The translations under genes were made by a program, and so were the position numbers. This document shows, one piece after another, positions 1 to 64,000 of a DNA stretch of 64,000 bases. Source of the stretch: Paenibacillus sp. (lineage in GTDB: Bacteria > Bacillota > Bacilli > Paenibacillales > YIM-B00363); contig JAULZZ010000122.1 in the NCBI GenBank assembly GCA_032117095.1, forward strand, positions 168-64,167. The letters are read 5' to 3'. Positions within the stretch are counted from its first letter, which is position 1. Each line of letters opens with the position of its first letter. The notes below the pieces were generated by a model. The model saw only the letters and a program-made list of their open reading frames with translations, searched no databases and was not told the DNA's origin.

Positions 1-37
1 GAAAACATATGCACAGATGGCTACCTTTTGCGGGAAA

Positions 38-114
38 GAAAAAGGAGGTTTAACCGAGGCGGAAAGGAGAGGCCTTTTTGCTGGGGGAATATCGTTTAAA
101 ATCGTGATTCGTAT
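38..114. repeat. Degenerate copy of family-1 palindromic intergenic element (subfamily B)
   Basis: ggtttaaccgaggc...cgtttaaaatcgtgattcgtat matches 26207-26272 and the arm/terminus (cgtttttaatcagtgtttagtat) of full copies. It lies upstream of the real hepT start and inflates ORF 17..1120. Confidence 0.6.
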
Positions 115-148
115 AAGATGCGATCAACATGAGGATGCGGGTGAACGA

Positions 149-1120
149 ATGCAGTTGTTACGGGTGTACCAACGTTTAAGCAAAGACATTGCGCATATCG
201 AACGCCAATTGCGTGCGAGCATGGATACGGAACCGTCCGTACTTTATGATGCTTCTGCACACCTACTGATGGCAGGGGGAAAACGGGTGCGCCCGATTCT
301 CGTGTTGTTGTGTGGGCAGTTTGGTACGTATGATGTGGAGCGACTGGCGCATATTGCTGTGCCTTTAGAGCTCATCCATATGGCGACACTCGTGCACGAT
401 GACGTCATCGATCAAGCAAACACCAGACGCGGGAAACCCACTGTACGGGCACAGTGGGGCTCGCGCATTGCAATGTATACGGGAGACTATATTTTTGGAC
501 GCGCTCTGTCTATCGCAATGAATGTCCAGATGCATACGGTGCATCATACGTTGTCCAAAGCGATGGTACAAATGGTCATCGGAGAAATTGCCCAGTTGCG
601 TTCGTTTTATGTCCTCGAACAAACCGTGCGCGACTATTTATTGCGCATCCGACGCAAAACAGCGTTGCTCATTGCGACATCGTGTCAACTGGGAGCACTT
701 GTTGCAGGGGCATCTGAGGCGGTCGCCCAGCGGCTGTACACATTCGGATACAACATGGGGATGGCGTTTCAAATTCGTGACGATATGCTCGATCTCACTG
801 GGACATCAAAGCAACTCGGCAAGCCCCCAGGCAGTGATATTCGACAAGGTAATGTGACATTGCCAATTTTGTATGCGATACAACAACCCCATATTCGTGA
901 AGCCGTCATGGAGGTGTTTCATCTCCGTGACGCTGTTCCGCATCGTATGCTCGAAAATACATTGGCGATGATTCGACATAGCGAAGGGATGAAACGCGCA
1001 GATGCATTGGCACACCGGTTTATTGCACGTGCGATTGCAGCGTTAGATCCTTTGCCTGCGATTACAGCAAAGGCGGATTTACTCACGATGGCACGGATGA
1101 TGACGGATCGGGCGTATTGA
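149..1120 (+). CDS. hepT: Heptaprenyl diphosphate synthase component II (trans-polyprenyl synthetase)
   Basis: Both polyprenyl synthetase Asp-rich motifs are present (LVHDDVIDQ and FQIRDDMLD). I chose the internal ATG at 149 (MQLLRVYQRL) because residues upstream are encoded by a repeat element. Confidence 0.85.
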   Translation: MQLLRVYQRLSKDIAHIERQLRASMDTEPSVLYDASAHLLMAGGKRVRPILVLLCGQFGTYDVERLAHIAVPLELIHMATLVHDDVIDQANTRRGKPTVRAQWGSRIAMYTGDYIFGRALSIAMNVQMHTVHHTLSKAMVQMVIGEIAQLRSFYVLEQTVRDYLLRIRRKTALLIATSCQLGALVAGASEAVAQRLYTFGYNMGMAFQIRDDMLDLTGTSKQLGKPPGSDIRQGNVTLPILYAIQQPHIREAVMEVFHLRDAVPHRMLENTLAMIRHSEGMKRADALAHRFIARAIAALDPLPAITAKADLLTMARMMTDRAY

Positions 1121-1163
1121 TGGGGGCGAACCAAATATTTTCTGATGCTACCGAATTGATGTG

Positions 1164-1268
1164 ATATTAAACACTGATCAAAAACATCTACGAAAGAGGA
1201 TCTTCTTTTACGAGAAAGCACAGTCATTTTTAACCAATAGGATTCCTGTATTTAAACAGTGTTAGTGT
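1164..1268 (+). repeat. Family-1 MITE-like palindromic element, full length
   Basis: atattaaacactgatcaaaaacatc...tttttaaccaataggattcctgtatttaaacagtgttagtgt aligns end to end with the 21866-21971 copy. Confidence 0.8.
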
Positions 1269-1275
1269 GTGCCTC

Positions 1276-1304
1276 TTGACAACGCATGCATCATGGTATA
1301 TAGT
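1276..1304 (+). promoter_or_regulatory. Consensus sigma-A type promoter (TTGACA-17 nt-TATAGT)
   Basis: TTGACA at 1276-1281, a 17-nt spacer, TATAGT at 1299-1304. It would drive a short transcript ending at the 1347-1397 hairpin. Confidence 0.6.
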
Positions 1305-1499
1305 AGGAAAATAAACATAGCAGTCGCAACATCGGCGAAGAGGAAACACCTCTCGTTTTGCTCATACGAGCAGACGAGGGGTGTTTTTGTCTTTTTTGTG
1401 GATGCATTGCTTGTTTTGCACTCTCTGCATAAAACGACAGGAGGACAAGGAAAAGGGGGTGAAAAAGGCGTGTTCAAGGCAGCGGTCATGTGGTACAAT
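1283..1499 (+). repeat. Copy A of a duplicated ~215 bp module (hairpin-terminated short transcript plus extended -10 promoter)
   Basis: Aligns along its whole length with 2637-2845 (cgcatgca..acatcggcgaagaggaa..ctcgttttgctcatacgagcagacgag..ttgcactct..gcataaaacg..gtgttcaaggca.cggtcatgtggtacaat). Confidence 0.85.
1347..1397 (+). terminator. Intrinsic terminator / 3' hairpin of candidate small RNA
   Basis: CACCTCTCG-TTT-TGCTC-ATAC-GAGCA-GA-CGAGGGGTG followed by TTTTTGTCTTTTTT. Confidence 0.7.
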
Positions 1500-1621
1500 G
1501 AAGGAGCATACGCATCGCCATACGTCATACGACTTGGTATAAAGTGTGAAAAAGCGAACGTTCCGTAAATACGGAACAAAGACGCACCACACAATACCAC
1601 GACGTAGAGGAGAGAAAGCGT

Positions 1622-2617
1622 ATGCGACCACCGATGCAAGGAGGCAATGGACGACGGCATCAGAAAACACGTCGATCCAAAAAACGCCTCGCGGAGAAAC
1701 GCAGGGAAGCCACAGGAGAAGGCATTGTGCCGTCTTCGGAGGAAACGCACATCCCGCATGATGAAATTTTCAAGCAGTTGCTATGCATGTTTTACAAGGA
1801 GTTTATGGAGTTATTTTTACCCGATATTGCGGAACAACTCGATTTTACGCATGCGACGTTTTTGATGCAACAGCAGTTTATGGACAACATAGGGAATAAA
1901 GTGTTGGAGCTCGACTTGTTGCAAGGCGTCGTGCACAAACAAACCCAAAAAGGTGTACGGATACAGTATGAACCTCAATCGTATAAAGATCCGACATTTG
2001 CAAAACGAATGTTCGAATACGGCTATCGGGTGGTCGATCGGTATCGGGACAAAGACGAAATGTTCATTCCCATTGCCCTGTTCACGGGAGACCATGTGGG
2101 AAAAACCCCAGACACGTATACGATGAAAACAATGGGAAAAGATTTGTTCGTGTATCGGTATTGGGTCATCGTACTGCGGGAGTACGATTGGCAAGAAATG
2201 CAACATTCGGACAATCCCGTCGCAGCCGCCATCCTCGTAAAAACGAAGTATACGCCATCGGAAAAACGGGAAGTGCGCAAGGCATATTTGAAGATGATCT
2301 GTCGGTTGTACGAGAAAAACACATCACGGGCTCATTTGGGAATGATCATGGGCGTGGCAGACACTTATTTTGCGCCAACCAAGGAGGAAGACGAAGCATT
2401 GCTGCGAGAACTCGGCATCGAACAAAAGGAGGTGAACAAGATGGAGATCATGCCTGCATGGGAGCGTTGGGGGTATGAAAAAGGCATCGGTCAAGGGCGT
2501 CAAGAAGGAGTCGCTACTACGGTGATGAAGTTTCTCAACAAAGGATTCACGGCGGAGGAAATTGCCGAAACGATCGAATTGCCTGTGGAACAAGTCAAAA
2601 AAATGGCGCAAGGGTAA
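1622..2617 (+). CDS. Rpn-family recombination-promoting nuclease / PD-(D/E)XK 'putative transposase' (YhgA-like)
   Basis: N-terminal HDEIFKQLL motif typical of Rpn/YhgA proteins. Candidate nuclease residues are ELDLL and RIQYEPQ. The C-terminal GIGQGRQEG...FTAEEIAETIELPVEQVKKM tail matches the family. RBS GAGGAGAG lies 7 nt before the ATG, and the extended -10 promoter TGgTACAAT ends at 1499. Confidence 0.7.
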   Translation: MRPPMQGGNGRRHQKTRRSKKRLAEKRREATGEGIVPSSEETHIPHDEIFKQLLCMFYKEFMELFLPDIAEQLDFTHATFLMQQQFMDNIGNKVLELDLLQGVVHKQTQKGVRIQYEPQSYKDPTFAKRMFEYGYRVVDRYRDKDEMFIPIALFTGDHVGKTPDTYTMKTMGKDLFVYRYWVIVLREYDWQEMQHSDNPVAAAILVKTKYTPSEKREVRKAYLKMICRLYEKNTSRAHLGMIMGVADTYFAPTKEEDEALLRELGIEQKEVNKMEIMPAWERWGYEKGIGQGRQEGVATTVMKFLNKGFTAEEIAETIELPVEQVKKMAQG

Positions 2618-2636
2618 GTTAGTGGTTGATCGCACA

Positions 2637-2845
2637 GCGCATGCACCATGGTGTATCGTAAGGAAAAAAATGGTAACATCGGCAAAGAGGAAGCGCCGCT
2701 CGTTTTGCTCATACGAGCAGACGAGCGGTGTTTTTTGTCTTTTTTGTGGGTGCATTTTGCGTTTTGCACTCTGCATAAAACGTCAGGGGGGCAACGGAAA
2801 GGGGGTGAAGAAGGCGTGTTCAAGGCAACGGTCATGTGGTACAAT
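2637..2845 (+). repeat. Copy B of the duplicated ~215 bp module
   Basis: Direct repeat of 1283-1499, located immediately after the Rpn gene stop. It ends with the same TGgTACAAT box (2837-2845). Confidence 0.85.
2694..2745 (+). terminator. Intrinsic terminator hairpin (copy B)
   Basis: CGCCGCTCG...CGAGCGGTG followed by a T-run. Relative to copy A, a T.G pair has become G-C through changes on both strands of the stem. Confidence 0.7.
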
Positions 2846-3215
2846 ACGTTGATTGCACAGCTCCGCTACAAACGTGCAGAAGTCGGCATTGCGTTGATCG
2901 AGCAGGCAGAGTCTTATGCTAATACTAATTCCAAACAAATATATCGACACAATAACGTGCGTGTGATACAAAGAATATGCGATAGCGCTGAGAAAAGAAA
3001 TGCAAAAACGAAGAAAAATGTGAACGCATACAAACGGTTAGAAGTAGTCGCATATGGTGGCGTGGGAAAAGAAGAACAAAGAAATCGTCACATTGACAGG
3101 ATATAACGCCGATGATGTGGAAATGTTGGCAAAGAAATCGGTTACCGGCGGGATACACGATCAAAAGTATTACAGGGAGAGACTGGAATTTTATCGATGT
3201 TTTAGTTTGGAATTA

Positions 3216-3322
3216 GTATAACTAAATACGGATTAAAAACGTCTATGTAGAGCGTTTGCTTTATTATGATAAAAATAATTTTTAACCAATAGGAGCGCTG
3301 TATTCAAATTGTGTTTAGTATT
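3216..3322 (+). repeat. Family-1 MITE-like element, full length
   Basis: gtataactaaatacggattaaaaacgtctatgtagagcg...tttttaaccaataggagcgctgtattcaaattgtgtttagtat. Confidence 0.8.
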
Positions 3323-3404
3323 ACAACGAAAAAACATCATCTTTAAGATGTCCTTTGCTAAATCCAAGAAACTGTACCCCATCCTATACCCCCGCCCACA
3401 TTGC

Positions 3405-3818
3405 TTATTTTCGCGGATAATACGTCATCATCCGCCCATTGAACAACGTCAACTTTGCCCGAAATCGTTTTGCCAGAAATCTGCACAACTCGTTGCCTTT
3501 TGCCTTGTCGCCGTGCGTATGTCCATCGGGCAACACGACTTGGATGTATGCGTCTTGCGTTTCTCCCTCGTGCCCCACGCCAATGACGATCGTCCGGTAC
3601 ATTTCCTGTGTCCCTTTGAGATAAAACCATACATTTTCTCCCTCAGGTTTCATGTGCATCGTATAGGGAAACGCAGCTGCAGCATAGTCCCATTGCAACT
3701 GTGCCCCCGTACGCCCAACTTGCTCGATATAGTGTGAAAGCGCATGTTTGACATCGTCGAGCGTCACCGATTGGACGATCGATTGGTCGGTCAACTGAAT
3801 TTTCGCTACTGCAACCAT
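3405..3818 (-). CDS. Small conserved hypothetical protein (possibly DUF1885-like)
   Basis: Clean ORF with GGAGGG 8 nt upstream of the ATG for MVAVAKIQL. It is co-directional with, and 37 nt downstream of, speA. The family name is from memory only. Confidence 0.55.
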   Translation of the reverse strand: MVAVAKIQLTDQSIVQSVTLDDVKHALSHYIEQVGRTGAQLQWDYAAAAFPYTMHMKPEGENVWFYLKGTQEMYRTIVIGVGHEGETQDAYIQVVLPDGHTHGDKAKGNELCRFLAKRFRAKLTLFNGRMMTYYPRK

Positions 3819-3855
3819 ACAGCATCCCTCCTGCTCCACGCATGACGTGGTTGTT

Positions 3856-5337
3856 TTATTCTTCGATCGCCCGTTGCTCGACGATCACTTTGACCATTTT
3901 GTTTGTCTTGTCTTCTAAGCCTTGAACAGGCAGACCAATAAGGGTTTGTTCTTGGATATACGCAATGTTTTGCTGGGAAATGACTTCGCCAGGCAACAAG
4001 ATGGGGATGCCCGGTGGATAAACCATAATAAATTCAGCGATAATGCGCCCATCGGCTTCTTCGAGTGGGATGGATTCGGTCAGCGCATAAAACGCATCGC
4101 GCGGCGCCAACGCTAACGTGGGGATGTGTGGATTTTTTACGGTGACTGCATGGATAGGGGTACGGCGTTGTGCCTGTGTTTGGGCAATGGCATGGATCGC
4201 ATCGATGAGGCGATGTATCGTGACTGGGGTGTCTGCGGGGGTGATGATGCACAGGATGTTGTACATATCGCTCATTTCGACTTCGATGCCGTGCTGTTTA
4301 CGCAACAACGTTTCCATCTCAAAGCCAGTCATCCCGAGCGCACGTACGTGAATCGTCAGTTTGGTCGGATCCATGTCATACAGCGTTTCGTTGCGGGGCG
4401 AGACGAGGTCTAGGCAAGAAATTTGCGGCACAGCACAGAGGAGACGACGCGCTTCTTGGGCAAGATCGATCGCTTTTTGGGCAAGGGCTCTGCCATGAAG
4501 GGCAAGTTGGCGACGGGCTGCATCCAAGGAGGCGAGGAGCAAATAAGAGGTGGACGTCGTCGTGAGCATGGACAACATCGTCTGCACGCGTTTGGGGTCG
4601 ACTAGCGAACCTTGTACGTTGAGCACGGAGCTTTGCGTCAGAGAACCACCGAGCTTGTGTACACTCGTCGCAGCCATATCTGCACCTGCCTGCATGGCAG
4701 AGCACGGCAACGCCTCGTGAAAGTGAATATGTACGCCGTGTGCTTCATCGACCAACACGGGAATGCGGTACGCATGCGCAAGAGTGACAATTTCGTGAAG
4801 ATTGGCACAAATCCCAAAATAGGTTGGATTGATCACGAACACCGCCTTGGCATCGGGGTGCCGTTCCAATGCTTTTTGGACAGCGCGCGTCGAGATACCA
4901 TGGGCAATGCCGAACGTTTCATCCATGGTCGGGGATAAGAACACGGGACGTGCACCCGAAAAGATGATGGCGGACATGACAGACTTGTGCACGTTGCGGG
5001 GCAGGATGATCTTATCTCCAGGGCGACATACCGCCATGATCATCGCTTGGATCGCACCGCTTGTCCCTTGTACAGAAAAAAAAGCGTGCTCTGCACCAAA
5101 AGCGTCCGCCGCCAGCCTTTGGGCCTCTTGAATGATGCCTGACGGTTGGTGTAAATCGTCCAAGGGAGCGATGTTGATCAGATCGATGGACAACGCCGCA
5201 TCTCCGATAAAATGGCGGAATGCCTCATCCATGCCTGCACCACATTTGTGTCCGGGAATGTGAAACTGCAATGGTTTTTTGGCCGCATGGGCTACGAGGG
5301 CATCAAAAAGCGGGGTATGTGCTTGATTCATTGTCAT
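3856..5337 (-). CDS. speA: Arginine decarboxylase (Orn/Lys/Arg decarboxylase, PLP fold type I)
   Basis: Near-colinear with remembered B. subtilis SpeA (QFHIPGHKCGAGMD, FFSVQGTSGAI, PVLVDEAHGVHIHFH, TSVHKLGGSLTQSS containing the PLP lysine). Confidence 0.88.
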   Translation of the reverse strand: MTMNQAHTPLFDALVAHAAKKPLQFHIPGHKCGAGMDEAFRHFIGDAALSIDLINIAPLDDLHQPSGIIQEAQRLAADAFGAEHAFFSVQGTSGAIQAMIMAVCRPGDKIILPRNVHKSVMSAIIFSGARPVFLSPTMDETFGIAHGISTRAVQKALERHPDAKAVFVINPTYFGICANLHEIVTLAHAYRIPVLVDEAHGVHIHFHEALPCSAMQAGADMAATSVHKLGGSLTQSSVLNVQGSLVDPKRVQTMLSMLTTTSTSYLLLASLDAARRQLALHGRALAQKAIDLAQEARRLLCAVPQISCLDLVSPRNETLYDMDPTKLTIHVRALGMTGFEMETLLRKQHGIEVEMSDMYNILCIITPADTPVTIHRLIDAIHAIAQTQAQRRTPIHAVTVKNPHIPTLALAPRDAFYALTESIPLEEADGRIIAEFIMVYPPGIPILLPGEVISQQNIAYIQEQTLIGLPVQGLEDKTNKMVKVIVEQRAIEE

Positions 5338-5563
5338 TTCAGCCTTTCTTGTGAACAGACATCAATAGCGCCACTGTTTTTATCGTACACGCATTGTATC
5401 ATAAGTGGTTCGTTGTCGTGAACTGTAAACTGATTTTTTCTCTGTGTATTCATATTTTATACTTTTGTTTCCGATAAACTGTGATAAGGCGGACAACGGG
5501 GAGTCGTGCGTCGGTTACCTATTGCGCTATTGGCAAATGGGTGGGTGTATTTCCTTAACGCTG

Positions 5564-5661
5564 ATACGAAACACAGATTTCTATGCAGAGGTGCTCTTTT
5601 TACGAGAAAGCAAAGGGATTTTTAACCAATGGCATGTCTGCATTCAAAAAGTGTTTCGTAT
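5564..5661 (+). repeat. Family-1 MITE-like element
   Basis: atacgaaacacagatttctatgcagaggtgctctttttacgagaaagca...tttttaaccaatgg...attcaaaaagtgtttcgtat. Confidence 0.8.
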
Positions 5662-5850
5662 CGTTTCACACATCAAAAAAATCGCAAAAACCGCCATTTC
5701 GCAGGATTCAAACAAAAATTAAACCTTATAAAACAAGAAAATTTTTCAAAAGTTATTGCCTTTTTGCGCAAAAAGGTGTACGATGAGAGCATCCGAATTC
5801 TCTCTATTTTTTTGTTTGATCAATTTTTCCTATTATAAGGAGGGGTTGTC

Positions 5851-6447
5851 GTGAACAAAAATAATGAGGTAGAATACTGCAACGTGGATTTGCGGTTTGA
5901 TCGGAGGATGATTCATACGTTTATTAAGTCCTTCGTACAAGAGGGATATGCCATGTACTGGTCGGAGAGCGACACGCAGTTTGTCGCGTCGATTCGTTCT
6001 GGGGTGAAGATGATTAAGCTTAAATTTTATCGTATCGGCGATCGCTTTAAGCTCAACGGCAATTACATGTTCAAAGACGAGAAACTCATCGGTTTGATGG
6101 AGAAGATGATCGGCACGACACGGGGGCATGCGATTGTCAAACGCCTGCGGGATCATCATGTGATTATTGAGAACATTATGTTTGGTGAAGTGATTCGCAC
6201 GGTAGAAGTATCGGGCATGGACCACAAAGTCATCGGCAACGGGCATACTGGGGTGACAATCCATGACATTCACCAAGCATACTTTTCCAATCGGATTGAA
6301 CAACGCATTGCTCAACTGCACCAAACGGTGGATGAACAGCTGGTGCGTTTGCGCGACGCATTGCATGCTTGTGATGGGCAGGCGGTCACAGAGGCCAAAG
6401 CACAGCTAGATCGCTGTCGTCATGAGATGGTACAATTAGAGGCATAA
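5851..6447 (+). CDS. Hypothetical protein with C-terminal coiled-coil-like segment
   Basis: GTG start 8 nt after AAGGAGG. The composition looks protein-like and I recognised no family motif. Confidence 0.55.
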   Translation: MNKNNEVEYCNVDLRFDRRMIHTFIKSFVQEGYAMYWSESDTQFVASIRSGVKMIKLKFYRIGDRFKLNGNYMFKDEKLIGLMEKMIGTTRGHAIVKRLRDHHVIIENIMFGEVIRTVEVSGMDHKVIGNGHTGVTIHDIHQAYFSNRIEQRIAQLHQTVDEQLVRLRDALHACDGQAVTEAKAQLDRCRHEMVQLEA

Positions 6448-6484
6448 TCCTACATCAATGAGATTGTGAGCGTGAGAAGCAACG

Positions 6485-7927
6485 ATGCAAAATGAGACAA
6501 CAAAAACAAAGATTGCGATGGTCGGGCTAGCGGTCATGGGGAAAAATTTAGCACTCAATATGGCGAGTCGAGGCATCTCCGTGACCGTGTATAACCGTTC
6601 GGCGATAAAAACCGAGGAGCTCATGGCAGAAGTCCAGCACCAACCACACCTTTTGCCTTTCATTCATCCGGTATATTCGATTGCGCAGTTGGTGCAAGCC
6701 GTAGAGCGACCACGCAAACTGATGTTGATGGTAAAGGCAGGGGAAGCAACCGACGATACGATCGCCATGATTGCCCCCCATTTGGAAGCAGGAGACATCA
6801 TCATTGATGGGGGCAATGCGTATTTCGAACATACGATGCGACGTGTTGCCCTGTTGGCTCCACAAGGCATTCATTTTCTCGGCGTTGGCGTTTCAGGAGG
6901 CGAAGAAGGCGCATTGCGGGGACCTGCCATCATGCCTGGTGGAGACGCACAAGCATACGAGGCAGTCGCCCCAATTTTTACTGCGATTGCCGCACGAGTG
7001 CAGGAACAACCGTGTTGTGCATATATGGGGGTCGGTGGTGCAGGGCATTACGTGAAGATGGTACATAACGGCATTGAGTACGGGGACATGCAACTCATTA
7101 GCGAAGCGTATCACGTCCTAAAAGACATTTTCGGATGTACGCCAGATGCGTTGCATGATATCTTTTCTGCATGGAATGAGGGCGAATTGGATAGTTACCT
7201 CATCGAGATTACCGCCCAGATTTTTGCGGCGAAGGACGTGCATACCGACGAGCGGATCATCGATATGATCTTAGATCGTGCGAGCCAAAAAGGCACCGGC
7301 AAGTGGACGAGTGTCGATGCGCTTGATCAGGGGGTTCCGCTGACGATCATTACTTCTGCGGTGTTTGCACGGTATTTGTCCGCCCAAGTTGCCGAACGCC
7401 ACCATGCGAGTACGGTGCTGCGTGGTCCACAGCCGTCGACCATCCCTTCAGCACAACGGGACACATGGATCGAGCGGGTGCGTCAAGCGTTGTTCGCATC
7501 CAAAATATGCTCCTATGCACAAGGGTTTGCGCAGTTGCGTGCTGCATCTGCGCAGTATGGTTGGCAGTTGCCTTTTGTGGAGATCGCCAAGCTGTTTCGC
7601 GGAGGGTGTATTATCCGTGCCCGTTTTCTCCAAAATATCGCCGATGCGTATATCAGGCAACCAGATTTGCCAAATTTGATACTCGATGAGTATTTCCAAC
7701 ATGCGATCGATCAATACCAGCACAGTTGGCGGGCGGTCGTTTCCCTTGCGGTGGAGCAAGGCATTCCCGTGCCGGCGATGAGTGCTGCATTGGCGTATTA
7801 CGATGCGTATCGAACAAAACGGTTGCCAGCCAACTTGATTCAGGCGCAACGGGACTATTTTGGTGCGCATACGTTTGAGCGAATTGATCGTCCTGGCACG
7901 TTTCACCATCCGTGGAGTGGCGCATGA
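6485..7927 (+). CDS. gndA: 6-phosphogluconate dehydrogenase, decarboxylating
   Basis: NAD(P)-binding IAMVGLAVMGKNLALN, plus GGNAYF, HYVKMVHNGIEYGDMQLI and RDYFGAHTFER. Confidence 0.92.
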   Translation: MQNETTKTKIAMVGLAVMGKNLALNMASRGISVTVYNRSAIKTEELMAEVQHQPHLLPFIHPVYSIAQLVQAVERPRKLMLMVKAGEATDDTIAMIAPHLEAGDIIIDGGNAYFEHTMRRVALLAPQGIHFLGVGVSGGEEGALRGPAIMPGGDAQAYEAVAPIFTAIAARVQEQPCCAYMGVGGAGHYVKMVHNGIEYGDMQLISEAYHVLKDIFGCTPDALHDIFSAWNEGELDSYLIEITAQIFAAKDVHTDERIIDMILDRASQKGTGKWTSVDALDQGVPLTIITSAVFARYLSAQVAERHHASTVLRGPQPSTIPSAQRDTWIERVRQALFASKICSYAQGFAQLRAASAQYGWQLPFVEIAKLFRGGCIIRARFLQNIADAYIRQPDLPNLILDEYFQHAIDQYQHSWRAVVSLAVEQGIPVPAMSAALAYYDAYRTKRLPANLIQAQRDYFGAHTFERIDRPGTFHHPWSGA

Positions 7928-8457
7928 AGCGACGCAATATTGCATTAATTGGTTTTATGGGGACGGGAAAGTCGACGATCGGACGGGCATTGAGCCGACG
8001 GTTACGGATGCCCTTCGTAGATACGGACATCGTCATTGTCGAAAAAAGTGGACGGAGCGTGACGACGTGGTTTGAACGATGCGGGGAAGAGGCGTTTCGG
8101 GAGGAGGAAACCCACGTATTACGAAGCGTGTTGTCGCAAGATGGACGTATCATTGCGACTGGTGGCGGGATCACACTGCGGGAAGAAAACCGTCTTTTGC
8201 TCCAACAAGGGTGTTTTGTCGTATCGCTTACGGCGAAGGAGCAAGACATTGTCCAACGGGTGCTTGCCGATCGCACACGTCCGTTGGTCGCCACGGACAA
8301 CCCCCAAGACCGCATCCGTGCATTGCTCGTTGCGCGGGCGCACGCATATGCGTTTGCAGAGATGACGATCGAGACGTCCACACTTTCGATCGAAGAAGTC
8401 GTCGATCGCATTTGCCAGCAATACAAACTTTTTCAGCGTGAGGAGTTATCATCGTAA
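7924..8457 (+). CDS. aroK: Shikimate kinase
   Basis: Walker A GFMGTGKST. The ATG overlaps the gndA stop (ATGA). Confidence 0.88.
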   Translation: MKRRNIALIGFMGTGKSTIGRALSRRLRMPFVDTDIVIVEKSGRSVTTWFERCGEEAFREEETHVLRSVLSQDGRIIATGGGITLREENRLLLQQGCFVVSLTAKEQDIVQRVLADRTRPLVATDNPQDRIRALLVARAHAYAFAEMTIETSTLSIEEVVDRICQQYKLFQREELSS

Positions 8458-9749
8458 TGGATGTACGGATACGACCAACGACTACTTTACAAGGCAACAT
8501 TGAGGCGTTGCCCTCCAAAAACTATACGACGCGCTACCTGTTGGCAGCTGCGTTGGCAGAAGGCACGAGTACGATCACCCATGTGGCGCATAGCGAAGAC
8601 AGCGAGGCGATGCGCCGGTGTTTGCGTGACTTGGGTGCACAGCTGGTCGAAACTGCGGACACGTTGTCTTTGACGGGGTTTGGGAAACAGCCGCGTCGTG
8701 TCGATACACTTGATGTCGGCAATGCGGGTGCGGTGTTGCGCTTTTTAATGGCGGTTGTGGCACTATTGCCGCAGACGACGTTTCTCAATCGCTATCCGCA
8801 TTCATTGGGAAAACGACCACATTTGGACTTGATCCATGCGTTACAAATGATGGGGGTCACCGTGGCGCACCAAGACGGCAAACTGCCCATTACCGTGTAT
8901 GGCGGGCAGCCCCATGGGGGGCGCATCGAAGTCAGCGGGAACATTTCATCACAGTTTTTGAGTGCGTTGTTGTTTCTCACTCCCTTGCTTGCCGAAGACA
9001 GCGAGATTTTCGTACGCCATGATTTGAAATCCAAAGTGGTCATTGCCCAAACGCTCGAAGTCATTCGGGAAGCGGGCGTGCATATCGATGCACGTGATGA
9101 TCTGATGCATTACAGCGTACCAGGGCGTCAACAGTATGCGCCACGCACGTATGTCGTGCAAGGGGACTATCCTGGATCTGCTGCGCTCATGGCTGCGGCT
9201 GCCGTTACGTCTTCTGCTGTGACGATTCAACGGTTGCGTGTACAGAGCAAACAAGGGGAGCGTCAAGCCGTTGACGTATTTCGTCGCATGGGCGTTCCGT
9301 TGCAACACGACAACGACATGCTTCATCTTGCTGGGAACGGTGTGCTCAAAGCCGTCACGTGTGATGGGGATGCGTTTACGGATGCAGTATTGGCGTGTGT
9401 TGCGGCAGCCGTATTTGCAGAGGGCACTTCTGAGTTTACGAATGTTGAAAATTTGCGCTACAAAGAATGTGACCGCATTACAGATTTTCTTACAGAGTTG
9501 CGCAAAGCCGGTGCCGATGTTGCAGAGACAAGGTCGTCGATTATTGTACATGGAAAACCAGCAGGCGTGCGTGGTGGCGTGACGATTGATGCACATTTTG
9601 ACCATCGGGTCATCATGGCGTTGACGATCATCGGGTTGCGTGCACACGAACCGATCGTCATTCGCGACGCACATCACGTGGCAAAGTCGTATCCAACGTT
9701 TTTTGAACATATGCGTAGTCTTGGGGCGCACATCGAAGAAATTGCGTAG
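8457..9749 (+). CDS. aroA: 3-phosphoshikimate 1-carboxyvinyltransferase (EPSP synthase)
   Basis: LPSKNYTTRYLLAAALAEG, LDVGNAGAVLRFL, and a length of about 430 aa. The start overlaps the aroK stop (TAATG). Confidence 0.9.
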   Translation: MDVRIRPTTTLQGNIEALPSKNYTTRYLLAAALAEGTSTITHVAHSEDSEAMRRCLRDLGAQLVETADTLSLTGFGKQPRRVDTLDVGNAGAVLRFLMAVVALLPQTTFLNRYPHSLGKRPHLDLIHALQMMGVTVAHQDGKLPITVYGGQPHGGRIEVSGNISSQFLSALLFLTPLLAEDSEIFVRHDLKSKVVIAQTLEVIREAGVHIDARDDLMHYSVPGRQQYAPRTYVVQGDYPGSAALMAAAAVTSSAVTIQRLRVQSKQGERQAVDVFRRMGVPLQHDNDMLHLAGNGVLKAVTCDGDAFTDAVLACVAAAVFAEGTSEFTNVENLRYKECDRITDFLTELRKAGADVAETRSSIIVHGKPAGVRGGVTIDAHFDHRVIMALTIIGLRAHEPIVIRDAHHVAKSYPTFFEHMRSLGAHIEEIA

Positions 9750-9862
9750 CGTCCGTATCGGATAAACCCTCGTCGTATCGGGCAAGCTGTATAAGACTTC
9801 TCGTACACGACGCACGTCGTGCGACGACGAAGAAACGCACCTGCTCAAGGAGGCCTATGAGG

Positions 9863-10219
9863 ATGTATTACAACAATCAGCCCCTCGCCCCGCAACAAAC
9901 GCAACAAACGCAACAACCATTCGGTCAACCGACGATGTCGCAATACCGTGGACCAAGTCGGACGTTCCAACCGACGGGAAACGTCCCTTCGTATTACAAC
10001 CCCCAGGCGCAACAATTTGTCAGCAACCAAAACCCCATGATGAATGCGTATCATTTGCCCCACTACGTCGGCAATCAGATCGACCATGACATGGCATTGC
10101 GCGAAGACAGCTTGCAGCCGAGTACGTATGCCACACATCCGTCTTTTGTGACCCAACCTCACGTAAACCACTACGCACACACGCCGTCACAAAATATGCG
10201 GACGACGCGCAATTTCTAA
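9863..10219 (+). CDS. Low-complexity Q/N/P/Y/H-rich small protein (spore-coat-like composition)
   Basis: AAGGAGG lies 9 nt upstream of the second ATG. The ORF ends at the convergent terminator shared with des. No family assignment. Confidence 0.5.
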   Translation: MYYNNQPLAPQQTQQTQQPFGQPTMSQYRGPSRTFQPTGNVPSYYNPQAQQFVSNQNPMMNAYHLPHYVGNQIDHDMALREDSLQPSTYATHPSFVTQPHVNHYAHTPSQNMRTTRNF

Positions 10220-10284
10220 ACACACCGTGCGACCCGTGTTGCCATACCGCAACAGCAACGGCATCCCCATTTCAAAAAACGCAT

Positions 10285-10328
10285 AAAAAAAGGCAATGCC
10301 TCAGTCATTTTGAGGGATTGCCTTTTTT
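10285..10328. terminator. Bidirectional intrinsic terminator between convergent genes
   Basis: A-run, then GGCAATGCCTCA...TGAGGGATTGCC, then a T-run. It overlaps the last codons of des. Confidence 0.65.
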
Positions 10329-11329
10329 GCGTGCAACCGATATTTGGCGACATCAAACCCAACAAATATAAACTGCTGTTCATCCCATAGCCGGTAACGC
10401 AAGGAGCGCAAGCTCGTTCCCAATGTCAATGTGGTGACGGTTTGTAAGGCAGGAATGCCCTCGTGTGCTTTTTCGAGCAAATAATTTGGGATTTTTGTAC
10501 TAAGATGGTGGATATGATGAAACCCGATGTTCCCCGTCAGCCACTGCAATATGCGGGGCAATTTATAGTACGAGCTGCCTTCTACTGCGGCATCGATAAA
10601 ATCCCATTGTTCATTGCCTTCAAAGTACGAGCGTTCAAATTGGTGCTGTACATAAAAAAGCCACACTCCAAGGGTACTCGAGATGAGGAAGATTGGCACC
10701 TGCACGAGGAGCACAGCCTGCCATCCGACGAGCCACACAAGCAACGCATAAAAACCAAGCAGGCCGATGTTCGTCATGTTCGTGTGCCAACGTTCCGCAG
10801 GGGGCGCTTTGCGACGATTCCATCGGTATTCCAGTAAAAAGGTGTACGTAGGACCGAGCCCAAACATGATCAACGGATGACGATACAACCGATAACGCAA
10901 GCGTTTCCAGGGGGAGGCATGGACGTATTCCTCTACGGTCATGAGCCATAAGTCACCGATGCCCCGTCGATCAAGGTTGCCACTCGTCGCATGATGGATC
11001 GCATGCGTGACTTTCCATTGTTGGTACGGCACGAACGTTAGCACTCCGAGCAAGGAACCCAAAATATCGTTGGCACGGCGGGAGCGAAAAAATGAAGCAT
11101 GTCCACAGTCGTGTTGCAAAATAAACGTGCGTACCATAAAAGCTGCCGTAGCGATAACGAGTGGAATGGTGAGGGCGTAGGAGAAATGCAAGCTGACGTA
11201 AGACAACGCCCACAACGTGAACAATGGGAGGAGCGTATTCGTCATTTGGCGGACACTCAGCGCAAAATGTGTTCGCTCGTAAGGTTCTACACGTTTTCGT
11301 AATTCGGTGATGCGGTGGTGATCCATCAT
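10301..11329 (-). CDS. des: Membrane fatty acid (delta-5 type) desaturase
   Basis: Three His boxes (HDCGH, HAIHH, HHIHH) and colinearity with remembered B. subtilis Des (GSSYYKLPRILQWLTGNIGFHHIHHL). Confidence 0.9.
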   Translation of the reverse strand: MMDHHRITELRKRVEPYERTHFALSVRQMTNTLLPLFTLWALSYVSLHFSYALTIPLVIATAAFMVRTFILQHDCGHASFFRSRRANDILGSLLGVLTFVPYQQWKVTHAIHHATSGNLDRRGIGDLWLMTVEEYVHASPWKRLRYRLYRHPLIMFGLGPTYTFLLEYRWNRRKAPPAERWHTNMTNIGLLGFYALLVWLVGWQAVLLVQVPIFLISSTLGVWLFYVQHQFERSYFEGNEQWDFIDAAVEGSSYYKLPRILQWLTGNIGFHHIHHLSTKIPNYLLEKAHEGIPALQTVTTLTLGTSLRSLRYRLWDEQQFIFVGFDVAKYRLHAKKAIPQND

Positions 11330-11428
11330 AAAATCCCCCTTTATATATACATTATACTATTTTTTGCGCACGAAAGAAATAGGTCATCCGTTTCTCTGCG
11401 ATGGCGACAAAAAAATCTTTCAGCACGA

Positions 11429-11457
11429 TTGACAACGTCGTAAAAACAAATTAGAAT
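11429..11457 (+). promoter_or_regulatory. Sigma-A type promoter (TTGACA-17 nt-TAGAAT)
   Basis: Read directly from the sequence, about 100 nt upstream of the 11559 CDS. Confidence 0.5.
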
Positions 11458-11558
11458 AAATACAAGTAATTAGATAGGAATTGTATGCATAGTATCAAAA
11501 AAGCATTCGTTGCCTGTGTCGAATTACTCAAAAACTTCAAGGAAGGATCGTGAATGTC

Positions 11559-12893
11559 ATGGTTATGCGGAGATGGATTGTGGTTCTCGTCATTTTACTT
11601 GCGTTTTCGTCGGTCGTGTCTGTGCAACAAGGGCGTGCGACGGCATCTTCGTCCTCAATACAATCGGCTACACAAGAATTGACTGCAGCCGAAAAAACAG
11701 GGTTGCAGAAATTAATGAACAAAGCATTGTTGCGTGAACAGAACGGGTTGCGTAAAAAGCTCAAAGAAGCGGGATGTACGTATACAGGCGCAGCGACCTA
11801 TGTGGCCAATAAAGCATGCGACCCCGACCAAACGACGGATTTAGTAAAAAGAAACATCTTAGTAGAAGGACGAGCAACGCTGTTCGATGTGATGTATGAT
11901 GGGTCCACGGGACGGTGTGGCATAAACAAAGAAGACCAGAAAGCAGGAACATACGGCGCATTTGAGTGCAGTGGGATCGCTTGGCCTCAAAAAAAGACAG
12001 TACCATCGGGTAAACAAGCCCGACAAAAAGGAAATACCGAAAAAACGGTCATCCCCATCCCCACAAGCGACATCGATGCCTTGGAAAAAACACTACAGCA
12101 AACAGAAGAGACGCTGCGAAAAGTGCTGCGCGAAAAAGAAGATGCGGAAATTCGCAAAGTGAAACCTTCTGAACTAAACAATCGAAATATATTGGTTTTT
12201 CAACTCCCCCATGTCAAAGACAACATTTTGTTGCTGAAAGTAAAAGAAAAGAACGATCCGATGTGCTCATTGTGCTGGAAATTACAAATTCCTATACGGC
12301 CGAATCCATTTGTGTTTAGTCGTTTTCATGCGAAAAGAACGCTGCCTGCGGATGTAACCGATGCACAAGTTTTGGCGACCATCCAGCGGGAAACGAATGC
12401 GTTTCATCAGAAAAGAGGCGTGTATGCGGTGCATGACATCGAAGTACAAAAATGTACCAGAGACGGACTTGACGGTTGGTGCGTGTATAGCCTGTATGAT
12501 TTGCGCCCCGTAGGAGGACGGGACGTATTTTTAACGATCGGGCGGGCGACATTGCTCACCATGGCAGTGCTTAAATTGACCATTGCGGCAAAGAAGGCGA
12601 AAGTCGATTGGAAAAGTATTGGGACTTTAACCAAAATAGCACGGGACTTAACCAAAAGCATCACTAATGTGGCCAAAAAGATACCCGGTGTCGCTCGGAA
12701 AGTGTGGGAAAACTTGCGTAAGGTGTGGGGAAATTTGGATCAGCGACAACTGGGTGCGGAAATGTTCGGCACAGTCGGTCAAACGTCGTTGAGCATCGGC
12801 ACGATCTATTGGTTTCAAGAGGACCTCAACATTTTGCGGGAAGTGTTTTACACGAAAGCACCTCCGATAGAAAAGAACAGCACGGCACGGTGA
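11559..12893 (+). CDS. Orphan secreted protein, Cys- and Lys-rich, unknown function
   Basis: N-terminal signal-like segment RRWIVVLVILLAFSSVVSVQQGRA, paired cysteines, and a hydrophobic/amphipathic C-terminal region. The region is visibly A/T-richer than its neighbours. The ATG at 11559 has better spacing from AAGGAAGGA than the GTG at 11550. Confidence 0.6.
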   Translation: MVMRRWIVVLVILLAFSSVVSVQQGRATASSSSIQSATQELTAAEKTGLQKLMNKALLREQNGLRKKLKEAGCTYTGAATYVANKACDPDQTTDLVKRNILVEGRATLFDVMYDGSTGRCGINKEDQKAGTYGAFECSGIAWPQKKTVPSGKQARQKGNTEKTVIPIPTSDIDALEKTLQQTEETLRKVLREKEDAEIRKVKPSELNNRNILVFQLPHVKDNILLLKVKEKNDPMCSLCWKLQIPIRPNPFVFSRFHAKRTLPADVTDAQVLATIQRETNAFHQKRGVYAVHDIEVQKCTRDGLDGWCVYSLYDLRPVGGRDVFLTIGRATLLTMAVLKLTIAAKKAKVDWKSIGTLTKIARDLTKSITNVAKKIPGVARKVWENLRKVWGNLDQRQLGAEMFGTVGQTSLSIGTIYWFQEDLNILREVFYTKAPPIEKNSTAR

Positions 12894-13065
12894 ACCGATG
12901 TAAGCGCAGTACACGGTGTATCGCTCGCCATGGCAAAGGGGGGACAATGGCTACGATAGATAAGGTTTCCTTTGACAAAAAGCAAAAGAGTCGATACGAT
13001 ACACAATATCGTATCGTGTTGTGCGACACATACCAAACACATCTCTGCGGGGGTATGTGTACTAA

Positions 13066-13169
13066 TACTAAACACTGATTGAATTCAGGAATCCTATTGA
13101 TTTAAAAGTACAGTGATTTCTTGTAAAATGGGGCTCTTGGTATGGACGTTTTTAATCAGTGCTTAGTAT
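13066..13169 (-). repeat. Family-1 MITE-like element, full length, in the PTS leader
   Basis: atactaaacactgattgaattcaggaatcctattg...tatggacgtttttaatcagtgcttagtat. An extra solo terminus agtgttagtat follows at 13174-13185. Confidence 0.8.
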
Positions 13170-13229
13170 AAAATAGTGTTAGTATGAGGCGTGGGGGTAA
13201 GTGTATCAGAAAGGAGTTTTGGCGTTTTG

Positions 13230-15086
13230 ATGGCGTATTGGCAAGGCGTTTCCCGTGCGCTGTTGTTGCCACTCCTGGCATTGCCTCTTGCAGCCGTGCT
13301 CTTACAGTGTAGCACGTGGGATTGGTCATGGGTGCATGCAGATGTGGCGACGTGGTTTTATACCGCAGCGATGAGTTTTATTAGGTGTTTGCCGTATGTG
13401 TATGCGGTGAGTATGGCATGGAGTTTAACGCGTCAGGCTGCCCCTGCTGGGGTCGTCGCACTCATCGGGATGTTCCTCTTCGAACGGTTGTCCACATTGC
13501 AACCGTCACTGACCACGACGTTTCCCGTTGCTATGGTGTGTGGTGTAACGATGGGCATTGTCGTTTCGTATGCGTACAATTGGATGCTGACTATTGCATT
13601 CTCACCTCGGTTGCAACGGTGGGGGGGTTCGCAGCTTATTTTTGTGTTGCTGTGCTGTGTCGCCCTCGTGTTCGTGGGGGGATTTCTCATTGTAAGCCCT
13701 TATGTGGCAAAAGGATTGGCACTATTGCAACAAGCTTTGTTGACATGGGGAGGTGGGTTTGTCGTATTCGCATACGGGGTTGCCCAGCGGTTGCTCGTCC
13801 CCTCGGGATTGCATCATGTTTTAAACCATTTCTTCTGGTTTCAACTCGGCAGTACGACGCTGCCCGATGGGGTTGCTGTGACGGGCGATTTACCACGTTT
13901 TTTTGCTGGTGATCCGACCGCTGGACGATTTATGGCAGGGATGTATCCGATCATGATGTTTGCCCTTCCTGCGGCTGCATGGGCGCTAATTCAGGAAGCC
14001 CGCCCTGAGATGCGCAAAACGGTGGCGAAGATTTTAATTCCTGGGATCGTGGCTTCATTTTTTTTGGGCATTACTGAACCAATTGAGTTTGCGTTTTTGT
14101 TCGTCGCACCTTTGCTTTTTGTTGTGCATGCATTGCTCACCGGTGTGGCCCTTTGGCTCGCATACGTGTTGGACGTGCGACACGGATTTTCCTTTTCAGC
14201 AGGGGCGATCGATTTTGTAGTCAATGCGCATTTGGCGCACCACGGGGACCGGTTGCTTTGGATGGGGATAGGTTTTGCACTGCTATATTATGTACTTTTC
14301 CGTTGGTCGATTCGTACGTTTGGCCTGTTGACGATTGGGCGTGTGGTGGGGAAACCGTTGCCACAGCCACAGCAAGACGTGCTTGCACATCCTGAGAAAA
14401 TTTTGGACGCTTTGGGTGGGAAGGAAAATGTCGTACACATTGAAGCGTGTGTGACGCGGCTGCGGGTGACCGTACACGATCTGACGCGTGTGGATGAACC
14501 TGCTCTGTTGCAACTCGGTGCGTATGGTGTCATTTTTTTGGGTAAAAACCACGTACAAGTCGTATGGGGGATGATGTCGCAGTACATTTGTACGCAAATC
14601 GTCCTGCGTAGCGGGGGGCAACCGATGACGCTCGTCTCCCCTGTAACGGGAACGAAAATCGCCTTACACGAAGTGCCTGATCCCGTGTTTGCGCAACGTT
14701 TGGCAGGGGACGGGGTCGCTTTTTTTGCAGATGAATCAGAAGTCGTTTCCCCGATGGCAGGGAAGATTGCATTCATTTATCCGACCAAACATGCGTTAGG
14801 TATACGCAGAGAAGATGGTGTCGAGCTTCTTCTACATTTCGGAATAGACAGTGCTAAAGCCGACCCTGCTACGTTTACGTATGCGGTACAGGAGGGAGAT
14901 GTGGTGCAAGCAGGCCAACGGCTGCTCACGTGTGATTTCGCTCGTTTGCGCCATGCAGCCACTTCCCCTGTTGTCGTGCTTCTCGTGACGCCACGCTCAC
15001 CATTGCGTTGGGTGGAGAGCGCTGTTCCCCGTGTGCAACGCGGGAAAACCATCGTGCTGTCGTTGATGTCGCGTGAGGAGGTGTAA
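13230..15086 (+). CDS. PTS glucose-family transporter, fused EIIC-EIIB-EIIA
   Basis: EIIC ITEPIEFAFLFVAPLLF, EIIB CVTRLRV (phospho-Cys), EIIA HFGIDS. The start is uncertain between 13191 and 13230. Confidence 0.85.
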   Translation: MAYWQGVSRALLLPLLALPLAAVLLQCSTWDWSWVHADVATWFYTAAMSFIRCLPYVYAVSMAWSLTRQAAPAGVVALIGMFLFERLSTLQPSLTTTFPVAMVCGVTMGIVVSYAYNWMLTIAFSPRLQRWGGSQLIFVLLCCVALVFVGGFLIVSPYVAKGLALLQQALLTWGGGFVVFAYGVAQRLLVPSGLHHVLNHFFWFQLGSTTLPDGVAVTGDLPRFFAGDPTAGRFMAGMYPIMMFALPAAAWALIQEARPEMRKTVAKILIPGIVASFFLGITEPIEFAFLFVAPLLFVVHALLTGVALWLAYVLDVRHGFSFSAGAIDFVVNAHLAHHGDRLLWMGIGFALLYYVLFRWSIRTFGLLTIGRVVGKPLPQPQQDVLAHPEKILDALGGKENVVHIEACVTRLRVTVHDLTRVDEPALLQLGAYGVIFLGKNHVQVVWGMMSQYICTQIVLRSGGQPMTLVSPVTGTKIALHEVPDPVFAQRLAGDGVAFFADESEVVSPMAGKIAFIYPTKHALGIRREDGVELLLHFGIDSAKADPATFTYAVQEGDVVQAGQRLLTCDFARLRHAATSPVVVLLVTPRSPLRWVESAVPRVQRGKTIVLSLMSREEV

Positions 15087-15087
15087 C

Positions 15088-16839
15088 ATGGAAGTGTCCA
15101 AAATATGGAACGGGATCGTCGTCTCAGCAGGGATTGCCGTAGCAAAGTCCTATGTCTTTGAACCGACCATGCGGTGGAAACAGACGAGGCATCGCACAAA
15201 AACACACCATCCTGCCGACGACATGCAGAAATTAAAAGCTGCGATTGAACGCGCCAAAGTAGACATTTGGACACTAAAGCGAGAGACGGAAGAAGTCATC
15301 GGGATGGAGGAATCCCGCATTTTTGATGCGCACGTGGCGATGCTCGATGATCCTTTTTTGTGGAGTGAGATGGGCGAATGTATCGAACAGCACGGACTGT
15401 CGGCAGCGTCCGCCATGAAGCAAGTGGCGCAACGATATATGAAATTGTTCGAACAATCCGAGGATGCCCGCTTGCGTGAACGGGTCGCAGACATTTATGA
15501 CATTGCCAATCGTGTGTTGATGCACTTACTCGGTGAGGAGGAGCAGACGTATTTGACAGAAGACGAGCCGTATGTGCTCGTTGCCCGAGACATCACTCCT
15601 TCACAGTTTGTAAAGTTCAACCCGCAAAACATTCAAGGCATCATTACCGTTTCGGGCGGATATACGTCACATACTGCGATTATGGCGCGAGCATTGCACA
15701 TTCCATTTGTTATGGTGTACGATGAGCTTTTACTTACGAAGGTGCGCAACAACGAATGGGTAATCGTCAATGGGCATACGGGTCAAATTACGACAAACCC
15801 TACACGGATCGATGTTGAACATTATGTGGCATTACAAGCGATCGAACAACGTCAATTGACACGAGACCGCCAGCAGGCGCAACGCATAGCCCTCACAGAA
15901 GATGGGCATCTGCTGACGTTGTATGCAAACATTACATCGTTTGCGGAATTGGAAACGGTGTGGCAAGATGGCGCAGAAGGAATTGGGTTGTTTCGCACAG
16001 AGTTTCTCTTCATGCAACAAGATCGTTTTCCGACAGAAGAAGAGCAATTTTATATGTACCGTCAAGTCGCTATCCGATGTCAAGGAAAACCATTGACGAT
16101 ACGTACGATAGACATCGGGGGAGATAAGTTTTTACCTTACTTTGCACATCCCAAAGAAGACAATCCCGCAATGGGTTATCGCTCCATACGCATATCATTG
16201 GCGGAATCTAACCAGTTTCACACACAACTTCGGGCGATTTTACGGGCGAGTGCGTACGGGGATGTACGACTGCTCTTGCCGATGATTTCGCACATGGAAC
16301 AACTTCGTGAGATCAAGCAGATGGTCGCACACATACGGACACAGCTCACTTACGAAGGCATCGGGTATCGGGATGACTTGCCGATAGGGATGATGATCGA
16401 AGTACCAGCTGCGGCATGGATGGTCGCACAATTTTGTACGGAAGTAAATTTCATGAGTATCGGCACGAATGATCTTACACAATTTGTACTTGCAGCCGAT
16501 AGAATGAATGAGCGAGTCGCTCACTTGTACAACCCGTACCATCCAGCGATGGTCGCACTCCTTCATCATATTGCCGAAGAGACGGCCAAGGCGGGAATCC
16601 CCTTGACGGTATGTGGTGAATTGGCAGGCGAGCCGTTGGCATTGCCACTGTGGCTGAGCTGTCGCATTCAACAACTCAGTATGTCAAGTCGGCGAATTTT
16701 ACCCATTAAACAAGCATTACAGTCGTGCAATCGAGCACGGGCGAGTACCTTGAAACAGGCACTGATGTGCGCACATACGGCGACAGACGTACAAGCGATT
16801 TTGCAACAGCACTTTTCACCTTGCGGAGGAATGGCATAA
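15088..16839 (+). CDS. ptsI: Phosphoenolpyruvate-protein phosphotransferase (Enzyme I)
   Basis: GGYTSHTAIMARAL (phospho-His), GLFRTEFLF, SIGTNDLTQ. GAGGAGG precedes the ATG, which lies 1 nt after the EIICBA stop. Confidence 0.92.
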   Translation: MEVSKIWNGIVVSAGIAVAKSYVFEPTMRWKQTRHRTKTHHPADDMQKLKAAIERAKVDIWTLKRETEEVIGMEESRIFDAHVAMLDDPFLWSEMGECIEQHGLSAASAMKQVAQRYMKLFEQSEDARLRERVADIYDIANRVLMHLLGEEEQTYLTEDEPYVLVARDITPSQFVKFNPQNIQGIITVSGGYTSHTAIMARALHIPFVMVYDELLLTKVRNNEWVIVNGHTGQITTNPTRIDVEHYVALQAIEQRQLTRDRQQAQRIALTEDGHLLTLYANITSFAELETVWQDGAEGIGLFRTEFLFMQQDRFPTEEEQFYMYRQVAIRCQGKPLTIRTIDIGGDKFLPYFAHPKEDNPAMGYRSIRISLAESNQFHTQLRAILRASAYGDVRLLLPMISHMEQLREIKQMVAHIRTQLTYEGIGYRDDLPIGMMIEVPAAAWMVAQFCTEVNFMSIGTNDLTQFVLAADRMNERVAHLYNPYHPAMVALLHHIAEETAKAGIPLTVCGELAGEPLALPLWLSCRIQQLSMSSRRILPIKQALQSCNRARASTLKQALMCAHTATDVQAILQQHFSPCGGMA

Positions 16840-16955
16840 AAAACATTCCTAAGCGATACGAAACATTCGTGAGAAGGAATTGAACACTTGTGCGTCGAAT
16901 AGTACAACGTAAAAACATTTTTTGCACGTCGATGCTACTGGAGGAGGGGATTAAA

Positions 16956-17378
16956 ATGGAGAAAAGTTGCGCTTGTGGTCACCAAAAGACATTGCGGCTT
17001 CGTTCTCTTATTTATTCTAAGAAAGTGGCAATTATGAATGTGCCTGTGTTGGGTTGTGCCCAGTGTGGCCATTGTGAAGTCCTCCCCGAAGTAGCTCCTG
17101 ATTTGATCGCACTGTTGCGTGATTTGGGAGACAAGCCGGTAGAACAGCACATTTGGTTTAATGAGGTCAACGAGTTGGCGTACATTTTCTTTGAAGCAAA
17201 TCGGCGCAAACGGCGCAATCGCCCTGTCCCTGTCATCGTAGAAGAACGCATTAATCAGCTGTTGGATTTGTTGCTGTTAGCACAGTCTCTCCAAAACAAC
17301 GAGTGGGTTGCCGATGTCGAAACACGTCTCACCCAAATTTCCAAAGCCGAGCTTATGTTTAACAATGCGATCCAATAA
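16956..17378 (+). CDS. Zinc-ribbon protein (CxC...CxxC, YgiT/MqsA-finger-like), unknown function
   Basis: CACGH...(about 30 aa)...CAQCGHC. GGAGGAGGGG lies 6 nt upstream of the ATG for MEKSC. Confidence 0.5.
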   Translation: MEKSCACGHQKTLRLRSLIYSKKVAIMNVPVLGCAQCGHCEVLPEVAPDLIALLRDLGDKPVEQHIWFNEVNELAYIFFEANRRKRRNRPVPVIVEERINQLLDLLLLAQSLQNNEWVADVETRLTQISKAELMFNNAIQ

Positions 17379-17411
17379 ATCACATGTCTTCTTGACACGA
17401 TTTCAAACGAT

Positions 17412-17495
17412 ATCCCCTATCGAGTAAAACGCCTTTTGCTTTTCCGCAAAATGCAGCCTGCTGTACGTATGGTTTTAATCAGTGTTTCATATGGG
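17412..17495. repeat. One-armed family-1 element (subfamily B)
   Basis: cctatcgagtaaaacgccttttgcttttccgcaaaatg...gtacgtatggttttaatcagtgtttcatat. Confidence 0.65.
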
Positions 17496-26311: not shown

Positions 26312-26399
26312 GGATGCCTCTATAAAAGCGCATCACCATTGGCAAAAAAAGCGTTGGTTTGTGGCAACGTGATTTTTTTACAAATCGGTTTATCAAACG
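26312..26399 (-). repeat. Family-2 inverted-repeat element (degenerate distal end)
   Basis: ggatgcctctataaaagc...gtttgtggcaacgtgatttttttacaaatcggtttatcaaacg aligns with the reverse complement of 50815-50910. Confidence 0.6.
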
Positions 26400-26517
26400 A
26401 TGTACTAGGATCAGTCGTGCCAACTGCATAGTTGAATGTGCATCCCCGTGTGTGCTATCATAAAAAAAATCAATAAAAATCGATGCATTGCATATAAGTG
26501 GGTTGAAGGGGGTCGCT

Positions 26518-26709
26518 ATGATGTGGACCGTCATATACATTGCGCCGTCCGATCAAACTGCGCAACTCATTTGTGAAAAGCTTACAGCAGAGGGATTTTT
26601 AGTCCGTGTGAAGCCGACGGGAGGCATGAAACCACAGTACCAAATCTTAGTCCCACAAGGGGAAACGCAAGACGTACAAGACGTGTTGCATGAAATTTTA
26701 CAGCATTGA
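26518..26709 (+). CDS. Small hypothetical protein (63 aa) upstream of accD
   Basis: GAAGGGGG RBS before ATGATG; compact ORF MMWTVIYIAPSDQTAQLICEKL... Confidence 0.45.
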   Translation: MMWTVIYIAPSDQTAQLICEKLTAEGFLVRVKPTGGMKPQYQILVPQGETQDVQDVLHEILQH

Positions 26710-26959
26710 CTCCTTGCTTTTTCTTTCGTGTACCCGAAGGCTATGAAAGTTGCCAAAATAAAGAAGTTACGCCACGGTGCGCTGGGTGGTGTACACAAAA
26801 ATAGGATTATGTGTCTGCTACGACCGTGCATATTTCCGGTTGATCGATCATACTTATCGCTTCGTACAGTCGGTCGTTTGCCCGTTTCGGCGGGATTGTT
26901 TTTTGAAGAATGTTGCATACCCGAAAATAAAATGGACGATAGAAAGATGAGGTGTAGCG

Positions 26960-27832
26960 GTGATCCGCGATTGGTTTCCCCAAAAACGAAAATATGCGAT
27001 CATTCCTTCCCCCAATGCCCAGCACGACATTCCTGACGGTCTCGTCAATAAATGTCCGCAGTGCGGCCATATTCATTTTAGTGAACAGTTACAGAAAAAT
27101 TTGCACGTATGCACTGCGTGTGGCTACCACCTTAAGATCGGTCCGTGGGAGCGACTTGCCATCACCGTAGATGAAGGGAGTTTTGTGGAGTTTGATGCGA
27201 CGATGACCTCGGAAGATCCACTGCATTTTCCAGGATACGCCCAAAAACTAAGCCAACAAAAAGAAAAAACACAGTTACAAGATGCTGTCATCTCTGGGGA
27301 GGGGACGATCGGAGGCATAGACGTTGTCGTGTCAGTGCTTACCTTTTCATTTTTCAGTGGGAGCATGGGCTCTGTCGTCGGCGAGAAAATTACCCGTGCG
27401 ATCGAACGAGCCACTTACACACGCAAACCATTGGTGATTTTCTCCGCATCTGGGGGGGCGAGAATGCAGGAAAGCATCCTCAGTCTCATGCAAATGGCGA
27501 AGACGGCAGCTGCCCTTCAACGCCATCATGCCGCAGGATTGCTCTACATCTCTGTGTTCACCGATCCGACGCTCGGTGGCGTGTCGGCGAGTTTTGCCAT
27601 GCTGGGCGATATCATATTGGCAGAACCAGGAGCGATCGTGGGGTTTGCGGGGCGCATCGTCATCGAGCAGACGATACGGGAACAGTTGCCCCGAGATTTC
27701 CAGACGGCGGAGTTCAATCTGGCCCATGGTCAGCTTGATCGCGTTGTTCCTCGTAGTCAGATGCGCCCTTTTTTACAGCAAATACTCGCACTTCACGAGG
27801 CTCCCCGAGGAGGTGACGAAGATGCCTTATGA
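26960..27832 (+). CDS. accD: Acetyl-CoA carboxylase carboxyltransferase beta subunit
   Basis: N-terminal Zn ribbon CPQCGHIHF...CTACGYH, and GGARMQE. GTG start after GAGGTG. Confidence 0.9.
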
Positions 27833-28775
27833 GTTGCCCTTTGAACGTCCCGTCAGCGAGCTCAAAGCAAAAATAGACGAATTGCGTGCATTCAGCCAAG
27901 AAAAAGGCATCGATTTTTCGATGGAAATTGCCGTCCTAGAAGAACGATATGCCGTGTTAGAAAATGAACTGTACGCACAATTGACGCCTGCCCAACGCAT
28001 GCAACTCGCCCGCCATCCGCAACGTCCCACATGTTTGACGTATATCCAACATATTTTTACCGATTTTATCGAGTGGCACGGGGATCGACTGTTTGCCGAT
28101 GATTTGGCGATCGTAGGGGGGATCGCACGGGTAGAGGGCATGCCAGTCACGGTCGTGGGGCACCAAAAAGGCAAAGACACGAAGGACAATATTGCCCGCC
28201 ATTTTGGGATGCCACATCCAGAGGGATTTCGCAAAGCGCTGCGGTTCATGCGTCAAGCAGAAAAGTTCGGTCGCCCGATCATCACGTTCATTGATACACC
28301 AGGGGCGTATCCGGGGGGGGCGGCAGAAGAACGTGGACAGTCGGAAGCGATCGCCCGCAATATGATGGAGATGGCAGGGTTTGGGGTGCCGATCATCGCC
28401 GTGGTCATCGGCGAAGGCGGGAGTGGCGGGGCGTTGGCCTTGGGAGTAGCAAACCGTGTGTTGATGCTGGAACACGCCATTTATTCGGTGATTTCACCAA
28501 ATGGGGCAGCCTCTATCTTATGGAAAGACGCAACCAAAGCGGATCAAGCTGCGGAGGCGATGAAAATTACATCTGCGGATTTACATGCGATGCAGATCAT
28601 CGAAGAAGTCATCCCCGAAGTGCGTGGAGGCGCACACCGTGACCCCCACATCCAAAGCCAGTACATAAAAGAAGCGATTGTGCGCCATCTAAAATCGTTA
28701 TTATTACACTCCCCAGACGAATTGCGTCGCGATCGATACGATAAATTTCGTGCGATTGGCTCGTTTTTGGAGTAA
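27822..28775 (+). CDS. accA: Acetyl-CoA carboxylase carboxyltransferase alpha subunit
   Basis: [44 protein letters not shown] precedes the ATG at 27822, which overlaps the accD end by 11 nt. The ORF part upstream (27528-27821) is the accD region read in another frame. Confidence 0.9.
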
Positions 28776-28806
28776 AGACGGAGGACGCACCTTTTAGTAT
28801 GGTGTC

Positions 28807-28933
28807 ATACGAATTGCGCATGGGGAAACATATGCACTGAGGGCTCCTTCTGCGGGAAAGCAAAAGGGATTTTAACGGGGACAGCAAGGCGTAGTCTTTC
28901 CGTGAGGGATGTGTGTTCAACTCGTGTTTATAC
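28807..28933. repeat. Family-1 element, subfamily B
   Basis: catacgaattgcgc...ctccttctgcgggaaagcaaaagggattttaacgggga...ctcgtgtttatac is related to 61046-61159. Confidence 0.6.
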
Positions 28934-29034
28934 TAAACACTGATTGAATACAGGAATCCTTTTGGGCAAAAATCACGGTGATTTCTTGTGAAACAGGGCT
29001 ATTCGTATGGACGTTTTTAATCAGTGTTTAGTAT
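28929..29034 (-). repeat. Family-1 MITE-like element, full length, abutting the previous copy
   Basis: tatactaaacactgattgaatacaggaatcc...tatggacgtttttaatcagtgtttagtat. Confidence 0.8.
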
Positions 29035-29109
29035 TAGTATTTATTTTAAGAGAAAAAAAGTACCTTTGAACAATGAGAAACCGTCCCACGATGGAGAGGA
29101 GAAATTGCA

Positions 29110-30870
29110 TTGCGAAAAACCAAAATTGTATGTACGATCGGGCCGGCATCCGAGTCCAAAGAAAACATTGTAAAACTCATCCAAGCGGGGATGAACGTCG
29201 CCCGCCTGAACTTTTCACACGGAGATTTTGAAGAGCACGGCAATCGCATTCGCAATATTAAGGAGGCCCGTGCACAACTGGGTACCACAGTGGCGATTTT
29301 GCTCGATACGAAGGGACCAGAGATTCGCCTAGGCAAACTCCGTCATGAGCCGATAGAACTGATTCAGGATGCGTGTATTGTACTCACCACAGACGTGATC
29401 GAAGGCGACGACAAACGCGTTTCCGTCACATACGCCCAGTTGCCCCAAGACGTGCAGCCTGGGTCTACGATTTTGATCGATGACGGGACCATTGGGTTGC
29501 GTGTGGAACAGATTGATCACACCGAAATTACGTGTCGCATCATCAATGGAGGAGAGCTCAAAAGTCGCAAAGGAGTCAACGTCCCCGGGGTACGCATTAA
29601 TTTGCCAGGAATTACGGTCAAAGATGCGGCGGATATTCGGTTTGGCATCGAACAGGGTGTCGATTTTATCGCGGCTTCCTTTGTGCGAAAAGCGAGTGAT
29701 GTCATCGAAATACGTTCGATTCTCGAGGAGCACGGGGCAAAACACATCCATATTATCTCCAAGATCGAAAACCAAGAAGGTGTGGACAATCTCCAAGAAA
29801 TTTTGGCGGTTTCTGACGGTCTCATGGTTGCGCGCGGAGACCTTGGGGTTGAAATTCCCGCAGAAGACGTGCCGATCGTCCAAAAACGCATGATAGAATT
29901 GTGCAATCGTGCAGGGAAACCGATTATTACTGCCACCCAAATGCTCGACTCCATGCAACGGATGCCCCGCCCGACGCGTGCGGAAGCGAGTGATGTCGCC
30001 AATGCAATTTTTGACGGGACGGATGCGACGATGTTATCCGGAGAAACTGCAGCTGGAAAATATCCCGTAGAATCTGTGTTGACGATGGCGCGTATCGCTC
30101 AAAAAGCAGAGTCCGTCTTAAAATATCGCGAGATGTTTTTACAACAAGCGCACGCCCAACAGACGACGATCACCGAAGCGATCTCCCAAGCCGTTGCCAA
30201 CTCTGCCTTGGATCTTGATGCTCAAGCGATCATTACGCCCACAGAGAGTGGATACACCGCACGGATGGTGTCCAAATATCGTCCAAAAGCGCCCATTCTT
30301 GCCATTACCCAAGATGAATCGGTCATGCGTCGTTTGAATCTCGTGTTTGGAGTCATCCCAATTAAAGGCGTGCCGGTCAAGACAACAGATGAGCTTTTCA
30401 CGCACTCCTTGCGGTTGGCGCAAGAAAGCGGGCACGTACAAGTTGGCGATTTGGTCATTATTACAGCGGGTGTGCCGGTCGGACATGCAGGGGCAACCAA
30501 CCTCATCCGCATTCACCAAATTGGGCATCGGATTGCCCGTGGACAAGGCATTGGGACGCAAGTCGTCACTGGACAAGTCGTTGTTGCCCGTTCCGCTCAA
30601 GAGGCGAACGAAAAAATGAAACCTGGGTTTATTCTCGTCGCAGCGACAACCGATAATGAATATGTCCCTGCTTTTCGCCATGCAGCTGCGATCGTGACCG
30701 AAGCATCGGGCATTACGTCTCACGCGGCGGTTGTGGGACTCAGTGAAGGGAAACCTGTCGTCGTCGGGCTAGAACGTGCATTGGACGTGTTACAAGACGG
30801 CATGCGTGTGACCATTTTCACGGAGCTGGGTGTTATTTATTTGGCAAATGAAGCCGTAGACGCGATATAG
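29110..30870 (+). CDS. pyk: Pyruvate kinase with C-terminal PEP-utilizer (swivel) domain
   Basis: RKTKIVCTIGPAS, MNVARLNFSHG, MVARGDLGVEIP, and a C-terminal GITSHAAVVG-type segment. TTG start after GGAGAGGAG. Confidence 0.92.
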   Translation: MRKTKIVCTIGPASESKENIVKLIQAGMNVARLNFSHGDFEEHGNRIRNIKEARAQLGTTVAILLDTKGPEIRLGKLRHEPIELIQDACIVLTTDVIEGDDKRVSVTYAQLPQDVQPGSTILIDDGTIGLRVEQIDHTEITCRIINGGELKSRKGVNVPGVRINLPGITVKDAADIRFGIEQGVDFIAASFVRKASDVIEIRSILEEHGAKHIHIISKIENQEGVDNLQEILAVSDGLMVARGDLGVEIPAEDVPIVQKRMIELCNRAGKPIITATQMLDSMQRMPRPTRAEASDVANAIFDGTDATMLSGETAAGKYPVESVLTMARIAQKAESVLKYREMFLQQAHAQQTTITEAISQAVANSALDLDAQAIITPTESGYTARMVSKYRPKAPILAITQDESVMRRLNLVFGVIPIKGVPVKTTDELFTHSLRLAQESGHVQVGDLVIITAGVPVGHAGATNLIRIHQIGHRIARGQGIGTQVVTGQVVVARSAQEANEKMKPGFILVAATTDNEYVPAFRHAAAIVTEASGITSHAAVVGLSEGKPVVVGLERALDVLQDGMRVTIFTELGVIYLANEAVDAI

Positions 30871-30953
30871 GGGAACGTGTCATTTTTCACGGCGTTTTAT
30901 GCATAGGAACGACGACAACCCTCTTCACACACAAACGTGCAAACCCGTGATCT

Positions 30954-31062
30954 AATATTAAACACTACTGATTGAATTCAGGAATCCTATTGGTTAAAAA
31001 GCGCAGTGATTTATTGTGAAATGGGGCTCTTGGTATGGACGTTTTTTATCAGTGTTTAGTAT
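30954..31062 (-). repeat. Family-1 MITE-like element, full length
   Basis: aatattaaacactactgattgaattcaggaatcctattggttaaaaagcg...tatggacgttttttatcagtgtttagtat. Confidence 0.8.
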
Positions 31063-31179
31063 AAGAACGGTTTTATACGGATTCCAGTGAAATCATAAGG
31101 AAAAAAATTCTCGTTCCCTCCAAGTGCTTCACGAAGGGAGAGAAAAGATTTTTCTAGATTTGATGCCGAATGCGTATGA

Positions 31180-33261
31180 ATGGGGGGAAGACGCTTGTCG
31201 AACCAATACATGAACCGTGATGTAAGCTGGTTGCAATTTAATCGTCGCGTCTTAGAAGAGGCGCAGGACTTGACGACCCCCTTGTTGGAACGGGGGAAAT
31301 TTTTGGGGATCGTCTCTTCTAATCTCGATGAATTTATGAGTGTACGTGTTGCAAGTATCGTGGATCAAATTCGTGCAGGATATACGAAAGCAGATTTGAC
31401 AGGGTTTACTCCTCGCGTGTTATTGCGTACGATTTTGCAGCAAGTGCGTGAGCTTGCTGCCTCCCAGATGACGGTGTATCGTCAGTTTACGAAAGAATTG
31501 GCCAACGAAGGGCTAGTGCTGTTGGAGCAATACGAGGAACTGAATTTAACGCAACAGCGGGCGATGAACGAGTATTACAACGATATTGTGGCTCCTGTTC
31601 TTACCCCCATGGCGGTCGATCAAAGTCGGCCATTCCCGTTGGTGCATCATTCGGGGCTGTATTTGGCGGTGGTGTTGCAAAAGGAAACGGGATCACAAAG
31701 TCAATGGTACTTTGCGATCGTTCATGTTCCTGCTCTGTTGCCGCGACTGATGTTGTTGCCCAAACGCCGAAATTCTAATAAAACAGAATACGTGTTTATC
31801 GAAACGATCATGAAGCAACACATTCACTCGTTGTTTGCTTCTTATACGGTGCGGAGTGTCTCTGTTTTTCGGTTGACGCGCAATGCAGATTTAACGCTCG
31901 ACGAAGAAGGGTCTGACGATCTCCTTGTTGCCATTGAAAAAGAATTGCACAAGCGAAAATGGGGAAATCCGATACGATTAGAAGTGGAGCAACACATGCA
32001 CCCGCATGCGCTTCACGTGTTGCAAGCGGAGTTCAACATTACAGAGCATACGTTTTCTATCGAAGGACCACTAGATTTGACGTATCTCATCCCTTTTTTC
32101 AATACCTTGCAAAATTATGATCGCTTGCGGTACCCTACGATTGAGCCGATCGTGCCACAACGTGTGCTGGCATCATACAAAGAAGAAGGGCATTTGTTTA
32201 GCCTTATCGCAAAGCAGGACGTTTTGTTGCACCATCCCTACGAATCCTTTGATCCCGTCACCGAGTTCGTGTTGCAAGCAGCGCATGATCCGCACGTATT
32301 GGCGATTAAGATGACGTTGTATCGTGTGAGCGGTCATTCATTGCTCGTACAGTCTCTCGGTGCTGCGGCGCAACAAGGAAAACAAGTGACCGTCATCGTC
32401 GAGCTGAAGGCGCGGTTTGATGAGGAGCGTAACATTGCGTGGGCGCGTACGTTGGAGCAAGCAGGCTGTCACGTGGTATATGGATTGGTTGGCCTCAAAA
32501 CGCATGCCAAAGTGTTGCTCGTCGTGCGTCAGGAGCCACAAGGGCTTCGTCGTTACGTGCATGTGGGCACAGGAAACTATAACGATACGACAGCGAAATT
32601 GTATACAGACATCGGCTTGTTTACGAGTCACCCCTCGATCGGGGAAGACGCTACCGCACTGTTTAACGAAATGACAGGATACTCTGCGCCACGCCACTGG
32701 AAAGCATTCAGTGTAGCCCCGCAAGATTTGCGCGATCAAGTGATCGCCTTGATTCGCCAAGAGACGGCGCATGCCCGTGCAGGGAAGCGTGCCCGCATCA
32801 TTGCGAAGATGAATGGACTGTCGCATAAAGAAATTATCGACGAATTGTATGTAGCGAGTCAAGCAGGAGTGATCGTCGATCTCATCGTACGCGGGGTATG
32901 TTGTTTGCGTCCAGGGGTGCCTGAGTTGTCTGAGCGGATACAAGTGCTCTCCATCGTCGATCGATTTCTTGAACATTCGCGGGTGTATTATTTTGAAAAT
33001 GCAGGCAAACCAAAAATATACGTGAGCAGTGCAGACTGGCTCACACGAAATCTAACACGGCGGATAGAAGTCATGTGTCCCGTGTATGATGAAGCGATAC
33101 GCCAAAGTTTGATCCGCATTTTGCACACGTATTTGCAAGATAATGTAAAAGCACGCAAATTGTTGCCCACTGGGGAATACGTGCGTGTGAAAAATGACCA
33201 CCAACCACCATTTCGCGTCCAGTTTGCCTCGATTCATGTAAACGATTGGAAGATGGAGTAG
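31180..33261 (+). CDS. ppk: Polyphosphate kinase 1
   Basis: NRDVSWLQFNRRVLEEA, and PLD-like HKD segments (VYGLVGLKTHAKVLLV, FLEHSRVYYF). The exact start is uncertain (ATG 31180 or the downstream TTG/ATG). Confidence 0.9.
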   Translation: MGGRRLSNQYMNRDVSWLQFNRRVLEEAQDLTTPLLERGKFLGIVSSNLDEFMSVRVASIVDQIRAGYTKADLTGFTPRVLLRTILQQVRELAASQMTVYRQFTKELANEGLVLLEQYEELNLTQQRAMNEYYNDIVAPVLTPMAVDQSRPFPLVHHSGLYLAVVLQKETGSQSQWYFAIVHVPALLPRLMLLPKRRNSNKTEYVFIETIMKQHIHSLFASYTVRSVSVFRLTRNADLTLDEEGSDDLLVAIEKELHKRKWGNPIRLEVEQHMHPHALHVLQAEFNITEHTFSIEGPLDLTYLIPFFNTLQNYDRLRYPTIEPIVPQRVLASYKEEGHLFSLIAKQDVLLHHPYESFDPVTEFVLQAAHDPHVLAIKMTLYRVSGHSLLVQSLGAAAQQGKQVTVIVELKARFDEERNIAWARTLEQAGCHVVYGLVGLKTHAKVLLVVRQEPQGLRRYVHVGTGNYNDTTAKLYTDIGLFTSHPSIGEDATALFNEMTGYSAPRHWKAFSVAPQDLRDQVIALIRQETAHARAGKRARIIAKMNGLSHKEIIDELYVASQAGVIVDLIVRGVCCLRPGVPELSERIQVLSIVDRFLEHSRVYYFENAGKPKIYVSSADWLTRNLTRRIEVMCPVYDEAIRQSLIRILHTYLQDNVKARKLLPTGEYVRVKNDHQPPFRVQFASIHVNDWKME

Positions 33262-33473
33262 CAGGAAACGGTCTTGAGAACAAGAGACAAGCCACGTACG
33301 CCAAAGCGGTGTTCATGGCTTATTTTTTTCGTGCTTGATTATTATTCAAACGTTTGATATAATAATAAAACAAAACACTTTTGCATCCCATGTTTTGGGT
33401 GACCCTGTCCATCATGCTTCCTCAAAAACAGCATTGACACCCATTCTTGGATAAAATACAGCAGTGTGCTAAT

Positions 33474-33489
33474 GGGCACCTCTATAAAC
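33474..33489 (+). repeat. Solo copy of the family-2 terminal motif
   Basis: gggcacctctataaac is identical to the terminus 27 nt downstream. Confidence 0.7.
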
Positions 33490-33500
33490 CACTTTATAAT

Positions 33501-33602
33501 GGGCACCTCTATAAACTACATCATGCGCATAAACATACGCAAAAAAATCGTTTCTTACTGCATGCAAAGTAATTTTTGACAAACCAGTTTATAGAGATGC
33601 CC
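33501..33602 (-). repeat. Family-2 inverted-repeat element, complete
   Basis: gggcacctctataaac...gtttatagagatgccc. The interior aligns with 50815-50910 when reverse-complemented. Confidence 0.7.
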
Positions 33603-33680
33603 AAAAGTTATAAGTTAGATAAATACGAATTTAAACTCCAGAAATAACCAATGGAAAAATGAAGATAGAGGGTGACAGTG

Positions 33681-34670
33681 ATGTATGTGCAGATGAAGAG
33701 AACAATGGTCGGAATATGCATAGGGGCAATGCTCATGACGGCTGTACCAGCAGGAGCGACCCCCAGAGTATTGAGTGAAGGAGAATCTCTCGGCACGAAG
33801 CTTCTACAGCAGGCGAGCGAGGGGATTATCGGGATAATTGTGTATTTGTGGGAACAAGGCGCAAAGCAACCACCACCGTTGCCACAACCAAGTATACGCA
33901 CTGTGGATGTACGCACGCAGTGGCTCCTTGAGCTATATCGTGCATATGAAACCTGTAAAAAAACCAAAAAGAAATGTGGGATAAAACCGAATGTTACGGT
34001 TATAAATTCTGTACAAAATGCAGGAAAAGCACTACTCAAAAAACATAAATCTCGTTGTTCTGACATCGCGAAGACAAAGGTTACTATACAAAACATCGCG
34101 CCATTCGCATATGCGATCATGCACTGTCAATCGACGACATCTGCGAACCTTAGTGAGCAGGGGAATGCTAAGCCTCCGTTGGAGAACAAAAAGAAGCCCA
34201 CGCAACGAAAAAATAAAGGGGGCGAAAGGGGATACGTATTCAAATGCACTGAAGCATACGGGCATAATTATCATGCAGACAACCCACAGATGATGCGGAG
34301 TAAGGTGTGGATGTACGAACATTTTGTACGGTTGAACGAAGCCGAAAAAATATTAAAAAAACAAATCGCCCAAATTACCGGAACAACAAAAAACGATAAG
34401 ACAAAGAAGAACGCATTACTCGATGAACTCAAAAAAATAAATGAAGAAAAGCAAGCCCTGCGGAAGCACCTCATGTTGTTGGAATGCGACATTTCATTCC
34501 GGGGAAATGGGGGAGGAATGCCAGGGGGTGATCCTCAGGCAGACATCATACACACCATAAATGATTCGCAATACAAACCAGAAAAACCCTTGGATAAAAC
34601 AGACATATACCCAGTTCGAGAATTATATGAAAGATATAAGCTAAAAGATCTTGATTTCAATACTTTCTAA
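33681..34670 (+). CDS. Orphan secreted Lys-rich protein, unknown function
   Basis: Signal-like MVGICIGAMLMTAVPAGA, Lys-rich runs, paired cysteines. GAGGGTG lies 8 nt before the ATG at 33681. A/T-rich; inserted between ppk and ppx. Confidence 0.55.
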   Translation: MYVQMKRTMVGICIGAMLMTAVPAGATPRVLSEGESLGTKLLQQASEGIIGIIVYLWEQGAKQPPPLPQPSIRTVDVRTQWLLELYRAYETCKKTKKKCGIKPNVTVINSVQNAGKALLKKHKSRCSDIAKTKVTIQNIAPFAYAIMHCQSTTSANLSEQGNAKPPLENKKKPTQRKNKGGERGYVFKCTEAYGHNYHADNPQMMRSKVWMYEHFVRLNEAEKILKKQIAQITGTTKNDKTKKNALLDELKKINEEKQALRKHLMLLECDISFRGNGGGMPGGDPQADIIHTINDSQYKPEKPLDKTDIYPVRELYERYKLKDLDFNTF

Positions 34671-34687
34671 GAAGTGATGCTGACCAT

Positions 34688-34704
34688 GAGCGAGCGAGCG
34701 AGCG
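34688..34704. repeat. (GAGC)4 microsatellite
   Basis: gagcgagcgagcgagcg, read directly from the sequence. Confidence 0.9.
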
Positions 34705-34859
34705 TTTAAAACACCTTTTTCTTTCACACGAAAGGAAAACTGCTGTGTATATGCGTTCAATAAACATTCATATGAGCCAATAATCGTGCAATCGATGTAT
34801 TTCTGATGTAGAGAAGGGAAAACGGCAAGCTACTTTTCTGTCCCCCCGCAGTTCCTGCT

Positions 34860-34965
34860 AATACTAAACACTGATTAAAAACGTTCATACAGAGCGATTC
34901 CTTTTACGGGAGATATCAGTATTTTTTAAACAATCGGATTTCTGTATTCTATCAGTGTTTAGTAT
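34860..34965 (+). repeat. Family-1 MITE-like element, full length, overlapping the ppx stop codon
   Basis: aatactaaacactgattaaaaacgttcatacagagcgattccttttacggg...ctgtattctatcagtgtttagtat. Confidence 0.8.
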
Positions 34966-36473
34966 AAGAGGCGCAGACGCATGCCCCATATTTTCTCGAA
35001 TTCTTTGCCTACGGTTTGAATTTGTTGTCGTTCGATGTCCCAAGGACGCTCCGATTGCGGGGTAACGGTAAGCAACAGCTGCCGACCTACGGTTTGCGCT
35101 TGAACCCCCGCAATCGGTTGTGTCTCACTGCGGTCGAGTGCACTGGCGATTTGCAAGAGGGATCCCAACCGACTCACCAACATCGGGTCCGCACCGCCGA
35201 GGATGTCCTTGTGTTCGGCATAGAGCGGTTTCATGCGTTTTTCGCTACGAAAAGAAGCGATCATCGCACAGAGCAATAGCTCCCGATGAGACAAACCGTC
35301 AAGGCGGGAATTGGCGATTAAGTAGTACGTGTGTTGCTCATAGTTGTAATAATCGATGGCGATGCCGATGCGATACAACAAACAGGCGACACCGAAGGTG
35401 ATGCCCATGCGATCGTGCAACCCGTGCTCTTGTTGCAAGTCCAAAAACAACTGTTCGCCTAATTTTTTGACGTGATGGACATGTTTCCAGCTGGAGGCGA
35501 CATGCAATTTCAGGATGTTTTCGACGCTGTTTTTCAGTACAACTGCACCCTCAGGCACTGTCGGACGAATCGACTCAAAAAATAAGCCATCCCGCAATCC
35601 TGCCCCACTGACGATCAAATGGGACGATTTCGTGTAAAGTAGCACGCTATGCAAAATGACGAGCCCTGTGACGATAATGTCAATGCGGTCTTTCGTCAAT
35701 CCATCGATGCGTTTGCGCTGATCTTCCTTCATTTGGTGTAACTCCATCAGCCAAGTGTGCACATCACTCGGTGCAAGCGAATATTGATGCATTTGGGCAA
35801 GGGAGTATTTGCGCTTGCGTTGATCCATTTTGCATAAACTGCGTACCGTGCCCCCAAGGCCGATCAAAGGCAACTCGGCATGTTGTGCAATCCAGTCGTG
35901 TGCGTCGAACGTCTGTAAAATTTTATCCGTCAGTGCATGGAAACCTTCCGCCGAAAGTTTGCGTTCTCGACCGTAGTGGCGCAACGTGTTGACCGCCCCA
36001 AAGGGAAAGGACACGCTATGCATGAGTTTCCGATCGCAAAACAAAGAAATCTCCGTGCTTCCCCCGCCCAAATCCACGATAAAGCCACTGCGGATGTCCA
36101 TCGTATTCATCACACCCAAAAAACCAATGCGCCCTTCTTCTTCCCCGGATAAAATGTCGATGGCGATCCCCGTAAGACGACTTAATTCGGCTACGATGGT
36201 TTGTCCTCCACGGGCATTGCGGATGGCTGCGGTGGCGACGGCCCGTACGGAGATCGTTTCGTGCATTTTGCACAACCACAAAAATCGCTGCAACAACGTA
36301 CATACCGTTTCGAGGTCCGTCGAGGACAACTGTCCCTCATCGTCGATGCGTTCGCTGAGTCGGGCGGGTTCTTTCGCTTGATCGACGATCCGATACGCAC
36401 CATGTTCTGTCCACTCATAGATGACGAGTCGAATGGAGTTTGAACCGATGTCGATGATTCCCATGCGTTGCAT
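34959..36473 (-). CDS. ppx: Exopolyphosphatase (Ppx/GppA family)
   Basis: MGIIDIGSNSIRLVIYE and DLGGGSTE. I chose the start at MQRMGII (AAAGGGG upstream). The last sense codon and the stop lie in the MITE terminus. Confidence 0.85.
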   Translation of the reverse strand: MQRMGIIDIGSNSIRLVIYEWTEHGAYRIVDQAKEPARLSERIDDEGQLSSTDLETVCTLLQRFLWLCKMHETISVRAVATAAIRNARGGQTIVAELSRLTGIAIDILSGEEEGRIGFLGVMNTMDIRSGFIVDLGGGSTEISLFCDRKLMHSVSFPFGAVNTLRHYGRERKLSAEGFHALTDKILQTFDAHDWIAQHAELPLIGLGGTVRSLCKMDQRKRKYSLAQMHQYSLAPSDVHTWLMELHQMKEDQRKRIDGLTKDRIDIIVTGLVILHSVLLYTKSSHLIVSGAGLRDGLFFESIRPTVPEGAVVLKNSVENILKLHVASSWKHVHHVKKLGEQLFLDLQQEHGLHDRMGITFGVACLLYRIGIAIDYYNYEQHTYYLIANSRLDGLSHRELLLCAMIASFRSEKRMKPLYAEHKDILGGADPMLVSRLGSLLQIASALDRSETQPIAGVQAQTVGRQLLLTVTPQSERPWDIERQQIQTVGKEFEKIWGMRLRLLY

Positions 36474-36578
36474 CCAATGCACCCCTTTCTTGTCCACGAT
36501 GAATTTTCACGACATCCTTGAGGGAATTCCCGTACTGTGATTTGGAATGCGTCTACGATGCAAATGTTTTTGTGCTTC

Positions 36579-36683
36579 ATACGAAATACGGATTAAAAAT
36601 GTCTATGCAGAGCGATTCCTTTTAAGAGAAAACTCAGTAATTTTTAACCAATACGATTCCTGTGTTCAAACCGTGTTTCGTAT
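36579..36683 (+). repeat. Family-1 MITE-like element, full length
   Basis: atacgaaatacggattaaaaatgtctatgcagagcgattccttttaagagaaaactcagtaatttttaaccaatacgattcctgtgttcaaaccgtgtttcgtat. Confidence 0.85.
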
Positions 36684-36950
36684 CACTGCGCTCCTGCTAC
36701 AAGACGTGTACTGCGCGCATGGATATTTCGGTGTACATACGAACTTTGCATATTTTTGGCGTCTTCTATGAGGCATGTATAATATTATTGTAGCCTAGTT
36801 TGGCAAAAAGGGGAACGGTTGTGGTAAAATGGTTGATGGATTGTGCAACATCCGTGACGACCGATCGCTACCACCCCTTAGATGAATGTGGACGTCTAGC
36901 GGTCATGAAAGTCTTAAACCATTCATAAAAGAGTAAGGAGCGTGTATCGG

Positions 36951-38063
36951 ATGACCATGACCAAAGGGCTAGAAGGCGTCGTTGCGACCACTTCATCGAT
37001 TAGCTCGATTGAAGACGGCGTATTGACGTATCGTGGGTACAACATTGACGATTTAGCGACACACACGACGTATGAAGAAGTCGTCCATTTGTTATGGTAC
37101 GCACGGTTGCCTACGATCGCAGAGCGTACTGCTTTGATACAACAGTTGAGTGCTCAGGCGGCGATTGCACCAGAGATTGTGACGTTGTTGCGGTCTTTTC
37201 CAGCGGATGCCAATGCGATGGCGGTGTTGCGTTCAGCGGTTTCTGCGTTGGCGTTATTCGACCCCGAGGCGCACGAGACAGACCCGCAAGCGCATCAGCG
37301 CATTGCCATTCGGTTACAAGCCAAGTTGCCGACGATCGTCGCCGCATTTGCACGCATTCGACAAGGGCTTGCACCGCTCACCCCACTCCCTGAGGCAACG
37401 GTTGCGACACAGTTTTTGTATTTGCTTACGGGAGAACAGCCTACAGAGACCGCAGTAAAAGCACTCGACAAAGCGTTGGTGTTGCATGCTGACCACGAGC
37501 TCAATGCGTCTACCTTTGCAGCGCGTGTGACCGTTGCGACGCTCTCAGATATGTATTCGGGGGTCACTGCGGCGATTGGTGCGTTGCGCGGGCCCTTGCA
37601 TGGCGGGGCGAACGAAGCCGTGATGGAGATGCTTGAGGAGATCGGATCGGTGGAGCGTGTAGACGAGTACATCCACACGAAACTAAGCCAAAAGGCGAAG
37701 ATTATGGGGTTTGGTCATCGCGTATACAAAGACGGAGACCCTCGCGCCAAACACCTCCAACACATGTCGCGCGAGTTGGGTTTGTTGACAGGCAATACCC
37801 AATGGTACGAAATGTCCGTAAGGATTGAACAGCTGGTGACTGGAGAAAAAGGATTAAAGCCCAATGTCGATTTTTATTCCGCTTCTACCTATACATCGCT
37901 CGCCATTCCGCGTGATTTATTCACCCCTATTTTTGCAATTTCCCGTGTGTCGGGATGGACGGCGCATATCCTCGAACAGTATGCAAACAATCGTTTGATT
38001 CGTCCGCGTGCACAATACACAGGAAAAACACAGCAACACGTCACGCCTATCGCTTCGCGGTAG
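36951..38063 (+). CDS. citZ: Citrate synthase II
   Basis: MTMTKGLEGVVATTSSISSIEDGVLTYRGYNIDDL matches the remembered CitZ N-terminus. GFGHRVYK is also present. Confidence 0.9.
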   Translation: MTMTKGLEGVVATTSSISSIEDGVLTYRGYNIDDLATHTTYEEVVHLLWYARLPTIAERTALIQQLSAQAAIAPEIVTLLRSFPADANAMAVLRSAVSALALFDPEAHETDPQAHQRIAIRLQAKLPTIVAAFARIRQGLAPLTPLPEATVATQFLYLLTGEQPTETAVKALDKALVLHADHELNASTFAARVTVATLSDMYSGVTAAIGALRGPLHGGANEAVMEMLEEIGSVERVDEYIHTKLSQKAKIMGFGHRVYKDGDPRAKHLQHMSRELGLLTGNTQWYEMSVRIEQLVTGEKGLKPNVDFYSASTYTSLAIPRDLFTPIFAISRVSGWTAHILEQYANNRLIRPRAQYTGKTQQHVTPIASR

Positions 38064-38230
38064 TGTGTTTGTCTATTGAAAGCAAAGGCAACGGGCATCC
38101 GTGATGACTGTACTGTGTACATCGGTTATGGCGATGCCCCACATAACAGTGCAGTGGATATGCATGGGGTAGACATCGTGTGCGTATACAACTCCGCGTG
38201 TCAACACCACTATCCCACAGAAAGGCATAG

Positions 38231-38313
38231 TCGTTTTGCCTCGGGTAAAACGCCTCTTGCTTTCTCGCAAAAGACAGTCCGCTGTATCGATGTTTTCCAC
38301 AAGCGATTCGTAT
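38231..38313. repeat. One-armed family-1 element (subfamily B) between citZ and icd
   Basis: tcgttttgcctcgggtaaaacgcctcttgctttctcgcaaaagacag...tcgatgttttccacaagcgattcgtat. Confidence 0.65.
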
Positions 38314-38353
38314 GACCTCGTATGATTCTACTCAAAGGAGTGCCTTTCCATTT

Positions 38354-39679
38354 ATGAATACCGTCGAGCAAGTAGAAAAACCCCTTGAGGGAGCCGCCAT
38401 CACCATCAGCCCTTCGGGGCAGCTTATCGTGCCTGACCGACCGGTGATCCCATTTATCGAAGGAGACGGGATCGGACCAGACATTTGGCTCGCCTCACGG
38501 CGCATATTGGACGCAGCCGTTGCCAAAGCGTATGGAGGGAAACGGCAAATTGTTTGGCATGAAGTGTACGCAGGAGAAAAAGCATACCACAAGTGTGCGT
38601 CGTGGTTGCCCGAACAAACGTTACAAACGATCCGTGAATACATCGTAGCGATAAAAGGACCGTTGACGACGCCCGTAGGGGGGGGCATTCGTTCACTCAA
38701 TGTGGCATTGCGCCAAGAGTTGGATTTGTATGTGTGCTTGCGTCCTGTACGATATTTTCAAGGCGTCCCATCGCCTGTGAAACACCCTGAGCTCGTCGAC
38801 ATGGTCATTTTTCGTGAAAACACGGAAGACATCTATGCAGGGATCGAATATGCAGCGGGTTCACCCGAAGTGCAAAAACTCATGGGCTTTTTGCAACATG
38901 AGATGGGGGTAAACAAAATTCGGTTTCCCGAGACGTCGGGGATTGGCATTAAGCCGGTTTCTAAAGAAGGGTCACAGCGACTCATCCGCGCGGCGATCGA
39001 GTATGCCAAAACGCACGGACGCAAAAGTGTCACGATCGTGCACAAAGGAAACATTATGAAATATACCGAAGGCGCATTCAAAAATTGGGGATACGCGCTC
39101 GCCGAACAAGAATATGCGGCACACACCTTTACGTGGGCACAATATGATCGGATCAAAGCCGAAGCGGGGCAAGCCGCCGCAGATGAAGCACAGCGTGAAG
39201 CACTTGCTGCGGGACGCATTTTGATCAAAGATGCCATCGCGGACATCGCACTCCAACAAGTGTTGACCCGTCCTACAGATTTTGATGTCATCGCCACGCT
39301 CAACTTAAACGGAGATTATTTGTCTGATGCGTTGGCCGCCCAAGTCGGAGGCATCGGGATTGCACCGGGGGCAAATATCAATTACGTGACGGGGCATGCG
39401 ATTTTCGAGGCGACACACGGGACTGCACCAAAGTATGCCGGCAAAGATGTGGTGAATCCAGGGTCGGTCACGCTATCTGGGGTGATGATGCTCGAACATC
39501 TCGGGTGGCAAGAGGCTGCCACGTTGATTTATCGCAGCATGGAAAAGACGATCGCCCAAAAAACAGTGACATATGATTTTGCCCGTCTCATGGAAGGGGC
39601 ACAAGAAGTAAAAACATCTGAATTTGCCGATCGCATGATCGCCAATATGGCGGTATCCATGCCAAACAGTGAGGTGTAA
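38354..39679 (+). CDS. icd: NADP-dependent isocitrate dehydrogenase
   Basis: [42 protein letters not shown]. The start is either 38354 or 38312. Confidence 0.9.
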
Positions 39680-40653
39680 TGATGGGAATGACACGGAAAA
39701 AGATTACGGTTGTAGGGGCTGGATTTACAGGAGCGACCACCGCTTTTTTGCTCGCCCAAAAAGAGCTTGGCAATGTGTACTTGCTCGATATTCCTGCACT
39801 AGAGAAACCGACCCAAGGCAAAGCGTTGGACATGCTTGAAGCGTCCCCTGTGCAGCGGTTTGATAGTGTGATCACGGGGGTCTCATCATACGAAGAGACA
39901 AAAAATTCCGATGTCGTGATCATTACCGCTGGCATGGCACGCAAACCAGGGATGAGTCGCGACGATCTCGTGCATACGAATGCAGGCATCGTCCGTGCGG
40001 TGTGTGAACAAGTCAGGGTGACAAGTCCCGAAGCGGTCGTCATTCTCTTGAGCAACCCTGTCGACGCGATGACGTATGTTGCATACCAAACATTACAATT
40101 TCCGAGCCATCGGGTCATCGGGCAGTCCGGCGTATTGGATTCCGCACGGTATCGTACGTTTATTGCACGGGAGCTTGATGTTTCTGTGGAAGACGTGCAT
40201 GGTGTCGTCTTGGGTGGGCACGGAGATGACATGGTACCCCTCGTACGCTATACGACGGCAGGCGGCGTGCCGATTGACCAATTGCTTTCGGCAGAACGGA
40301 TCGAAGCGATCGTCCAACGCACACGCACGGGTGGGGGCGAGATTGTGAACTTACTGGGCAATGGCAGTGCCTATTATGCCCCGGCTGCCTCGCTCGTCGA
40401 AATGACCGAAGCGATTATCAAAGACAAACGTCGTATTTTGCCTACGATCGCATGCTTGCACGGGGAATACGGATTCGAATCGTTGTTCATGGGGGTATTG
40501 ACGGTGCTTGGAGGCAATGGCATCGCGCGCATCATCGAGTTTGCGCTGACCGCAGAAGAACAACAAGCGTTAGCACGATCTGCCCAATCTGTCCGCAATG
40601 TGATGGCGATCGTCGATCGGGATCCTCATGCGCAGGTTGTTTCTTCAACATAG
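39679..40653 (+). CDS. mdh: Malate dehydrogenase (LDH-like family)
   Basis: [27 protein letters not shown] is nearly identical to remembered B. subtilis Mdh. The ATG overlaps the icd stop (TAATG). Confidence 0.92.
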
Positions 40654-40665
40654 GAGGCATAAGCG

Positions 40666-41103
40666 ATGAACACGCAGGTCGTATATTTTATTCACGTCAT
40701 TGGCGCACTGTCTGTTGGGTTTTATCTTATTCTTCCGTTCGTATTTTTGACGATGCGCAAGCTGACACCGCACATGCAAGTGGGGTTTTTGCGGGGGTTG
40801 CGCACATTGAATTTGATTGGGCAGTGGTTGCTCATCGTGCAGTTCGTTTCGGGGGGGTACTTGATCGGCAAAAACGCCGATGCCTTCACCGTGCCGTGGA
40901 TGATTTCTGTCTGTGTTGTCTTCGTATTGCTCGGGGCTGCCTCGGGGATGATGGGGGCGGCACTCAAACGGTCCATTGTCGCACACGAAAATGGACAAGT
41001 CGTTCGCCCGTCCGATCCGACTCGGATCCTCGTGTATAGTATATTGGCAGCAGGATGCGTGATATATTTGGTATTCTCGATGGTTTTCCCATACGTTTAC
41101 TAG
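40666..41103 (+). CDS. Small integral membrane protein (about 4 TM segments)
   Basis: Hydrophobic segments; AGGAGG lies upstream of the ATG. Confidence 0.55.
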   Translation: MNTQVVYFIHVIGALSVGFYLILPFVFLTMRKLTPHMQVGFLRGLRTLNLIGQWLLIVQFVSGGYLIGKNADAFTVPWMISVCVVFVLLGAASGMMGAALKRSIVAHENGQVVRPSDPTRILVYSILAAGCVIYLVFSMVFPYVY

Positions 41104-41144
41104 TCATATGAATCACAGATGATAATTGTGTTTTGTAGAAGGTC

Positions 41145-41179
41145 AAAAAAGCAGGGTGTCGATGATACCCTGCTTTTTT
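41145..41179. terminator. Bidirectional intrinsic terminator
   Basis: AAAAAA-GCAGGGT-gtcgatgat-ACCCTGC-TTTTTT between convergent genes. Confidence 0.75.
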
Positions 41180-41214
41180 ACAAGCGGAATTGCGCAAAGA
41201 TTGTCAAGGCGTGT

Positions 41215-41805
41215 TTAGCCACCCAGCTCGTCCAACGTTTTTTCAACACTCGGCGCAAGATGCGTCAAAAAATACGTCACTTCTACGAGTTGCAATGCAT
41301 CCAAATGGGCGAGAATTTGTTCTTCTGCATGGATAAATTCCCGATTTCCGCTGGAACGTTCGGCACGGCATTTGAGGTAAGCATCCAACAAGTCGGCCGC
41401 TTTGACATAGTGCAAAACAACATCGTTCGCGGGGGAAGTTTTCGTTTGGAGGAGCGGGGCGTAAGACGGACGGAGGACATCGGGGGTGAGCCCGATGAGA
41501 CGTTCGGAGGACAAACGTTCAATTTCACGAAAGTTGTGTAACAGGTCTGCGTTATGATGTTTGACAGGGGTAGGGATGTCCCCTGTGAATACTTCTGTGG
41601 CATCGTGAAACAACGCCTGTACCGCCAGTTGGGTGGGGTCGATGTGTGTTTTCCCAAAAACATTGTGGGCAATCGTCCCCAAGGCGTGCGCAATGAGTGC
41701 AACGTAGTACGAATGTTCGGCGACATTGTCCCGCACGGTGTTGCGCATTAAGCTCCAGCGCTGAATATAGCGCAAACGATAAAGATAGGCAAAAAAATGA
41801 TTCAT
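41215..41805 (-). CDS. HD-domain 5'-deoxynucleotidase (YfbR-like)
   Basis: LRYIQRWSLM, NVAEHSYYVA, FHDATEVFTGDIPTPVK. I chose the start at MNHFFAYL. Confidence 0.75.
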   Translation of the reverse strand: MNHFFAYLYRLRYIQRWSLMRNTVRDNVAEHSYYVALIAHALGTIAHNVFGKTHIDPTQLAVQALFHDATEVFTGDIPTPVKHHNADLLHNFREIERLSSERLIGLTPDVLRPSYAPLLQTKTSPANDVVLHYVKAADLLDAYLKCRAERSSGNREFIHAEEQILAHLDALQLVEVTYFLTHLAPSVEKTLDELGG

Positions 41806-41963
41806 ACGCCCAGCACACCTTTCTACAAAAAACAGATGGAATTCACGGGATAAATGAAGGGGGAACCGCATGTCTTTTTGCTTTTGCGGAGGCGTTCGTT
41901 CCGTTCACCCCAACGGGTTTCTGTCATTTTACCACAATTTTGAGTCAAAGGAGCACCGACGAC

Positions 41964-43529
41964 ATGACGCAGATATCACACTCTTCCGCATCACAACAAA
42001 CGAACTTATTTGAAAGCATACTCGCACTCATCACAGAAACGTCGACCAATTTACCGCTGGATGTGCGGCAGGCATTGGCAGCTGGTGCATTGCGAGAACA
42101 AGCAGGTACGCGCGCAGCGTTGTCATTGCACACGATTGCATCGAACAACACATTGGCAAAAACAAACGTTTCTCCGATTTGCCAAGATACAGGAATGCCT
42201 ACATTTATCGTGCATGCGCCCGTAGGCATGCCCCATCGTGTGCTTACCGAAACGATTCAACAAGCGGTAGCGCAAGCGACCAAACAGGGCATTTTACGTA
42301 CGAATTCCGTAGACAGTCTCACAGGGGAGAACACGGGGAACAATCTCGGACCAGGGATGCCTGTCGTGCACATTGCCCAATGGGAACACGAGACGATCGA
42401 AGTAAAGTTATTGCTCAAAGGTGGAGGATGTGAAAACAAAAACACGCAGTATAGTTTGCCATGTACGTTGCCGGCACTCGGAGCAGCAGGACGGGATCTC
42501 GATGGGGTGCGCAAATGCGTGTTGCATGCGGTGTATCAGGCACAAGGACAAGGATGCAGTGCCGGATTTATCGGGGTGGGCATTGGGGGAGACCGCACGA
42601 CGGGATATGAATTGGCAAAAATGCAATTGTTCCGCACACTCGACGATACGAACGAACATCCGGATTTGGCACGGTTAGAAGCGGTCGTGATGGACGCGGC
42701 GAATGCGCTCGGCATTGGCACGATGGGGTTCGGTGGGGAAACCACATTGCTCGGCTGTAAAGTTGGTGTGATGAATCGGTTGCCAGCGAGTTTTTTCGTC
42801 TCTGTGGCATACAATTGCTGGGCATTTCGTCGCCAAGGCATGTTGCTAGACGGACAAACGGGACGCCTGTTGCAGTGGCTATATCCACGCGGGGAGGAAG
42901 TTGCGCTGCCCTCATTGCCTGCTGCGCATGACACACAGCCAACAGGGCGCATCGTAGAGCTGACTACACCCTTGACGGAGGAAGCAGTACGCCAGTTAAA
43001 GGTAGGCGATGTTGTCGTGTTGTCCGGAAAAATGTATACAGGACGCGACGCCATCCACAAACATCTAATGGAACATGATGCGCCCGTAGATTTACACGGC
43101 GCGGCACTGTACCACTGTGGTCCTGTCATGGTCGAGCATCCTACTGGGTGGAAAGTGATGGCTGCAGGACCGACGACATCCGCACGGGAAGAACCGTACC
43201 AAAGCGAGGTCATCCGCAAATGCGGGGTACGTGCGGTCATCGGAAAAGGAGGCATGGGGGCCAAAACATTGGCTGCACTTCAACAGTACGGTGCCGTGTA
43301 TTTGAACGCCATCGGGGGGGCGGCACAAGTGTACGCCCAAAACGTCCGTCATGTCGATGGGGTAGATTTTTTGTCTTTTGGCATTCCCGAGGCGATGTGG
43401 CATCTCGATGTCGCCGGTTTTACCGCAGTCGTCACGATGGATGCTCATGGCAACAGTTTGCATGCCGATGTCGACAAGACGTCATTGGAACGGTTGGCTC
43501 AGTTTGAACCGCGTGTATTTTCATCATGA
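41964..43529 (+). CDS. Class I (Fe-S) fumarate hydratase / hydro-lyase, fused alpha and beta domains
   Basis: CQDTGMP, KGGGCENK, and C-terminal GKMYTGRDAIHKHL and GPTTS. AAAGGAG lies 10 nt before the ATG at 41964. ORF 41697-41963 is a spurious extension. Confidence 0.8.
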   Translation: MTQISHSSASQQTNLFESILALITETSTNLPLDVRQALAAGALREQAGTRAALSLHTIASNNTLAKTNVSPICQDTGMPTFIVHAPVGMPHRVLTETIQQAVAQATKQGILRTNSVDSLTGENTGNNLGPGMPVVHIAQWEHETIEVKLLLKGGGCENKNTQYSLPCTLPALGAAGRDLDGVRKCVLHAVYQAQGQGCSAGFIGVGIGGDRTTGYELAKMQLFRTLDDTNEHPDLARLEAVVMDAANALGIGTMGFGGETTLLGCKVGVMNRLPASFFVSVAYNCWAFRRQGMLLDGQTGRLLQWLYPRGEEVALPSLPAAHDTQPTGRIVELTTPLTEEAVRQLKVGDVVVLSGKMYTGRDAIHKHLMEHDAPVDLHGAALYHCGPVMVEHPTGWKVMAAGPTTSAREEPYQSEVIRKCGVRAVIGKGGMGAKTLAALQQYGAVYLNAIGGAAQVYAQNVRHVDGVDFLSFGIPEAMWHLDVAGFTAVVTMDAHGNSLHADVDKTSLERLAQFEPRVFSS

Positions 43530-44908
43530 TCAGCCATGGTCATCGGTGGGTGTGGGGGATTGTCGTTTTTTGTGGCTGTTATTTTGGTGTGGGGGTTGGG
43601 TTGCTCGCCATAGGGGACTTTTCTTATGGTGCGTGGATTGGGGTTGTGGGTGTGGGGATCGCTGTATTCGGCTCGTTGTTCGCCTTTTGGCAACAACGCA
43701 CGGTATACCGTACGCTCAAAACCCTTTCACAATCGCTCGAACCGTGGATCGACACGAGGGTGAATGCGCCACAAGGGCATTCCATCGCACAGTGGTGTCA
43801 CCACACGCAACACGGCATCGATGTTCTCCTCCAACACGTGACCGTGATGGCAGAAAATGAACAGCGCATGAAGCAAGTGTTGCATCATCTTCTAGGGGGG
43901 TTACTAATTATTGACGCACAAGCACACGTCGTGTGGCAAAATGCAAGGGCATCGCAATTTTTAGGGTACTCCGTAGAGGAGCTTTACAAACAACCGTATA
44001 CCAAAATAAAAACAGCGTTTCAGTTGGCACAAAAAATCGACCTTTGTATGCAAACAGGGGAGTATGCGCGTGAAGAAGTGGAGACATTTTATCCAGAGAA
44101 ACGGAACCTTGATGTGCAACTGTTTCCCATGCCTACGCAAGCACAAGGGCGGGGCGTCCTCGTATTGATGCAAGATCTTTCCGAAATTCGACGATTGGAG
44201 CGAATTCGCAACGAGTTTGTGTCCAATGTGACGCACGAATTAAAAACACCGATTACAGCGATTCGGGGGTTTACGGAAACATTGCTAAAAGGTGCACTGC
44301 AGAACGAAAATACGGCGATGACTTTCTTACAGATTATCGCCGAAGAAAGTGAGCGACTGCACCGACTTATCGGCGACGTGCTGTATTTGTCCAAAGTCGA
44401 ATCCAAACAAATCGAGTTGCATTACAGTCCCTTAGAATTGCATGCATTTTTTGAACGCATTTTTCTGATGATGAAAAACCAAGCCCACAGCAAAAAGATA
44501 CAGCTGGAGATGAAAATACCGCTGGAAACGTACGTAGAAGCCGATGAGGATCGGCTACGCCAAATTGTCTTGAACTTGTTATCCAATGCGATCGCCTATT
44601 CAAATGAGGGAGGTTGGGTCAGTGTGACGGTGGAGTCTGGGGAGACAGACGATCCCCAGCAGGAGGGTTTGGTCACGCGTTTGATTGTAGAAGATGGGGG
44701 CATGGGCATTCCTAAGCATGATTTGCCTCGTATTTTTGAACGATTTTATCGGGTGGACAAGGCGCGGACACGCCAATCCGGCGGAACGGGTTTGGGATTG
44801 AGCATCGCCAAACATCTCATCGAGTTGCATCGTGGCACGATTTCGGTCGAAAGCACGGTAGGGGTGGGGACACGTTTTACTATTGAAATTCCAACGGTTC
44901 AGTGGTAA
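43526..44908 (+). CDS. phoR: Sensor histidine kinase, PhoR-like
   Basis: Two N-terminal TM segments, a PAS-like region, and the H-box SNVTHELKTPITAIRGFTETLLKGA (very close to remembered PhoR). N and G boxes are DGGMGIP and GGTGLGLSI. The ATG overlaps the fumarase stop (ATGA). Confidence 0.7.
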   Translation: MISHGHRWVWGIVVFCGCYFGVGVGLLAIGDFSYGAWIGVVGVGIAVFGSLFAFWQQRTVYRTLKTLSQSLEPWIDTRVNAPQGHSIAQWCHHTQHGIDVLLQHVTVMAENEQRMKQVLHHLLGGLLIIDAQAHVVWQNARASQFLGYSVEELYKQPYTKIKTAFQLAQKIDLCMQTGEYAREEVETFYPEKRNLDVQLFPMPTQAQGRGVLVLMQDLSEIRRLERIRNEFVSNVTHELKTPITAIRGFTETLLKGALQNENTAMTFLQIIAEESERLHRLIGDVLYLSKVESKQIELHYSPLELHAFFERIFLMMKNQAHSKKIQLEMKIPLETYVEADEDRLRQIVLNLLSNAIAYSNEGGWVSVTVESGETDDPQQEGLVTRLIVEDGGMGIPKHDLPRIFERFYRVDKARTRQSGGTGLGLSIAKHLIELHRGTISVESTVGVGTRFTIEIPTVQW

Positions 44909-44950
44909 GATAGCAGTATGATTAATAATACGGTTGGTGGAGGTTAACCC

Positions 44951-45673
44951 ATGTCTCAAGACGTATTGGTCATTGAGGATGAGCAGACGTTATCTCGTCT
45001 CCTGATATATAATCTCGCCCAAGAAGGCTACAACGTACAGCATGTTGACCATGGCACTGTTGGGTTGCAGCGTGCGATGGACGAAGCGTTTGATTTGATT
45101 ATTTTGGATATTATGCTCCCAGGGATGAATGGATTTGAAGTGTTGACAAAGCTTCGCCAACGGGGAAACAAGACCCCTGTCATTATTTTGACTGCGCGCA
45201 ACGCCGAGGCAGATGTCGTGTCCGGATTGAAGCTCGGTGCAGATGATTACATCGCAAAGCCGTTTGGTGTTGCCGAATTGTTGGCGCGCGTCAGTGCGGT
45301 CATGCGCCGGTCGCATAGTGATGAGGGAGAGCTCGTCCTCCCCACCACCAAAGAACGCGTCATTACGATCGGGGAGTTGGCAATCTATCCAGAGCGATAC
45401 GAAGTCGACCTCAACGGAGAAGCGATCGTATTGCGTCCAAAAGAATTCGAAGTGTTGCATTATTTGGCGCAACGTCTTGGTGTGGTCGTGACACGGGATG
45501 ATTTGATGAATATCGTATGGGGATTCGACTACATCGGGGGGCAACGGACGGTGGATGTCCACGTGTCGACATTACGCAAAAAACTTGAAAGTTCATCACA
45601 TTCCATACGCATCGACGCGATACGTGGGCTTGGCTACAAACTCGTGCATACGAAAAAAGTGTTGACCCATTAA
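44951..45673 (+). CDS. phoP: OmpR/PhoB-family response regulator, PhoP-like
   Basis: Receiver residues (VIEDE, LIILDIMLPGMNG, KPF) and a winged-helix C-terminus (RTVDVHVSTLRKKL, RGLGYKL). Confidence 0.7.
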   Translation: MSQDVLVIEDEQTLSRLLIYNLAQEGYNVQHVDHGTVGLQRAMDEAFDLIILDIMLPGMNGFEVLTKLRQRGNKTPVIILTARNAEADVVSGLKLGADDYIAKPFGVAELLARVSAVMRRSHSDEGELVLPTTKERVITIGELAIYPERYEVDLNGEAIVLRPKEFEVLHYLAQRLGVVVTRDDLMNIVWGFDYIGGQRTVDVHVSTLRKKLESSSHSIRIDAIRGLGYKLVHTKKVLTH

Positions 45674-45744
45674 AATTTGGACGACACCCAATAAAAGCGA
45701 AAAAGTGAAAAAATAAAAAAAGTAAAATTTATGTTGCGATGGTG

Positions 45745-45774
45745 TTGCAACGATATGGGGCGTTGTGATATAGT
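45745..45774 (+). promoter_or_regulatory. Candidate promoter of the tRNA array (TTGCAA-18 nt-TATAGT) with an A-rich UP-like region
   Basis: Read directly from the sequence. The A/T-rich stretch 45690-45740 precedes it. Confidence 0.5.
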
Positions 45775-45838
45775 ATGAAAGTCGCATTGTTGCAGGGGAA
45801 TTTTTGAGTGTGACACATCGATGCTTAGGATGATACGT

Positions 45839-45911
45839 TCCCTGATAGCTCAGTTGGTAGAGCACTCGGCTGTTAACCGAGTTGTCACAGGTTCGAGTCC
45901 TGTTCGGGGAG
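45839..45911 (+). tRNA. tRNA-Asn (GTT)
   Basis: Cloverleaf: acceptor TCCCTGA/TCGGGGA, anticodon loop ctGTTaa, T-loop GGTTCGAGTCC. No encoded CCA. Confidence 0.9.
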
Positions 45912-45919
45912 TTCCTTGA

Positions 45920-46010
45920 GGAGAGGTGTCCGAGTGGTCGAAGGAGCACGATTGGAAATCGTGTAGGTGTGACAAGCGCCTCGAGGGTTCGAATCCCTCT
46001 CTCTCCGCCA
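45920..46010 (+). tRNA. tRNA-Ser (GGA)
   Basis: Long variable arm, anticodon loop ttGGAaa, encoded CCA. Confidence 0.9.
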
Positions 46011-46106
46011 CAGACGATCCGTCGTAATGCAAACTATCTAGTGCAACGATAAATAAAGCGAAAAACTCTGGTGCTCATGCGCAGGAATACCAATTTTATG
46101 ACATGA

Positions 46107-46181
46107 GGCCCGTTGGTCAAGTGGTTAAGACACCTCCCTTTCACGGAGGTAACAGGGGTTCGAATCCCCTACGGGTCACCA
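46107..46181 (+). tRNA. tRNA-Glu (TTC)
   Basis: Anticodon stem CCTCC/GGAGG, loop ctTTCac, encoded CCA. Confidence 0.9.
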
Positions 46182-46214
46182 TTTGCGTAGCATCAGATGA
46201 TACAATGTTTATTT

Positions 46215-46290
46215 GGACGCTTAGCTCAGCCGGGAGAGCATCTGCCTTACAAGCAGAGGGTCGGCGGTTCGATCCCGTCAGCGTCCACCA
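46215..46290 (+). tRNA. tRNA-Val (TAC)
   Basis: Anticodon loop ctTACaa, encoded CCA. Confidence 0.9.
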
Positions 46291-46296
46291 TCCTAT

Positions 46297-46370
<74 letters not shown>

Positions 46371-46373
46371 TAT

Positions 46374-46450
46374 GGAGCTGTGGTGTAGTGGCCCAACATG
46401 CCTGCCTGTCACGCAGGAGACCGCGGGTTCGAATCCCGTCAGCTCCGCCA
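46374..46450 (+). tRNA. tRNA-Asp (GTC)
   Basis: Anticodon loop ctGTCac, encoded CCA. Confidence 0.9.
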
Positions 46451-46494
46451 TAGATATACAGGTAGTATGCATAAACTACGATGCGGTGTATTAA

Positions 46495-46570
46495 GGCTTG
46501 GTAGCTCAGTCGGTAGAGCAAAGGACTGAAAATCCTTGTGTCGGCGGTTCGATTCCGTCCCAAGCCACCA
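46495..46570 (+). tRNA. tRNA-Phe (GAA)
   Basis: Anticodon loop ctGAAaa, encoded CCA. Confidence 0.9.
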
Positions 46571-46586
46571 TTTGTTGTACGGATAT

Positions 46587-46659
<73 letters not shown>

Positions 46660-46671
46660 TCCGCATATGTC

Positions 46672-46757
46672 GGAGGATTAGCGAAGTGGCCAAACGCAGG
46701 AGACTGTAAATCTCTTCCCTTACGGGTTCGGTGGTTCGAATCCATCATCCTCCACCA
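46672..46757 (+). tRNA. tRNA-Tyr (GTA)
   Basis: Long variable arm, loop ctGTAaa, encoded CCA. Confidence 0.9.
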
Positions 46758-46761
46758 GTAG

Positions 46762-46835
46762 AGGGGCATAGTTTAAAGGTAGAACAGCGGTCTCCAAAAC
46801 CGTTAGTGTGGGTTCAATTCCTGCTGCCCCTGCCA
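46762..46835 (+). tRNA. tRNA-Trp (CCA)
   Basis: Anticodon loop ctCCAaa, encoded CCA. Confidence 0.9.
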
Positions 46836-46850
46836 TCACTTGTGCGATAT

Positions 46851-46928
46851 GGCGGTCGTGGCGAAGTGGTTAACGCATCGGATTGTGGCTCCGACATTCG
46901 GGGGTTCAATTCCCCTCGATCGCCCCAT
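46851..46928 (+). tRNA. tRNA-His (GTG)
   Basis: Extra G-1 paired with C73, loop ttGTGgc, encoded CCA. Confidence 0.9.
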
Positions 46929-46942
46929 TCATTCTGTGCGCT

Positions 46943-47016
46943 GGGGATTAGCCAAGCGGTAAGGCAACGGACTTTGACTCCGTCATTCCCAGGTTCGATC
47001 CCTGGATCCCCAGCCA
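46943..47016 (+). tRNA. tRNA-Gln (TTG)
   Basis: Anticodon loop ctTTGac, encoded CCA. Confidence 0.9.
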
Positions 47017-47021
47017 ACGTT

Positions 47022-47093
47022 GCGGATGTGGCTCAGTGGTAGAGCATCGCCTTGCCAAGGCGAGGGTCGTGGGTTCGAATCCCATCATCCGCT
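47022..47093 (+). tRNA. tRNA-Gly (GCC)
   Basis: Anticodon loop ttGCCaa, discriminator T. No encoded CCA. Confidence 0.9.
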
Positions 47094-47100
47094 TCATCGA

Positions 47101-47171
47101 GGCGCCATAGCCAAGTGGTAAGGCAGAGCTCTGCAAAAGCTTTATCCCCAGTTCGAATCTGGGTGGCGCCT
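47101..47171 (+). tRNA. tRNA-Cys (GCA)
   Basis: Anticodon loop ctGCAaa, discriminator T. No encoded CCA. Confidence 0.9.
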
Positions 47172-47186
47172 TGTTTCATACTGTAA

Positions 47187-47275
47187 GCCGGGGTGGCGGA
47201 ATCGGCAGACGCACAGGACTTAAAATCCTGCGGTAGGTGACTATCGTACCGGTTCAAGTCCGGTCCTCGGCACCA
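47187..47275 (+). tRNA. tRNA-Leu (TAA)
   Basis: Long variable arm, loop ctTAAaa, encoded CCA. Confidence 0.9.
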
Positions 47276-47278
47276 TAT

Positions 47279-47352
47279 GTGCCCTTAGCTCAGCTGGATA
47301 GAGCGTTTGACTTCGAATCAAAAGGTCAGGAGTTCGAATCTCTTAGGGCACA
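47279..47352 (+). tRNA. tRNA-Arg (TCG)
   Basis: Acceptor GTGCCCT/AGGGCAC, loop ctTCGaa. No encoded CCA. It starts only 3 nt after tRNA-Leu. Confidence 0.85.
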
Positions 47353-47360
47353 CTTTACAC

Positions 47361-47440
47361 GCCGGTATGGCGGAATCGGCAGACGCGCGCGACTCAAAAT
47401 CGTGAGGGAAACCGTGGGGGTTCAAGTCCCTCTACCGGCA
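47361..47440 (+). tRNA. tRNA-Leu (CAA)
   Basis: Variable arm, loop ctCAAaa. No encoded CCA. Confidence 0.88.
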
Positions 47441-47557
47441 GTATACGTACAAAATGAAATGCGATACCAATCGACCGTGCAGTGCGAGAAGTATTCTGTT
47501 CACAATGCGTTTCTTACTTTCCCCTCACATGCGTCGGTGCAAGAAACATGTTACGAA

Positions 47558-47603
47558 GAAATGAACATAATCCAAAGTGGATTGCATTCATTTCTTTTTT
47601 TTT
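47558..47603 (+). terminator. Intrinsic terminator after the tRNA array
   Basis: GAAATGAA...(ATCCA aag TGGAT)...TTCATTTC followed by T9. Confidence 0.7.
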
Positions 47604-47789
47604 ACAAGTGAACGTGGCAATGTCAGAAAAATTGTACATACGTGCAAGTTCTTCCTTTGTAAAAAGGGGTGTTCAAACCTGTTCGTGCGACGAACAGTCG
47701 GTTTCATATCGGAAGAAACAGGAGGCACACGGATGAACCCGTGGCGCATACATATACTGCAATGAAAGACGAACAAGGGGGATCTTCTA

Positions 47790-48893
47790 TTGTCTGCTGC
47801 CCAAGCCCCAAAAGAATTGCGTGCCAAAGTCCGTGTAGCAATGGTGTATGGGGGCATGTCCTCAGAGCATGAAGTTTCTCTGGCCACCGCCAGAGCGGTG
47901 CTCAATGCATGGGATTTTGATCGGTATGAGGTGTATCCGATTTATATTGATCCGACAGGGTATTGGGCGCGCGGTTCACAAATTCACCAACCGCTCGGTG
48001 CACATAGCACATTGCGATTTGACCGCACTACGGCACAAAATGGGATCACGTGGTTGATGGAACAAGGGGCATGTGACCTCGTTTTTCCGTTGCTTCATGG
48101 AGCCAATGGGGAGGACGGCACGGTGCAAGGATTGCTCGAACTCTTGCGTATTCCTTACGTTGGGTGTGGTGTGTTGGCTTCCGCAGTCGGTCTCGATAAA
48201 GTCGTGATGAAACAGCTCTGTCAGGCGCACGGATTGCCTCAATGTCGTTTTGTGCATTTTACCCGCACGCAGTGGGAGCGAGACGGCGAGGCGTGCATAC
48301 GTCAGATCGAAAATGCGATAGGGTATCCGTGTTTTGTAAAGCCTGCCCAAGCGGGATCCTCTGTGGGGATTTCCAAAGTATGCGAGGGGGCGCATCTCCA
48401 CGCAGCGATCGTCGAAGCGTTTCGGCACGATGAGAAAGTGCTTATCGAGGAAGCGATGGTTTGTCGTGAGATCGAAGTCGGCGTATTGGGCAATGAACAC
48501 GTGCGTACTTCTGTGGTCGGTGAAATTGTATGTGCACATGAATTTTATGATTATGAGGCCAAATACGTTTCTTCTACCACGCAGATGGTCATCCCGGCAA
48601 GACTACCAGAGACGGTCGTTGAGGACGTACAGCGGTTGGCGGTGCAAGCGTTTGCACTCATCGGAGGGACAGGATTGTCTCGGGTGGACTTTTTCTATCG
48701 TGAAGAAGATCAAGCCGTATTCCTCAATGAGATCAACACGATGCCAGGATTTACACCGCTTTCGATGTATCCCCAACTTTGGTTGCATACGCAGATGACG
48801 TATCGTACACTGCTCGACACATTGATTGCGCTGGCCTTTGAGCGATATGAGACGAGACAACAACATATAGCGCAAAATCAAGGCGTTTCATAA
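47790..48893 (+). CDS. ddl: D-alanine--D-alanine ligase
   Basis: VAMVYGGMSSEHEVSL, HGANGEDGTVQGLLE, EINTMPGFT. TTG start after AAGGGGGA. Confidence 0.9.
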   Translation: MSAAQAPKELRAKVRVAMVYGGMSSEHEVSLATARAVLNAWDFDRYEVYPIYIDPTGYWARGSQIHQPLGAHSTLRFDRTTAQNGITWLMEQGACDLVFPLLHGANGEDGTVQGLLELLRIPYVGCGVLASAVGLDKVVMKQLCQAHGLPQCRFVHFTRTQWERDGEACIRQIENAIGYPCFVKPAQAGSSVGISKVCEGAHLHAAIVEAFRHDEKVLIEEAMVCREIEVGVLGNEHVRTSVVGEIVCAHEFYDYEAKYVSSTTQMVIPARLPETVVEDVQRLAVQAFALIGGTGLSRVDFFYREEDQAVFLNEINTMPGFTPLSMYPQLWLHTQMTYRTLLDTLIALAFERYETRQQHIAQNQGVS

Positions 48894-49000
48894 ACGAAAG
48901 GGAAGGAAATATGTAGACGACCGTTCGGGTATGCACTTGCTTTTTTTGGCGTTTTGCGGTACGTTGTACGTGCGAGATGGGCAATAGACGATCGAGATGA

Positions 49001-49798
49001 ATGGGGATGAATGAGTTGCCTACGAATAGCAAGGGGTTATTACAAGACAAGGTGATCGTGGTCATGGGTGTAGCCAATGAACGGAGCATTGCATGGGGCA
49101 TTGCGCAGTCATTGGCGTCCCAAGGGGCGACACTCATCTTTACATATGAAAGTCCGCGCGTCGCTGAACGGGTGCGCAAACTTGCCGATACGATCGCGCA
49201 GGCGACGGTGCTCGCTTGTGATGTGACCGACGATGCACAGCTCGATGCATTGGCCATGCAGGTAAAAGAGCAGTTTGGTGTTTTGCATGGGATTGTACAT
49301 GCGATCGCCTTTGCAAATAAAGAAGATTTACACGGATTGTATGTGAATACATCGCGTACGGGATATGCCTTAGCGCAAGATATTAGTGCCTACTCACTCG
49401 TTGCAGTGACGCAGCGATTGTATCCGCTCATGACGAATGGGGGGAGCATTGTGACGATGACGTATTTGGGGGCAGAACGCGCCTTGCGAAATTATAACGT
49501 CATGGGAGTCGCCAAAGCGGCGTTGGAGGCGAGTGTGCGGTATTTGGCGTTGGAGCTCGGCGCACATGACGTGCGTGTGAATGCCATTTCCGCTGGCCCG
49601 ATTAAGACGTTGGCCGCCAAAGGGATTGGCGATTTCAATGCAATTTTGCGCCAAGTCGAAGAGAAATCCCCATTAAAGCGTACGACGGATGCTTCCGAGG
49701 TAGGCGATACGGCGTTGTTTTTGATGAGTCCGTGGGCGAGGGGCATTACGGGCGAAGTCATTTATGTGGACAGTGGATACCATATCGTGGGCGTATAG
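49001..49798 (+). CDS. fabI: Enoyl-[acyl-carrier-protein] reductase (NADH), FabI type
   Basis: VVMGVANERSIAWGIA, and the SDR-like catalytic region YNVMGVAKAALEA. Confidence 0.9.
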   Translation: MGMNELPTNSKGLLQDKVIVVMGVANERSIAWGIAQSLASQGATLIFTYESPRVAERVRKLADTIAQATVLACDVTDDAQLDALAMQVKEQFGVLHGIVHAIAFANKEDLHGLYVNTSRTGYALAQDISAYSLVAVTQRLYPLMTNGGSIVTMTYLGAERALRNYNVMGVAKAALEASVRYLALELGAHDVRVNAISAGPIKTLAAKGIGDFNAILRQVEEKSPLKRTTDASEVGDTALFLMSPWARGITGEVIYVDSGYHIVGV

Positions 49799-49892
49799 CG
49801 TAACAATACAGTGTTTGATGGCGCGTGTGTGTGGAAGATGGGGGACATGCAGGGCATGCGCGCTAGATGGGTTGGGATAAGGGGGGGGACAT

Positions 49893-50732
49893 ATGGAACG
49901 TGACGATCGACAATCGTCCGTCGTAGCGACGAAATCGTATACCGCAGTTGCGATCAGTACGGCGGCGAAGGCAGGGGAATGGATCAGGAGAAAGTTCGGT
50001 TCTGCGATCACGGTACAGACTAAGCGATCGTGGCAAGATTTGGTCACCGAAGTTGACCAAGGGGCAGAAAAGCTGATTCGAAACTACATTTTGACTTATT
50101 TTCCCGATCACGTCTTTTGGGGAGAAGAAAGTGTCTATGCCTCTTCCACGACAGCGATGACGGATTTCACTGCACAGGAATATGTGTGGATCGTAGATCC
50201 CATCGATGGGACGACGAATTTTGTGCACGAACTTCCGATGTATACGATATCGATTGCGTTGGCGCATCGTGGGGAAGTGATCGTCGGGGTTGTGTATGAT
50301 CCGATGCGTGACGAAATGTTCGTTGCCGAACAGGGCAAAGGGACATACGTTGGAGGAAAACGTGTGTTTGTGTCGAAGGATGTGGATTTGCAACACAGTT
50401 TGGTTGCGGGAGGATTTCCAACCGAGCACACCCAAAAGTTGCCGCTTGCCTTGCGTCAGTTGACGGCGGTCGCCCCTCACGTGCGCAATGTGCGTGCACT
50501 CGGTTCGGCAGCGTTGCATTTGGCCTATATCGCCTCAGGGCGACTTTCAGGGTATTGGGAACCAAACTTACAGCCATGGGACGTGGCAGCGGGGGTATTG
50601 CTCGTCCAAGAAGCAGGGGGGAAGGTGACGGCGCTGTCAGGAGAACCGTATCGGTTGACGACACGGGATGTGCTGGCGACGAATAGTCACATTCACGAAG
50701 AATTATTACGTATTTTGAGCCGCATCGTCTAA
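49893..50732 (+). CDS. Inositol monophosphatase family protein (SuhB/YktC-like)
   Basis: WGEES, WIVDPIDGTTNFVH, WDVAAG. Confidence 0.85.
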   Translation: MERDDRQSSVVATKSYTAVAISTAAKAGEWIRRKFGSAITVQTKRSWQDLVTEVDQGAEKLIRNYILTYFPDHVFWGEESVYASSTTAMTDFTAQEYVWIVDPIDGTTNFVHELPMYTISIALAHRGEVIVGVVYDPMRDEMFVAEQGKGTYVGGKRVFVSKDVDLQHSLVAGGFPTEHTQKLPLALRQLTAVAPHVRNVRALGSAALHLAYIASGRLSGYWEPNLQPWDVAAGVLLVQEAGGKVTALSGEPYRLTTRDVLATNSHIHEELLRILSRIV

Positions 50733-50740
50733 TCTCATAC

Positions 50741-50944
50741 TCATAAGAAACATTGTTTGAATACAGGAATCCTGCTGGTTAAAAATCCCTTTTTTAGCAA
50801 AATGTAGCCCTATAGGACACTCTATAAACACGTTTGTAAAAAATCACCTTGCCACAAACAAATGATTTTTTGTGCATGTTTGTGCGTGTGATGGGTTTTA
50901 TAGTGGCGCCCTCTGCATCGATGTTTTTAATCCGTGTTTCGTAC
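50741..50944 (-). repeat. Family-1 MITE-like element interrupted by a family-2 element
   Basis: The left part ctcataagaaacattgtttgaatacaggaatcctgctggttaaaaatc and the right part ctctgcatcgatgtttttaatccgtgtttcgta are contiguous in other copies. Confidence 0.75.
50815..50910 (+). mobile_element. Family-2 inverted-repeat element nested in the family-1 copy
   Basis: ggacactctataaac...aaaaaatca(ccttgccacaaacaa)tgatttttt...gttttatagtggcgcc. The termini are inverted and the centre is an A-run/hairpin/T-run. Confidence 0.7.
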
Positions 50945-51017
50945 TGCGGCATGCATAGGCAAAGTGGCGAGGGCGTACCGAACATCTGTGGTAGGAACAG
51001 CGGAAGGGATGACGCAA

Positions 51018-51779
51018 ATGAATGGATGGTTTATTACCGGTACGGATACAGGCGTCGGAAAAACGGTCGTTACCTCGCTTTTGGCAGCCGTTTTTCAAAA
51101 ACGAAACGCACAACAACACCCAGATGCTCCACAGACCATTTGCGTGTGGAAACCAATTCAAACGGGCGAACCGTGCGGTGCGATGTCTTCAGATAGCATG
51201 CGTTTGGTTGCGGGGAGCGGGATTGCGCAGACGGATGAACAGACGGCAACGTTTACGTTTGAGCACCCCTTAGCACCATGGATGGCAGCCTTGCGCGTCG
51301 GTCAAAAAGTATCTTATCAGTTTCTTGTCGATGAAGGGCGAAAACGGTTGCGTGCGTATGATTATACGTTGATCGAAGGGGCAGGAGGGCTGGCTGTTCC
51401 TTTGACGGAACACCATCTGCTTAGTGATTTGGTCGTTGCGTTGAAGTTGCCTCTGCTTATCGTCGCCCGCGCTGGCGTGGGTACGGTCAACCATACGTTA
51501 TTGACGATTCAAGCGGCGCAACGCGTACACATCCCCATTGCAGGGGTCATCTTGAATGATTGTATGCCATTAATGCAAGACATCGCATACGAAAATGCAC
51601 AGATGGTCGAACGGTTTGGTGGCGTAAAGGTGTTGGGGATTTTGCCGCGACTGGACGAAGGAATGTGCCCGCAGACGCTTGCCCAGTGGGAGGCGTGGCG
51701 CATGCGTGGCGTGGCGATGATGGAACAACATATCGCATTGGACAAGTTGTGGAACGAGCGAAAGCAGGTGAACGCATGA
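51018..51779 (+). CDS. bioD: Dethiobiotin synthase
   Basis: FITGTDTGVGKT P-loop. GGAAGGG lies 9 nt before the ATG at 51018. Confidence 0.85.
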   Translation: MNGWFITGTDTGVGKTVVTSLLAAVFQKRNAQQHPDAPQTICVWKPIQTGEPCGAMSSDSMRLVAGSGIAQTDEQTATFTFEHPLAPWMAALRVGQKVSYQFLVDEGRKRLRAYDYTLIEGAGGLAVPLTEHHLLSDLVVALKLPLLIVARAGVGTVNHTLLTIQAAQRVHIPIAGVILNDCMPLMQDIAYENAQMVERFGGVKVLGILPRLDEGMCPQTLAQWEAWRMRGVAMMEQHIALDKLWNERKQVNA

Positions 51780-52786
51780 CCGCAGTAAGCGAAGTACATA
51801 CAGACACGTCACTATGGGATACGTATGCTACGATGGCGCTACAAGGGAAAAGATTGTCCCCCTCGCAAGCGTTGTCTGTCTTACAGGCAGACGATCGGCA
51901 ATTATTGTCCTTGTTGCACGCAGCGTATCGTGTACGTTATTTTTATTATGGAAACAAAGTGAAACTAAACGTGATCATGAACGCAAAGTCGGGATTGTGT
52001 CCTGAAGATTGCGGATATTGTGCGCAGTCTATCGTATCGACAGCGCCGATCTCCAAGTATCCGTTGCTCGATCGCCAAACAATCATTGATGGAGCAAAAC
52101 GTGCCTTGGAACGACAAGTCGGGACGTATTGTATCGTGGCGAGTGGACGGGGTCCGACGAATCGGGAGCTCGAACACGTTATCGAGGCAGTGGCGGAGAT
52201 CAAGGCGACGATGTCGCTCAAGATTTGTGCTTGCTTGGGCATCCTCAACGACGACCAAGCGGTGCGCTTAAAACAAGCGGGGGTCGATCGCTACAACCAC
52301 AACCTTAACACGGATGCCTCGCATTTTTCCAACATTACAACGACACATACGTACGACGATCGCGTGCGCACCGTCGAGACGGCGACGAGGGCGGGGATGT
52401 CTCCGTGTTCGGGGTGCATTGTCGGGATGGGTGAAACGGATGAACAACTCATAGATGTCGCCTTTGCATTACGTGACCTGCACGCCGATTCGATCCCTGT
52501 GAATTTTCTGCATGCGATTGCGGGGACCCCACTAGAACACGTCGATGCACTCAATCCACGGCGTTGCCTAAAAATATTAGCACTCATGCGCTTTGTTTGT
52601 CCGACCAAAGAAATTCGGGCGTCAGGGGGGCGTGAAGTGAATCTCCGTAGTTTGCAACCGCTTGCTTTGTACGCCGCAAATTCAATTTTTATCGGGGATT
52701 ATTTGACGACTGCTGGACAAGCGTATACCGCAGACCATCAGATGATCGCCGATATGGGATTTGAGATCGAGACGTGTGCGTTGTGA
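51776..52786 (+). CDS. bioB: Biotin synthase (radical SAM)
   Basis: CPEDCGYC cluster motif and a YNHNLNT segment. The ATG overlaps the bioD stop (ATGA). The upstream ORF portion (51560-51775) is spurious. Confidence 0.9.
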   Translation: MTAVSEVHTDTSLWDTYATMALQGKRLSPSQALSVLQADDRQLLSLLHAAYRVRYFYYGNKVKLNVIMNAKSGLCPEDCGYCAQSIVSTAPISKYPLLDRQTIIDGAKRALERQVGTYCIVASGRGPTNRELEHVIEAVAEIKATMSLKICACLGILNDDQAVRLKQAGVDRYNHNLNTDASHFSNITTTHTYDDRVRTVETATRAGMSPCSGCIVGMGETDEQLIDVAFALRDLHADSIPVNFLHAIAGTPLEHVDALNPRRCLKILALMRFVCPTKEIRASGGREVNLRSLQPLALYAANSIFIGDYLTTAGQAYTADHQMIADMGFEIETCAL

Positions 52787-52790
52787 CGGC

Positions 52791-53996
52791 ATGAATACGT
52801 TTTTCGATAAAATTACGGTCTCATTACAACAGTGGGATAGGCAAGGGCGCAGGCGTACGTTGGAGGAAACCGCACAACCGTCAGATGCATTCGTCGTGCG
52901 AGAAGGGCGCACGTTGCTCAATTTGGCTTCGAATCGGTATTTGGGCGCGTTGGCGGTTACTTCAGATGAAAAAAGTGGAGAAGGGACACCCAAAAGGAAA
53001 CGTACGCATGGCGGAGGGGCAGGGTCTTCTCGACTTATCGTGGGGACAGACGAGCAGACGCTGGCGTTTGAGTGTGCATGGGCGCAGTTTAAAGGGACGG
53101 AAGCGTGCTTGATGTTTGGCAGTGGATATGCGGCGAACGTGGGCGTGGTCGCAGCGCTTGCCGATCGGCATACGGTCGTGTTTAGTGATCGACTCAATCA
53201 TGCGAGCATCATAGATGGCGTCGTCTTAGCGCGTGCACAGCTCAAACGGTATCGTCACGGCGATGTGGTGCATTTGGAACAATTGCTCGCACATACGCCA
53301 CCGCACGTACGCAAATGGATTATTACGGATGCGGTATTTAGCATGGACGGCACCGTGGCACCGTTGCCACAACTCGTCGCACTCGCCAAAGCGTATGGCG
53401 CAGCACTCATGGTCGATGAGGCGCATAGCGGAGGGGTTTTCGGTGATGAAGGGCAAGGGCTCGTGCATGCGATGGGCTTGACGGATGACGTGGATGTGAT
53501 CATGGGCACGTTTAGCAAGGCGTATGACAGCTATGGGGCATATGTCGCCGGCCGTGCGGACGTGATTGATTATTTGGTCCATACGGCAAGAAGCTTCATG
53601 TATTCGACCGCTTTGCCGCCGCTTGTGGTGGCGATGACGACGGAGCACGTACGCCGTGCACAAAAGGAAGCGTGGCGTCGTTTGGCGGTACAGACGCATG
53701 CGCAGACGTTACGCACCCGTTTGGTCGAGGCGGGATTTTCTCTCCCCTGTGCACATACGCCATGGTACAGTGGCATCGTACCGATCGTGGTGGGGGACAA
53801 TGGGCAGGCATTACGGTTTGCACATGAATTGCAGCAAGTGCATGCCCTGTGCGCCGTAGCGATTCGGCCACCGACCGTGCCAGAACGTACGGCGCGTGTG
53901 CGCCTCTCTTTGATGGCGACGCATACGGAGGAGCAAATGTGTCGTGTCGCCGAGGCACTTGTGTCGTCCGCACAACGTTTGCATATGATTCCGTGA
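52791..53996 (+). CDS. bioF: 8-amino-7-oxononanoate synthase
   Basis: GSGYAANVG, VDEAHSGGVFG, GTFSKAY (PLP lysine). Confidence 0.88.
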   Translation: MNTFFDKITVSLQQWDRQGRRRTLEETAQPSDAFVVREGRTLLNLASNRYLGALAVTSDEKSGEGTPKRKRTHGGGAGSSRLIVGTDEQTLAFECAWAQFKGTEACLMFGSGYAANVGVVAALADRHTVVFSDRLNHASIIDGVVLARAQLKRYRHGDVVHLEQLLAHTPPHVRKWIITDAVFSMDGTVAPLPQLVALAKAYGAALMVDEAHSGGVFGDEGQGLVHAMGLTDDVDVIMGTFSKAYDSYGAYVAGRADVIDYLVHTARSFMYSTALPPLVVAMTTEHVRRAQKEAWRRLAVQTHAQTLRTRLVEAGFSLPCAHTPWYSGIVPIVVGDNGQALRFAHELQQVHALCAVAIRPPTVPERTARVRLSLMATHTEEQMCRVAEALVSSAQRLHMIP

Positions 53997-54015
53997 GCGG
54001 GGGGAGGAACGTCTT

Positions 54016-54816
54016 TTGCATCCAGTACAGCATGCTTTTCCTGCGGATGAGGCGGACGTCGTGCGATGGGTGTGGGTACCGGGGTGGAGTATGGATGACC
54101 GCCACTGGGGTGGTTTTGCGCAACGTTTTCTCTCTATCGAACATACATACGTAGATTTTTCGCAATGCGAAACGGGGCAATCATTTTATGAGGCGGTGCG
54201 TACTGCGATCGTGGCGAACCCGCATGCACACGCCACAGCGCAAAGAGGGAAACAAAGTGCCCCTTCTTGTGTCGTGGCATGGTCGATGGGGGCGATGGTG
54301 GCGCTAGACGTGTTGGCGACGCTACACGAGGACATACCGCTTGTCATTTTTGGGGGGAGTGTCCAATTTGCCTCCTCAGACGTGCACCGTGGGATGCCCC
54401 CTACGGCGATCACCCGCATGCAACGGCAGTTGGTGCGAGATCGTGCGGGCACATTGCGGACATTTCGGTGTGCGGTGTGGGGGCAGAGGCAAGATGTGCA
54501 GGGAGACGAGGGCGATGAGACGAGATGGGGCGCTTGTCGGTGGAAAATGGGGGCGTTGATCGAAGGATTGCACTATTTGCGAACCGCACATGTGCAGGAC
54601 GCATGGTGTCAGTATCGCGAACATACGCTTTGGATACATGGGGATGACGATCGGATTTGTCCGCGGGGAGGCGTGCCAGCACAGGCGATGGTCGTTCCCG
54701 CAGGGGGACATGCTCCCTTTTGGACACAGCCACAACGGTGTGAAGAGGAGATGCGGCGGTGGATGGCGCACAGACAACAAAACGGCAGATCAGCGAGCGG
54801 TTTGGCGCAAAAGTGA
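54016..54816 (+). CDS. bioH: Alpha/beta hydrolase, BioH-like pimeloyl-ACP methyl ester esterase
   Basis: VPGWSM, nucleophile elbow AWSMGA, C-terminal GGHAPFW. It sits between bioF and bioC. Confidence 0.65.
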   Translation: MHPVQHAFPADEADVVRWVWVPGWSMDDRHWGGFAQRFLSIEHTYVDFSQCETGQSFYEAVRTAIVANPHAHATAQRGKQSAPSCVVAWSMGAMVALDVLATLHEDIPLVIFGGSVQFASSDVHRGMPPTAITRMQRQLVRDRAGTLRTFRCAVWGQRQDVQGDEGDETRWGACRWKMGALIEGLHYLRTAHVQDAWCQYREHTLWIHGDDDRICPRGGVPAQAMVVPAGGHAPFWTQPQRCEEEMRRWMAHRQQNGRSASGLAQK

Positions 54817-55592
54817 CGACGTATGACGATTTTGCATGCGTACAACGAGAAATGATGCACCACTTGATGGCGTTGCTCCATGCAAAACATCGTACCCCTG
54901 TGCAACACGTGTTGGAGGTCGGCTGTGGGACGGGCGCTTTGACGGACTGCTTGCTCACGACGTACGCCCAAGCGCAGGTGACCGCCGTGGATATTGCTTT
55001 GCCGATGATTGAGGCGACGGCACGGCGGTGTGCCTCAGACATGAAGCGGCTTCGTCTGTTGCACGGGGATGGGGAGCGATTAGAAGAGGTTTTTACAGCC
55101 CACTCGCCTCCCCGCTTTGACTTGATCGTGAGCAGTGCGGCGATTCAGTGGTTTACCGCCCCGTGTGAAGCGATGAAAGATTGGGTGCGTTATGTGCGAC
55201 CACACGGCACGATTGCTTTGGCGACGTTTGGGCCTCGGACGTTGGAGCAGTTGCGGCAGGCGTTTATTTTGGCGGAAGCGCAATTACAGCTTCCCCATGT
55301 GCCCCGTACGTTGGCGTTTGTCGATCCGCTGGCAGTGGAGACGCAGTTATGCCAACTCGGCGCTGACGTGACGGTGCAAGAACAAATACAGACGGTGACG
55401 TATGCGACACCACGGGAGTTGTTGCATCACCTGAAAGCGATCGGTGCGAATCATGTGCCACGACACGCCCAAACAATGTTTCATCGGGCGTTATTTTTGC
55501 GTATGGTTGAGGCGTATACGCACACTTTTGGCGATGCGACAGGGGTGCCTGCGACGTATCAGGTGGTGTATGCGGTGGCGACGTTCAGATAA
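54759..55592 (+). CDS. bioC: Malonyl-ACP O-methyltransferase
   Basis: SAM motif VLEVGCGTGALT, FDLIVSSAAIQW, and an N-terminal ISERFGAKVTTYDDFACVQR typical of BioC. It overlaps bioH by 58 nt if the start at 54759 is right. Confidence 0.75.
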   Translation: MDGAQTTKRQISERFGAKVTTYDDFACVQREMMHHLMALLHAKHRTPVQHVLEVGCGTGALTDCLLTTYAQAQVTAVDIALPMIEATARRCASDMKRLRLLHGDGERLEEVFTAHSPPRFDLIVSSAAIQWFTAPCEAMKDWVRYVRPHGTIALATFGPRTLEQLRQAFILAEAQLQLPHVPRTLAFVDPLAVETQLCQLGADVTVQEQIQTVTYATPRELLHHLKAIGANHVPRHAQTMFHRALFLRMVEAYTHTFGDATGVPATYQVVYAVATFR

Positions 55593-55616
55593 AAAAGGCA
55601 AAGGGGAGGCGGGCAC

Positions 55617-56465
55617 ATGGTGCAACGAATACTCAAATGGGATGGGCACACGCATGCTCAGTTTTGCAAGCATGGCAGTCCTGCCCCACTGATGCGTTAC
55701 GTGGAGCAAGCCATCGCCCAACAGTTTGACCGTTATACGGTCAGTGAACACGCCCCGTTACCGGCACGATGGGTCGCAGATGCGTCATTGATGCAGGAGC
55801 TTGCCATGGCTGAGGCGGAATTGTCTGACTACGTCGCAGATGCCTGCCGTGTAAAAAAAGCAGTACAACACCAACTCGACGTATGTGTTGGCCTAGAGGT
55901 GGATTATTTGTACGGAAGCGAGTCGTTCACCCACGACCTCATTTGTGGTGCGTTGTCTGCGCCGTTGGACGACGTCATCATGTCGGTGCATTATCTTCCG
56001 GGGTGCGGAGGCATGCGCTGTATCGATTATACGCCGGCGTATTTTCAAGAACACATCCTAGGGGCGTATGGCACGATGGAAAAAGTCGTCGATGCGTATT
56101 ACGACCAGGTGGAGTGGGCGATTGCCTCTACCGCTTCTTGGGCGAACCACGTGCACCGTGTGCGACTCGGGCACGTTTTGTTGATCGAGAAGTTTCGTGC
56201 GGTATTGCCGGTGATTGACCCAGCACAGACGCAAGCACGACTGCAACGGCTCATTCCGTTGCTACAGACCTACCGTGTCGGCATCGACGTGAACATGGCA
56301 GGGCTTCGCAAACCGCATTGTCGCCAAATGTATGTGCCTTTGTCTTTTATGCGTCAATGTGCCGCCCACGATATCCCACTCGTCTACGGGTCAGATGCAC
56401 ACGATCCGACGGAAGTTGGGAGCGGATGGGGCGATTTTGTCGAGGCAATGACTGGGATGGGATGA
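55617..56465 (+). CDS. hisJ: Histidinol-phosphatase, PHP family
   Basis: N-terminal DGHTHAQFCKHGS is PHP-type and resembles remembered B. subtilis HisJ. GSDAH lies near the C-terminus. Confidence 0.75.
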   Translation: MVQRILKWDGHTHAQFCKHGSPAPLMRYVEQAIAQQFDRYTVSEHAPLPARWVADASLMQELAMAEAELSDYVADACRVKKAVQHQLDVCVGLEVDYLYGSESFTHDLICGALSAPLDDVIMSVHYLPGCGGMRCIDYTPAYFQEHILGAYGTMEKVVDAYYDQVEWAIASTASWANHVHRVRLGHVLLIEKFRAVLPVIDPAQTQARLQRLIPLLQTYRVGIDVNMAGLRKPHCRQMYVPLSFMRQCAAHDIPLVYGSDAHDPTEVGSGWGDFVEAMTGMG

Positions 56466-56501
56466 TTTTCCATCATGCGTATAGGAGGGCACCGTGTTCC
56501 C

Positions 56502-56575
56502 ATCCGAAACACCGATTTGTTAAAACGCCTTTTGCTTTTTTGGCTAAAGGAAGCGACTTGTTCGCAAGTGTTGTA
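56502..56575. repeat. Short family-1 element (subfamily B)
   Basis: atccgaaacaccgatttgttaaaacgccttttgctttt...cgcaagtgttgtat. Confidence 0.55.
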
Positions 56576-56657
56576 TCAGGGATTTCGAGTTGAAGGCGGC
56601 GATACAGCAAGAGAGAAAACTTTGCAAAAAAAATTTTAGAAACGTTGTAAAATAGGA

Positions 56658-56686
56658 TTGCAAAAATACGTTTGATATTGTACAAT
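56658..56686 (+). promoter_or_regulatory. Strong-looking sigma-A promoter (TTGCAA-17 nt-TACAAT, TG at -15)
   Basis: Read directly from the sequence. About 610 nt of A/T-rich non-coding sequence follow before the next credible CDS. Confidence 0.5.
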
Positions 56687-57242
56687 TGAAAAGTAATGAT
56701 TTTTCTTTTATAGACGGGCATCGTGTACGTATTACTTCGTGATATCCGTATGCGGTGATGTGCTCCTCTATGGTGGGGCGCATACGTTGTTTATTTTGAT
56801 GCGTCATGTGAGACGAATCATGCGTGATGTGAAGAGGGGGGATAATGCATGGGGGGCTATAAGAAAAAGTCATAAAAAACTGTCGCCACGAAGTAGGGAG
56901 AAAGTACCATTCCATTCATTGCACTTGTCGCTTGTTATGCCAAGCAGACGGATTTTGTCACAATTCTGATGTTTTCAATCCAATGTCAACAGGTTAAGCG
57001 GGTGAATCCACAATTCACTTTTTGGATATGGTGAAAAGCGGATGATCTCGGGTACGGATGAATCAGTGAGGATAGGTTTTTTCGAGAACGTCAAGATTTT
57101 TTTCAAATTTTCGTTTATTTGCAAAATTTTCAAGAAAGTTTTTAACCTGTTGATATTGGTTTCATGTTTATGGGAAAAATGTTACCATACTCCAAAATAT
57201 TTTGCAATCCGAGTAACAGACAATTTGTCACTTGTCCAAAAG

Positions 57243-57267
57243 TTGTTGACATTGCAGTTTATAGAGC
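57243..57267 (-). repeat. Fragment resembling a family-2 terminus
   Basis: ttgttgacattgcagtttatagagc compared with tttttgacaaaccagtttatagagatgccc at 33572-33602. Confidence 0.35.
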
Positions 57268-57299
57268 AAAAAAATCCAACCCCCCGAGGAGTGGTTATT

Positions 57300-58214
57300 A
57301 TGAAAAACAGTACAAACATCATTGTCGCCTTCACAAAACGGTTCTTTCCACACATCATCTTTTTAATCGTTTTCGCTCTCGTTTATGGCATTGCTGGATC
57401 AAAAGAAGGGTACGCAACAGTGGCGAAGCGTTGCGCTGGCGTTACGATCGATCCCGTAGCTAGTGGATATCGCCTGATCGTCATGTACGAAATGAGCAAG
57501 AACAAAGGAACTTGTATCGTGTATGCACAAGACGGAAAGACAGAAATTGCCCGTGCAAGAATTGAAAATCAATCTCAAACTATTACGTTTTATCATAAAA
57601 CAGGCAACATTGCTGTCACATTTCCCCGTGGGGCAAAGACGCCGACCGTCACCGTGTCCAACACCTTGTTTCGAGATAAGAGAATCCATGTGCATGCTTC
57701 TTGCTCTTACCCAAAACCAAACTGTGCGCTGTCGATTGAAGTTCCTGTGGGAAGAGGTCAAATTACCGCCAAATTGTCGGGCGGGTCTTCAAATACACCA
57801 AAAAATGCCACTCTTTCTTTTGTTCAACGGCTCGGTCGTAACAACAATCCTGCCTTGGTAGGCGAGATCACTCGCGACTTGGAGACAAACAAATTAACTG
57901 GTGCGAATTTTGGTGTAAATGGAGAAGTGTTGCTTAATGGTAAAACAAGTATTCCTTATGGCGTGAATGTCAATGTTCTGGGATGTAACACAGGAACGGT
58001 TGTCGGGGGAACTATCGGGGTAAACAGTAAAGTGTCTTCGAAAGTATCTGCACAAGCAGGAGTTTCTTCTGATGGTTGTCGTTTAACTTCAACAGTTCAA
58101 CTGAATTGGGAGGCGACCCCAAACACTTCCTTTAACTTAGGTTACAAGCGTAATATAGGTGATGGAAAGCCACTGGATCAAGAATTCGTAGCAAACTTTC
58201 AATACCGCTTTTAG
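57300..58214 (+). CDS. Orphan exported beta-rich protein ending in ...FQYRF
   Basis: GAGGAG lies 8 nt before the ATG. N-terminal hydrophobic anchor/signal FFPHIIFLIVFALVYGIAGS, then alternating Gly/Ser/Thr/Val-rich segments. The upstream part of ORF 57042.. has no RBS and is A/T-rich filler. Confidence 0.55.
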   Translation: MKNSTNIIVAFTKRFFPHIIFLIVFALVYGIAGSKEGYATVAKRCAGVTIDPVASGYRLIVMYEMSKNKGTCIVYAQDGKTEIARARIENQSQTITFYHKTGNIAVTFPRGAKTPTVTVSNTLFRDKRIHVHASCSYPKPNCALSIEVPVGRGQITAKLSGGSSNTPKNATLSFVQRLGRNNNPALVGEITRDLETNKLTGANFGVNGEVLLNGKTSIPYGVNVNVLGCNTGTVVGGTIGVNSKVSSKVSAQAGVSSDGCRLTSTVQLNWEATPNTSFNLGYKRNIGDGKPLDQEFVANFQYRF

Positions 58215-58434
58215 TATTCGTATGAGGCTCACAAATTCTTTAGAAAGAATTCGTACAAGCGTTGACGTGGATATTTTCCCATCATGGAGTACGGACAAAA
58301 AAATAGGACATCACGTTCGTGCAGGCGTATCCCGCGTTGCATGACGTGCATGTCCTTATTTTTTTTGGGCGTCCCAAACGTCCAAACCAGATGCGCTGTC
58401 GTTGCGACCATGTGGACGGCAGCATGACAGATTT

Positions 58435-58542
58435 TATACGAAACACGGATTAAAAACATTGATATAGAGGGATTACTTTTACGAGAACACACAAAGGAAT
58501 TTTTAATAAACAGGATATCTGTATTCATTCTGTGTTTCGTAT
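58435..58542 (+). repeat. Family-1 MITE-like element, full length
   Basis: atacgaaacacggattaaaaacattgatatagagggattacttttacgagaacacac...tttttaataaacaggatatctgtattcattctgtgtttcgtat. Confidence 0.8.
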
Positions 58543-58563
58543 GATGCATGCGATTCGTACATT

Positions 58564-60987
58564 TCAACGTTGCGCATAAAACAGCCCCCCGCGTAAAAAG
58601 GACACTTCGATGTGCGGTGCGAGCTGGTCATGCAACCCTTTCGCAGTATGCAGTCGCCACTGTGCGACATGCGCCATCGTCTCCTCTTCCGTGTCGTGAT
58701 GTACGACCGTTTCAAGTTGTTGTTCCGCGATCGCGAGACGCTGTCGGGCGTGTGTCGCCCACGTATGATCTTCGCCTTGGAGTATGTCGATCAGGTGCTG
58801 GCGGATGTGTGCAAGTGCTTGGGCAACGTACTGTGGGTGCGGGGGAGGGGGCGGTGTTGCGGGACAGGAAGCGACGAATGTGCGGGCACGAAGCCAGTCT
58901 TCCCCAGCAGTTTCCAAAGTCCCTTCATACAAATCGTACGCCCACGTGAACGGTTGTGCATACCGAATATGACTACGATAGGCCACGTGCCCATGTACGA
59001 CGAGCCACGGTGCGCACGATTGGGCGTCTTGTTCGGCGTATACACAAACCCACCGTCCGTGTTGCTGTACAAGATCGAACATTTGGTACAAACGGGTGCA
59101 GCCGTACGTTAAGGTTTCCCGTACATGCGCTTGAGGGGCGGTTTGTGTACAAGGGGGCGGGGCATTGCCGAATGAAAAAGCGACCGTAAGCGGTTTTGCT
59201 TCTGCGCCTGTGGCACGGACGTAACGCCAATAATACGAACGTTGGAGCAAATGTTCATCCACATAGGGGGAAAGGCCTAGTGTCAATACTGTGTCGTCGT
59301 CATGGACGACTGCGCACCCCGAGGCGACAGCAAAGTGTTTGGCAAACGCATAAATTTCTTCTTGGGGCATCGGAGGGGGCGGGATGGGGGACGTTTCATG
59401 CTGGGCATGCGTGGGAAGAGGAGCGAATACACGATTTTCATCTAGGATCGGTTGCAAATCGCCAATGACATCTTGGAAAAGTGTAATCTTTTCTTGCAAC
59501 AACGAAAGTAGATGTTCCTCGATAGTCCCCCTTGTCGTAAAGTTCGTAATGTGTACGGGGGATGTTTGGCCGAGCCGATGAATGCGCCCAATGCGTTGCT
59601 CCACGCGCATCGGATTCCATGGCAAGTCATAGTTGATCATATGGTGACAAAACTGCAAATTAAGCCCTTCTCCACCGGCTTCTGTCGCCACGAGCACGTG
59701 CGCATCTTGTTGAAATCGTTCGACCATCCAGCTTTTTTTTCCGCGGTTCATCCCTCCATCATACGGCACAGCGACGATGCCTGCTTGTTGGAGCATGTGC
59801 AATAAGTAGTGTTGCGTGGCGCGGTATTCCGTGAATACGATCGTTTTTTCTTTTGTAAGGCGCAATTGTGCGAGGAGTGCCGTTGCTTTGGATTGTACAG
59901 TGACATGGCGCAACAAGGTGAGGACATGGCGCATTTCTTCTTGGCGCGGAGGGGGAAGTGTCGGCATCATCCGCACGAGGGCGACGAATACGGCATCCCG
60001 CGAGGAGCACGCTTCCCGTTGCAACGTAAGCAAAGAAAGTCGATTGAACGCCCCCTCTTTTTGTTGCATAAAAGTGGTGATGCCATCGTACAACGCTTGC
60101 TCCTCGGGGCTAAAATCGACGATCGTATGCGTCACATGTCGTGTGGTCGCCGTCTCGGCACAAACGGTACGTTCGTTTCGAACCATGAGCGGGGCAAGAA
60201 GATGACGCAACGTATCATGGTTTTTTTGTTGTTTCTTTTTCGTCCCGTACATTTCGCGGAATTGTTTGGCGGTGCCCACGTAGCCAGGTTTGAGCAGGGA
60301 GATCAATGGGTATAGCTCACGAATGTTGTTGTGCACGGGGGTGGCGGTGAGTAACAAACAAAATGTACGCTGAATTTTGTTGACAAAGGCATAGTTGACA
60401 GAACGTTCATTTTTGAGTTTGTGTGCTTCATCGATGAGGAGCAAGTCGTACGATTGTGCCAAAATGGTGCTTTCGTGGGCTTTTCGTTTTGCCGTGTCGA
60501 GGGAAGCCACGACGATGTTTGCCTGTGTAAATACGTGTGCAGCGTGGCGATGGGCGACGGCATCGATGGCAAATTTCGTGCGCAGTTCACGTACCCACTG
60601 CATGACGAGGGAAGCAGGCACGAGGATCAAAGCGCGTGTCACGAGCCCGCGCACGAGGTATTCTTTTAAGATAATCCCTGCCTCGATCGTTTTGCCTAAT
60701 CCGACTTCATCGGCGAGCAACGCACGCCCATGCATTTCGTGTACGACACGCCGTGCGGTTTCAATTTGATGGGGAAGCGGAACGATGTGGGTAAGATGGC
60801 GTAAACCATGCAGCACATCGTCTTTCGGTACGTGACGCACTTGATCGACGCGCAAGGCGAGAGAATAATAACGTGGATCGTCCCAAGGGGCTGTATTTTC
60901 GAGGCGAGATTGTAGCGCCGTAAACCAGTGGGGATCTAAGGTCATGGAAACATCAGCGGTGATCGGGTATGTTGTTGGTGCGTGCAA
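58564..60987 (-). CDS. SNF2-family helicase (YqhH-like) with a ~300 aa non-helicase C-terminal extension
   Basis: Motif I LADEVGLGKT, II LIDEAHKLKN, III LLTATPVHN, VI NPMRVEQRIGRIHRLGQ, all within the first ~490 aa. The remainder has no helicase motifs. Confidence 0.85.
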   Translation of the reverse strand: MHAPTTYPITADVSMTLDPHWFTALQSRLENTAPWDDPRYYSLALRVDQVRHVPKDDVLHGLRHLTHIVPLPHQIETARRVVHEMHGRALLADEVGLGKTIEAGIILKEYLVRGLVTRALILVPASLVMQWVRELRTKFAIDAVAHRHAAHVFTQANIVVASLDTAKRKAHESTILAQSYDLLLIDEAHKLKNERSVNYAFVNKIQRTFCLLLTATPVHNNIRELYPLISLLKPGYVGTAKQFREMYGTKKKQQKNHDTLRHLLAPLMVRNERTVCAETATTRHVTHTIVDFSPEEQALYDGITTFMQQKEGAFNRLSLLTLQREACSSRDAVFVALVRMMPTLPPPRQEEMRHVLTLLRHVTVQSKATALLAQLRLTKEKTIVFTEYRATQHYLLHMLQQAGIVAVPYDGGMNRGKKSWMVERFQQDAHVLVATEAGGEGLNLQFCHHMINYDLPWNPMRVEQRIGRIHRLGQTSPVHITNFTTRGTIEEHLLSLLQEKITLFQDVIGDLQPILDENRVFAPLPTHAQHETSPIPPPPMPQEEIYAFAKHFAVASGCAVVHDDDTVLTLGLSPYVDEHLLQRSYYWRYVRATGAEAKPLTVAFSFGNAPPPCTQTAPQAHVRETLTYGCTRLYQMFDLVQQHGRWVCVYAEQDAQSCAPWLVVHGHVAYRSHIRYAQPFTWAYDLYEGTLETAGEDWLRARTFVASCPATPPPPPHPQYVAQALAHIRQHLIDILQGEDHTWATHARQRLAIAEQQLETVVHHDTEEETMAHVAQWRLHTAKGLHDQLAPHIEVSFLRGGLFYAQR

Positions 60988-61045
60988 CCGAGACCATCCT
61001 TTCTACGGTGATGTACCCGCTAGTTTGTGTTAAAATGGTTGTGAC

Positions 61046-61159
61046 CATACAAAATGCGTATTAAAAACAGAGACGCAGGGGGTTCTCTTTTGCGGGAAAG
61101 CAAAAGGCGGTGTCACCGAGGAGGACGATGGATCGGAATATGGATGCGTATCGTGTATG
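61046..61159. repeat. Family-1 element, subfamily B
   Basis: catacaaaatgcgtattaaaaacagagacgcagggggttctcttttgcgggaaagcaaaaggcgg...gcgtatcgtgtatg. Confidence 0.65.
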
Positions 61160-61212
61160 CCGTTCCCCCGCTGTACAAAACCATGACGCATAGAGGAAAG
61201 GGTGCAACAGCA

Positions 61213-62052
61213 ATGAACACGCCACCTATGACATGGCGACTGCTCCGCGATGGGGATCAAAGTCCCGCCATGAATATGGCCGTCGACGAAGCGCTCATGC
61301 ACAGTGTCGGACAAGCCGATGCACCACCGACGCTTCGGCTATACGGATGGAATCCGCCAACGTTGTCTATTGGGTATTTCCAACGTGCTGCATCGGTCGA
61401 TTTACAAGCATTGCAAGCACAACGCATTGGTTTTGTGCGGAGACCGACGGGCGGACGGGCGGTATTACATGCGCAAGAAGTGACCTATGCCATTGTGGTG
61501 AAAGAAGGCACAATCTTGCCCTCTTCCATTTCTGCTTCGTATCGGATGCTCAGCGAAGGCATCGCCCATGCGTTACGTGCATTGGGATTGGATGCGGAGA
61601 TGGCGACGTTGCCGTCTGCTTCAACGCATGGCGAGCAAAGTTCGGCAGCATGTTTTGACGCCCCGTCGTGGCATGAGTTGGTAGTAGACGGTAAAAAAGT
61701 CGCAGGCAGTGCCCAATGGCGACAACACGGCGCACTTTTGCAACACGGCTCGATTTTGCTGGATCACAATATTGAACAGTTGTTTTCATTGCTCGCTTTT
61801 CGTTCACCCACGCAACGCATGCGCATGCAACAGCTGTATACTGACCATGCCACGACGATCAATGAACAACGACAAAAAAACGGATGCACGCCGATGACCA
61901 AAGAAGCCGTCGAGGCGGCACTGTTATGCGGATGGGGCGAGACGTTGCACGCCCAATGGCACGCCGATACGCTGTCTGAGGATGAACGCATGGTCGCAAC
62001 ACATCGGAGGGTGACAAAATATGAGCAGGATGCTTGGAATTTACGCAAGTAA
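61213..62052 (+). CDS. lipM: Octanoyltransferase LipM (lipoate/biotin ligase A/B fold)
   Basis: LRLYGWNPPTLSIGYFQ, RRPTGGRAVLH, ACFDAPSWHELVVDGKKVAGSAQ. At ~279 aa it has no LplA C-terminal domain. It neighbours the yqhH-like helicase as in the B. subtilis yqh region. Confidence 0.75.
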   Translation: MNTPPMTWRLLRDGDQSPAMNMAVDEALMHSVGQADAPPTLRLYGWNPPTLSIGYFQRAASVDLQALQAQRIGFVRRPTGGRAVLHAQEVTYAIVVKEGTILPSSISASYRMLSEGIAHALRALGLDAEMATLPSASTHGEQSSAACFDAPSWHELVVDGKKVAGSAQWRQHGALLQHGSILLDHNIEQLFSLLAFRSPTQRMRMQQLYTDHATTINEQRQKNGCTPMTKEAVEAALLCGWGETLHAQWHADTLSEDERMVATHRRVTKYEQDAWNLRK

Positions 62053-62059
62053 TCCGTAA

Positions 62060-62122
62060 GGGCACCTCAATAAACCGTTGTAAAAAACTCTTCCGTAAAC
62101 AAGCGTTTTTTATTTTTTTGCG
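62060..62122 (+). repeat. Left half of a family-2 element
   Basis: gggcacctcaataaaccgttgtaaaaaactcttccgtaaacaagcgttttttatttttttgcg aligns with 50815-50880. Confidence 0.55.
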
Positions 62123-62156
62123 ATGCGAATGACGTGTTCAATACATCCGATTGGGC

Positions 62157-62223
62157 AACACTCATTTTTCGAGAAAGAAAACGGCATCCCTCTGTATAGA
62201 TGTTTTGAATAGGGGGTTCGTAT
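62157..62223. repeat. Half family-1 element
   Basis: cactcatttttcgagaaagaaaacggcatccctctgtatagatgttttgaatagggggttcgtat. Confidence 0.6.
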
Positions 62224-62303
62224 GAGTCTGATGCACCATATTGTCATGGCATTTTGAAGAGGATCCGATTGCAACACGTTTTTTGGGGAGGATGAACATT
62301 CAG

Positions 62304-63293
62304 ATGAACAAAAAAAAGCTCGTGCGATTTGATTGGGCCATGAAATACATCTTGCGGAACAAGGCAAACTTTGACGTGCTCGAAGGCTTTTTATCCAATC
62401 TGCTAAAAGAAGAGATCAAAATCCAAAACTTGCTAGAGAGCGAAAGCAATCGCGACGAAAGCACCAAAAAATTCAGTATTGTTGATTTGGTGTGTACGGA
62501 TGCGAAGGGACGCCAATTTTTGATTGAAATACAAAATCAGCGTGAAGTAGATTACTTGCAACGGATTTTATGGACGACGTCAAAGACCATTGTAGATCTT
62601 CTAGAAATCGGTCGACCGTACAAAAATGTGGTGAAAGTGATTTCCATCAGTATTTTATATTTTCCGTTTGGGAATAATCCGGAATATATGTATAGAGGGA
62701 AAACGCAATTCTGGGGAATAAATTGCAAACAATCATTGATTCTTTACGGGAAATCGATCGAATCTACAGGTGTTTCTCCCATTACAGACGAGGACGTCTT
62801 CCCAGAATATTATTTACTCGATGTGTCCCGCTTTGAGGATAAGATCAATGAAGAAATCGATGAATGGATCTATTTTTTTAAGCATGGCGAAATCAGGGAA
62901 GAGTTCAAATCTCCTGGCATTCTTGCGGCCAGTAAAAAACTCGATATTCTTTCGATGCCCCCAGGAGAGAAGCGCGCATACGAAAAGTATCTTGCGTATT
63001 TAGCCTCGGAGACGGATATTCTTGGAACGGCAAAAACAGAAGGCCATGCAGAAGGCATTGCAAAAGGAAGAGCAGAAGGACTCGCAGAAGGTCTCGCAGA
63101 AGGTCACGCAGAAGGTCTCGCAGAAGGTCTCGCAGAAGGCCACGCAAAAGGAAGGGCAGAAGGCCTCGCAGAAGGCATTAAAACCGTCGTCAAAAACTTA
63201 TTATCCATAAAAATGGATTTTCATACCATTTCCCAAGCTACTGGATTGACTGTCGAACAAATTGCGGAAATCCAAAAGTCGTCGACGCCATGA
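62304..63293 (+). CDS. Rpn-family / PD-(D/E)XK nuclease 'putative transposase' (TIGR01784-like) with a C-terminal (A-E/K-G-x)12 repeat
   Basis: LVRFDWAMKYILRNKANFDVLEGFLS, IVDLVCTDAKGRQFLIEIQNQ (D...E.Q), VISISILYF. GGGGAGG lies ~10 nt before the ATG at 62304. Confidence 0.75.
   Translation: MNKKKLVRFDWAMKYILRNKANFDVLEGFLSNLLKEEIKIQNLLESESNRDESTKKFSIVDLVCTDAKGRQFLIEIQNQREVDYLQRILWTTSKTIVDLLEIGRPYKNVVKVISISILYFPFGNNPEYMYRGKTQFWGINCKQSLILYGKSIESTGVSPITDEDVFPEYYLLDVSRFEDKINEEIDEWIYFFKHGEIREEFKSPGILAASKKLDILSMPPGEKRAYEKYLAYLASETDILGTAKTEGHAEGIAKGRAEGLAEGLAEGHAEGLAEGLAEGHAKGRAEGLAEGIKTVVKNLLSIKMDFHTISQATGLTVEQIAEIQKSSTP
63037..63180 (+). repeat. Twelve tandem 12-nt units (gcagaaggNNNN) encoding AEGL/AEGH/AKGR
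   Basis: Read directly from the sequence; in frame within the 62304 CDS. Confidence 0.9.
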
Positions 63294-63422
63294 GCAACTT
63301 GTATGGAAAACTTGTACACAAAGTGTTGCATTTTGCTGGGCATGACCATTGTCCAGAAGTTGTCATGGCCTTTTGAAGCTGATAAGATTAAAACAGATTT
63401 TTTGGAGGGGATGAGACTTCAG

Positions 63423-64000
63423 ATGAACAAGAAAAAGCTTGTGCGGTTTGATTGGGCCATGAAATACATCCTACGGAATAAGGAAAACTTTGACGTGCTT
63501 GAGGGCTTTTTATCCAATTTACTAAAAGAAGAGGTAAAAATCGAAAAATTGCTTGAAAGCGAAAGCAGTCCAGATGAACAAACAAACAAAAACAATGCCA
63601 TTCATTTTGCGTGTGCGTACGGTCAGGGACGCCCAATGATGGTTGAAATAAAAAGCCATCCTAAACGAGAGAATCTCCGCAGGATTGTATGGGGGACTTC
63701 AAAGCCCATCGCAGACCACCTCAGAAGTAGGGAACCTTATAAAGATGAGGTAAAAATTGTTTCCATCAGTATTCTACATTTTCCGATTAGCAACGATTCG
63801 GAATATATATATAAAGGAAAAACAGAATTTTTTGGAGCAAACGACCAAGAACCATTGCCGCTTTATGGGGGACCGCTGGCAGCGATTGGGGTAATTCCAG
63901 TGACAAACATGCGCATTTCGCTAGAGTATTATTTACTCGATGTGGCACGTTTTGCCGATGAGATCAATGCGGAGATCGATGAATGGATGTATTTTTTTAA
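63423..64000 (+). CDS. Second, tandem Rpn-family paralogue (partial, runs off the window), catalytic motif degenerate
   Basis: The same N-terminus (MNKKKLVRFDWAMKYILRNKENFDVLEGFLS) and the same upstream leader as the 62304 gene. The ORF is open to the window end. The D...EIQ segment is replaced by IHFACAYGQGRPMMVEIKSH. Confidence 0.65.
   Translation, partial: MNKKKLVRFDWAMKYILRNKENFDVLEGFLSNLLKEEVKIEKLLESESSPDEQTNKNNAIHFACAYGQGRPMMVEIKSHPKRENLRRIVWGTSKPIADHLRSREPYKDEVKIVSISILHFPISNDSEYIYKGKTEFFGANDQEPLPLYGGPLAAIGVIPVTNMRISLEYYLLDVARFADEINAEIDEWMYFF

Follow-up and report, generated by a model that had tools for sequence, protein, structure and literature searches.

The Rpn-like gene and its surroundings

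In the 64-kb window (the whole stretch of DNA analysed here), a gene for an Rpn-like nuclease is bracketed by two copies, A and B, of a non-coding module of about 230 bp, with MITE-like repeats on either side. The features are as follows.

1164-1266, + strand: copy of the ~100-nt MITE-like repeat D1, directly upstream of module copy A (repeat search, blastn)
1276-1304, + strand: P1, a sigma-A-like promoter motif (TTGACA-17-TATAGT, matching at 11/12 positions), which is strong in copy A alone
1279-1499, + strand: module copy A (repeat search, MAFFT, blastn), with weak homology from ~1261
1335-1399, + strand: hairpin A (folding), a predicted intrinsic terminator, possibly bidirectional
1452-1472, + strand: SD-like AAAGGGGGTGA and GTG (1470-1472), where an upstream ORF of 33 codons may begin
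1471-1499, + strand: P2, likely the Rpn promoter (weak -35 TGTTCA, 17-nt spacer, -16/-10 TGTGgTACAAT)
1500-1621, + strand: 5' leader of the Rpn gene, with a small hairpin at 1559-1578
1622-2617, + strand: Rpn-like (YhgA/Transposase_31) PD-(D/E)XK nuclease gene, 331 aa (Pfam, NCBIfam, alignment)
2425-2617, + strand: candidate RpnS-like intragenic antitoxin
2634-2845, + strand: module copy B (repeat search, MAFFT, blastn), with weak homology from 2618
2682-2747, + strand: hairpin B and U-run (folding), the predicted terminator of the Rpn transcript
2835-2845, + strand: P2', the -16/-10 element TGTGgTACAAT of copy B (motif match)
2846-2921, + strand: 76 nt of unique sequence
2922-3219, strand not assigned: 298-nt MITE-like element (repeat search, blastn)
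3221-3320 (about), + strand: second flanking D1 MITE-like copy (repeat search, blastn)

The match of ORF 1622-2617 is weak but valid, and on this basis it is an Rpn/Transposase_31 gene: it scores 28.1 bits against Pfam PF04754 (Transposase_31/YhgA-like; cut-off 21, E=1.9e-6) and, short of the cut-off of 52.1, 45.7 bits against TIGR01784 (Rpn family). The encoded protein is highly divergent, with only three detectable homologues (P0002-P0004) among 5.8 billion proteins and no match in a PDB profile search, and the locus has no PADLOC match. H46, D47, D98, E117 and Q119 do not vary across the alignment with these homologues; in line with the family, H46-D47, D98, E117 and Q119 are taken to be the catalytic PD-(D/E)XK residues.

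In the RpnL-RpnS family, the antitoxin RpnS is translated from a ribosome-binding site and start codon lying in frame within the gene, it blocks the toxicity or nuclease activity of RpnL, and the system acts in phage defence; the four-amino-acid repeats of RpnS start 8-20 residues after the internal Met (PMC10400941). The gene analysed here holds an internal SD, AAAGGAGGTGA (2425-2435), ahead of an in-frame ATG at 2441 (Met274), which is predicted to give a 58-aa C-terminal product and is a candidate start for an RpnS-like antitoxin. At the aligned position the homologue P0002 has GGGAGGGAGGAAGAAGATC-ATG. Six clear four-residue repeats ([LMI]E[KQ]G) are present in P0002 and at most two degenerate units (IGQG RQEG) in the window protein. 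The locus resembles described RpnL-RpnS genes (Kingston 2017, PMC5350276; Zhong 2023, PMC10400941) in its PF04754 score above cut-off, the conserved HD...D...ExQ, the in-frame internal SD and ATG leading to a predicted small HTH-like C-terminal product, and the insertion of a single gene with housekeeping genes on either side, free of inverted repeats and of a short target duplication; it differs from them in the divergence of its protein, the sub-threshold TIGR01784 score and the lack of a PADLOC match.

About 12 D1 copies are spread over both strands of the window, with terminal inverted repeats of approximately ATACTAAACACTG...CAGTGTTTAGTAT, and the 298-nt element, a single copy in the window, has 32-nt imperfect terminal inverted repeats beginning ATACTAATTCCAAAC. 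The ~370 nt after copy B, in which the initial annotation saw no intact gene, is not featureless and is made up of the 76 unique nucleotides, the 298-nt element and the D1 copy. The unique part continues ORF 2648-3106, called as a gene in the source (P0005); 2846-2921 has no homologue in Pfam, NCBIfam, PDB (phmmer) or 1.84 billion proteins (phmmer), and the sequence after copy B holds no trace of a second Rpn gene. A W..L.YK...G motif in 2816-2921 is one that we presumed to be TnpB-like, but a TnpB/IS200-IS605 fragment was rejected, as nothing was found in Pfam or NCBIfam at E<=10 nor by phmmer in PDB, and phmmer against the 1.84 billion representatives returned only the module's own ORFs.

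A duplicated module with a predicted terminator

When the window is compared with itself by blastn, 1279-1499 and 2634-2845 emerge as direct repeats (83% identity including gaps, E=1e-62), the only two copies of the module in the 64 kb, and their mean column identity in a MAFFT alignment is 87%; direct repeats bracketing the Rpn gene had been claimed in the initial annotation and are borne out by all three methods used. Weaker homology probably extends leftwards to 1261 in copy A and to 2618, directly after the Rpn stop codon, in copy B. Conservation is uneven along the module: identity is 91% in the hairpin, 96% in the last 45 nt, 78% in the spacer, 76% in P1 and 57%, with an 8-nt indel, in the 5' part of an RNA proposed to start at P1. 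Because the hairpin and the promoter-like end are the best conserved parts, selection acts on the predicted terminator and on that end.

Both hairpins (1335-1399 and 2682-2747) are larger than first delimited and very stable, with energies of -37 to -40 kcal/mol (-37.0 for A and -37.8 for B in 91-nt windows) and z-scores of -6.6 and -6.2, respectively; none of 200 shuffles folds as well. The inner stem of hairpin A (C1347-G1383) has 16 bp, one bulge and the loop AUAC, the U-run UUUUUGUCUUUUUU directly follows the hairpin in both copies, and the A-rich 5' flank of hairpin A pairs with this tail. The paired stem change reported previously, T.G in one copy becoming G-C in the other, is confirmed as U1351.G1379 in A versus G2698-C2726 in B, and the other three stem substitutions are A-G exchanges opposite U that keep the pairing.

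A stable GC-rich hairpin with a U-rich tract immediately after it is the sequence signature of an intrinsic terminator, and we infer that it terminates transcription. The bulge and the long stem caused a simple terminator scanner to miss it, and there is no other terminator between the Rpn stop codon and copy B. Like intrinsic terminators, including bidirectional ones, the module has a GC-rich stem, then a U-run, and an upstream A-rich stretch complementary to the U-tail, with compensatory and wobble changes that maintain stem pairing; it differs in the length of its stem (16-17 bp inner, ~28 bp with the A:U extension) and in sitting within a repeated ~230-bp unit. That all stem substitutions preserve pairing is expected of a terminator.

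A third copy, C, lies on another contig (6393 bp), which probably belongs to the same assembly, and is known only from an ORF call (P0006). Its hairpin is amino-acid-identical to that of copy B and is followed by the leader/5'UTR of copy A, of which at least 1500-1568 is common to A and C and absent from B; the repeated unit is therefore the module with, in some copies, the leader. A codon-aware comparison of the three finds A-like and B-like sites interleaved together with private changes, and on this star-like divergence a single-crossover (Campbell-type) mosaic was rejected. The hairpin core pattern had no match in public genome, metagenome and viral contigs (collections evidently lacking the source genome), the promoter-end pattern had none in metagenome contigs, and neither module A nor module B with its downstream sequence matched plasmids by blastn. 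The neighbouring DUF1885 protein, sought for an empty-site comparison, was found at one locus only (L003, a Paenibacillaceae MAG; 55% identity), which retains the decarboxylase-DUF1885 pair and is too distant for use as an empty site.

The module does not behave as a MITE or insertion sequence: the repeat search found no inverted repeat between its ends, there is no target-site duplication, and its copies are two in the window and one elsewhere. An integron attC-like boundary was likewise discarded, given the near-perfect hairpin with U-run and the lack of a GTTRRRY core site; no integrase was seen within the 6 kb examined. Among the low-copy dispersed intergenic repeats of Firmicutes are the bcr repeats known from the Bacillus cereus group. 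The module is like such repeats and MITEs in being non-coding, a few hundred bp long and present in several copies per genome, and in carrying a hairpin and promoter-like signals; unlike them, it has neither terminal inverted repeats nor a target-site duplication and is known in three copies only. The true MITE-like family of the window, D1, differs from it in sequence.

Promoter-like signals and the question of a regulatory RNA

Two promoter-like elements mark the module. The textbook promoter previously described in copy A, TTGACA-17-TATAGT, stands with its 11/12 match, and sites of this type number 3 in the window against 0.9 +/- 0.9 in shuffles. The corresponding site in copy B reads CGCACA-17-TATCGT (~7/12), and the -10 of copy C codes for Tyr-Arg (TAY CGN), i.e. 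TATCGN, weak and of the B type. The extended -10 element TGgTACAAT, correctly described as closing both copies, lies at 1491-1499 in A and 2837-2845 in B; with two more upstream bases it becomes TGTGgTACAAT, which fits TRTGnTAnAAT, a pattern with 7 occurrences in the window where dinucleotide shuffles give 1.1 +/- 1.0. One of the others sits immediately ahead of where the decarboxylase gene begins, a position that fits a real promoter. P2 is placed as the likely promoter of the Rpn gene, its firing being predicted from these motifs, although its weak -35 (TGTTCA) counts against it.

The strength of P1, ~30 nt ahead of a very stable hairpin with one compensatory pair, is what suggested that copy A might encode a stand-alone RNA of ~87-90 nt, running from P1 to hairpin A and regulating the Rpn toxin or other targets, with the hairpin conserved on its account. 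We regard such an sRNA as very unlikely. P1 is degraded in B and has only the weak B-type -10 in C, so that only copy A has the strong promoter, and the would-be seed, with its 57% identity and 8-nt indel, is the least conserved part of the module. Rfam 15 gives no match in 1-6500 even at E<=1, and at gathering scores the whole window yields 17 tRNAs and nothing else. Duplexes of the putative sRNA with the start regions of Rpn and RpnS are no better than those of shuffled sequences, 24 and 36 of 100 shuffles, respectively, binding as well by duplex energy. Neither a promoter and seed of its own conserved among the copies nor target complementarity above background was found, and the reading of a conserved ~90-nt sRNA is not supported.

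The related proposal of an antitoxin-like RNA fares no better, there being no Rfam family and no pairing above background to the start regions of Rpn or RpnS. The RNA and the Rpn gene lie on the same strand, so the RNA is not antisense, and the family already has a protein antitoxin in RpnS, for which the internal SD and ATG of this gene provide a candidate, so that an RNA antitoxin is not needed. The locus shares with 3'UTR-derived or terminator-sharing sRNAs and with type I/III RNA antitoxins a putative short transcript that ends at a terminator beside a toxin gene, and a hairpin that is also predicted to form the 3' end of the toxin mRNA. It differs from these systems in having no antisense overlap, conserved seed, complementarity above background or type III-like repeat motifs, and in having the promoter in one copy only. 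A lone compensatory pair would be found in any working intrinsic terminator and is no specific mark of an sRNA.

Instead of a promoter, the 96%-conserved end of the module may mark where a small ORF begins, since it carries a good SD (AAAGGGGGTGA, 7-10 nt before the GTG at 1470) and this GTG opens a 33-codon ORF (1470-1568) that copy C retains with 2 amino-acid changes. Taken further, this would make P1 the true Rpn promoter and the hairpin a regulated attenuator, with read-through RNA carrying the upstream ORF and then Rpn, and the 3' end of the module serving as a translated leader. We find this very unlikely: there is no conserved antiterminator, the AGAGG/CCTCT mini-hairpin of copy A being broken in B; the ORF of copy B runs into unrelated sequence; the peptide has no homologue beyond the module copies among 1.84 billion representative proteins (phmmer); and -10 elements of the TRTG type are genuine signals of this genome. 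A stand-alone RpnS-like gene in the ORF at the module's 3' end was also rejected by alignment to the Rpn C-terminus, which 757 of 2000 shuffles equal for copy B; for copy A the local alignment is marginal (35 of 2000 shuffles as good, uncorrected).

Origin of the arrangement and its meaning

We consider it probable that the repeats are a low-copy duplicated segment of terminator and promoter around an acquired Rpn gene, that is, ordinary gene-flanking DNA and not a new regulatory RNA. Two of the three earlier readings, a promoter/terminator cassette accompanying Rpn and the scar of a duplication, fit the evidence, and the conserved sRNA or antitoxin-like RNA is not supported; the best conserved parts are the hairpin and the promoter-like end, and the third copy is joined to the Rpn-type 5'UTR that follows copy A. 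The module would then have two working parts, a Rho-independent terminator and, ~90 nt downstream, a sigma-A-type promoter with a -16 TRTG (TGTGgTACAAT). The terminator of copy A would halt transcription arriving from hepT, the MITE and P1, after which P2 would drive the Rpn gene, an order that would insulate a toxic nuclease gene from read-through. The terminator of copy B would end the Rpn mRNA, and its promoter would point into a 76-nt remnant cut off by two MITE-like insertions.

A unit of module, leader and Rpn gene was probably duplicated or recombined to give this arrangement, possibly through a tandem duplication whose second gene was later lost, or through homology-driven insertion beside a resident module. 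This origin is our inference, and it accords with published observations that rpn genes are gained and lost singly, without inverted repeats or target-site duplications, and that rpn arrays arise via tandem direct duplication of genomic regions (PMC10400941). Against it stands the lack of any trace of a second Rpn gene after copy B. The locus differs from known rpn locus duplications in that the flanking segment, not the gene, is duplicated within it.

An alternative version would make the ~230-bp direct repeats the functional ends of a single-gene cassette, with module-module recombination, RecA-dependent or Rpn-promoted, inserting and excising the leader and Rpn gene and the module acting as a travelling landing pad and insulator. 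Exactly one gene lies between the direct repeats, copy B begins at its stop codon, a third copy of module and leader is found elsewhere, probably in the same assembly, and Rpn genes do come and go singly (PMC10400941). The copies are 13% diverged, however, so that there has been no recent exchange, and the three show star-like divergence with private changes in place of a clean crossover mosaic. No second Rpn homologue was found among 5.8 billion proteins, the module is absent from the loci of all three Rpn homologues (L001, L002, L004-L006), and the published survey reports variable ends at rpn loci (PMC10400941). We accordingly give this version little credence. Equally hard to credit is its extension, in which the module, as a portable insulator and a homology cassette, travels with the toxic Rpn gene and mediates its gain and loss by recombination between module copies, and copy A has in addition produced a new short RNA with the same terminator hairpin as the 3' end of the Rpn mRNA.

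One lesson for annotation is that compensatory pairs are to be expected where a hairpin leads into a U-run, as in a terminator, and are not, alone, evidence of an sRNA. If the duplicated flanking segment is indeed ordinary, the locus would illustrate the insulation, by a terminator on each side, of a toxic Rpn gene gained by horizontal transfer, and the growth of rpn loci through duplicated flanking DNA, which is useful for annotation and not surprising. Were the module truly a recombination substrate that moves single rpn genes, it would matter more, as it would bear on how these non-autonomous defence genes spread (PMC10400941).

Layout of the Rpn locus

The convergent genes hepT and DUF1885 are separated by a 2.3-kb gap, which the Rpn gene and its flanking repeats occupy.

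Features of the locus, in window coordinates
17-1120, at the window start: polyprenyl synthase gene, hepT-like (PF00348)
about 1164-1266: copy of D1, a MITE-like repeat, ~100 nt, first item in the gap
1279-1499: module copy A, next after the D1 copy
between copy A and the Rpn ORF: Rpn leader, 122 nt
1622-2617: Rpn ORF, 331 codons
2634-2845: module copy B, after the Rpn ORF
directly after copy B: unique sequence, 76 nt
2922-3219: 298-nt element with 32-nt terminal inverted repeats
about 3221-3320: second D1 copy in the gap, ~100 nt
3405-3839, minus strand: DUF1885 gene
3856-5337, minus strand: Orn/Lys/Arg decarboxylase gene

The initial annotation described the ~370 nt after copy B as lacking an intact gene, but the stretch is not empty: it contains 76 nt of unique sequence and two MITE-like elements. 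The terminal inverted repeats of the 298-nt element are imperfect (84%; ATACTAATTCCAAACAAATATATCGACACAAT and its complement), and its initial 7 nt (ATACTAA) match the D1 ends. It has one copy in the window and sits directly against the D1 copy at 3221; its 55-codon ORF (3054-3221) has no family match. D1 itself measures ~100-115 nt and occurs about 12 times in the 64 kb, or roughly once per 5 kb, on both strands.

Copies of the D1 repeat
1164-1266
3221-3320
5587-5660
21867-21970
34861-34964
36581-36682
58430-58541
13066-13169, minus strand
28931-29034, minus strand
30967-31062, minus strand
50748-50942, minus strand, with an insertion of about 90 nt
17469-17492, partial

The D1 terminal inverted repeats read approximately ATAC(T/G)AAACAC(T/G)G ... 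C(A/T)GTGTTT(A/C)GTAT around a conserved core, ATTTTTAACCAATAGGATTCCTGTATTCAAAC, and two copies in the same orientation bracket the whole Rpn island. Within the Rpn leader, an 8-bp hairpin (CGTTCCGTAAATACGGAACA, 1559-1578) is followed on the minus strand by TTCGCTTTTT and scores as terminator-like there; its sequence, TAAATACGGAACAAAGACG, resembles the D1 left end (84% over 19 nt). Elsewhere in the window, 17 tRNA genes are tightly packed on the plus strand at 45838-47440 (in the order Asn, Ser, Glu, Val, Met, Asp, Phe, Thr, Tyr, Trp, His, Gln, Gly, Cys, Leu, Arg, Leu), an arrangement typical of Bacillales tRNA clusters.

The duplicated module and its third copy

The direct repeats reported to flank the Rpn gene align over ~220 nt with 87% column identity (blastn E=1e-62), and these two copies are the only ones within the 64-kb window. 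The repeat is not a product of chance, and the earlier observation was accurate. Each copy carries a long hairpin (1335-1399 in A, -37.0 kcal/mol; 2682-2747 in B, -37.8 kcal/mol), with z scores of -6.6 and -6.2 against shuffled sequences, none of which was equally stable. The inner stem has 16 bp, one bulge and an AUAC loop, and is lengthened by an A-rich 5' flank that pairs with the U-tail UUUUUGUCUUUUUU; the reverse-strand fold is weaker (-26.5/-23.5 kcal/mol). The proposed compensatory change is also present, as U1351.G1379 in copy A corresponds to G2698-C2726 in copy B. The remaining stem substitutions are three A<->G exchanges opposite U, with one U inserted in an internal loop, and none of the differences breaks a pair. 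A compensatory pair of this kind is what a working terminator shows.

Both copies end in the extended -10 sequence TGTGgTACAAT. The motif TRTGnTAnAAT has seven occurrences in the window, where dinucleotide shuffles give 1.1 +/- 1.0, and one of the others lies just upstream of the decarboxylase gene. We conclude that in this genome the motif behaves like a genuine promoter signal. The second promoter claimed initially, P1 (TTGACA-17-TATAGT, 1276-1304), stands in copy A with an 11/12 match, but copy B reads CGCACA-17-TATCGT; P1-class sites number three in the window, with 0.9 expected.

Identity between copies A and B by subregion
Left edge: 73%
P1: 76%
Putative sRNA, 5' unpaired part: 57%, with an 8-nt indel
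Hairpin plus U-run: 91%
Spacer: 78%
Last 45 nt, SD-like stretch to TACAAT: 96%

Together with the degraded P1 of copy B, these values show that the parts kept are a terminator and a promoter-like end, and that an sRNA promoter and seed are not.

When the translation of 2768-2920 was compared with 1.84 billion representative proteins using phmmer, only two ORFs were matched: the window's own P0005 (2648-3106) and P0006, a 91-aa called ORF on another NCBI contig (6393 bp) that probably belongs to the same assembly. P0006 is the in-frame translation of a third module copy, C. Codon-aware threading of this ORF onto copies A and B indicates that the copy C hairpin is B-type (amino-acid identical, with Arg against Gly in A, giving C or A at the G1379 position), that its P1 -10 is weak and B-type (Tyr-Arg = TAY CGN), and that it has the B-type 2-nt deletion. 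From copy A it retains an 8-nt segment and the 3' half, and past TACAAT it shares the copy A leader for at least 69 nt, with two amino-acid differences. Some further changes are private to copy C. The relationship among the three is thus roughly star-like, and on the same comparison the idea of a clean mosaic from one crossover was dropped. The strong P1 is probably a change specific to copy A.

No second Rpn homologue was found in the collection of 5.8 billion proteins, so copy C is apparently not followed by an intact Rpn paralogue, or its contig ends there. Pattern searches of the genome, metagenome and viral collections gave no match to the hairpin core, and one of the metagenome collection gave none to the promoter end; the module had no match in the plasmid collection, and the three Rpn homologues lack it at their loci. 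For the DUF1885 protein, the nearest relative in genome_contigs comes from a Paenibacillaceae MAG and, at 55% identity, is too distant for an empty-site comparison; coverage of the source organism in public collections seems poor.

The Rpn gene and a candidate intragenic antitoxin

The ORF at 1622-2617 scores above the cut-off for Pfam Transposase_31/YhgA-like (28.1 bits) and below that of the NCBIfam Rpn model (45.7 bits; cut-off 52.1). Among 5.8 billion proteins its only matches are itself and three relatives at 42%, 32% and 31% identity, marking it by sequence as an outlier; PADLOC and PDB sequence searches gave no match. The homologue alignment retains an N-terminal HD, D98 and E117-x-Q119. 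An arginine/lysine-rich N-terminal extension of ~44 residues (MRPPMQGGNGRRHQKTRRSKKRLAEKRREATGEG..., 1622-1756) is absent from the three homologues, and GTG 1727 (Val36), which follows AGGAGAAGG, would yield a homologue-like N-terminus; the annotated start may thus be too far upstream.

Within the gene, an in-frame ATG (2441, Met274) follows a strong SD, AAAGGAGGTGA (2425-2435), predicting a 58-aa, HTH-like C-terminal product (region 2425-2617) with weak Sigma70_r3/r4 matches (E=0.015-0.25). The 42% homologue, P0002, has the same internal SD and Met, followed by six four-residue repeats, [LMI]E[KQ]G, where the window protein has about two degenerate units. In the published RpnL/RpnS layout, translation starting inside the gene yields a small C-terminal protein that serves as antitoxin to the full-length nuclease (PMC10400941). 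Judged by its sequence, the window gene has this layout, with an RpnS-type candidate antitoxin.

Function and origin of the module

In the Rpn family the antitoxin is a protein translated from inside the gene itself. The proposal of an sRNA or antitoxin-like RNA is not supported: it rests on a strong promoter present in only one of three copies, and its would-be seed is conserved at 57%. Rfam gave no match, even at E<=1, and pairing of the candidate RNA's 5' part with the start regions of Rpn and of the internal RpnS did not exceed that of its shuffled versions. A stand-alone sRNA made from P1 in copy A could be a copy-specific novelty, but we consider it unlikely. Slightly less probable again is P1 with a regulated attenuator and a translated 33-codon upstream ORF from GTG 1470: a good SD precedes this GTG within a block conserved at 96%, but there is no conserved antiterminator, and beyond the module copies the peptide has no relatives among 1.84 billion representative proteins. 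We give equally little credence to a single-gene cassette whose functional ends for recombination would be the repeats; the idea is attractive because they bracket exactly one gene and copy B starts at the Rpn stop codon, but the copies are 13% diverged and no other Rpn locus, among those of the three homologues, has the module. A TnpB fragment after copy B (phmmer returned only the P0005 and P0006 ORFs) and a stand-alone RpnS-like small gene inside the module were dropped after testing, and an integron attC-like boundary was dropped on sequence.

We favor, with some confidence, an ordinary feature: duplicated gene-flanking DNA in which an intrinsic terminator is followed by a sigma-A promoter that has a -16 element; the activities of both, and the route of duplication, we infer. 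Rpn loci undergo single-gene gain and loss without inverted repeats or target duplications, and rpn arrays arise via direct duplication of genomic regions (PMC10400941), behavior with which the module duplication is consistent. Copy B would terminate the Rpn mRNA, and its promoter would now face a 76-nt remnant truncated by two MITE-like insertions. Transcription arriving from P1, the MITE and hepT would end at copy A, and the terminal promoter of this copy, P2, would restart it for Rpn, so that a potentially toxic gene would be insulated.

Follow-up and report, generated by a model that had tools for sequence, protein, structure and literature searches.

The repeat of about 100 bp that lies at positions 33474-33602 of the window (the whole stretch of 64,000 nt analysed here, from Paenibacillus sp. 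contig JAULZZ010000122.1) belongs to a family, named here family 2, that is very probably a bacterial non-autonomous MITE whose ends are those to which the DDE transposase of one particular IS5-family IS responds. The family is new, its kind well known, and it is ordinary selfish DNA. A conspicuous repeat is thereby explained, and the tempting regulatory reading of it lacks support.

The preliminary description had proposed a second repeat family with defined termini, and this is borne out both in the window and genome-wide. The 16-mer GGGCACCTCTATAAAC, with up to three mismatches, was identified six times in the window against 0.25 times expected, and none of 100 shuffles reached six. The four copies of the window align over the whole length once the one at 33501-33602 is reverse-complemented. 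The genome searched comprises 1.74 Mb in 157 contigs with 49.7% G+C (assembly 91% complete), and in it a profile made from the window copies gave, after one iteration, 104 nhmmer matches dispersed over many contigs, about 90 of them full length. An Infernal sequence-only model identified, independently, 102 copies in the same genome, so the similarity holds up under proper statistical alignment; its loss there had been named in the preliminary description as one possible refutation.

The consensus of the family is GGGCACCTCTATAAACCGATTTGTAAAAAATCACtTTGCCGTAAACAAgCGcTTTTTTGCgtATGTTTATGCGTATGATGcgcTTTATAGAGGTGCCC, bounded by 16-bp terminal inverted repeats (TIRs) of sequence GGGCACCTCTATAAAC. 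The modal length is 98-99 bp, too short for a protein of any length. The termini are the best-conserved part of the element, the 15 terminal pairs of the TIR being complementary in 65-99% of the copies, and outside GGGC...GCCC conservation falls sharply, the exceptions being a preferred A just 5' and a preferred T just 3' of the element. Mean pairwise identity among the copies is 73%. A young subfamily comprises seven copies at least 93% identical, five of them with perfect target-site duplications (TSDs).

Two copies in the window are full length, as had been described; with respect to the consensus of the family their strands are opposite. The first is 33501-33602 (minus strand, 102 bp; nhmmer E=2.4e-27, Infernal E=1.8e-22), with TIRs GGGCATCTCTATAAAC and GTTTATAGAGGTGCCC on the minus strand and a sequence close to the youngest subfamily. 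Its flanks, TTTT and ATTA, form no TSD, and this mismatch suggests a rearrangement of that copy, probably one between copies. The second, 50815-50911 (plus strand, nhmmer E=3.2e-28; the end was earlier placed at 50910), is nested in a MITE of another family, family 1 (about 50740-50945), and its excision together with one TSD leaves a continuous family-1 alignment (E=3.1e-19). The third copy, 26301-26399 (minus strand; nhmmer 26301-26394, E=5.3e-18), is older. It had been taken as complete at 26312-26399 and is a real copy whose 5' terminus (..GTTTGATAAAC) is degenerate and whose 3' terminus, TTTTATAGAGGCATCC at 26312-26327, can still be recognised. The fourth was known as a partial copy at 62060-62122; the match is significant and extends to about 62138 (62060-62138, plus strand; nhmmer E=3.4e-11, Infernal model positions 1-88, E=2.5e-9). 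It is 3'-truncated, with the left TIR GGGCACCTCAATAAAC and the right end missing, and is followed by a partial family-1 element at 62151-62224. Among the smaller pieces first listed with the family, the solo terminus at 33474-33489 is an exact match; 22161-22176 comes instead from a relic of the parent IS, of which it is the left end (84% identity); and 22081-22098 and 57243-57267 are not significant in nhmmer (E=0.39 and 5.3).

The flanks of the copies carry the mark of transposition. In 19 of 75 copies a stretch of exactly 4 bp is perfectly repeated on the two sides, whereas the null mean is 1.2 and none of 2000 shuffles exceeded 5, and no direct-repeat signal was identified in the 2-, 3-, 5-, 6- or 8-bp registers of the same flanks. 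Per-position identity of the flanks is 0.53-0.67 in the 4-bp register only. The duplicated sequence is A/T-rich with the consensus T-W-W-A (TTAA, TCAA, TTGA, TTAT, CTTA, TAAA and similar). The TSD is perfect in about a quarter of the copies, as few as would be expected of an old family, and matches at three of the four positions or better in about half. The copies are also strongly intergenic: on a crude map of 1,609 ORFs (87% coding), 24 of the 104 share more than 20 nt with an ORF, where chance would predict 94, and most of these overlaps are with short ORFs running through the element. Spacers with a copy are much longer even after repeat subtraction (median 414 vs 143 nt).

A REP/BIME-like or small-RNA gene family, propagated through a RAYT-type enzyme or recombination and with no DDE transposase involved, would likewise be palindromic, intergenic and present in many copies. 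Such an origin is extremely improbable here. The TSD is a sharp 4 bp, and RAYT/IS200-type mechanisms are not known to produce one; the unit is about 99 bp, whereas REPs are short imperfect palindromes of about 20-40 nt; there is neither orientation bias nor covariation; and a DDE-type IS with identical ends exists. An Rfam search of the window identified only tRNAs and no family match to the repeat.

Insertion was examined through the copies that lie in family 1. This family resembles family 2 in belonging to the same genome, in its similar size (about 105 bp), intergenic location and inverted termini, and differs in that its termini (ATACGAAACAC...) are unrelated to the GGGCACCTCTATAAAC of family 2 and that it comprises about 282 copies against about 104. 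For each full family-2 copy the element and one 4-bp repeat were removed in silico and the joined flanks aligned to the family-1 profile. Excision of 14 copies restored a continuous and essentially full-length family-1 alignment, with E values down to 4e-29, and therefore family 2 inserts. One example reads TTTTTAACCAAT, the element, then CAATAGG, where the family-1 consensus has TTTTTAACCAATAGG. At least four distinct insertion sites were identified in family 1: profile position about 37 (10 copies), 80 (two, CAAT), 76 (TTAA) and 97 (TCAA). The ten copies at position 37, including 50815-50911, have the same relative orientation and are 81% identical within the group against 73% to the rest. 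The simplest reading of these would be a single insertion followed by amplification of the composite inside the family-1 element, the alternative being a target hotspot.

The two families share more than these sites. They co-occur in spacers (odds ratio 3.3-5.2), and 24 of 92 family-2 copies overlap or abut a family-1 copy. A family-2 copy elsewhere in the genome (G000 C117:22610-22733) contains a 24-nt insert, AATACGAAACACGTTGTTTCGTAT, made of two family-1 termini head to head, which is a footprint or else a family-1 element shortened to the extreme; with this family-1-derived insert within a family-2 copy, nesting goes both ways. An orthologous empty site for the 33501 copy was not recovered in the sister genome, the only other one of the genus, where ppk1 is 61% identical at the amino acid level, ppx is not its neighbour and the spacers cannot be aligned. 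The pyk-ppk1 spacer of the window (30871-31179) is 309 nt long and contains a family-1 copy at 30958-31062; its counterpart in the sister genome (L106, G001:C225, 2249-2282) is about 35 nt long and has no repeat.

The preliminary description had suggested a search for an IS with GGGCACCTCTATAAAC inverted repeats, and the finding of such an IS is decisive. A metagenome contig of 1,719 bp (L098) carries an intact IS of 1,337 bp with perfect 16-bp TIRs, 16/16 identical to the MITE consensus, and a 4-bp TSD, TCTA, in the order tcta, GGGCACCTCTATAAAC ... GTTTATAGAGGTGCCC, tcta. Its single ORF, P0001, encodes 348 aa with the domains PF05598 (DUF772) and PF01609 (DDE_Tnp_1) and is named 'IS5 family transposase'. 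This protein was the best match (71% identity) when joined pieces of a transposase of the sister genome, with X at the stops, were searched against a protein collection. The flanks of the contig have no match in the genome that carries the MITEs, and therefore the contig comes from another organism or strain. Two more distant relatives of P0001, with 45-46% amino acid identity, belong to elements with TIRs GGGAACCTCTAAAAAC and GGGCATCTCTAAAAAC and 4-bp TSDs TAAA and TTTA. Intact ISs with related ends and 4-bp TSDs show that the end motif, the TSD length and the T-N-N-A target belong to this IS clade as a whole, and family 2 has all three. The IS5-type subgroup of the ISfinder classification makes 4-bp duplications, and the target of E. 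coli IS5 is YTAR, the T-W-W-A of family 2 being looser. Nothing citable was found in the literature on TSD lengths of the IS5 subgroup; the three intact ISs identified here all have 4 bp.

The likeness between the IS (DUF772 plus DDE_Tnp_1, as in the IS5 family) and the MITE consists in the TIR and the TSD length, the difference being that the MITE is non-coding and, the TIR apart, not significantly similar to the IS. The MITE interior compared with the subterminal regions of the IS was not above shuffles, with the exception of an A-run (best p=0.014, the 9-nt GTAAAAAAT). The family-2 MITE is not a simple internal-deletion derivative of this IS, and their kinship runs through the 16-bp TIR only. 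As to mechanism, a transposase supplied in trans would bind both 16-bp ends and excise or copy the element, and insertion at a 4-bp staggered cut in an A/T-rich T-W-W-A target would leave the 4-bp TSD. To judge from the shared ends, a transposase of the P0001 type or a close relative probably moved the family-2 copies.

Traces of this IS were identified in both genomes of the genus. When the 16-mer GGGCACCTCTATAAAC was searched with at most one mismatch in 400 genomes of the order, 54 matches fell in the genome of the window and 4 in the sister genome, the rest being background. In the sister genome one match is a full MITE copy beside a family-1 copy, and two are solo ends beside frameshifted pieces of IS5-type transposase: a left end with the N-terminal domain (L096), and the C-terminal DDE domain, matched by PF01609 at E=1.5e-22, with GTTTATAGAGGTGCCC about 190 nt further on (L094). 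In the genome of the window, blastn with the intact IS as query gave five pieces. Three lie on other contigs: C6:42620-42759 (right end, 86% identity), C92:395-603 and C141:7536-7606. Two lie in the window, both on the plus strand: a left end at 22161-22204 (IS positions 1-44, TIR GGGTACGTCTATAAAC; 84% over 44 nt, E=7e-6) and a piece of the 5' coding region at 24341-24432 (IS positions 212-303; 74% over 92 nt, E=4e-9). A tblastn search of the assembly with the transposase pieces of the sister genome gave no match, the assembly being 91% complete in 157 contigs, so that an intact copy could be missing from it. TIR-flanked segments of 0.3-6 kb, or TIRs at contig ends, were sought in the same genome and only chance-level pairs with four mismatches were identified. 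The IS was once resident, and the assembled 91% of the sequence keeps nothing of it but fragments. With no gene for such a transposase in the assembly, family 2 can be regarded as now largely fossil and probably immobile in this genome.

Another transposase of the genome was considered as partner in a PF01609 search and rejected: the intact one on contig C89 belongs to an ISAs1-type element whose ends, CAGGGCAAAAGCATTTACTTTT, differ from those of family 2, and a truncated copy on C6 is likewise no partner. The C89 gene (C89:3844-5041) encodes 398 aa, and its 22-nt inverted repeats CAGGGCAAAAGCATTTACTTTT are at a contig end. The truncated ISAs1-type copy (C6:42373-42612) abuts the right-end relic of the IS5-type element. 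In the window the IS5-type relics (22161-22262 and 24341-24432) bracket an orphan HExxH gene (22603/22795-24327). Two relics lie about 190-250 nt upstream of T-run promoters (TTGACATCG-T13/T16-GTATAAT), one being 24341-24432 of the window (T16, gene 24913) and the other on C141, and the IS fragment seems to be part of a repeated leader module of a variable gene family (window gene 24913 and C141).

The copies had been read as bidirectional intrinsic terminators, and a selected role at gene ends, as terminators or RNA-stabilising hairpins and especially near A/T-rich orphan genes, was weighed against the MITE reading. The whole consensus folds strongly as RNA (-43.6 kcal/mol, z=-7.9), but the strength of the fold is dominated by the 15-bp stem of the TIRs, which is common to any inverted-repeat transposon. 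The central hairpin between A and T runs, on which the reading had been built, exists in some copies; 26301-26399 is the only one of the window with a hairpin and T-run in both directions (26351-26370 on the plus strand, 26369-26352 on the minus strand). In the consensus fold, however, the internal hairpin is GUAAACAAGCGC-UUUUUU-GCGUAUGUUUAU, where the T6 run is the loop and no 3' tail follows. Among 74 copies the inner GCGC/GCGU stem pairs in 40-75%, and the outer part is conserved in sequence with almost no double changes; RNAalifold on the same copies gave no consensus structure and manual pair counts no covariation. Orientation relative to the flanking genes is random in tandem spacers, with 29 copies co-directional and 32 opposite. 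Tandem, convergent and divergent spacers account for 66/16/18% of the copies against 64/16/20% expected from spacer length, and divergent spacers need no terminator. The TSDs and nested insertions are left unexplained by such a model. Selection as terminators or stabilisers is therefore very unlikely, given the random orientation, the length-matched spacer types, the lack of covariation and the T-run in the loop.

The proximity to A/T-rich orphan genes, noted earlier from the window, amounts genome-wide to at most a weak trend, which is lost after controls. Genes flanking family-2 copies are slightly lower in G+C (0.494 vs 0.504 for all genes, p=0.049), and 18% of them, compared with 11% of all genes, are below 45% G+C; genes beside family-1 copies are shifted likewise. 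When spacer occupancy was modelled by logistic regression, low flanking G+C gave p=0.025 with spacer length included and p=0.105 when family-1 presence was added, family-1 presence itself staying strong (p=2e-6). The link to orphan genes is mostly a link to long, repeat-tolerant, A/T-rich spacers and to family-1 elements.

Among the copies inspected visually, a doubled terminus was identified at 33474/33501 only. In the orientation of the element the order is ...GTTTATAGAGGTGCCC, ATTA, TAAAGTG, GTTTATAGAGGTGCCC, ATTA..., and the segment 33474-33496 (23 nt, minus strand) comprises one exact 16-nt terminus (33474-33489) and is bracketed by TAAT at 33470-33473 and 33497-33500, which is ATTA on the element strand. 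It looks like an older, internally deleted copy reduced to its right end with its own 4-bp TSD kept. At 33473-33500 the solo terminus and the adjacent TATAAT make a promoter-like match, TGGGCA-16-TATAAT (10/12, a consensus match only), that points toward the orphan gene at 33672/33681 from 170 nt upstream; the full MITE would occupy the leader.

An arrangement of two direct and one inverted 16-mer at 33474-33602 can also be read as operators of a host regulator that control the adjacent orphan genes, and both the conservation of the termini, highest in the element, and the promoter-like match just described would suit such a role. Operators are nonetheless highly improbable, since the same 16-mer ends an IS5-family IS on an unrelated contig and binding by transposase explains the conservation, while the doubled terminus, found at one site among the copies inspected, is explained by the 23-nt remnant with its own TSD. 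There are moreover about 100 sites across all spacer types, and no gene-class specificity tested positive. The earlier suggestion that the termini are protein-binding sites thus holds in a trivial sense, most likely as transposase-binding ends, and not as operators.

Under the MITE reading, effects of family-2 copies on neighbouring genes would be incidental, and such effects are possible for individual copies. It is unlikely, though worth naming, that some copies were co-opted as regulatory parts of low-GC variable orphan cassettes and that the IS/MITE burst contributed to the making and dispersal of these cassettes in a lineage with a reduced genome. Candidates for co-option may be the doubled terminus at 33473-33500, which places a 102-nt hairpin element in the leader of 33672/33681, and the relics at 24341-24432 and C141:7536-7606, each some 200 nt upstream of a phase-variable T-run promoter. 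Amplification of the family-2-inside-family-1 composite (about ten copies) as a unit is a related possibility.

The expansion of family 2 is narrow. The Infernal model identified 102 copies in this genome, one in the genome of the same genus and none in 11 further relatives, and the expansion is therefore specific to the species-level lineage. A BLAST search of 40 relatives with the consensus gave nothing outside the genome of the window and was set aside as too insensitive, the pattern and model searches having found the sister copy and the relics. A plasmid database searched with the consensus gave one chance-level match. The pattern CCTCTATAAAC-N55-75-TTTATAGAGG was scanned in 185,579 species genomes, the genome of the window not being among them, and MITE-like elements with related ends and unrelated interiors were identified in two termite-gut MAGs (Defluviitaleaceae Lab288P3bin199 and Bacillota Cu122P5bin39) and in a Bacteroidota MAG. 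These elements share with family 2 the ends GG(N)A(N)CCTCTATAAAC and a length of 85-110 bp, and the Bacteroidota copy (L060) has the TIR GGGAACCTCTATAAAC and a 4-bp TSD, TTTA; they differ in their interiors and in their hosts, which are from other families or phyla.

Known bacterial MITEs with TIRs in common with IS5-family elements are represented by BrickBuilt and MITE239/293/464/700 of Porphyromonas gingivalis (ISPg1/3/4/9) and by ATR of Neisseria meningitidis (ISNme1) (PMC4596501). Like family 2 they are small, non-coding, intergenic and multi-copy, are often nested in other mobile elements, and have the same kinship with an IS through the ends only (PMC4596501). Differences are found in the TIR, GAGACCTTTGCA in BrickBuilt-type elements against GGGCACCTCTATAAAC here; in the TSD, variable in BrickBuilt and uniformly 4 bp in family 2; in the number, typically 10-20 copies per bacterial genome (PMC4596501) against about 100 in 1.74 Mb; and in the parent IS, which in the host of family 2 survives as relics only.

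Together the two MITE families comprise about 390 copies, or about 2% of the DNA, in a small genome (1.74 Mb, 91% complete) of an uncultured lineage. Genomes of relatives in the family are of 3-7 Mb, and of the IS with the family-2 ends this genome has kept nothing but relics. An earlier burst with later transposase loss is a pattern typical of genome-reducing lineages and useful for dating the reduction. For annotation, the family model can mask about 100 loci and flag solo ends and IS relics that might be mistaken for operators or promoters. The end motif GG(N)A(N)CTCTA(T/A)AAAC, with 4-bp T-N-N-A duplications, makes a clade of IS5-family elements and their MITEs recognisable in several phyla.

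Some further loci were noted during the searches. Cu122P5bin39 (G043, L074-L093) contains 27 matches to the end pattern, mostly GGCAACCTCTATAAAC, with an interior that contains TGTCATCCTGAGCGAAGCGAAGGATCT, and no transposase or partner IS was identified next to the solo ends inspected there. Two genomes of one genus in the same order, otherwise without the repeat, each have GGGCACCTCCATAAAC twice in direct orientation with a spacing of 20 nt (G076:C8:77148-77183 and G126:C233:75945-75980), which could be a pair of binding sites or an IS end. An abundant palindromic repeat of 77 nt, starting with CCTCTATAAACAGAGG and ending with CCTCTGTTTATAGAGG, was identified at L016, L045 and about 45 other loci in Butyricimonas, Odoribacter and Sanguibacteroides; it has an 11-mer in common with the ends of family 2 and a different architecture.

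Follow-up and report, generated by a model that had tools for sequence, protein, structure and literature searches.

A nested pair of MITEs between an inositol-monophosphatase-like gene and bioD

The window, i.e. the whole 64,000-nt stretch of DNA analyzed here, belongs to a 1.74-Mb draft genome of 157 contigs (91.5% complete, 49.7% G+C). At the locus under study, a gene for an inositol-monophosphatase-like protein is followed by bioD, the first gene of a bio cluster. The 286-nt spacer between the two ORFs (50733-51017) consists mostly of one nested block of 205 nt (50741-50946), in which a family-1 MITE is interrupted by a family-2 MITE (Table 1). A Pfam Inositol_P match was obtained on the identical product of the upstream ORF in a contig of the independent Logan assembly of run SRR22423862. 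The same assembly contains both junctions of the nest at 100% identity, so that the nest is not a binning or assembly chimera. The Logan contig terminates within the right family-1 terminal repeat, and an exact-protein look-up of BioD returned no second contig.

Table 1. Features of the nested locus (window positions) and family-2 insertions at a second family-1 site (contig positions)
Feature	Position	Strand	Detail	Basis
Inositol-monophosphatase-like gene (279 aa)	49893-50732	+	upstream gene; stop codon TAA at 50730-50732	ORF list
Left outer 3-bp target duplication of the family-1/composite element	50741-50743	+	TCA	family-1 flank profile T-N-A outside TAC...GTA
Family-1 MITE, left arm	50744-50810	+	model positions ~2-72	alignment to 10 window copies; HMM match after healing
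Left 4-bp duplication copy of family 2	50811-50814	+	TATA; TCTA in most sister composites	alignment of ten composites; flank table of 69 family-2 copies
Family-2 MITE	50815-50911	+	97 nt; in the nine-copy composite core clade	nhmmer, E 1.8e-26
Right 4-bp duplication copy of family 2	50912-50915	+	TCTG, family-1 model positions 73-76	composite alignment; flank table
Family-1 MITE, right arm	50916-50943	+	CATCGATGTTTTTAATCCGTGTTTCGTA	alignment to window copies; healed HMM match
Expected right outer 3-bp duplication	50944-50946	+	CTG, mismatched to left TCA	sequence; flank profile
bioD, dethiobiotin synthetase-like	51018-51779	+	downstream gene, first of bio cluster; alternative start at 51009	ORF frame; sequence
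Second-site family-2 insertion in CCTATTGGTTAAAA	C19:38207-38412		TTG; model positions 35-40	
Second-site family-2 insertion in CCTATTGGTTAAAA	C6:31250-31456		ATTG; model positions 35-40	
Second-site family-2 insertion in CCTATTGGTTAAAA	C11:2607-2812		TTAA; model positions 35-40	

A preceding sequence-only reading of the window had proposed that a family-2 element lies within a family-1 element, and this was borne out: in silico removal of the 97 nt together with one copy of the 4-nt duplication restored a full-length family-1 match (model positions 1-104, E 3.1e-19). The insert begins at 50815, as had been stated, but ends at 50911 instead of 50910 and hence measures 97 rather than 96 nt. It also has inverted termini of its own, as had been stated; these (GGGCACC.../...GGTGCCC) are family-2 terminal repeats. 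The left one, GGACAC-TCTATAAAC, differs from the family-2 end GGGCACCTCTATAAAC by one substitution and one deletion, and the right one reads TTTATAGTGGCGCCC. In the surrounding family-1 copy, the terminal repeat of the left arm (TAAGAAACATTG) shows two mismatches to the consensus TACGAAACACTG, and the outer duplication (TCA vs CTG) has decayed.

Alignment of the junctions defined the family-2 duplication as 4 bp long, with TATA on the left and TCTG on the right of the window copy. The TATA-containing sequence noted previously at both junctions does not represent a target (TA) duplication: the TATA on the left derives by mutation from the 4-bp duplication, which reads TCTA in the sister composites, and the TATAG on the right lies inside the family-2 terminal repeat.

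In a second genome of the same genus (G001), bioD starts with GTG and overlaps the stop codon of the upstream gene by 4 nt, leaving no spacer at all. The overlap of the flanking genes in G001 indicates that the 286-nt spacer of the window is mostly derived from insertion. At the flanking genes G001 is only about 71% identical at the DNA level (71% for the inositol-monophosphatase-like orthologue) and does not represent a strict empty allele of the window locus. For the window locus, this gene junction without spacer was the only orthologous counterpart to an empty site. The overlapping inositol-monophosphatase-like gene and bioD of G001 (locus L002, G001:C195, 1110-2659) are located downstream of a FabI-like gene. 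From their sequence context, the bio genes of G001 look co-transcribed with the genes upstream. In the window, a consensus scan detected no promoter-like site before bioD.

Copy number and target duplications of the two families

A profile built from the ten window copies yielded 313 nhmmer matches to family 1 in the genome, of which 209 were near full length; with all filters switched off, 318 near-full matches were found in the 1.74 Mb. Family-1 elements are non-coding, about 102 nt long and end in TAC[T/G]AAACAC...GTGTTT[A/C]GTA. The flanks of 139 full copies read T-N-A on both sides (left: T 0.86, A 0.93; right: T 0.91, A 0.78), and C is favored before the left and G after the right T-N-A. 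This profile indicates a 3-bp TNA duplication in a CTNAG-like target. In the copies inspected, the middle base of TNA was equal on both sides, which is expected of a duplication and not of an extended inverted repeat; individual duplications include TAA, TTG, CTA and TTA. The density of family 1 amounts to about one copy per 5.5-8 kb of genome.

Family 2 is represented by 94 non-overlapping copies (profile search, E<=1e-4), 69 of them full length. These elements are likewise non-coding, with a length of about 98 nt and the ends GGGCACCTCTATAAAC...GTTTATAGAGGTGCCC. They are flanked by a 4-bp duplication, which is perfect (4/4) in at least 16 of the 69 copies (TTTA, CTTA, ATAA, CAAT, ATTA, TAGA, TTAA, TTAT, TAAA, TACA, TTGA and TCAA) and matches at 3/4 positions in many others. 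The targets are T-rich and TTAA-like. A 2-bp duplication model (CT/TG/CA) was dropped in favor of 4 bp after the 69 copies had been tabulated. Most of the ~94 copies are located outside family 1. The insert at the window locus accordingly belongs to a separate family and is not a normal variable core of family 1, in agreement with the sequence-only reading.

With about 210-320 and about 94 copies, respectively, in 1.74 Mb, far more than chance would produce, both families show the traits of MITEs: terminal inverted repeats (~16-25 bp), a fixed duplication length and small, non-coding, dispersed copies. For family 1, mobility is shown directly by a filled and an empty site. The gene of an ISAs1-type transposase (367 aa) is intact at C89:3938-5041, with ends (CAGGGCAAAAGCATTTAC) unrelated to either family; a second copy of this gene on contig C6 is split by a family-1 element (C6:42229-42332) and also truncated downstream. 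The filled site on C6 reads GAGTTGAG-TAA-[TAC...GTA]-TAA-ACACTTG, compared with the intact GAGTTGAGTAAACACTTG on C89, so that the TAA duplication is apparent. Taken together, the terminal inverted repeats, the fixed duplications (3-bp TNA and 4 bp) and this filled/empty pair confirm the earlier statement that these repeats represent DNA that is, or once was, mobile.

Further repeat families or subfamilies occur in the window at 17420-17493, 22303-22404, 38214-38315, 62151-62224, 2-114, 26190-26272, 28825-28906 and 61064-61146. They have in common an ...GTTTCGTAT-like end or a GCGGGAAAGCAAAAGG hairpin, and free-standing family-2 copies on contigs C90 and C47 (two) sit in the context of these repeats.

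Ten composites with a common insertion site

Searching the genome at the DNA level with the window locus and aligning the matches revealed ten composites, on contigs C122 (the window), C147, C74, C39, C54, C37, C35, C136, C28 and C52. The search for further nested copies that the sequence-only reading had recommended was thus productive. Its observation that the two family-1 arms are contiguous in all other copies is correct within the window, but does not extend to the whole genome, where nine more copies are interrupted.

In all ten composites, the family-2 element is inserted at family-1 model position ~75/76 and in one relative orientation. In nine of them (all except C28), the fourth base of the left duplication is A (8/9) or T (1/9), whereas that of the right duplication is invariably G (9/9), giving the consensus TCTA ... 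TCTG. None of the perfect family-2 duplications ends in G. The two copies of a target duplication being identical at the start, this common mismatch argues for one founder insertion followed by one mutation rather than for nine separate insertions.

The family-2 cores point in the same direction. In a maximum-likelihood tree of the 69 full-length family-2 copies, the nine composite cores group in a single clade, to the exclusion of all free-standing copies (SH-aLRT 84). Mapping the composite label onto this tree required two changes, compared with a mean of 9.6 after shuffling, and none of 500 shuffles reached a value as low. Constraining all ten cores to group together was not rejected (p-AU 0.74). 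Among the ~60 family-2 copies of other lineages, at most one (C28) is found at the composite site. The core lineage is therefore tied to the location, and since the target is chosen by the transposase, common to all family-2 lineages, and not by a non-autonomous element, the location appears to have been inherited.

The composite on C28 differs from the others in that its left junction carries six extra family-1 bases (GTATGG) and its core falls outside the nine-copy clade. This makes at least one additional event close to this site likely, and C28 may represent either a second event or a rearranged copy. Perfect outer 3-bp duplications are retained in C54 (TCA), C35 (TGA), C136 (TGA) and C28 (TCA). 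The inner family-2 ends showed 5.7 edits in composites and 4.5 in free copies, a difference that was not significant (p 0.07).

The family-1 arms of the composites speak neither for nor against a single origin. Arm identity among composites was 74.6-75.7%, compared with 76.4-76.7% for random family-1 pairs, while the cores are 82% identical; arm and core distances did not covary among the composites (Mantel r -0.02, p 0.53). When the composite arms were constrained to one clade, excluding the insertion-site columns, the cost was 28 lnL (p-AU 0.26), and three random sets drawn from the 58 plain family-1 copies with TCTG at the site cost 20, 45 and 90 lnL. An initial AU comparison, in which the composite-arm constraint outperformed the free quick tree by 18 lnL and random sets of ten cost 43-62 lnL, was discarded, as its signal did not survive the removal of the insertion-site columns and the use of site-matched controls. 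A region-wise comparison likewise found no arm segment that was more alike among composites than in site-matched controls.

A signature was detected close to the left junction. Position 69 in the left arm is G in 8/9 composites compared with 10/58 site-matched plain copies (p 5e-5), a value that survives correction for roughly 150 tests, and positions 67 and 71 are enriched likewise. This signature fits inheritance of the junction region and is equally compatible with transposition of the unit and with short-tract conversion. For the central variable segment of the composite arms, at least two variants exist (ATCCCTTTTTTCTCG and ATTACTGTGMTTTCTCG), which calls for an ancient origin, for recombination or for more than a single event.

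Nesting occurs in both directions

For a census of nestings, each element was excised in silico and its flanks were scored again with both profiles. Excision of family 2 restored full family-1 hosts at 13-14 sites. Family 2 within family 1 comprises the nine-copy clade, C28, three insertions at a second site (CCTATTGGTTAAAA, Table 1) and one weak match (C19:11495). The three second-site insertions have one orientation and lie within 5 nt of each other; their cores belong to three family-2 subclades, suggesting that they arose from independent events. Overall, family 2 entered family 1 in at least four or five separate events.

Family 1 was also found within family 1 (C90 with the duplication TTG, C44, C81 and C38) and within family 2 (C77 with CTA and C117 with TTA, both perfect 3-bp duplications), and one case of family 2 within family 2 was detected (C110). 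As nesting is reciprocal, both families must have been active over overlapping periods, and no order at the family level can be read from the window copy.

A third element splits a family-1 copy at C73:12310-12690. It has the ends CAACAGGTTAAG...CTTAACCTGTTG and a 9-bp duplication (GTTTGAATA), and a family-2 copy with an ATTG duplication is located at its right edge. The CTTAACCTGTTGACATTGG end of this element also precedes another family-2 copy on the same contig (C73:37795).

Distribution of the families and search for a transposase

A search of 151 genomes of the order detected family-1 DNA in this genus only, with three matches in G001. A BLAST search with one family-2 subfamily gave matches in this genome only. 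The family-2 terminal-repeat pattern was found 54 times in this genome and four times in G001, and at chance level elsewhere among 401 genomes; in G001, a full family-2 copy lies about 45 nt from a family-1 copy. The presence of both families in G001 indicates that they predate, or crossed, the split of the two species. Compared with G001, a massive expansion of both families is seen in this genome only. The genome itself is small (1.74 Mb at 91.5% completeness, i.e. ~1.9 Mb as a whole), with other genera of its family ranging from 2.7 to 7.2 Mb; in the congener G001 (1.4 Mb, 91%), end matches number only about three for family 1 and four for family 2.

Pairs of terminal inverted repeats 250-4000 bp apart in the genome corresponded to neighboring MITEs only and yielded no autonomous partner. 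A search of the 91% complete genome with five transposase Pfam families detected ISAs1-type DDE genes only, whose ends differ, and nothing for the four IS5/IS1182/Harbinger-related families PF13586, PF05598, PF13359 and PF13751. In 400 genomes of the order, no transposase with matching ends was detected, nor was an autonomous partner at the fetched loci of other phyla or at the locus of the Paenibacillaceae MAG REEB470. A full-text search of the literature did not retrieve the terminal inverted repeat sequence.

We also scanned 185,579 species genomes with the family-2 terminal inverted repeat GGGCAYCTCTATAAAC. The matches were mostly chance singles, accompanied by MITE-like pairs. In these pairs, the ends GGGCACCTCTATAAAC/GTTTATAGAGGTGCCC bound MITE-like elements of 99-461 nt with unrelated inner sequence and 4-bp duplications of the TTAA/ATAA/TAAA type. 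A 161-nt element with family-2 ends is present in at least eight copies in a Brocadiaceae MAG (loci L043, L045, L054, L061, L086, L101 and L107). Family-2-type ends were furthermore found in Streptococcus suis (99 nt; L090, L098), Treponema (120 nt; L048, L064) and Pseudomonas oleovorans (152 nt; L029), at the loci L053, L068, L092 and L093, and in Cyclobacteriaceae and Planctomycetota. The occurrence of common ends in such different bacteria places the family-2 end in a widespread transposon lineage.

Origin and spread of the composite

The common site and orientation, the imperfect duplication and the core clade make it most likely that the nesting was a single ancestral event that took place in another copy. 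We therefore favor, as the probable course, one nesting event followed by transposition of the composite as a unit. The sequence-only reading had concluded that family 2 inserted after this particular family-1 copy; with site and orientation common to ten composites, and duplication and core clade to nine, this local order is not supported. The window locus probably received a pre-formed composite, which most likely arrived, or was converted, as such.

The sequence of events that we infer would have begun with a family-2 MITE inserting once at model position 75/76 of an ancestral family-1 copy. A mutation of one base in the 4-bp duplication would have followed, so that the left copy reads TCTA and the right one TCTG, and the composite with its intact outer family-1 ends would have spread to nine or more loci. 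This multiplication would most likely have proceeded by cut- or copy-and-paste through a trans-acting DDE transposase serving family 1, putatively of the IS5/Harbinger type as judged from duplication length and target; gene conversion of resident family-1 copies would be the less likely route. One of the descendants would have entered the junction between the inositol-monophosphatase-like gene and bioD. On the single-origin reading, family 1, or at least its ends, was active after the nesting, although the opposite might be read from the nest. The changes in both its family-1 and its family-2 ends suggest that the window copy is old and probably immobile now. Within the operon, it is presumably transcribed through.

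An explanation by repeated insertion, which corresponds to the sequence-only reading and in which a family-2 lineage independently hit the same spot of nine or ten resident family-1 copies, including that of the window, in the same orientation, appears unlikely to us. It would account for arms that resemble site-matched family-1 copies picked at random and for cores that are more alike than the arms; moreover, three family-2 lineages did hit another family-1 site in one orientation, a small element regularly targets another one in Haloquadratum (PMC3119063), and nested MITE multimers of rice and maize were judged independent insertions in the account given by PMC5172404. Such a course, however, leaves nine copies with one common mismatch in an otherwise faithful 4-bp duplication, and the fourth base of the target would be G, which is absent from the perfect duplications. 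The nine cores form one clade without any free-standing member, other lineages have at most one copy (C28) at the site, and a MITE cannot encode its own target choice. In its stronger form, this explanation would make the family-2 sublineage a specialized parasite of family 1 that reinserts in one orientation at one internal site, which we consider quite doubtful. If true, it would represent element-on-element targeting in a bacterium, similar to that of SMR-A on PATEs, and could disable or remodel family-1 elements.

A single nesting may also have spread by homologous recombination or gene conversion into resident family-1 copies, without any transposition of the composite. Identical junctions, orientation and core clade alongside heterogeneous distal arms would follow from such a process, as would a composite signature limited to ~5-10 nt left of the junction. 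The proximal-right arm, however, shows no excess similarity, and conversion tracts were not directly evident. Stretches of 30-70 nt with ~75% identity, such as these arms, are a poor substrate for homologous recombination. We regard this route as improbable. Least of all do we expect the insert to be a functional module (an operator, promoter or structured RNA) that forms the variable core of some family-1 copies, an idea that is very hard to reconcile with the terminal inverted repeats that the insert itself possesses, with the 4-bp duplications that accompany it at ~80 sites without relation to family 1, and with the same terminal repeat bounding unrelated inner sequences in other phyla. In its favor, the inner ~60 nt of family 2 are well conserved and the block is located directly upstream of a biosynthetic operon. 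Scanning positions 48000-53000 against Rfam (E<=1) gave no match, and the reading of the block as a structured RNA was dropped. A regulatory module was dismissed as well: a consensus scan of 50600-51100 revealed no promoter or terminator within the element, and the RNA of the nested block, which would form a hairpin within a hairpin, did not fold better than shuffled sequences (z -1.23).

Relation to known mobile elements and nested repeats

Elements of the IS5 / PIF-Harbinger group create a 3-bp TNA duplication or, in the IS5 group, a 4-bp YTAR-like duplication (ISfinder descriptions). Both families described here resemble MITEs of this group: they have terminal inverted repeats, no coding capacity and a high copy number, and their duplications comprise TNA in a palindromic CTNAG for family 1 and 4 bp at TTAA/YTAR-like targets for family 2. 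From duplication length and target preference only, with no matching-end transposase found, both families would be of the IS5/Harbinger kind.

Nested small repeats are already known from plants, archaea and pneumococci, and the window case is a further example. For maize and rice, PMC5172404, citing Jiang & Wessler 2001, summarizes that the nested MITE multimers were interpreted as independent insertions. In this account, the plant multimers likewise consist of short non-coding elements with terminal inverted repeats that lie within each other, each with its own target duplication; Tourist-type elements have a 3-bp TNA/TWA duplication like that of family 1, and nesting was used to read insertion preference. 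Unlike these multimers, nine of the ten composites appear to go back to one event and to have spread as a unit or by conversion, and their host is a bacterium. Each plant nest being regarded as a separate event, the three nests at the second site and C28 look independent in a comparable manner.

In pneumococci, nesting among the BOX, RUP and SPRITE repeats was detected by the same approach of in silico healing (Croucher et al. 2011, PMC3049150). In contrast to the composite described here, the pneumococcal repeats have unrelated sequences and ends, and no amplifying two-family composite was described (PMC3049150). BOX is modular by virtue of tandem boxB units and not of nesting (PMC3049150). 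In Haloquadratum, 192 cases of a mobile element within a mobile element were reported, and SMR-A regularly hits PATEs (PMC3119063). The insertion of SMR-A of Haloquadratum walsbyi into PATEs and IS605-type elements is similar to our case in that small repeats repeatedly occupy a preferred position (PMC3119063). SMR-A, however, inserts without duplicating its target and hits near-terminal palindromes in a large number of independent copies (PMC3119063), whereas the composites have a 4-bp duplication and their recurrence follows one core lineage, which is best explained by inheritance of one event. The combination typical of SMR-A, i.e. no duplication and independent host copies at one site, was thus not observed.

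The word 'nested' does not occur in a 2024 review of prokaryotic MITEs (PMC10969869). Against this background, it is a somewhat unusual point that the nested pair itself became a multi-copy unit.

Implications for the reading of nested elements and for the genome

A nest of two MITEs cannot safely be read as 'B came after A' at the locus where it is found. As a nest can become a transposable or copyable unit, any use of nested copies as a clock should be preceded by a check for common junctions. The composite does not alter the general view of MITE function; it is ordinary selfish DNA, with a two-part form that probably arose once and was copied thereafter.

Repeats of this type break assemblies, as illustrated by the Logan contig that ends in the element, and should be masked before intergenic regions are interpreted. 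For the organism, these results reveal a small, uncultured Paenibacillaceae-like genome that is heavily loaded with two interacting MITE families, and in which MITEs split former operon junctions, such as the one between the suhB-like gene and bioD.
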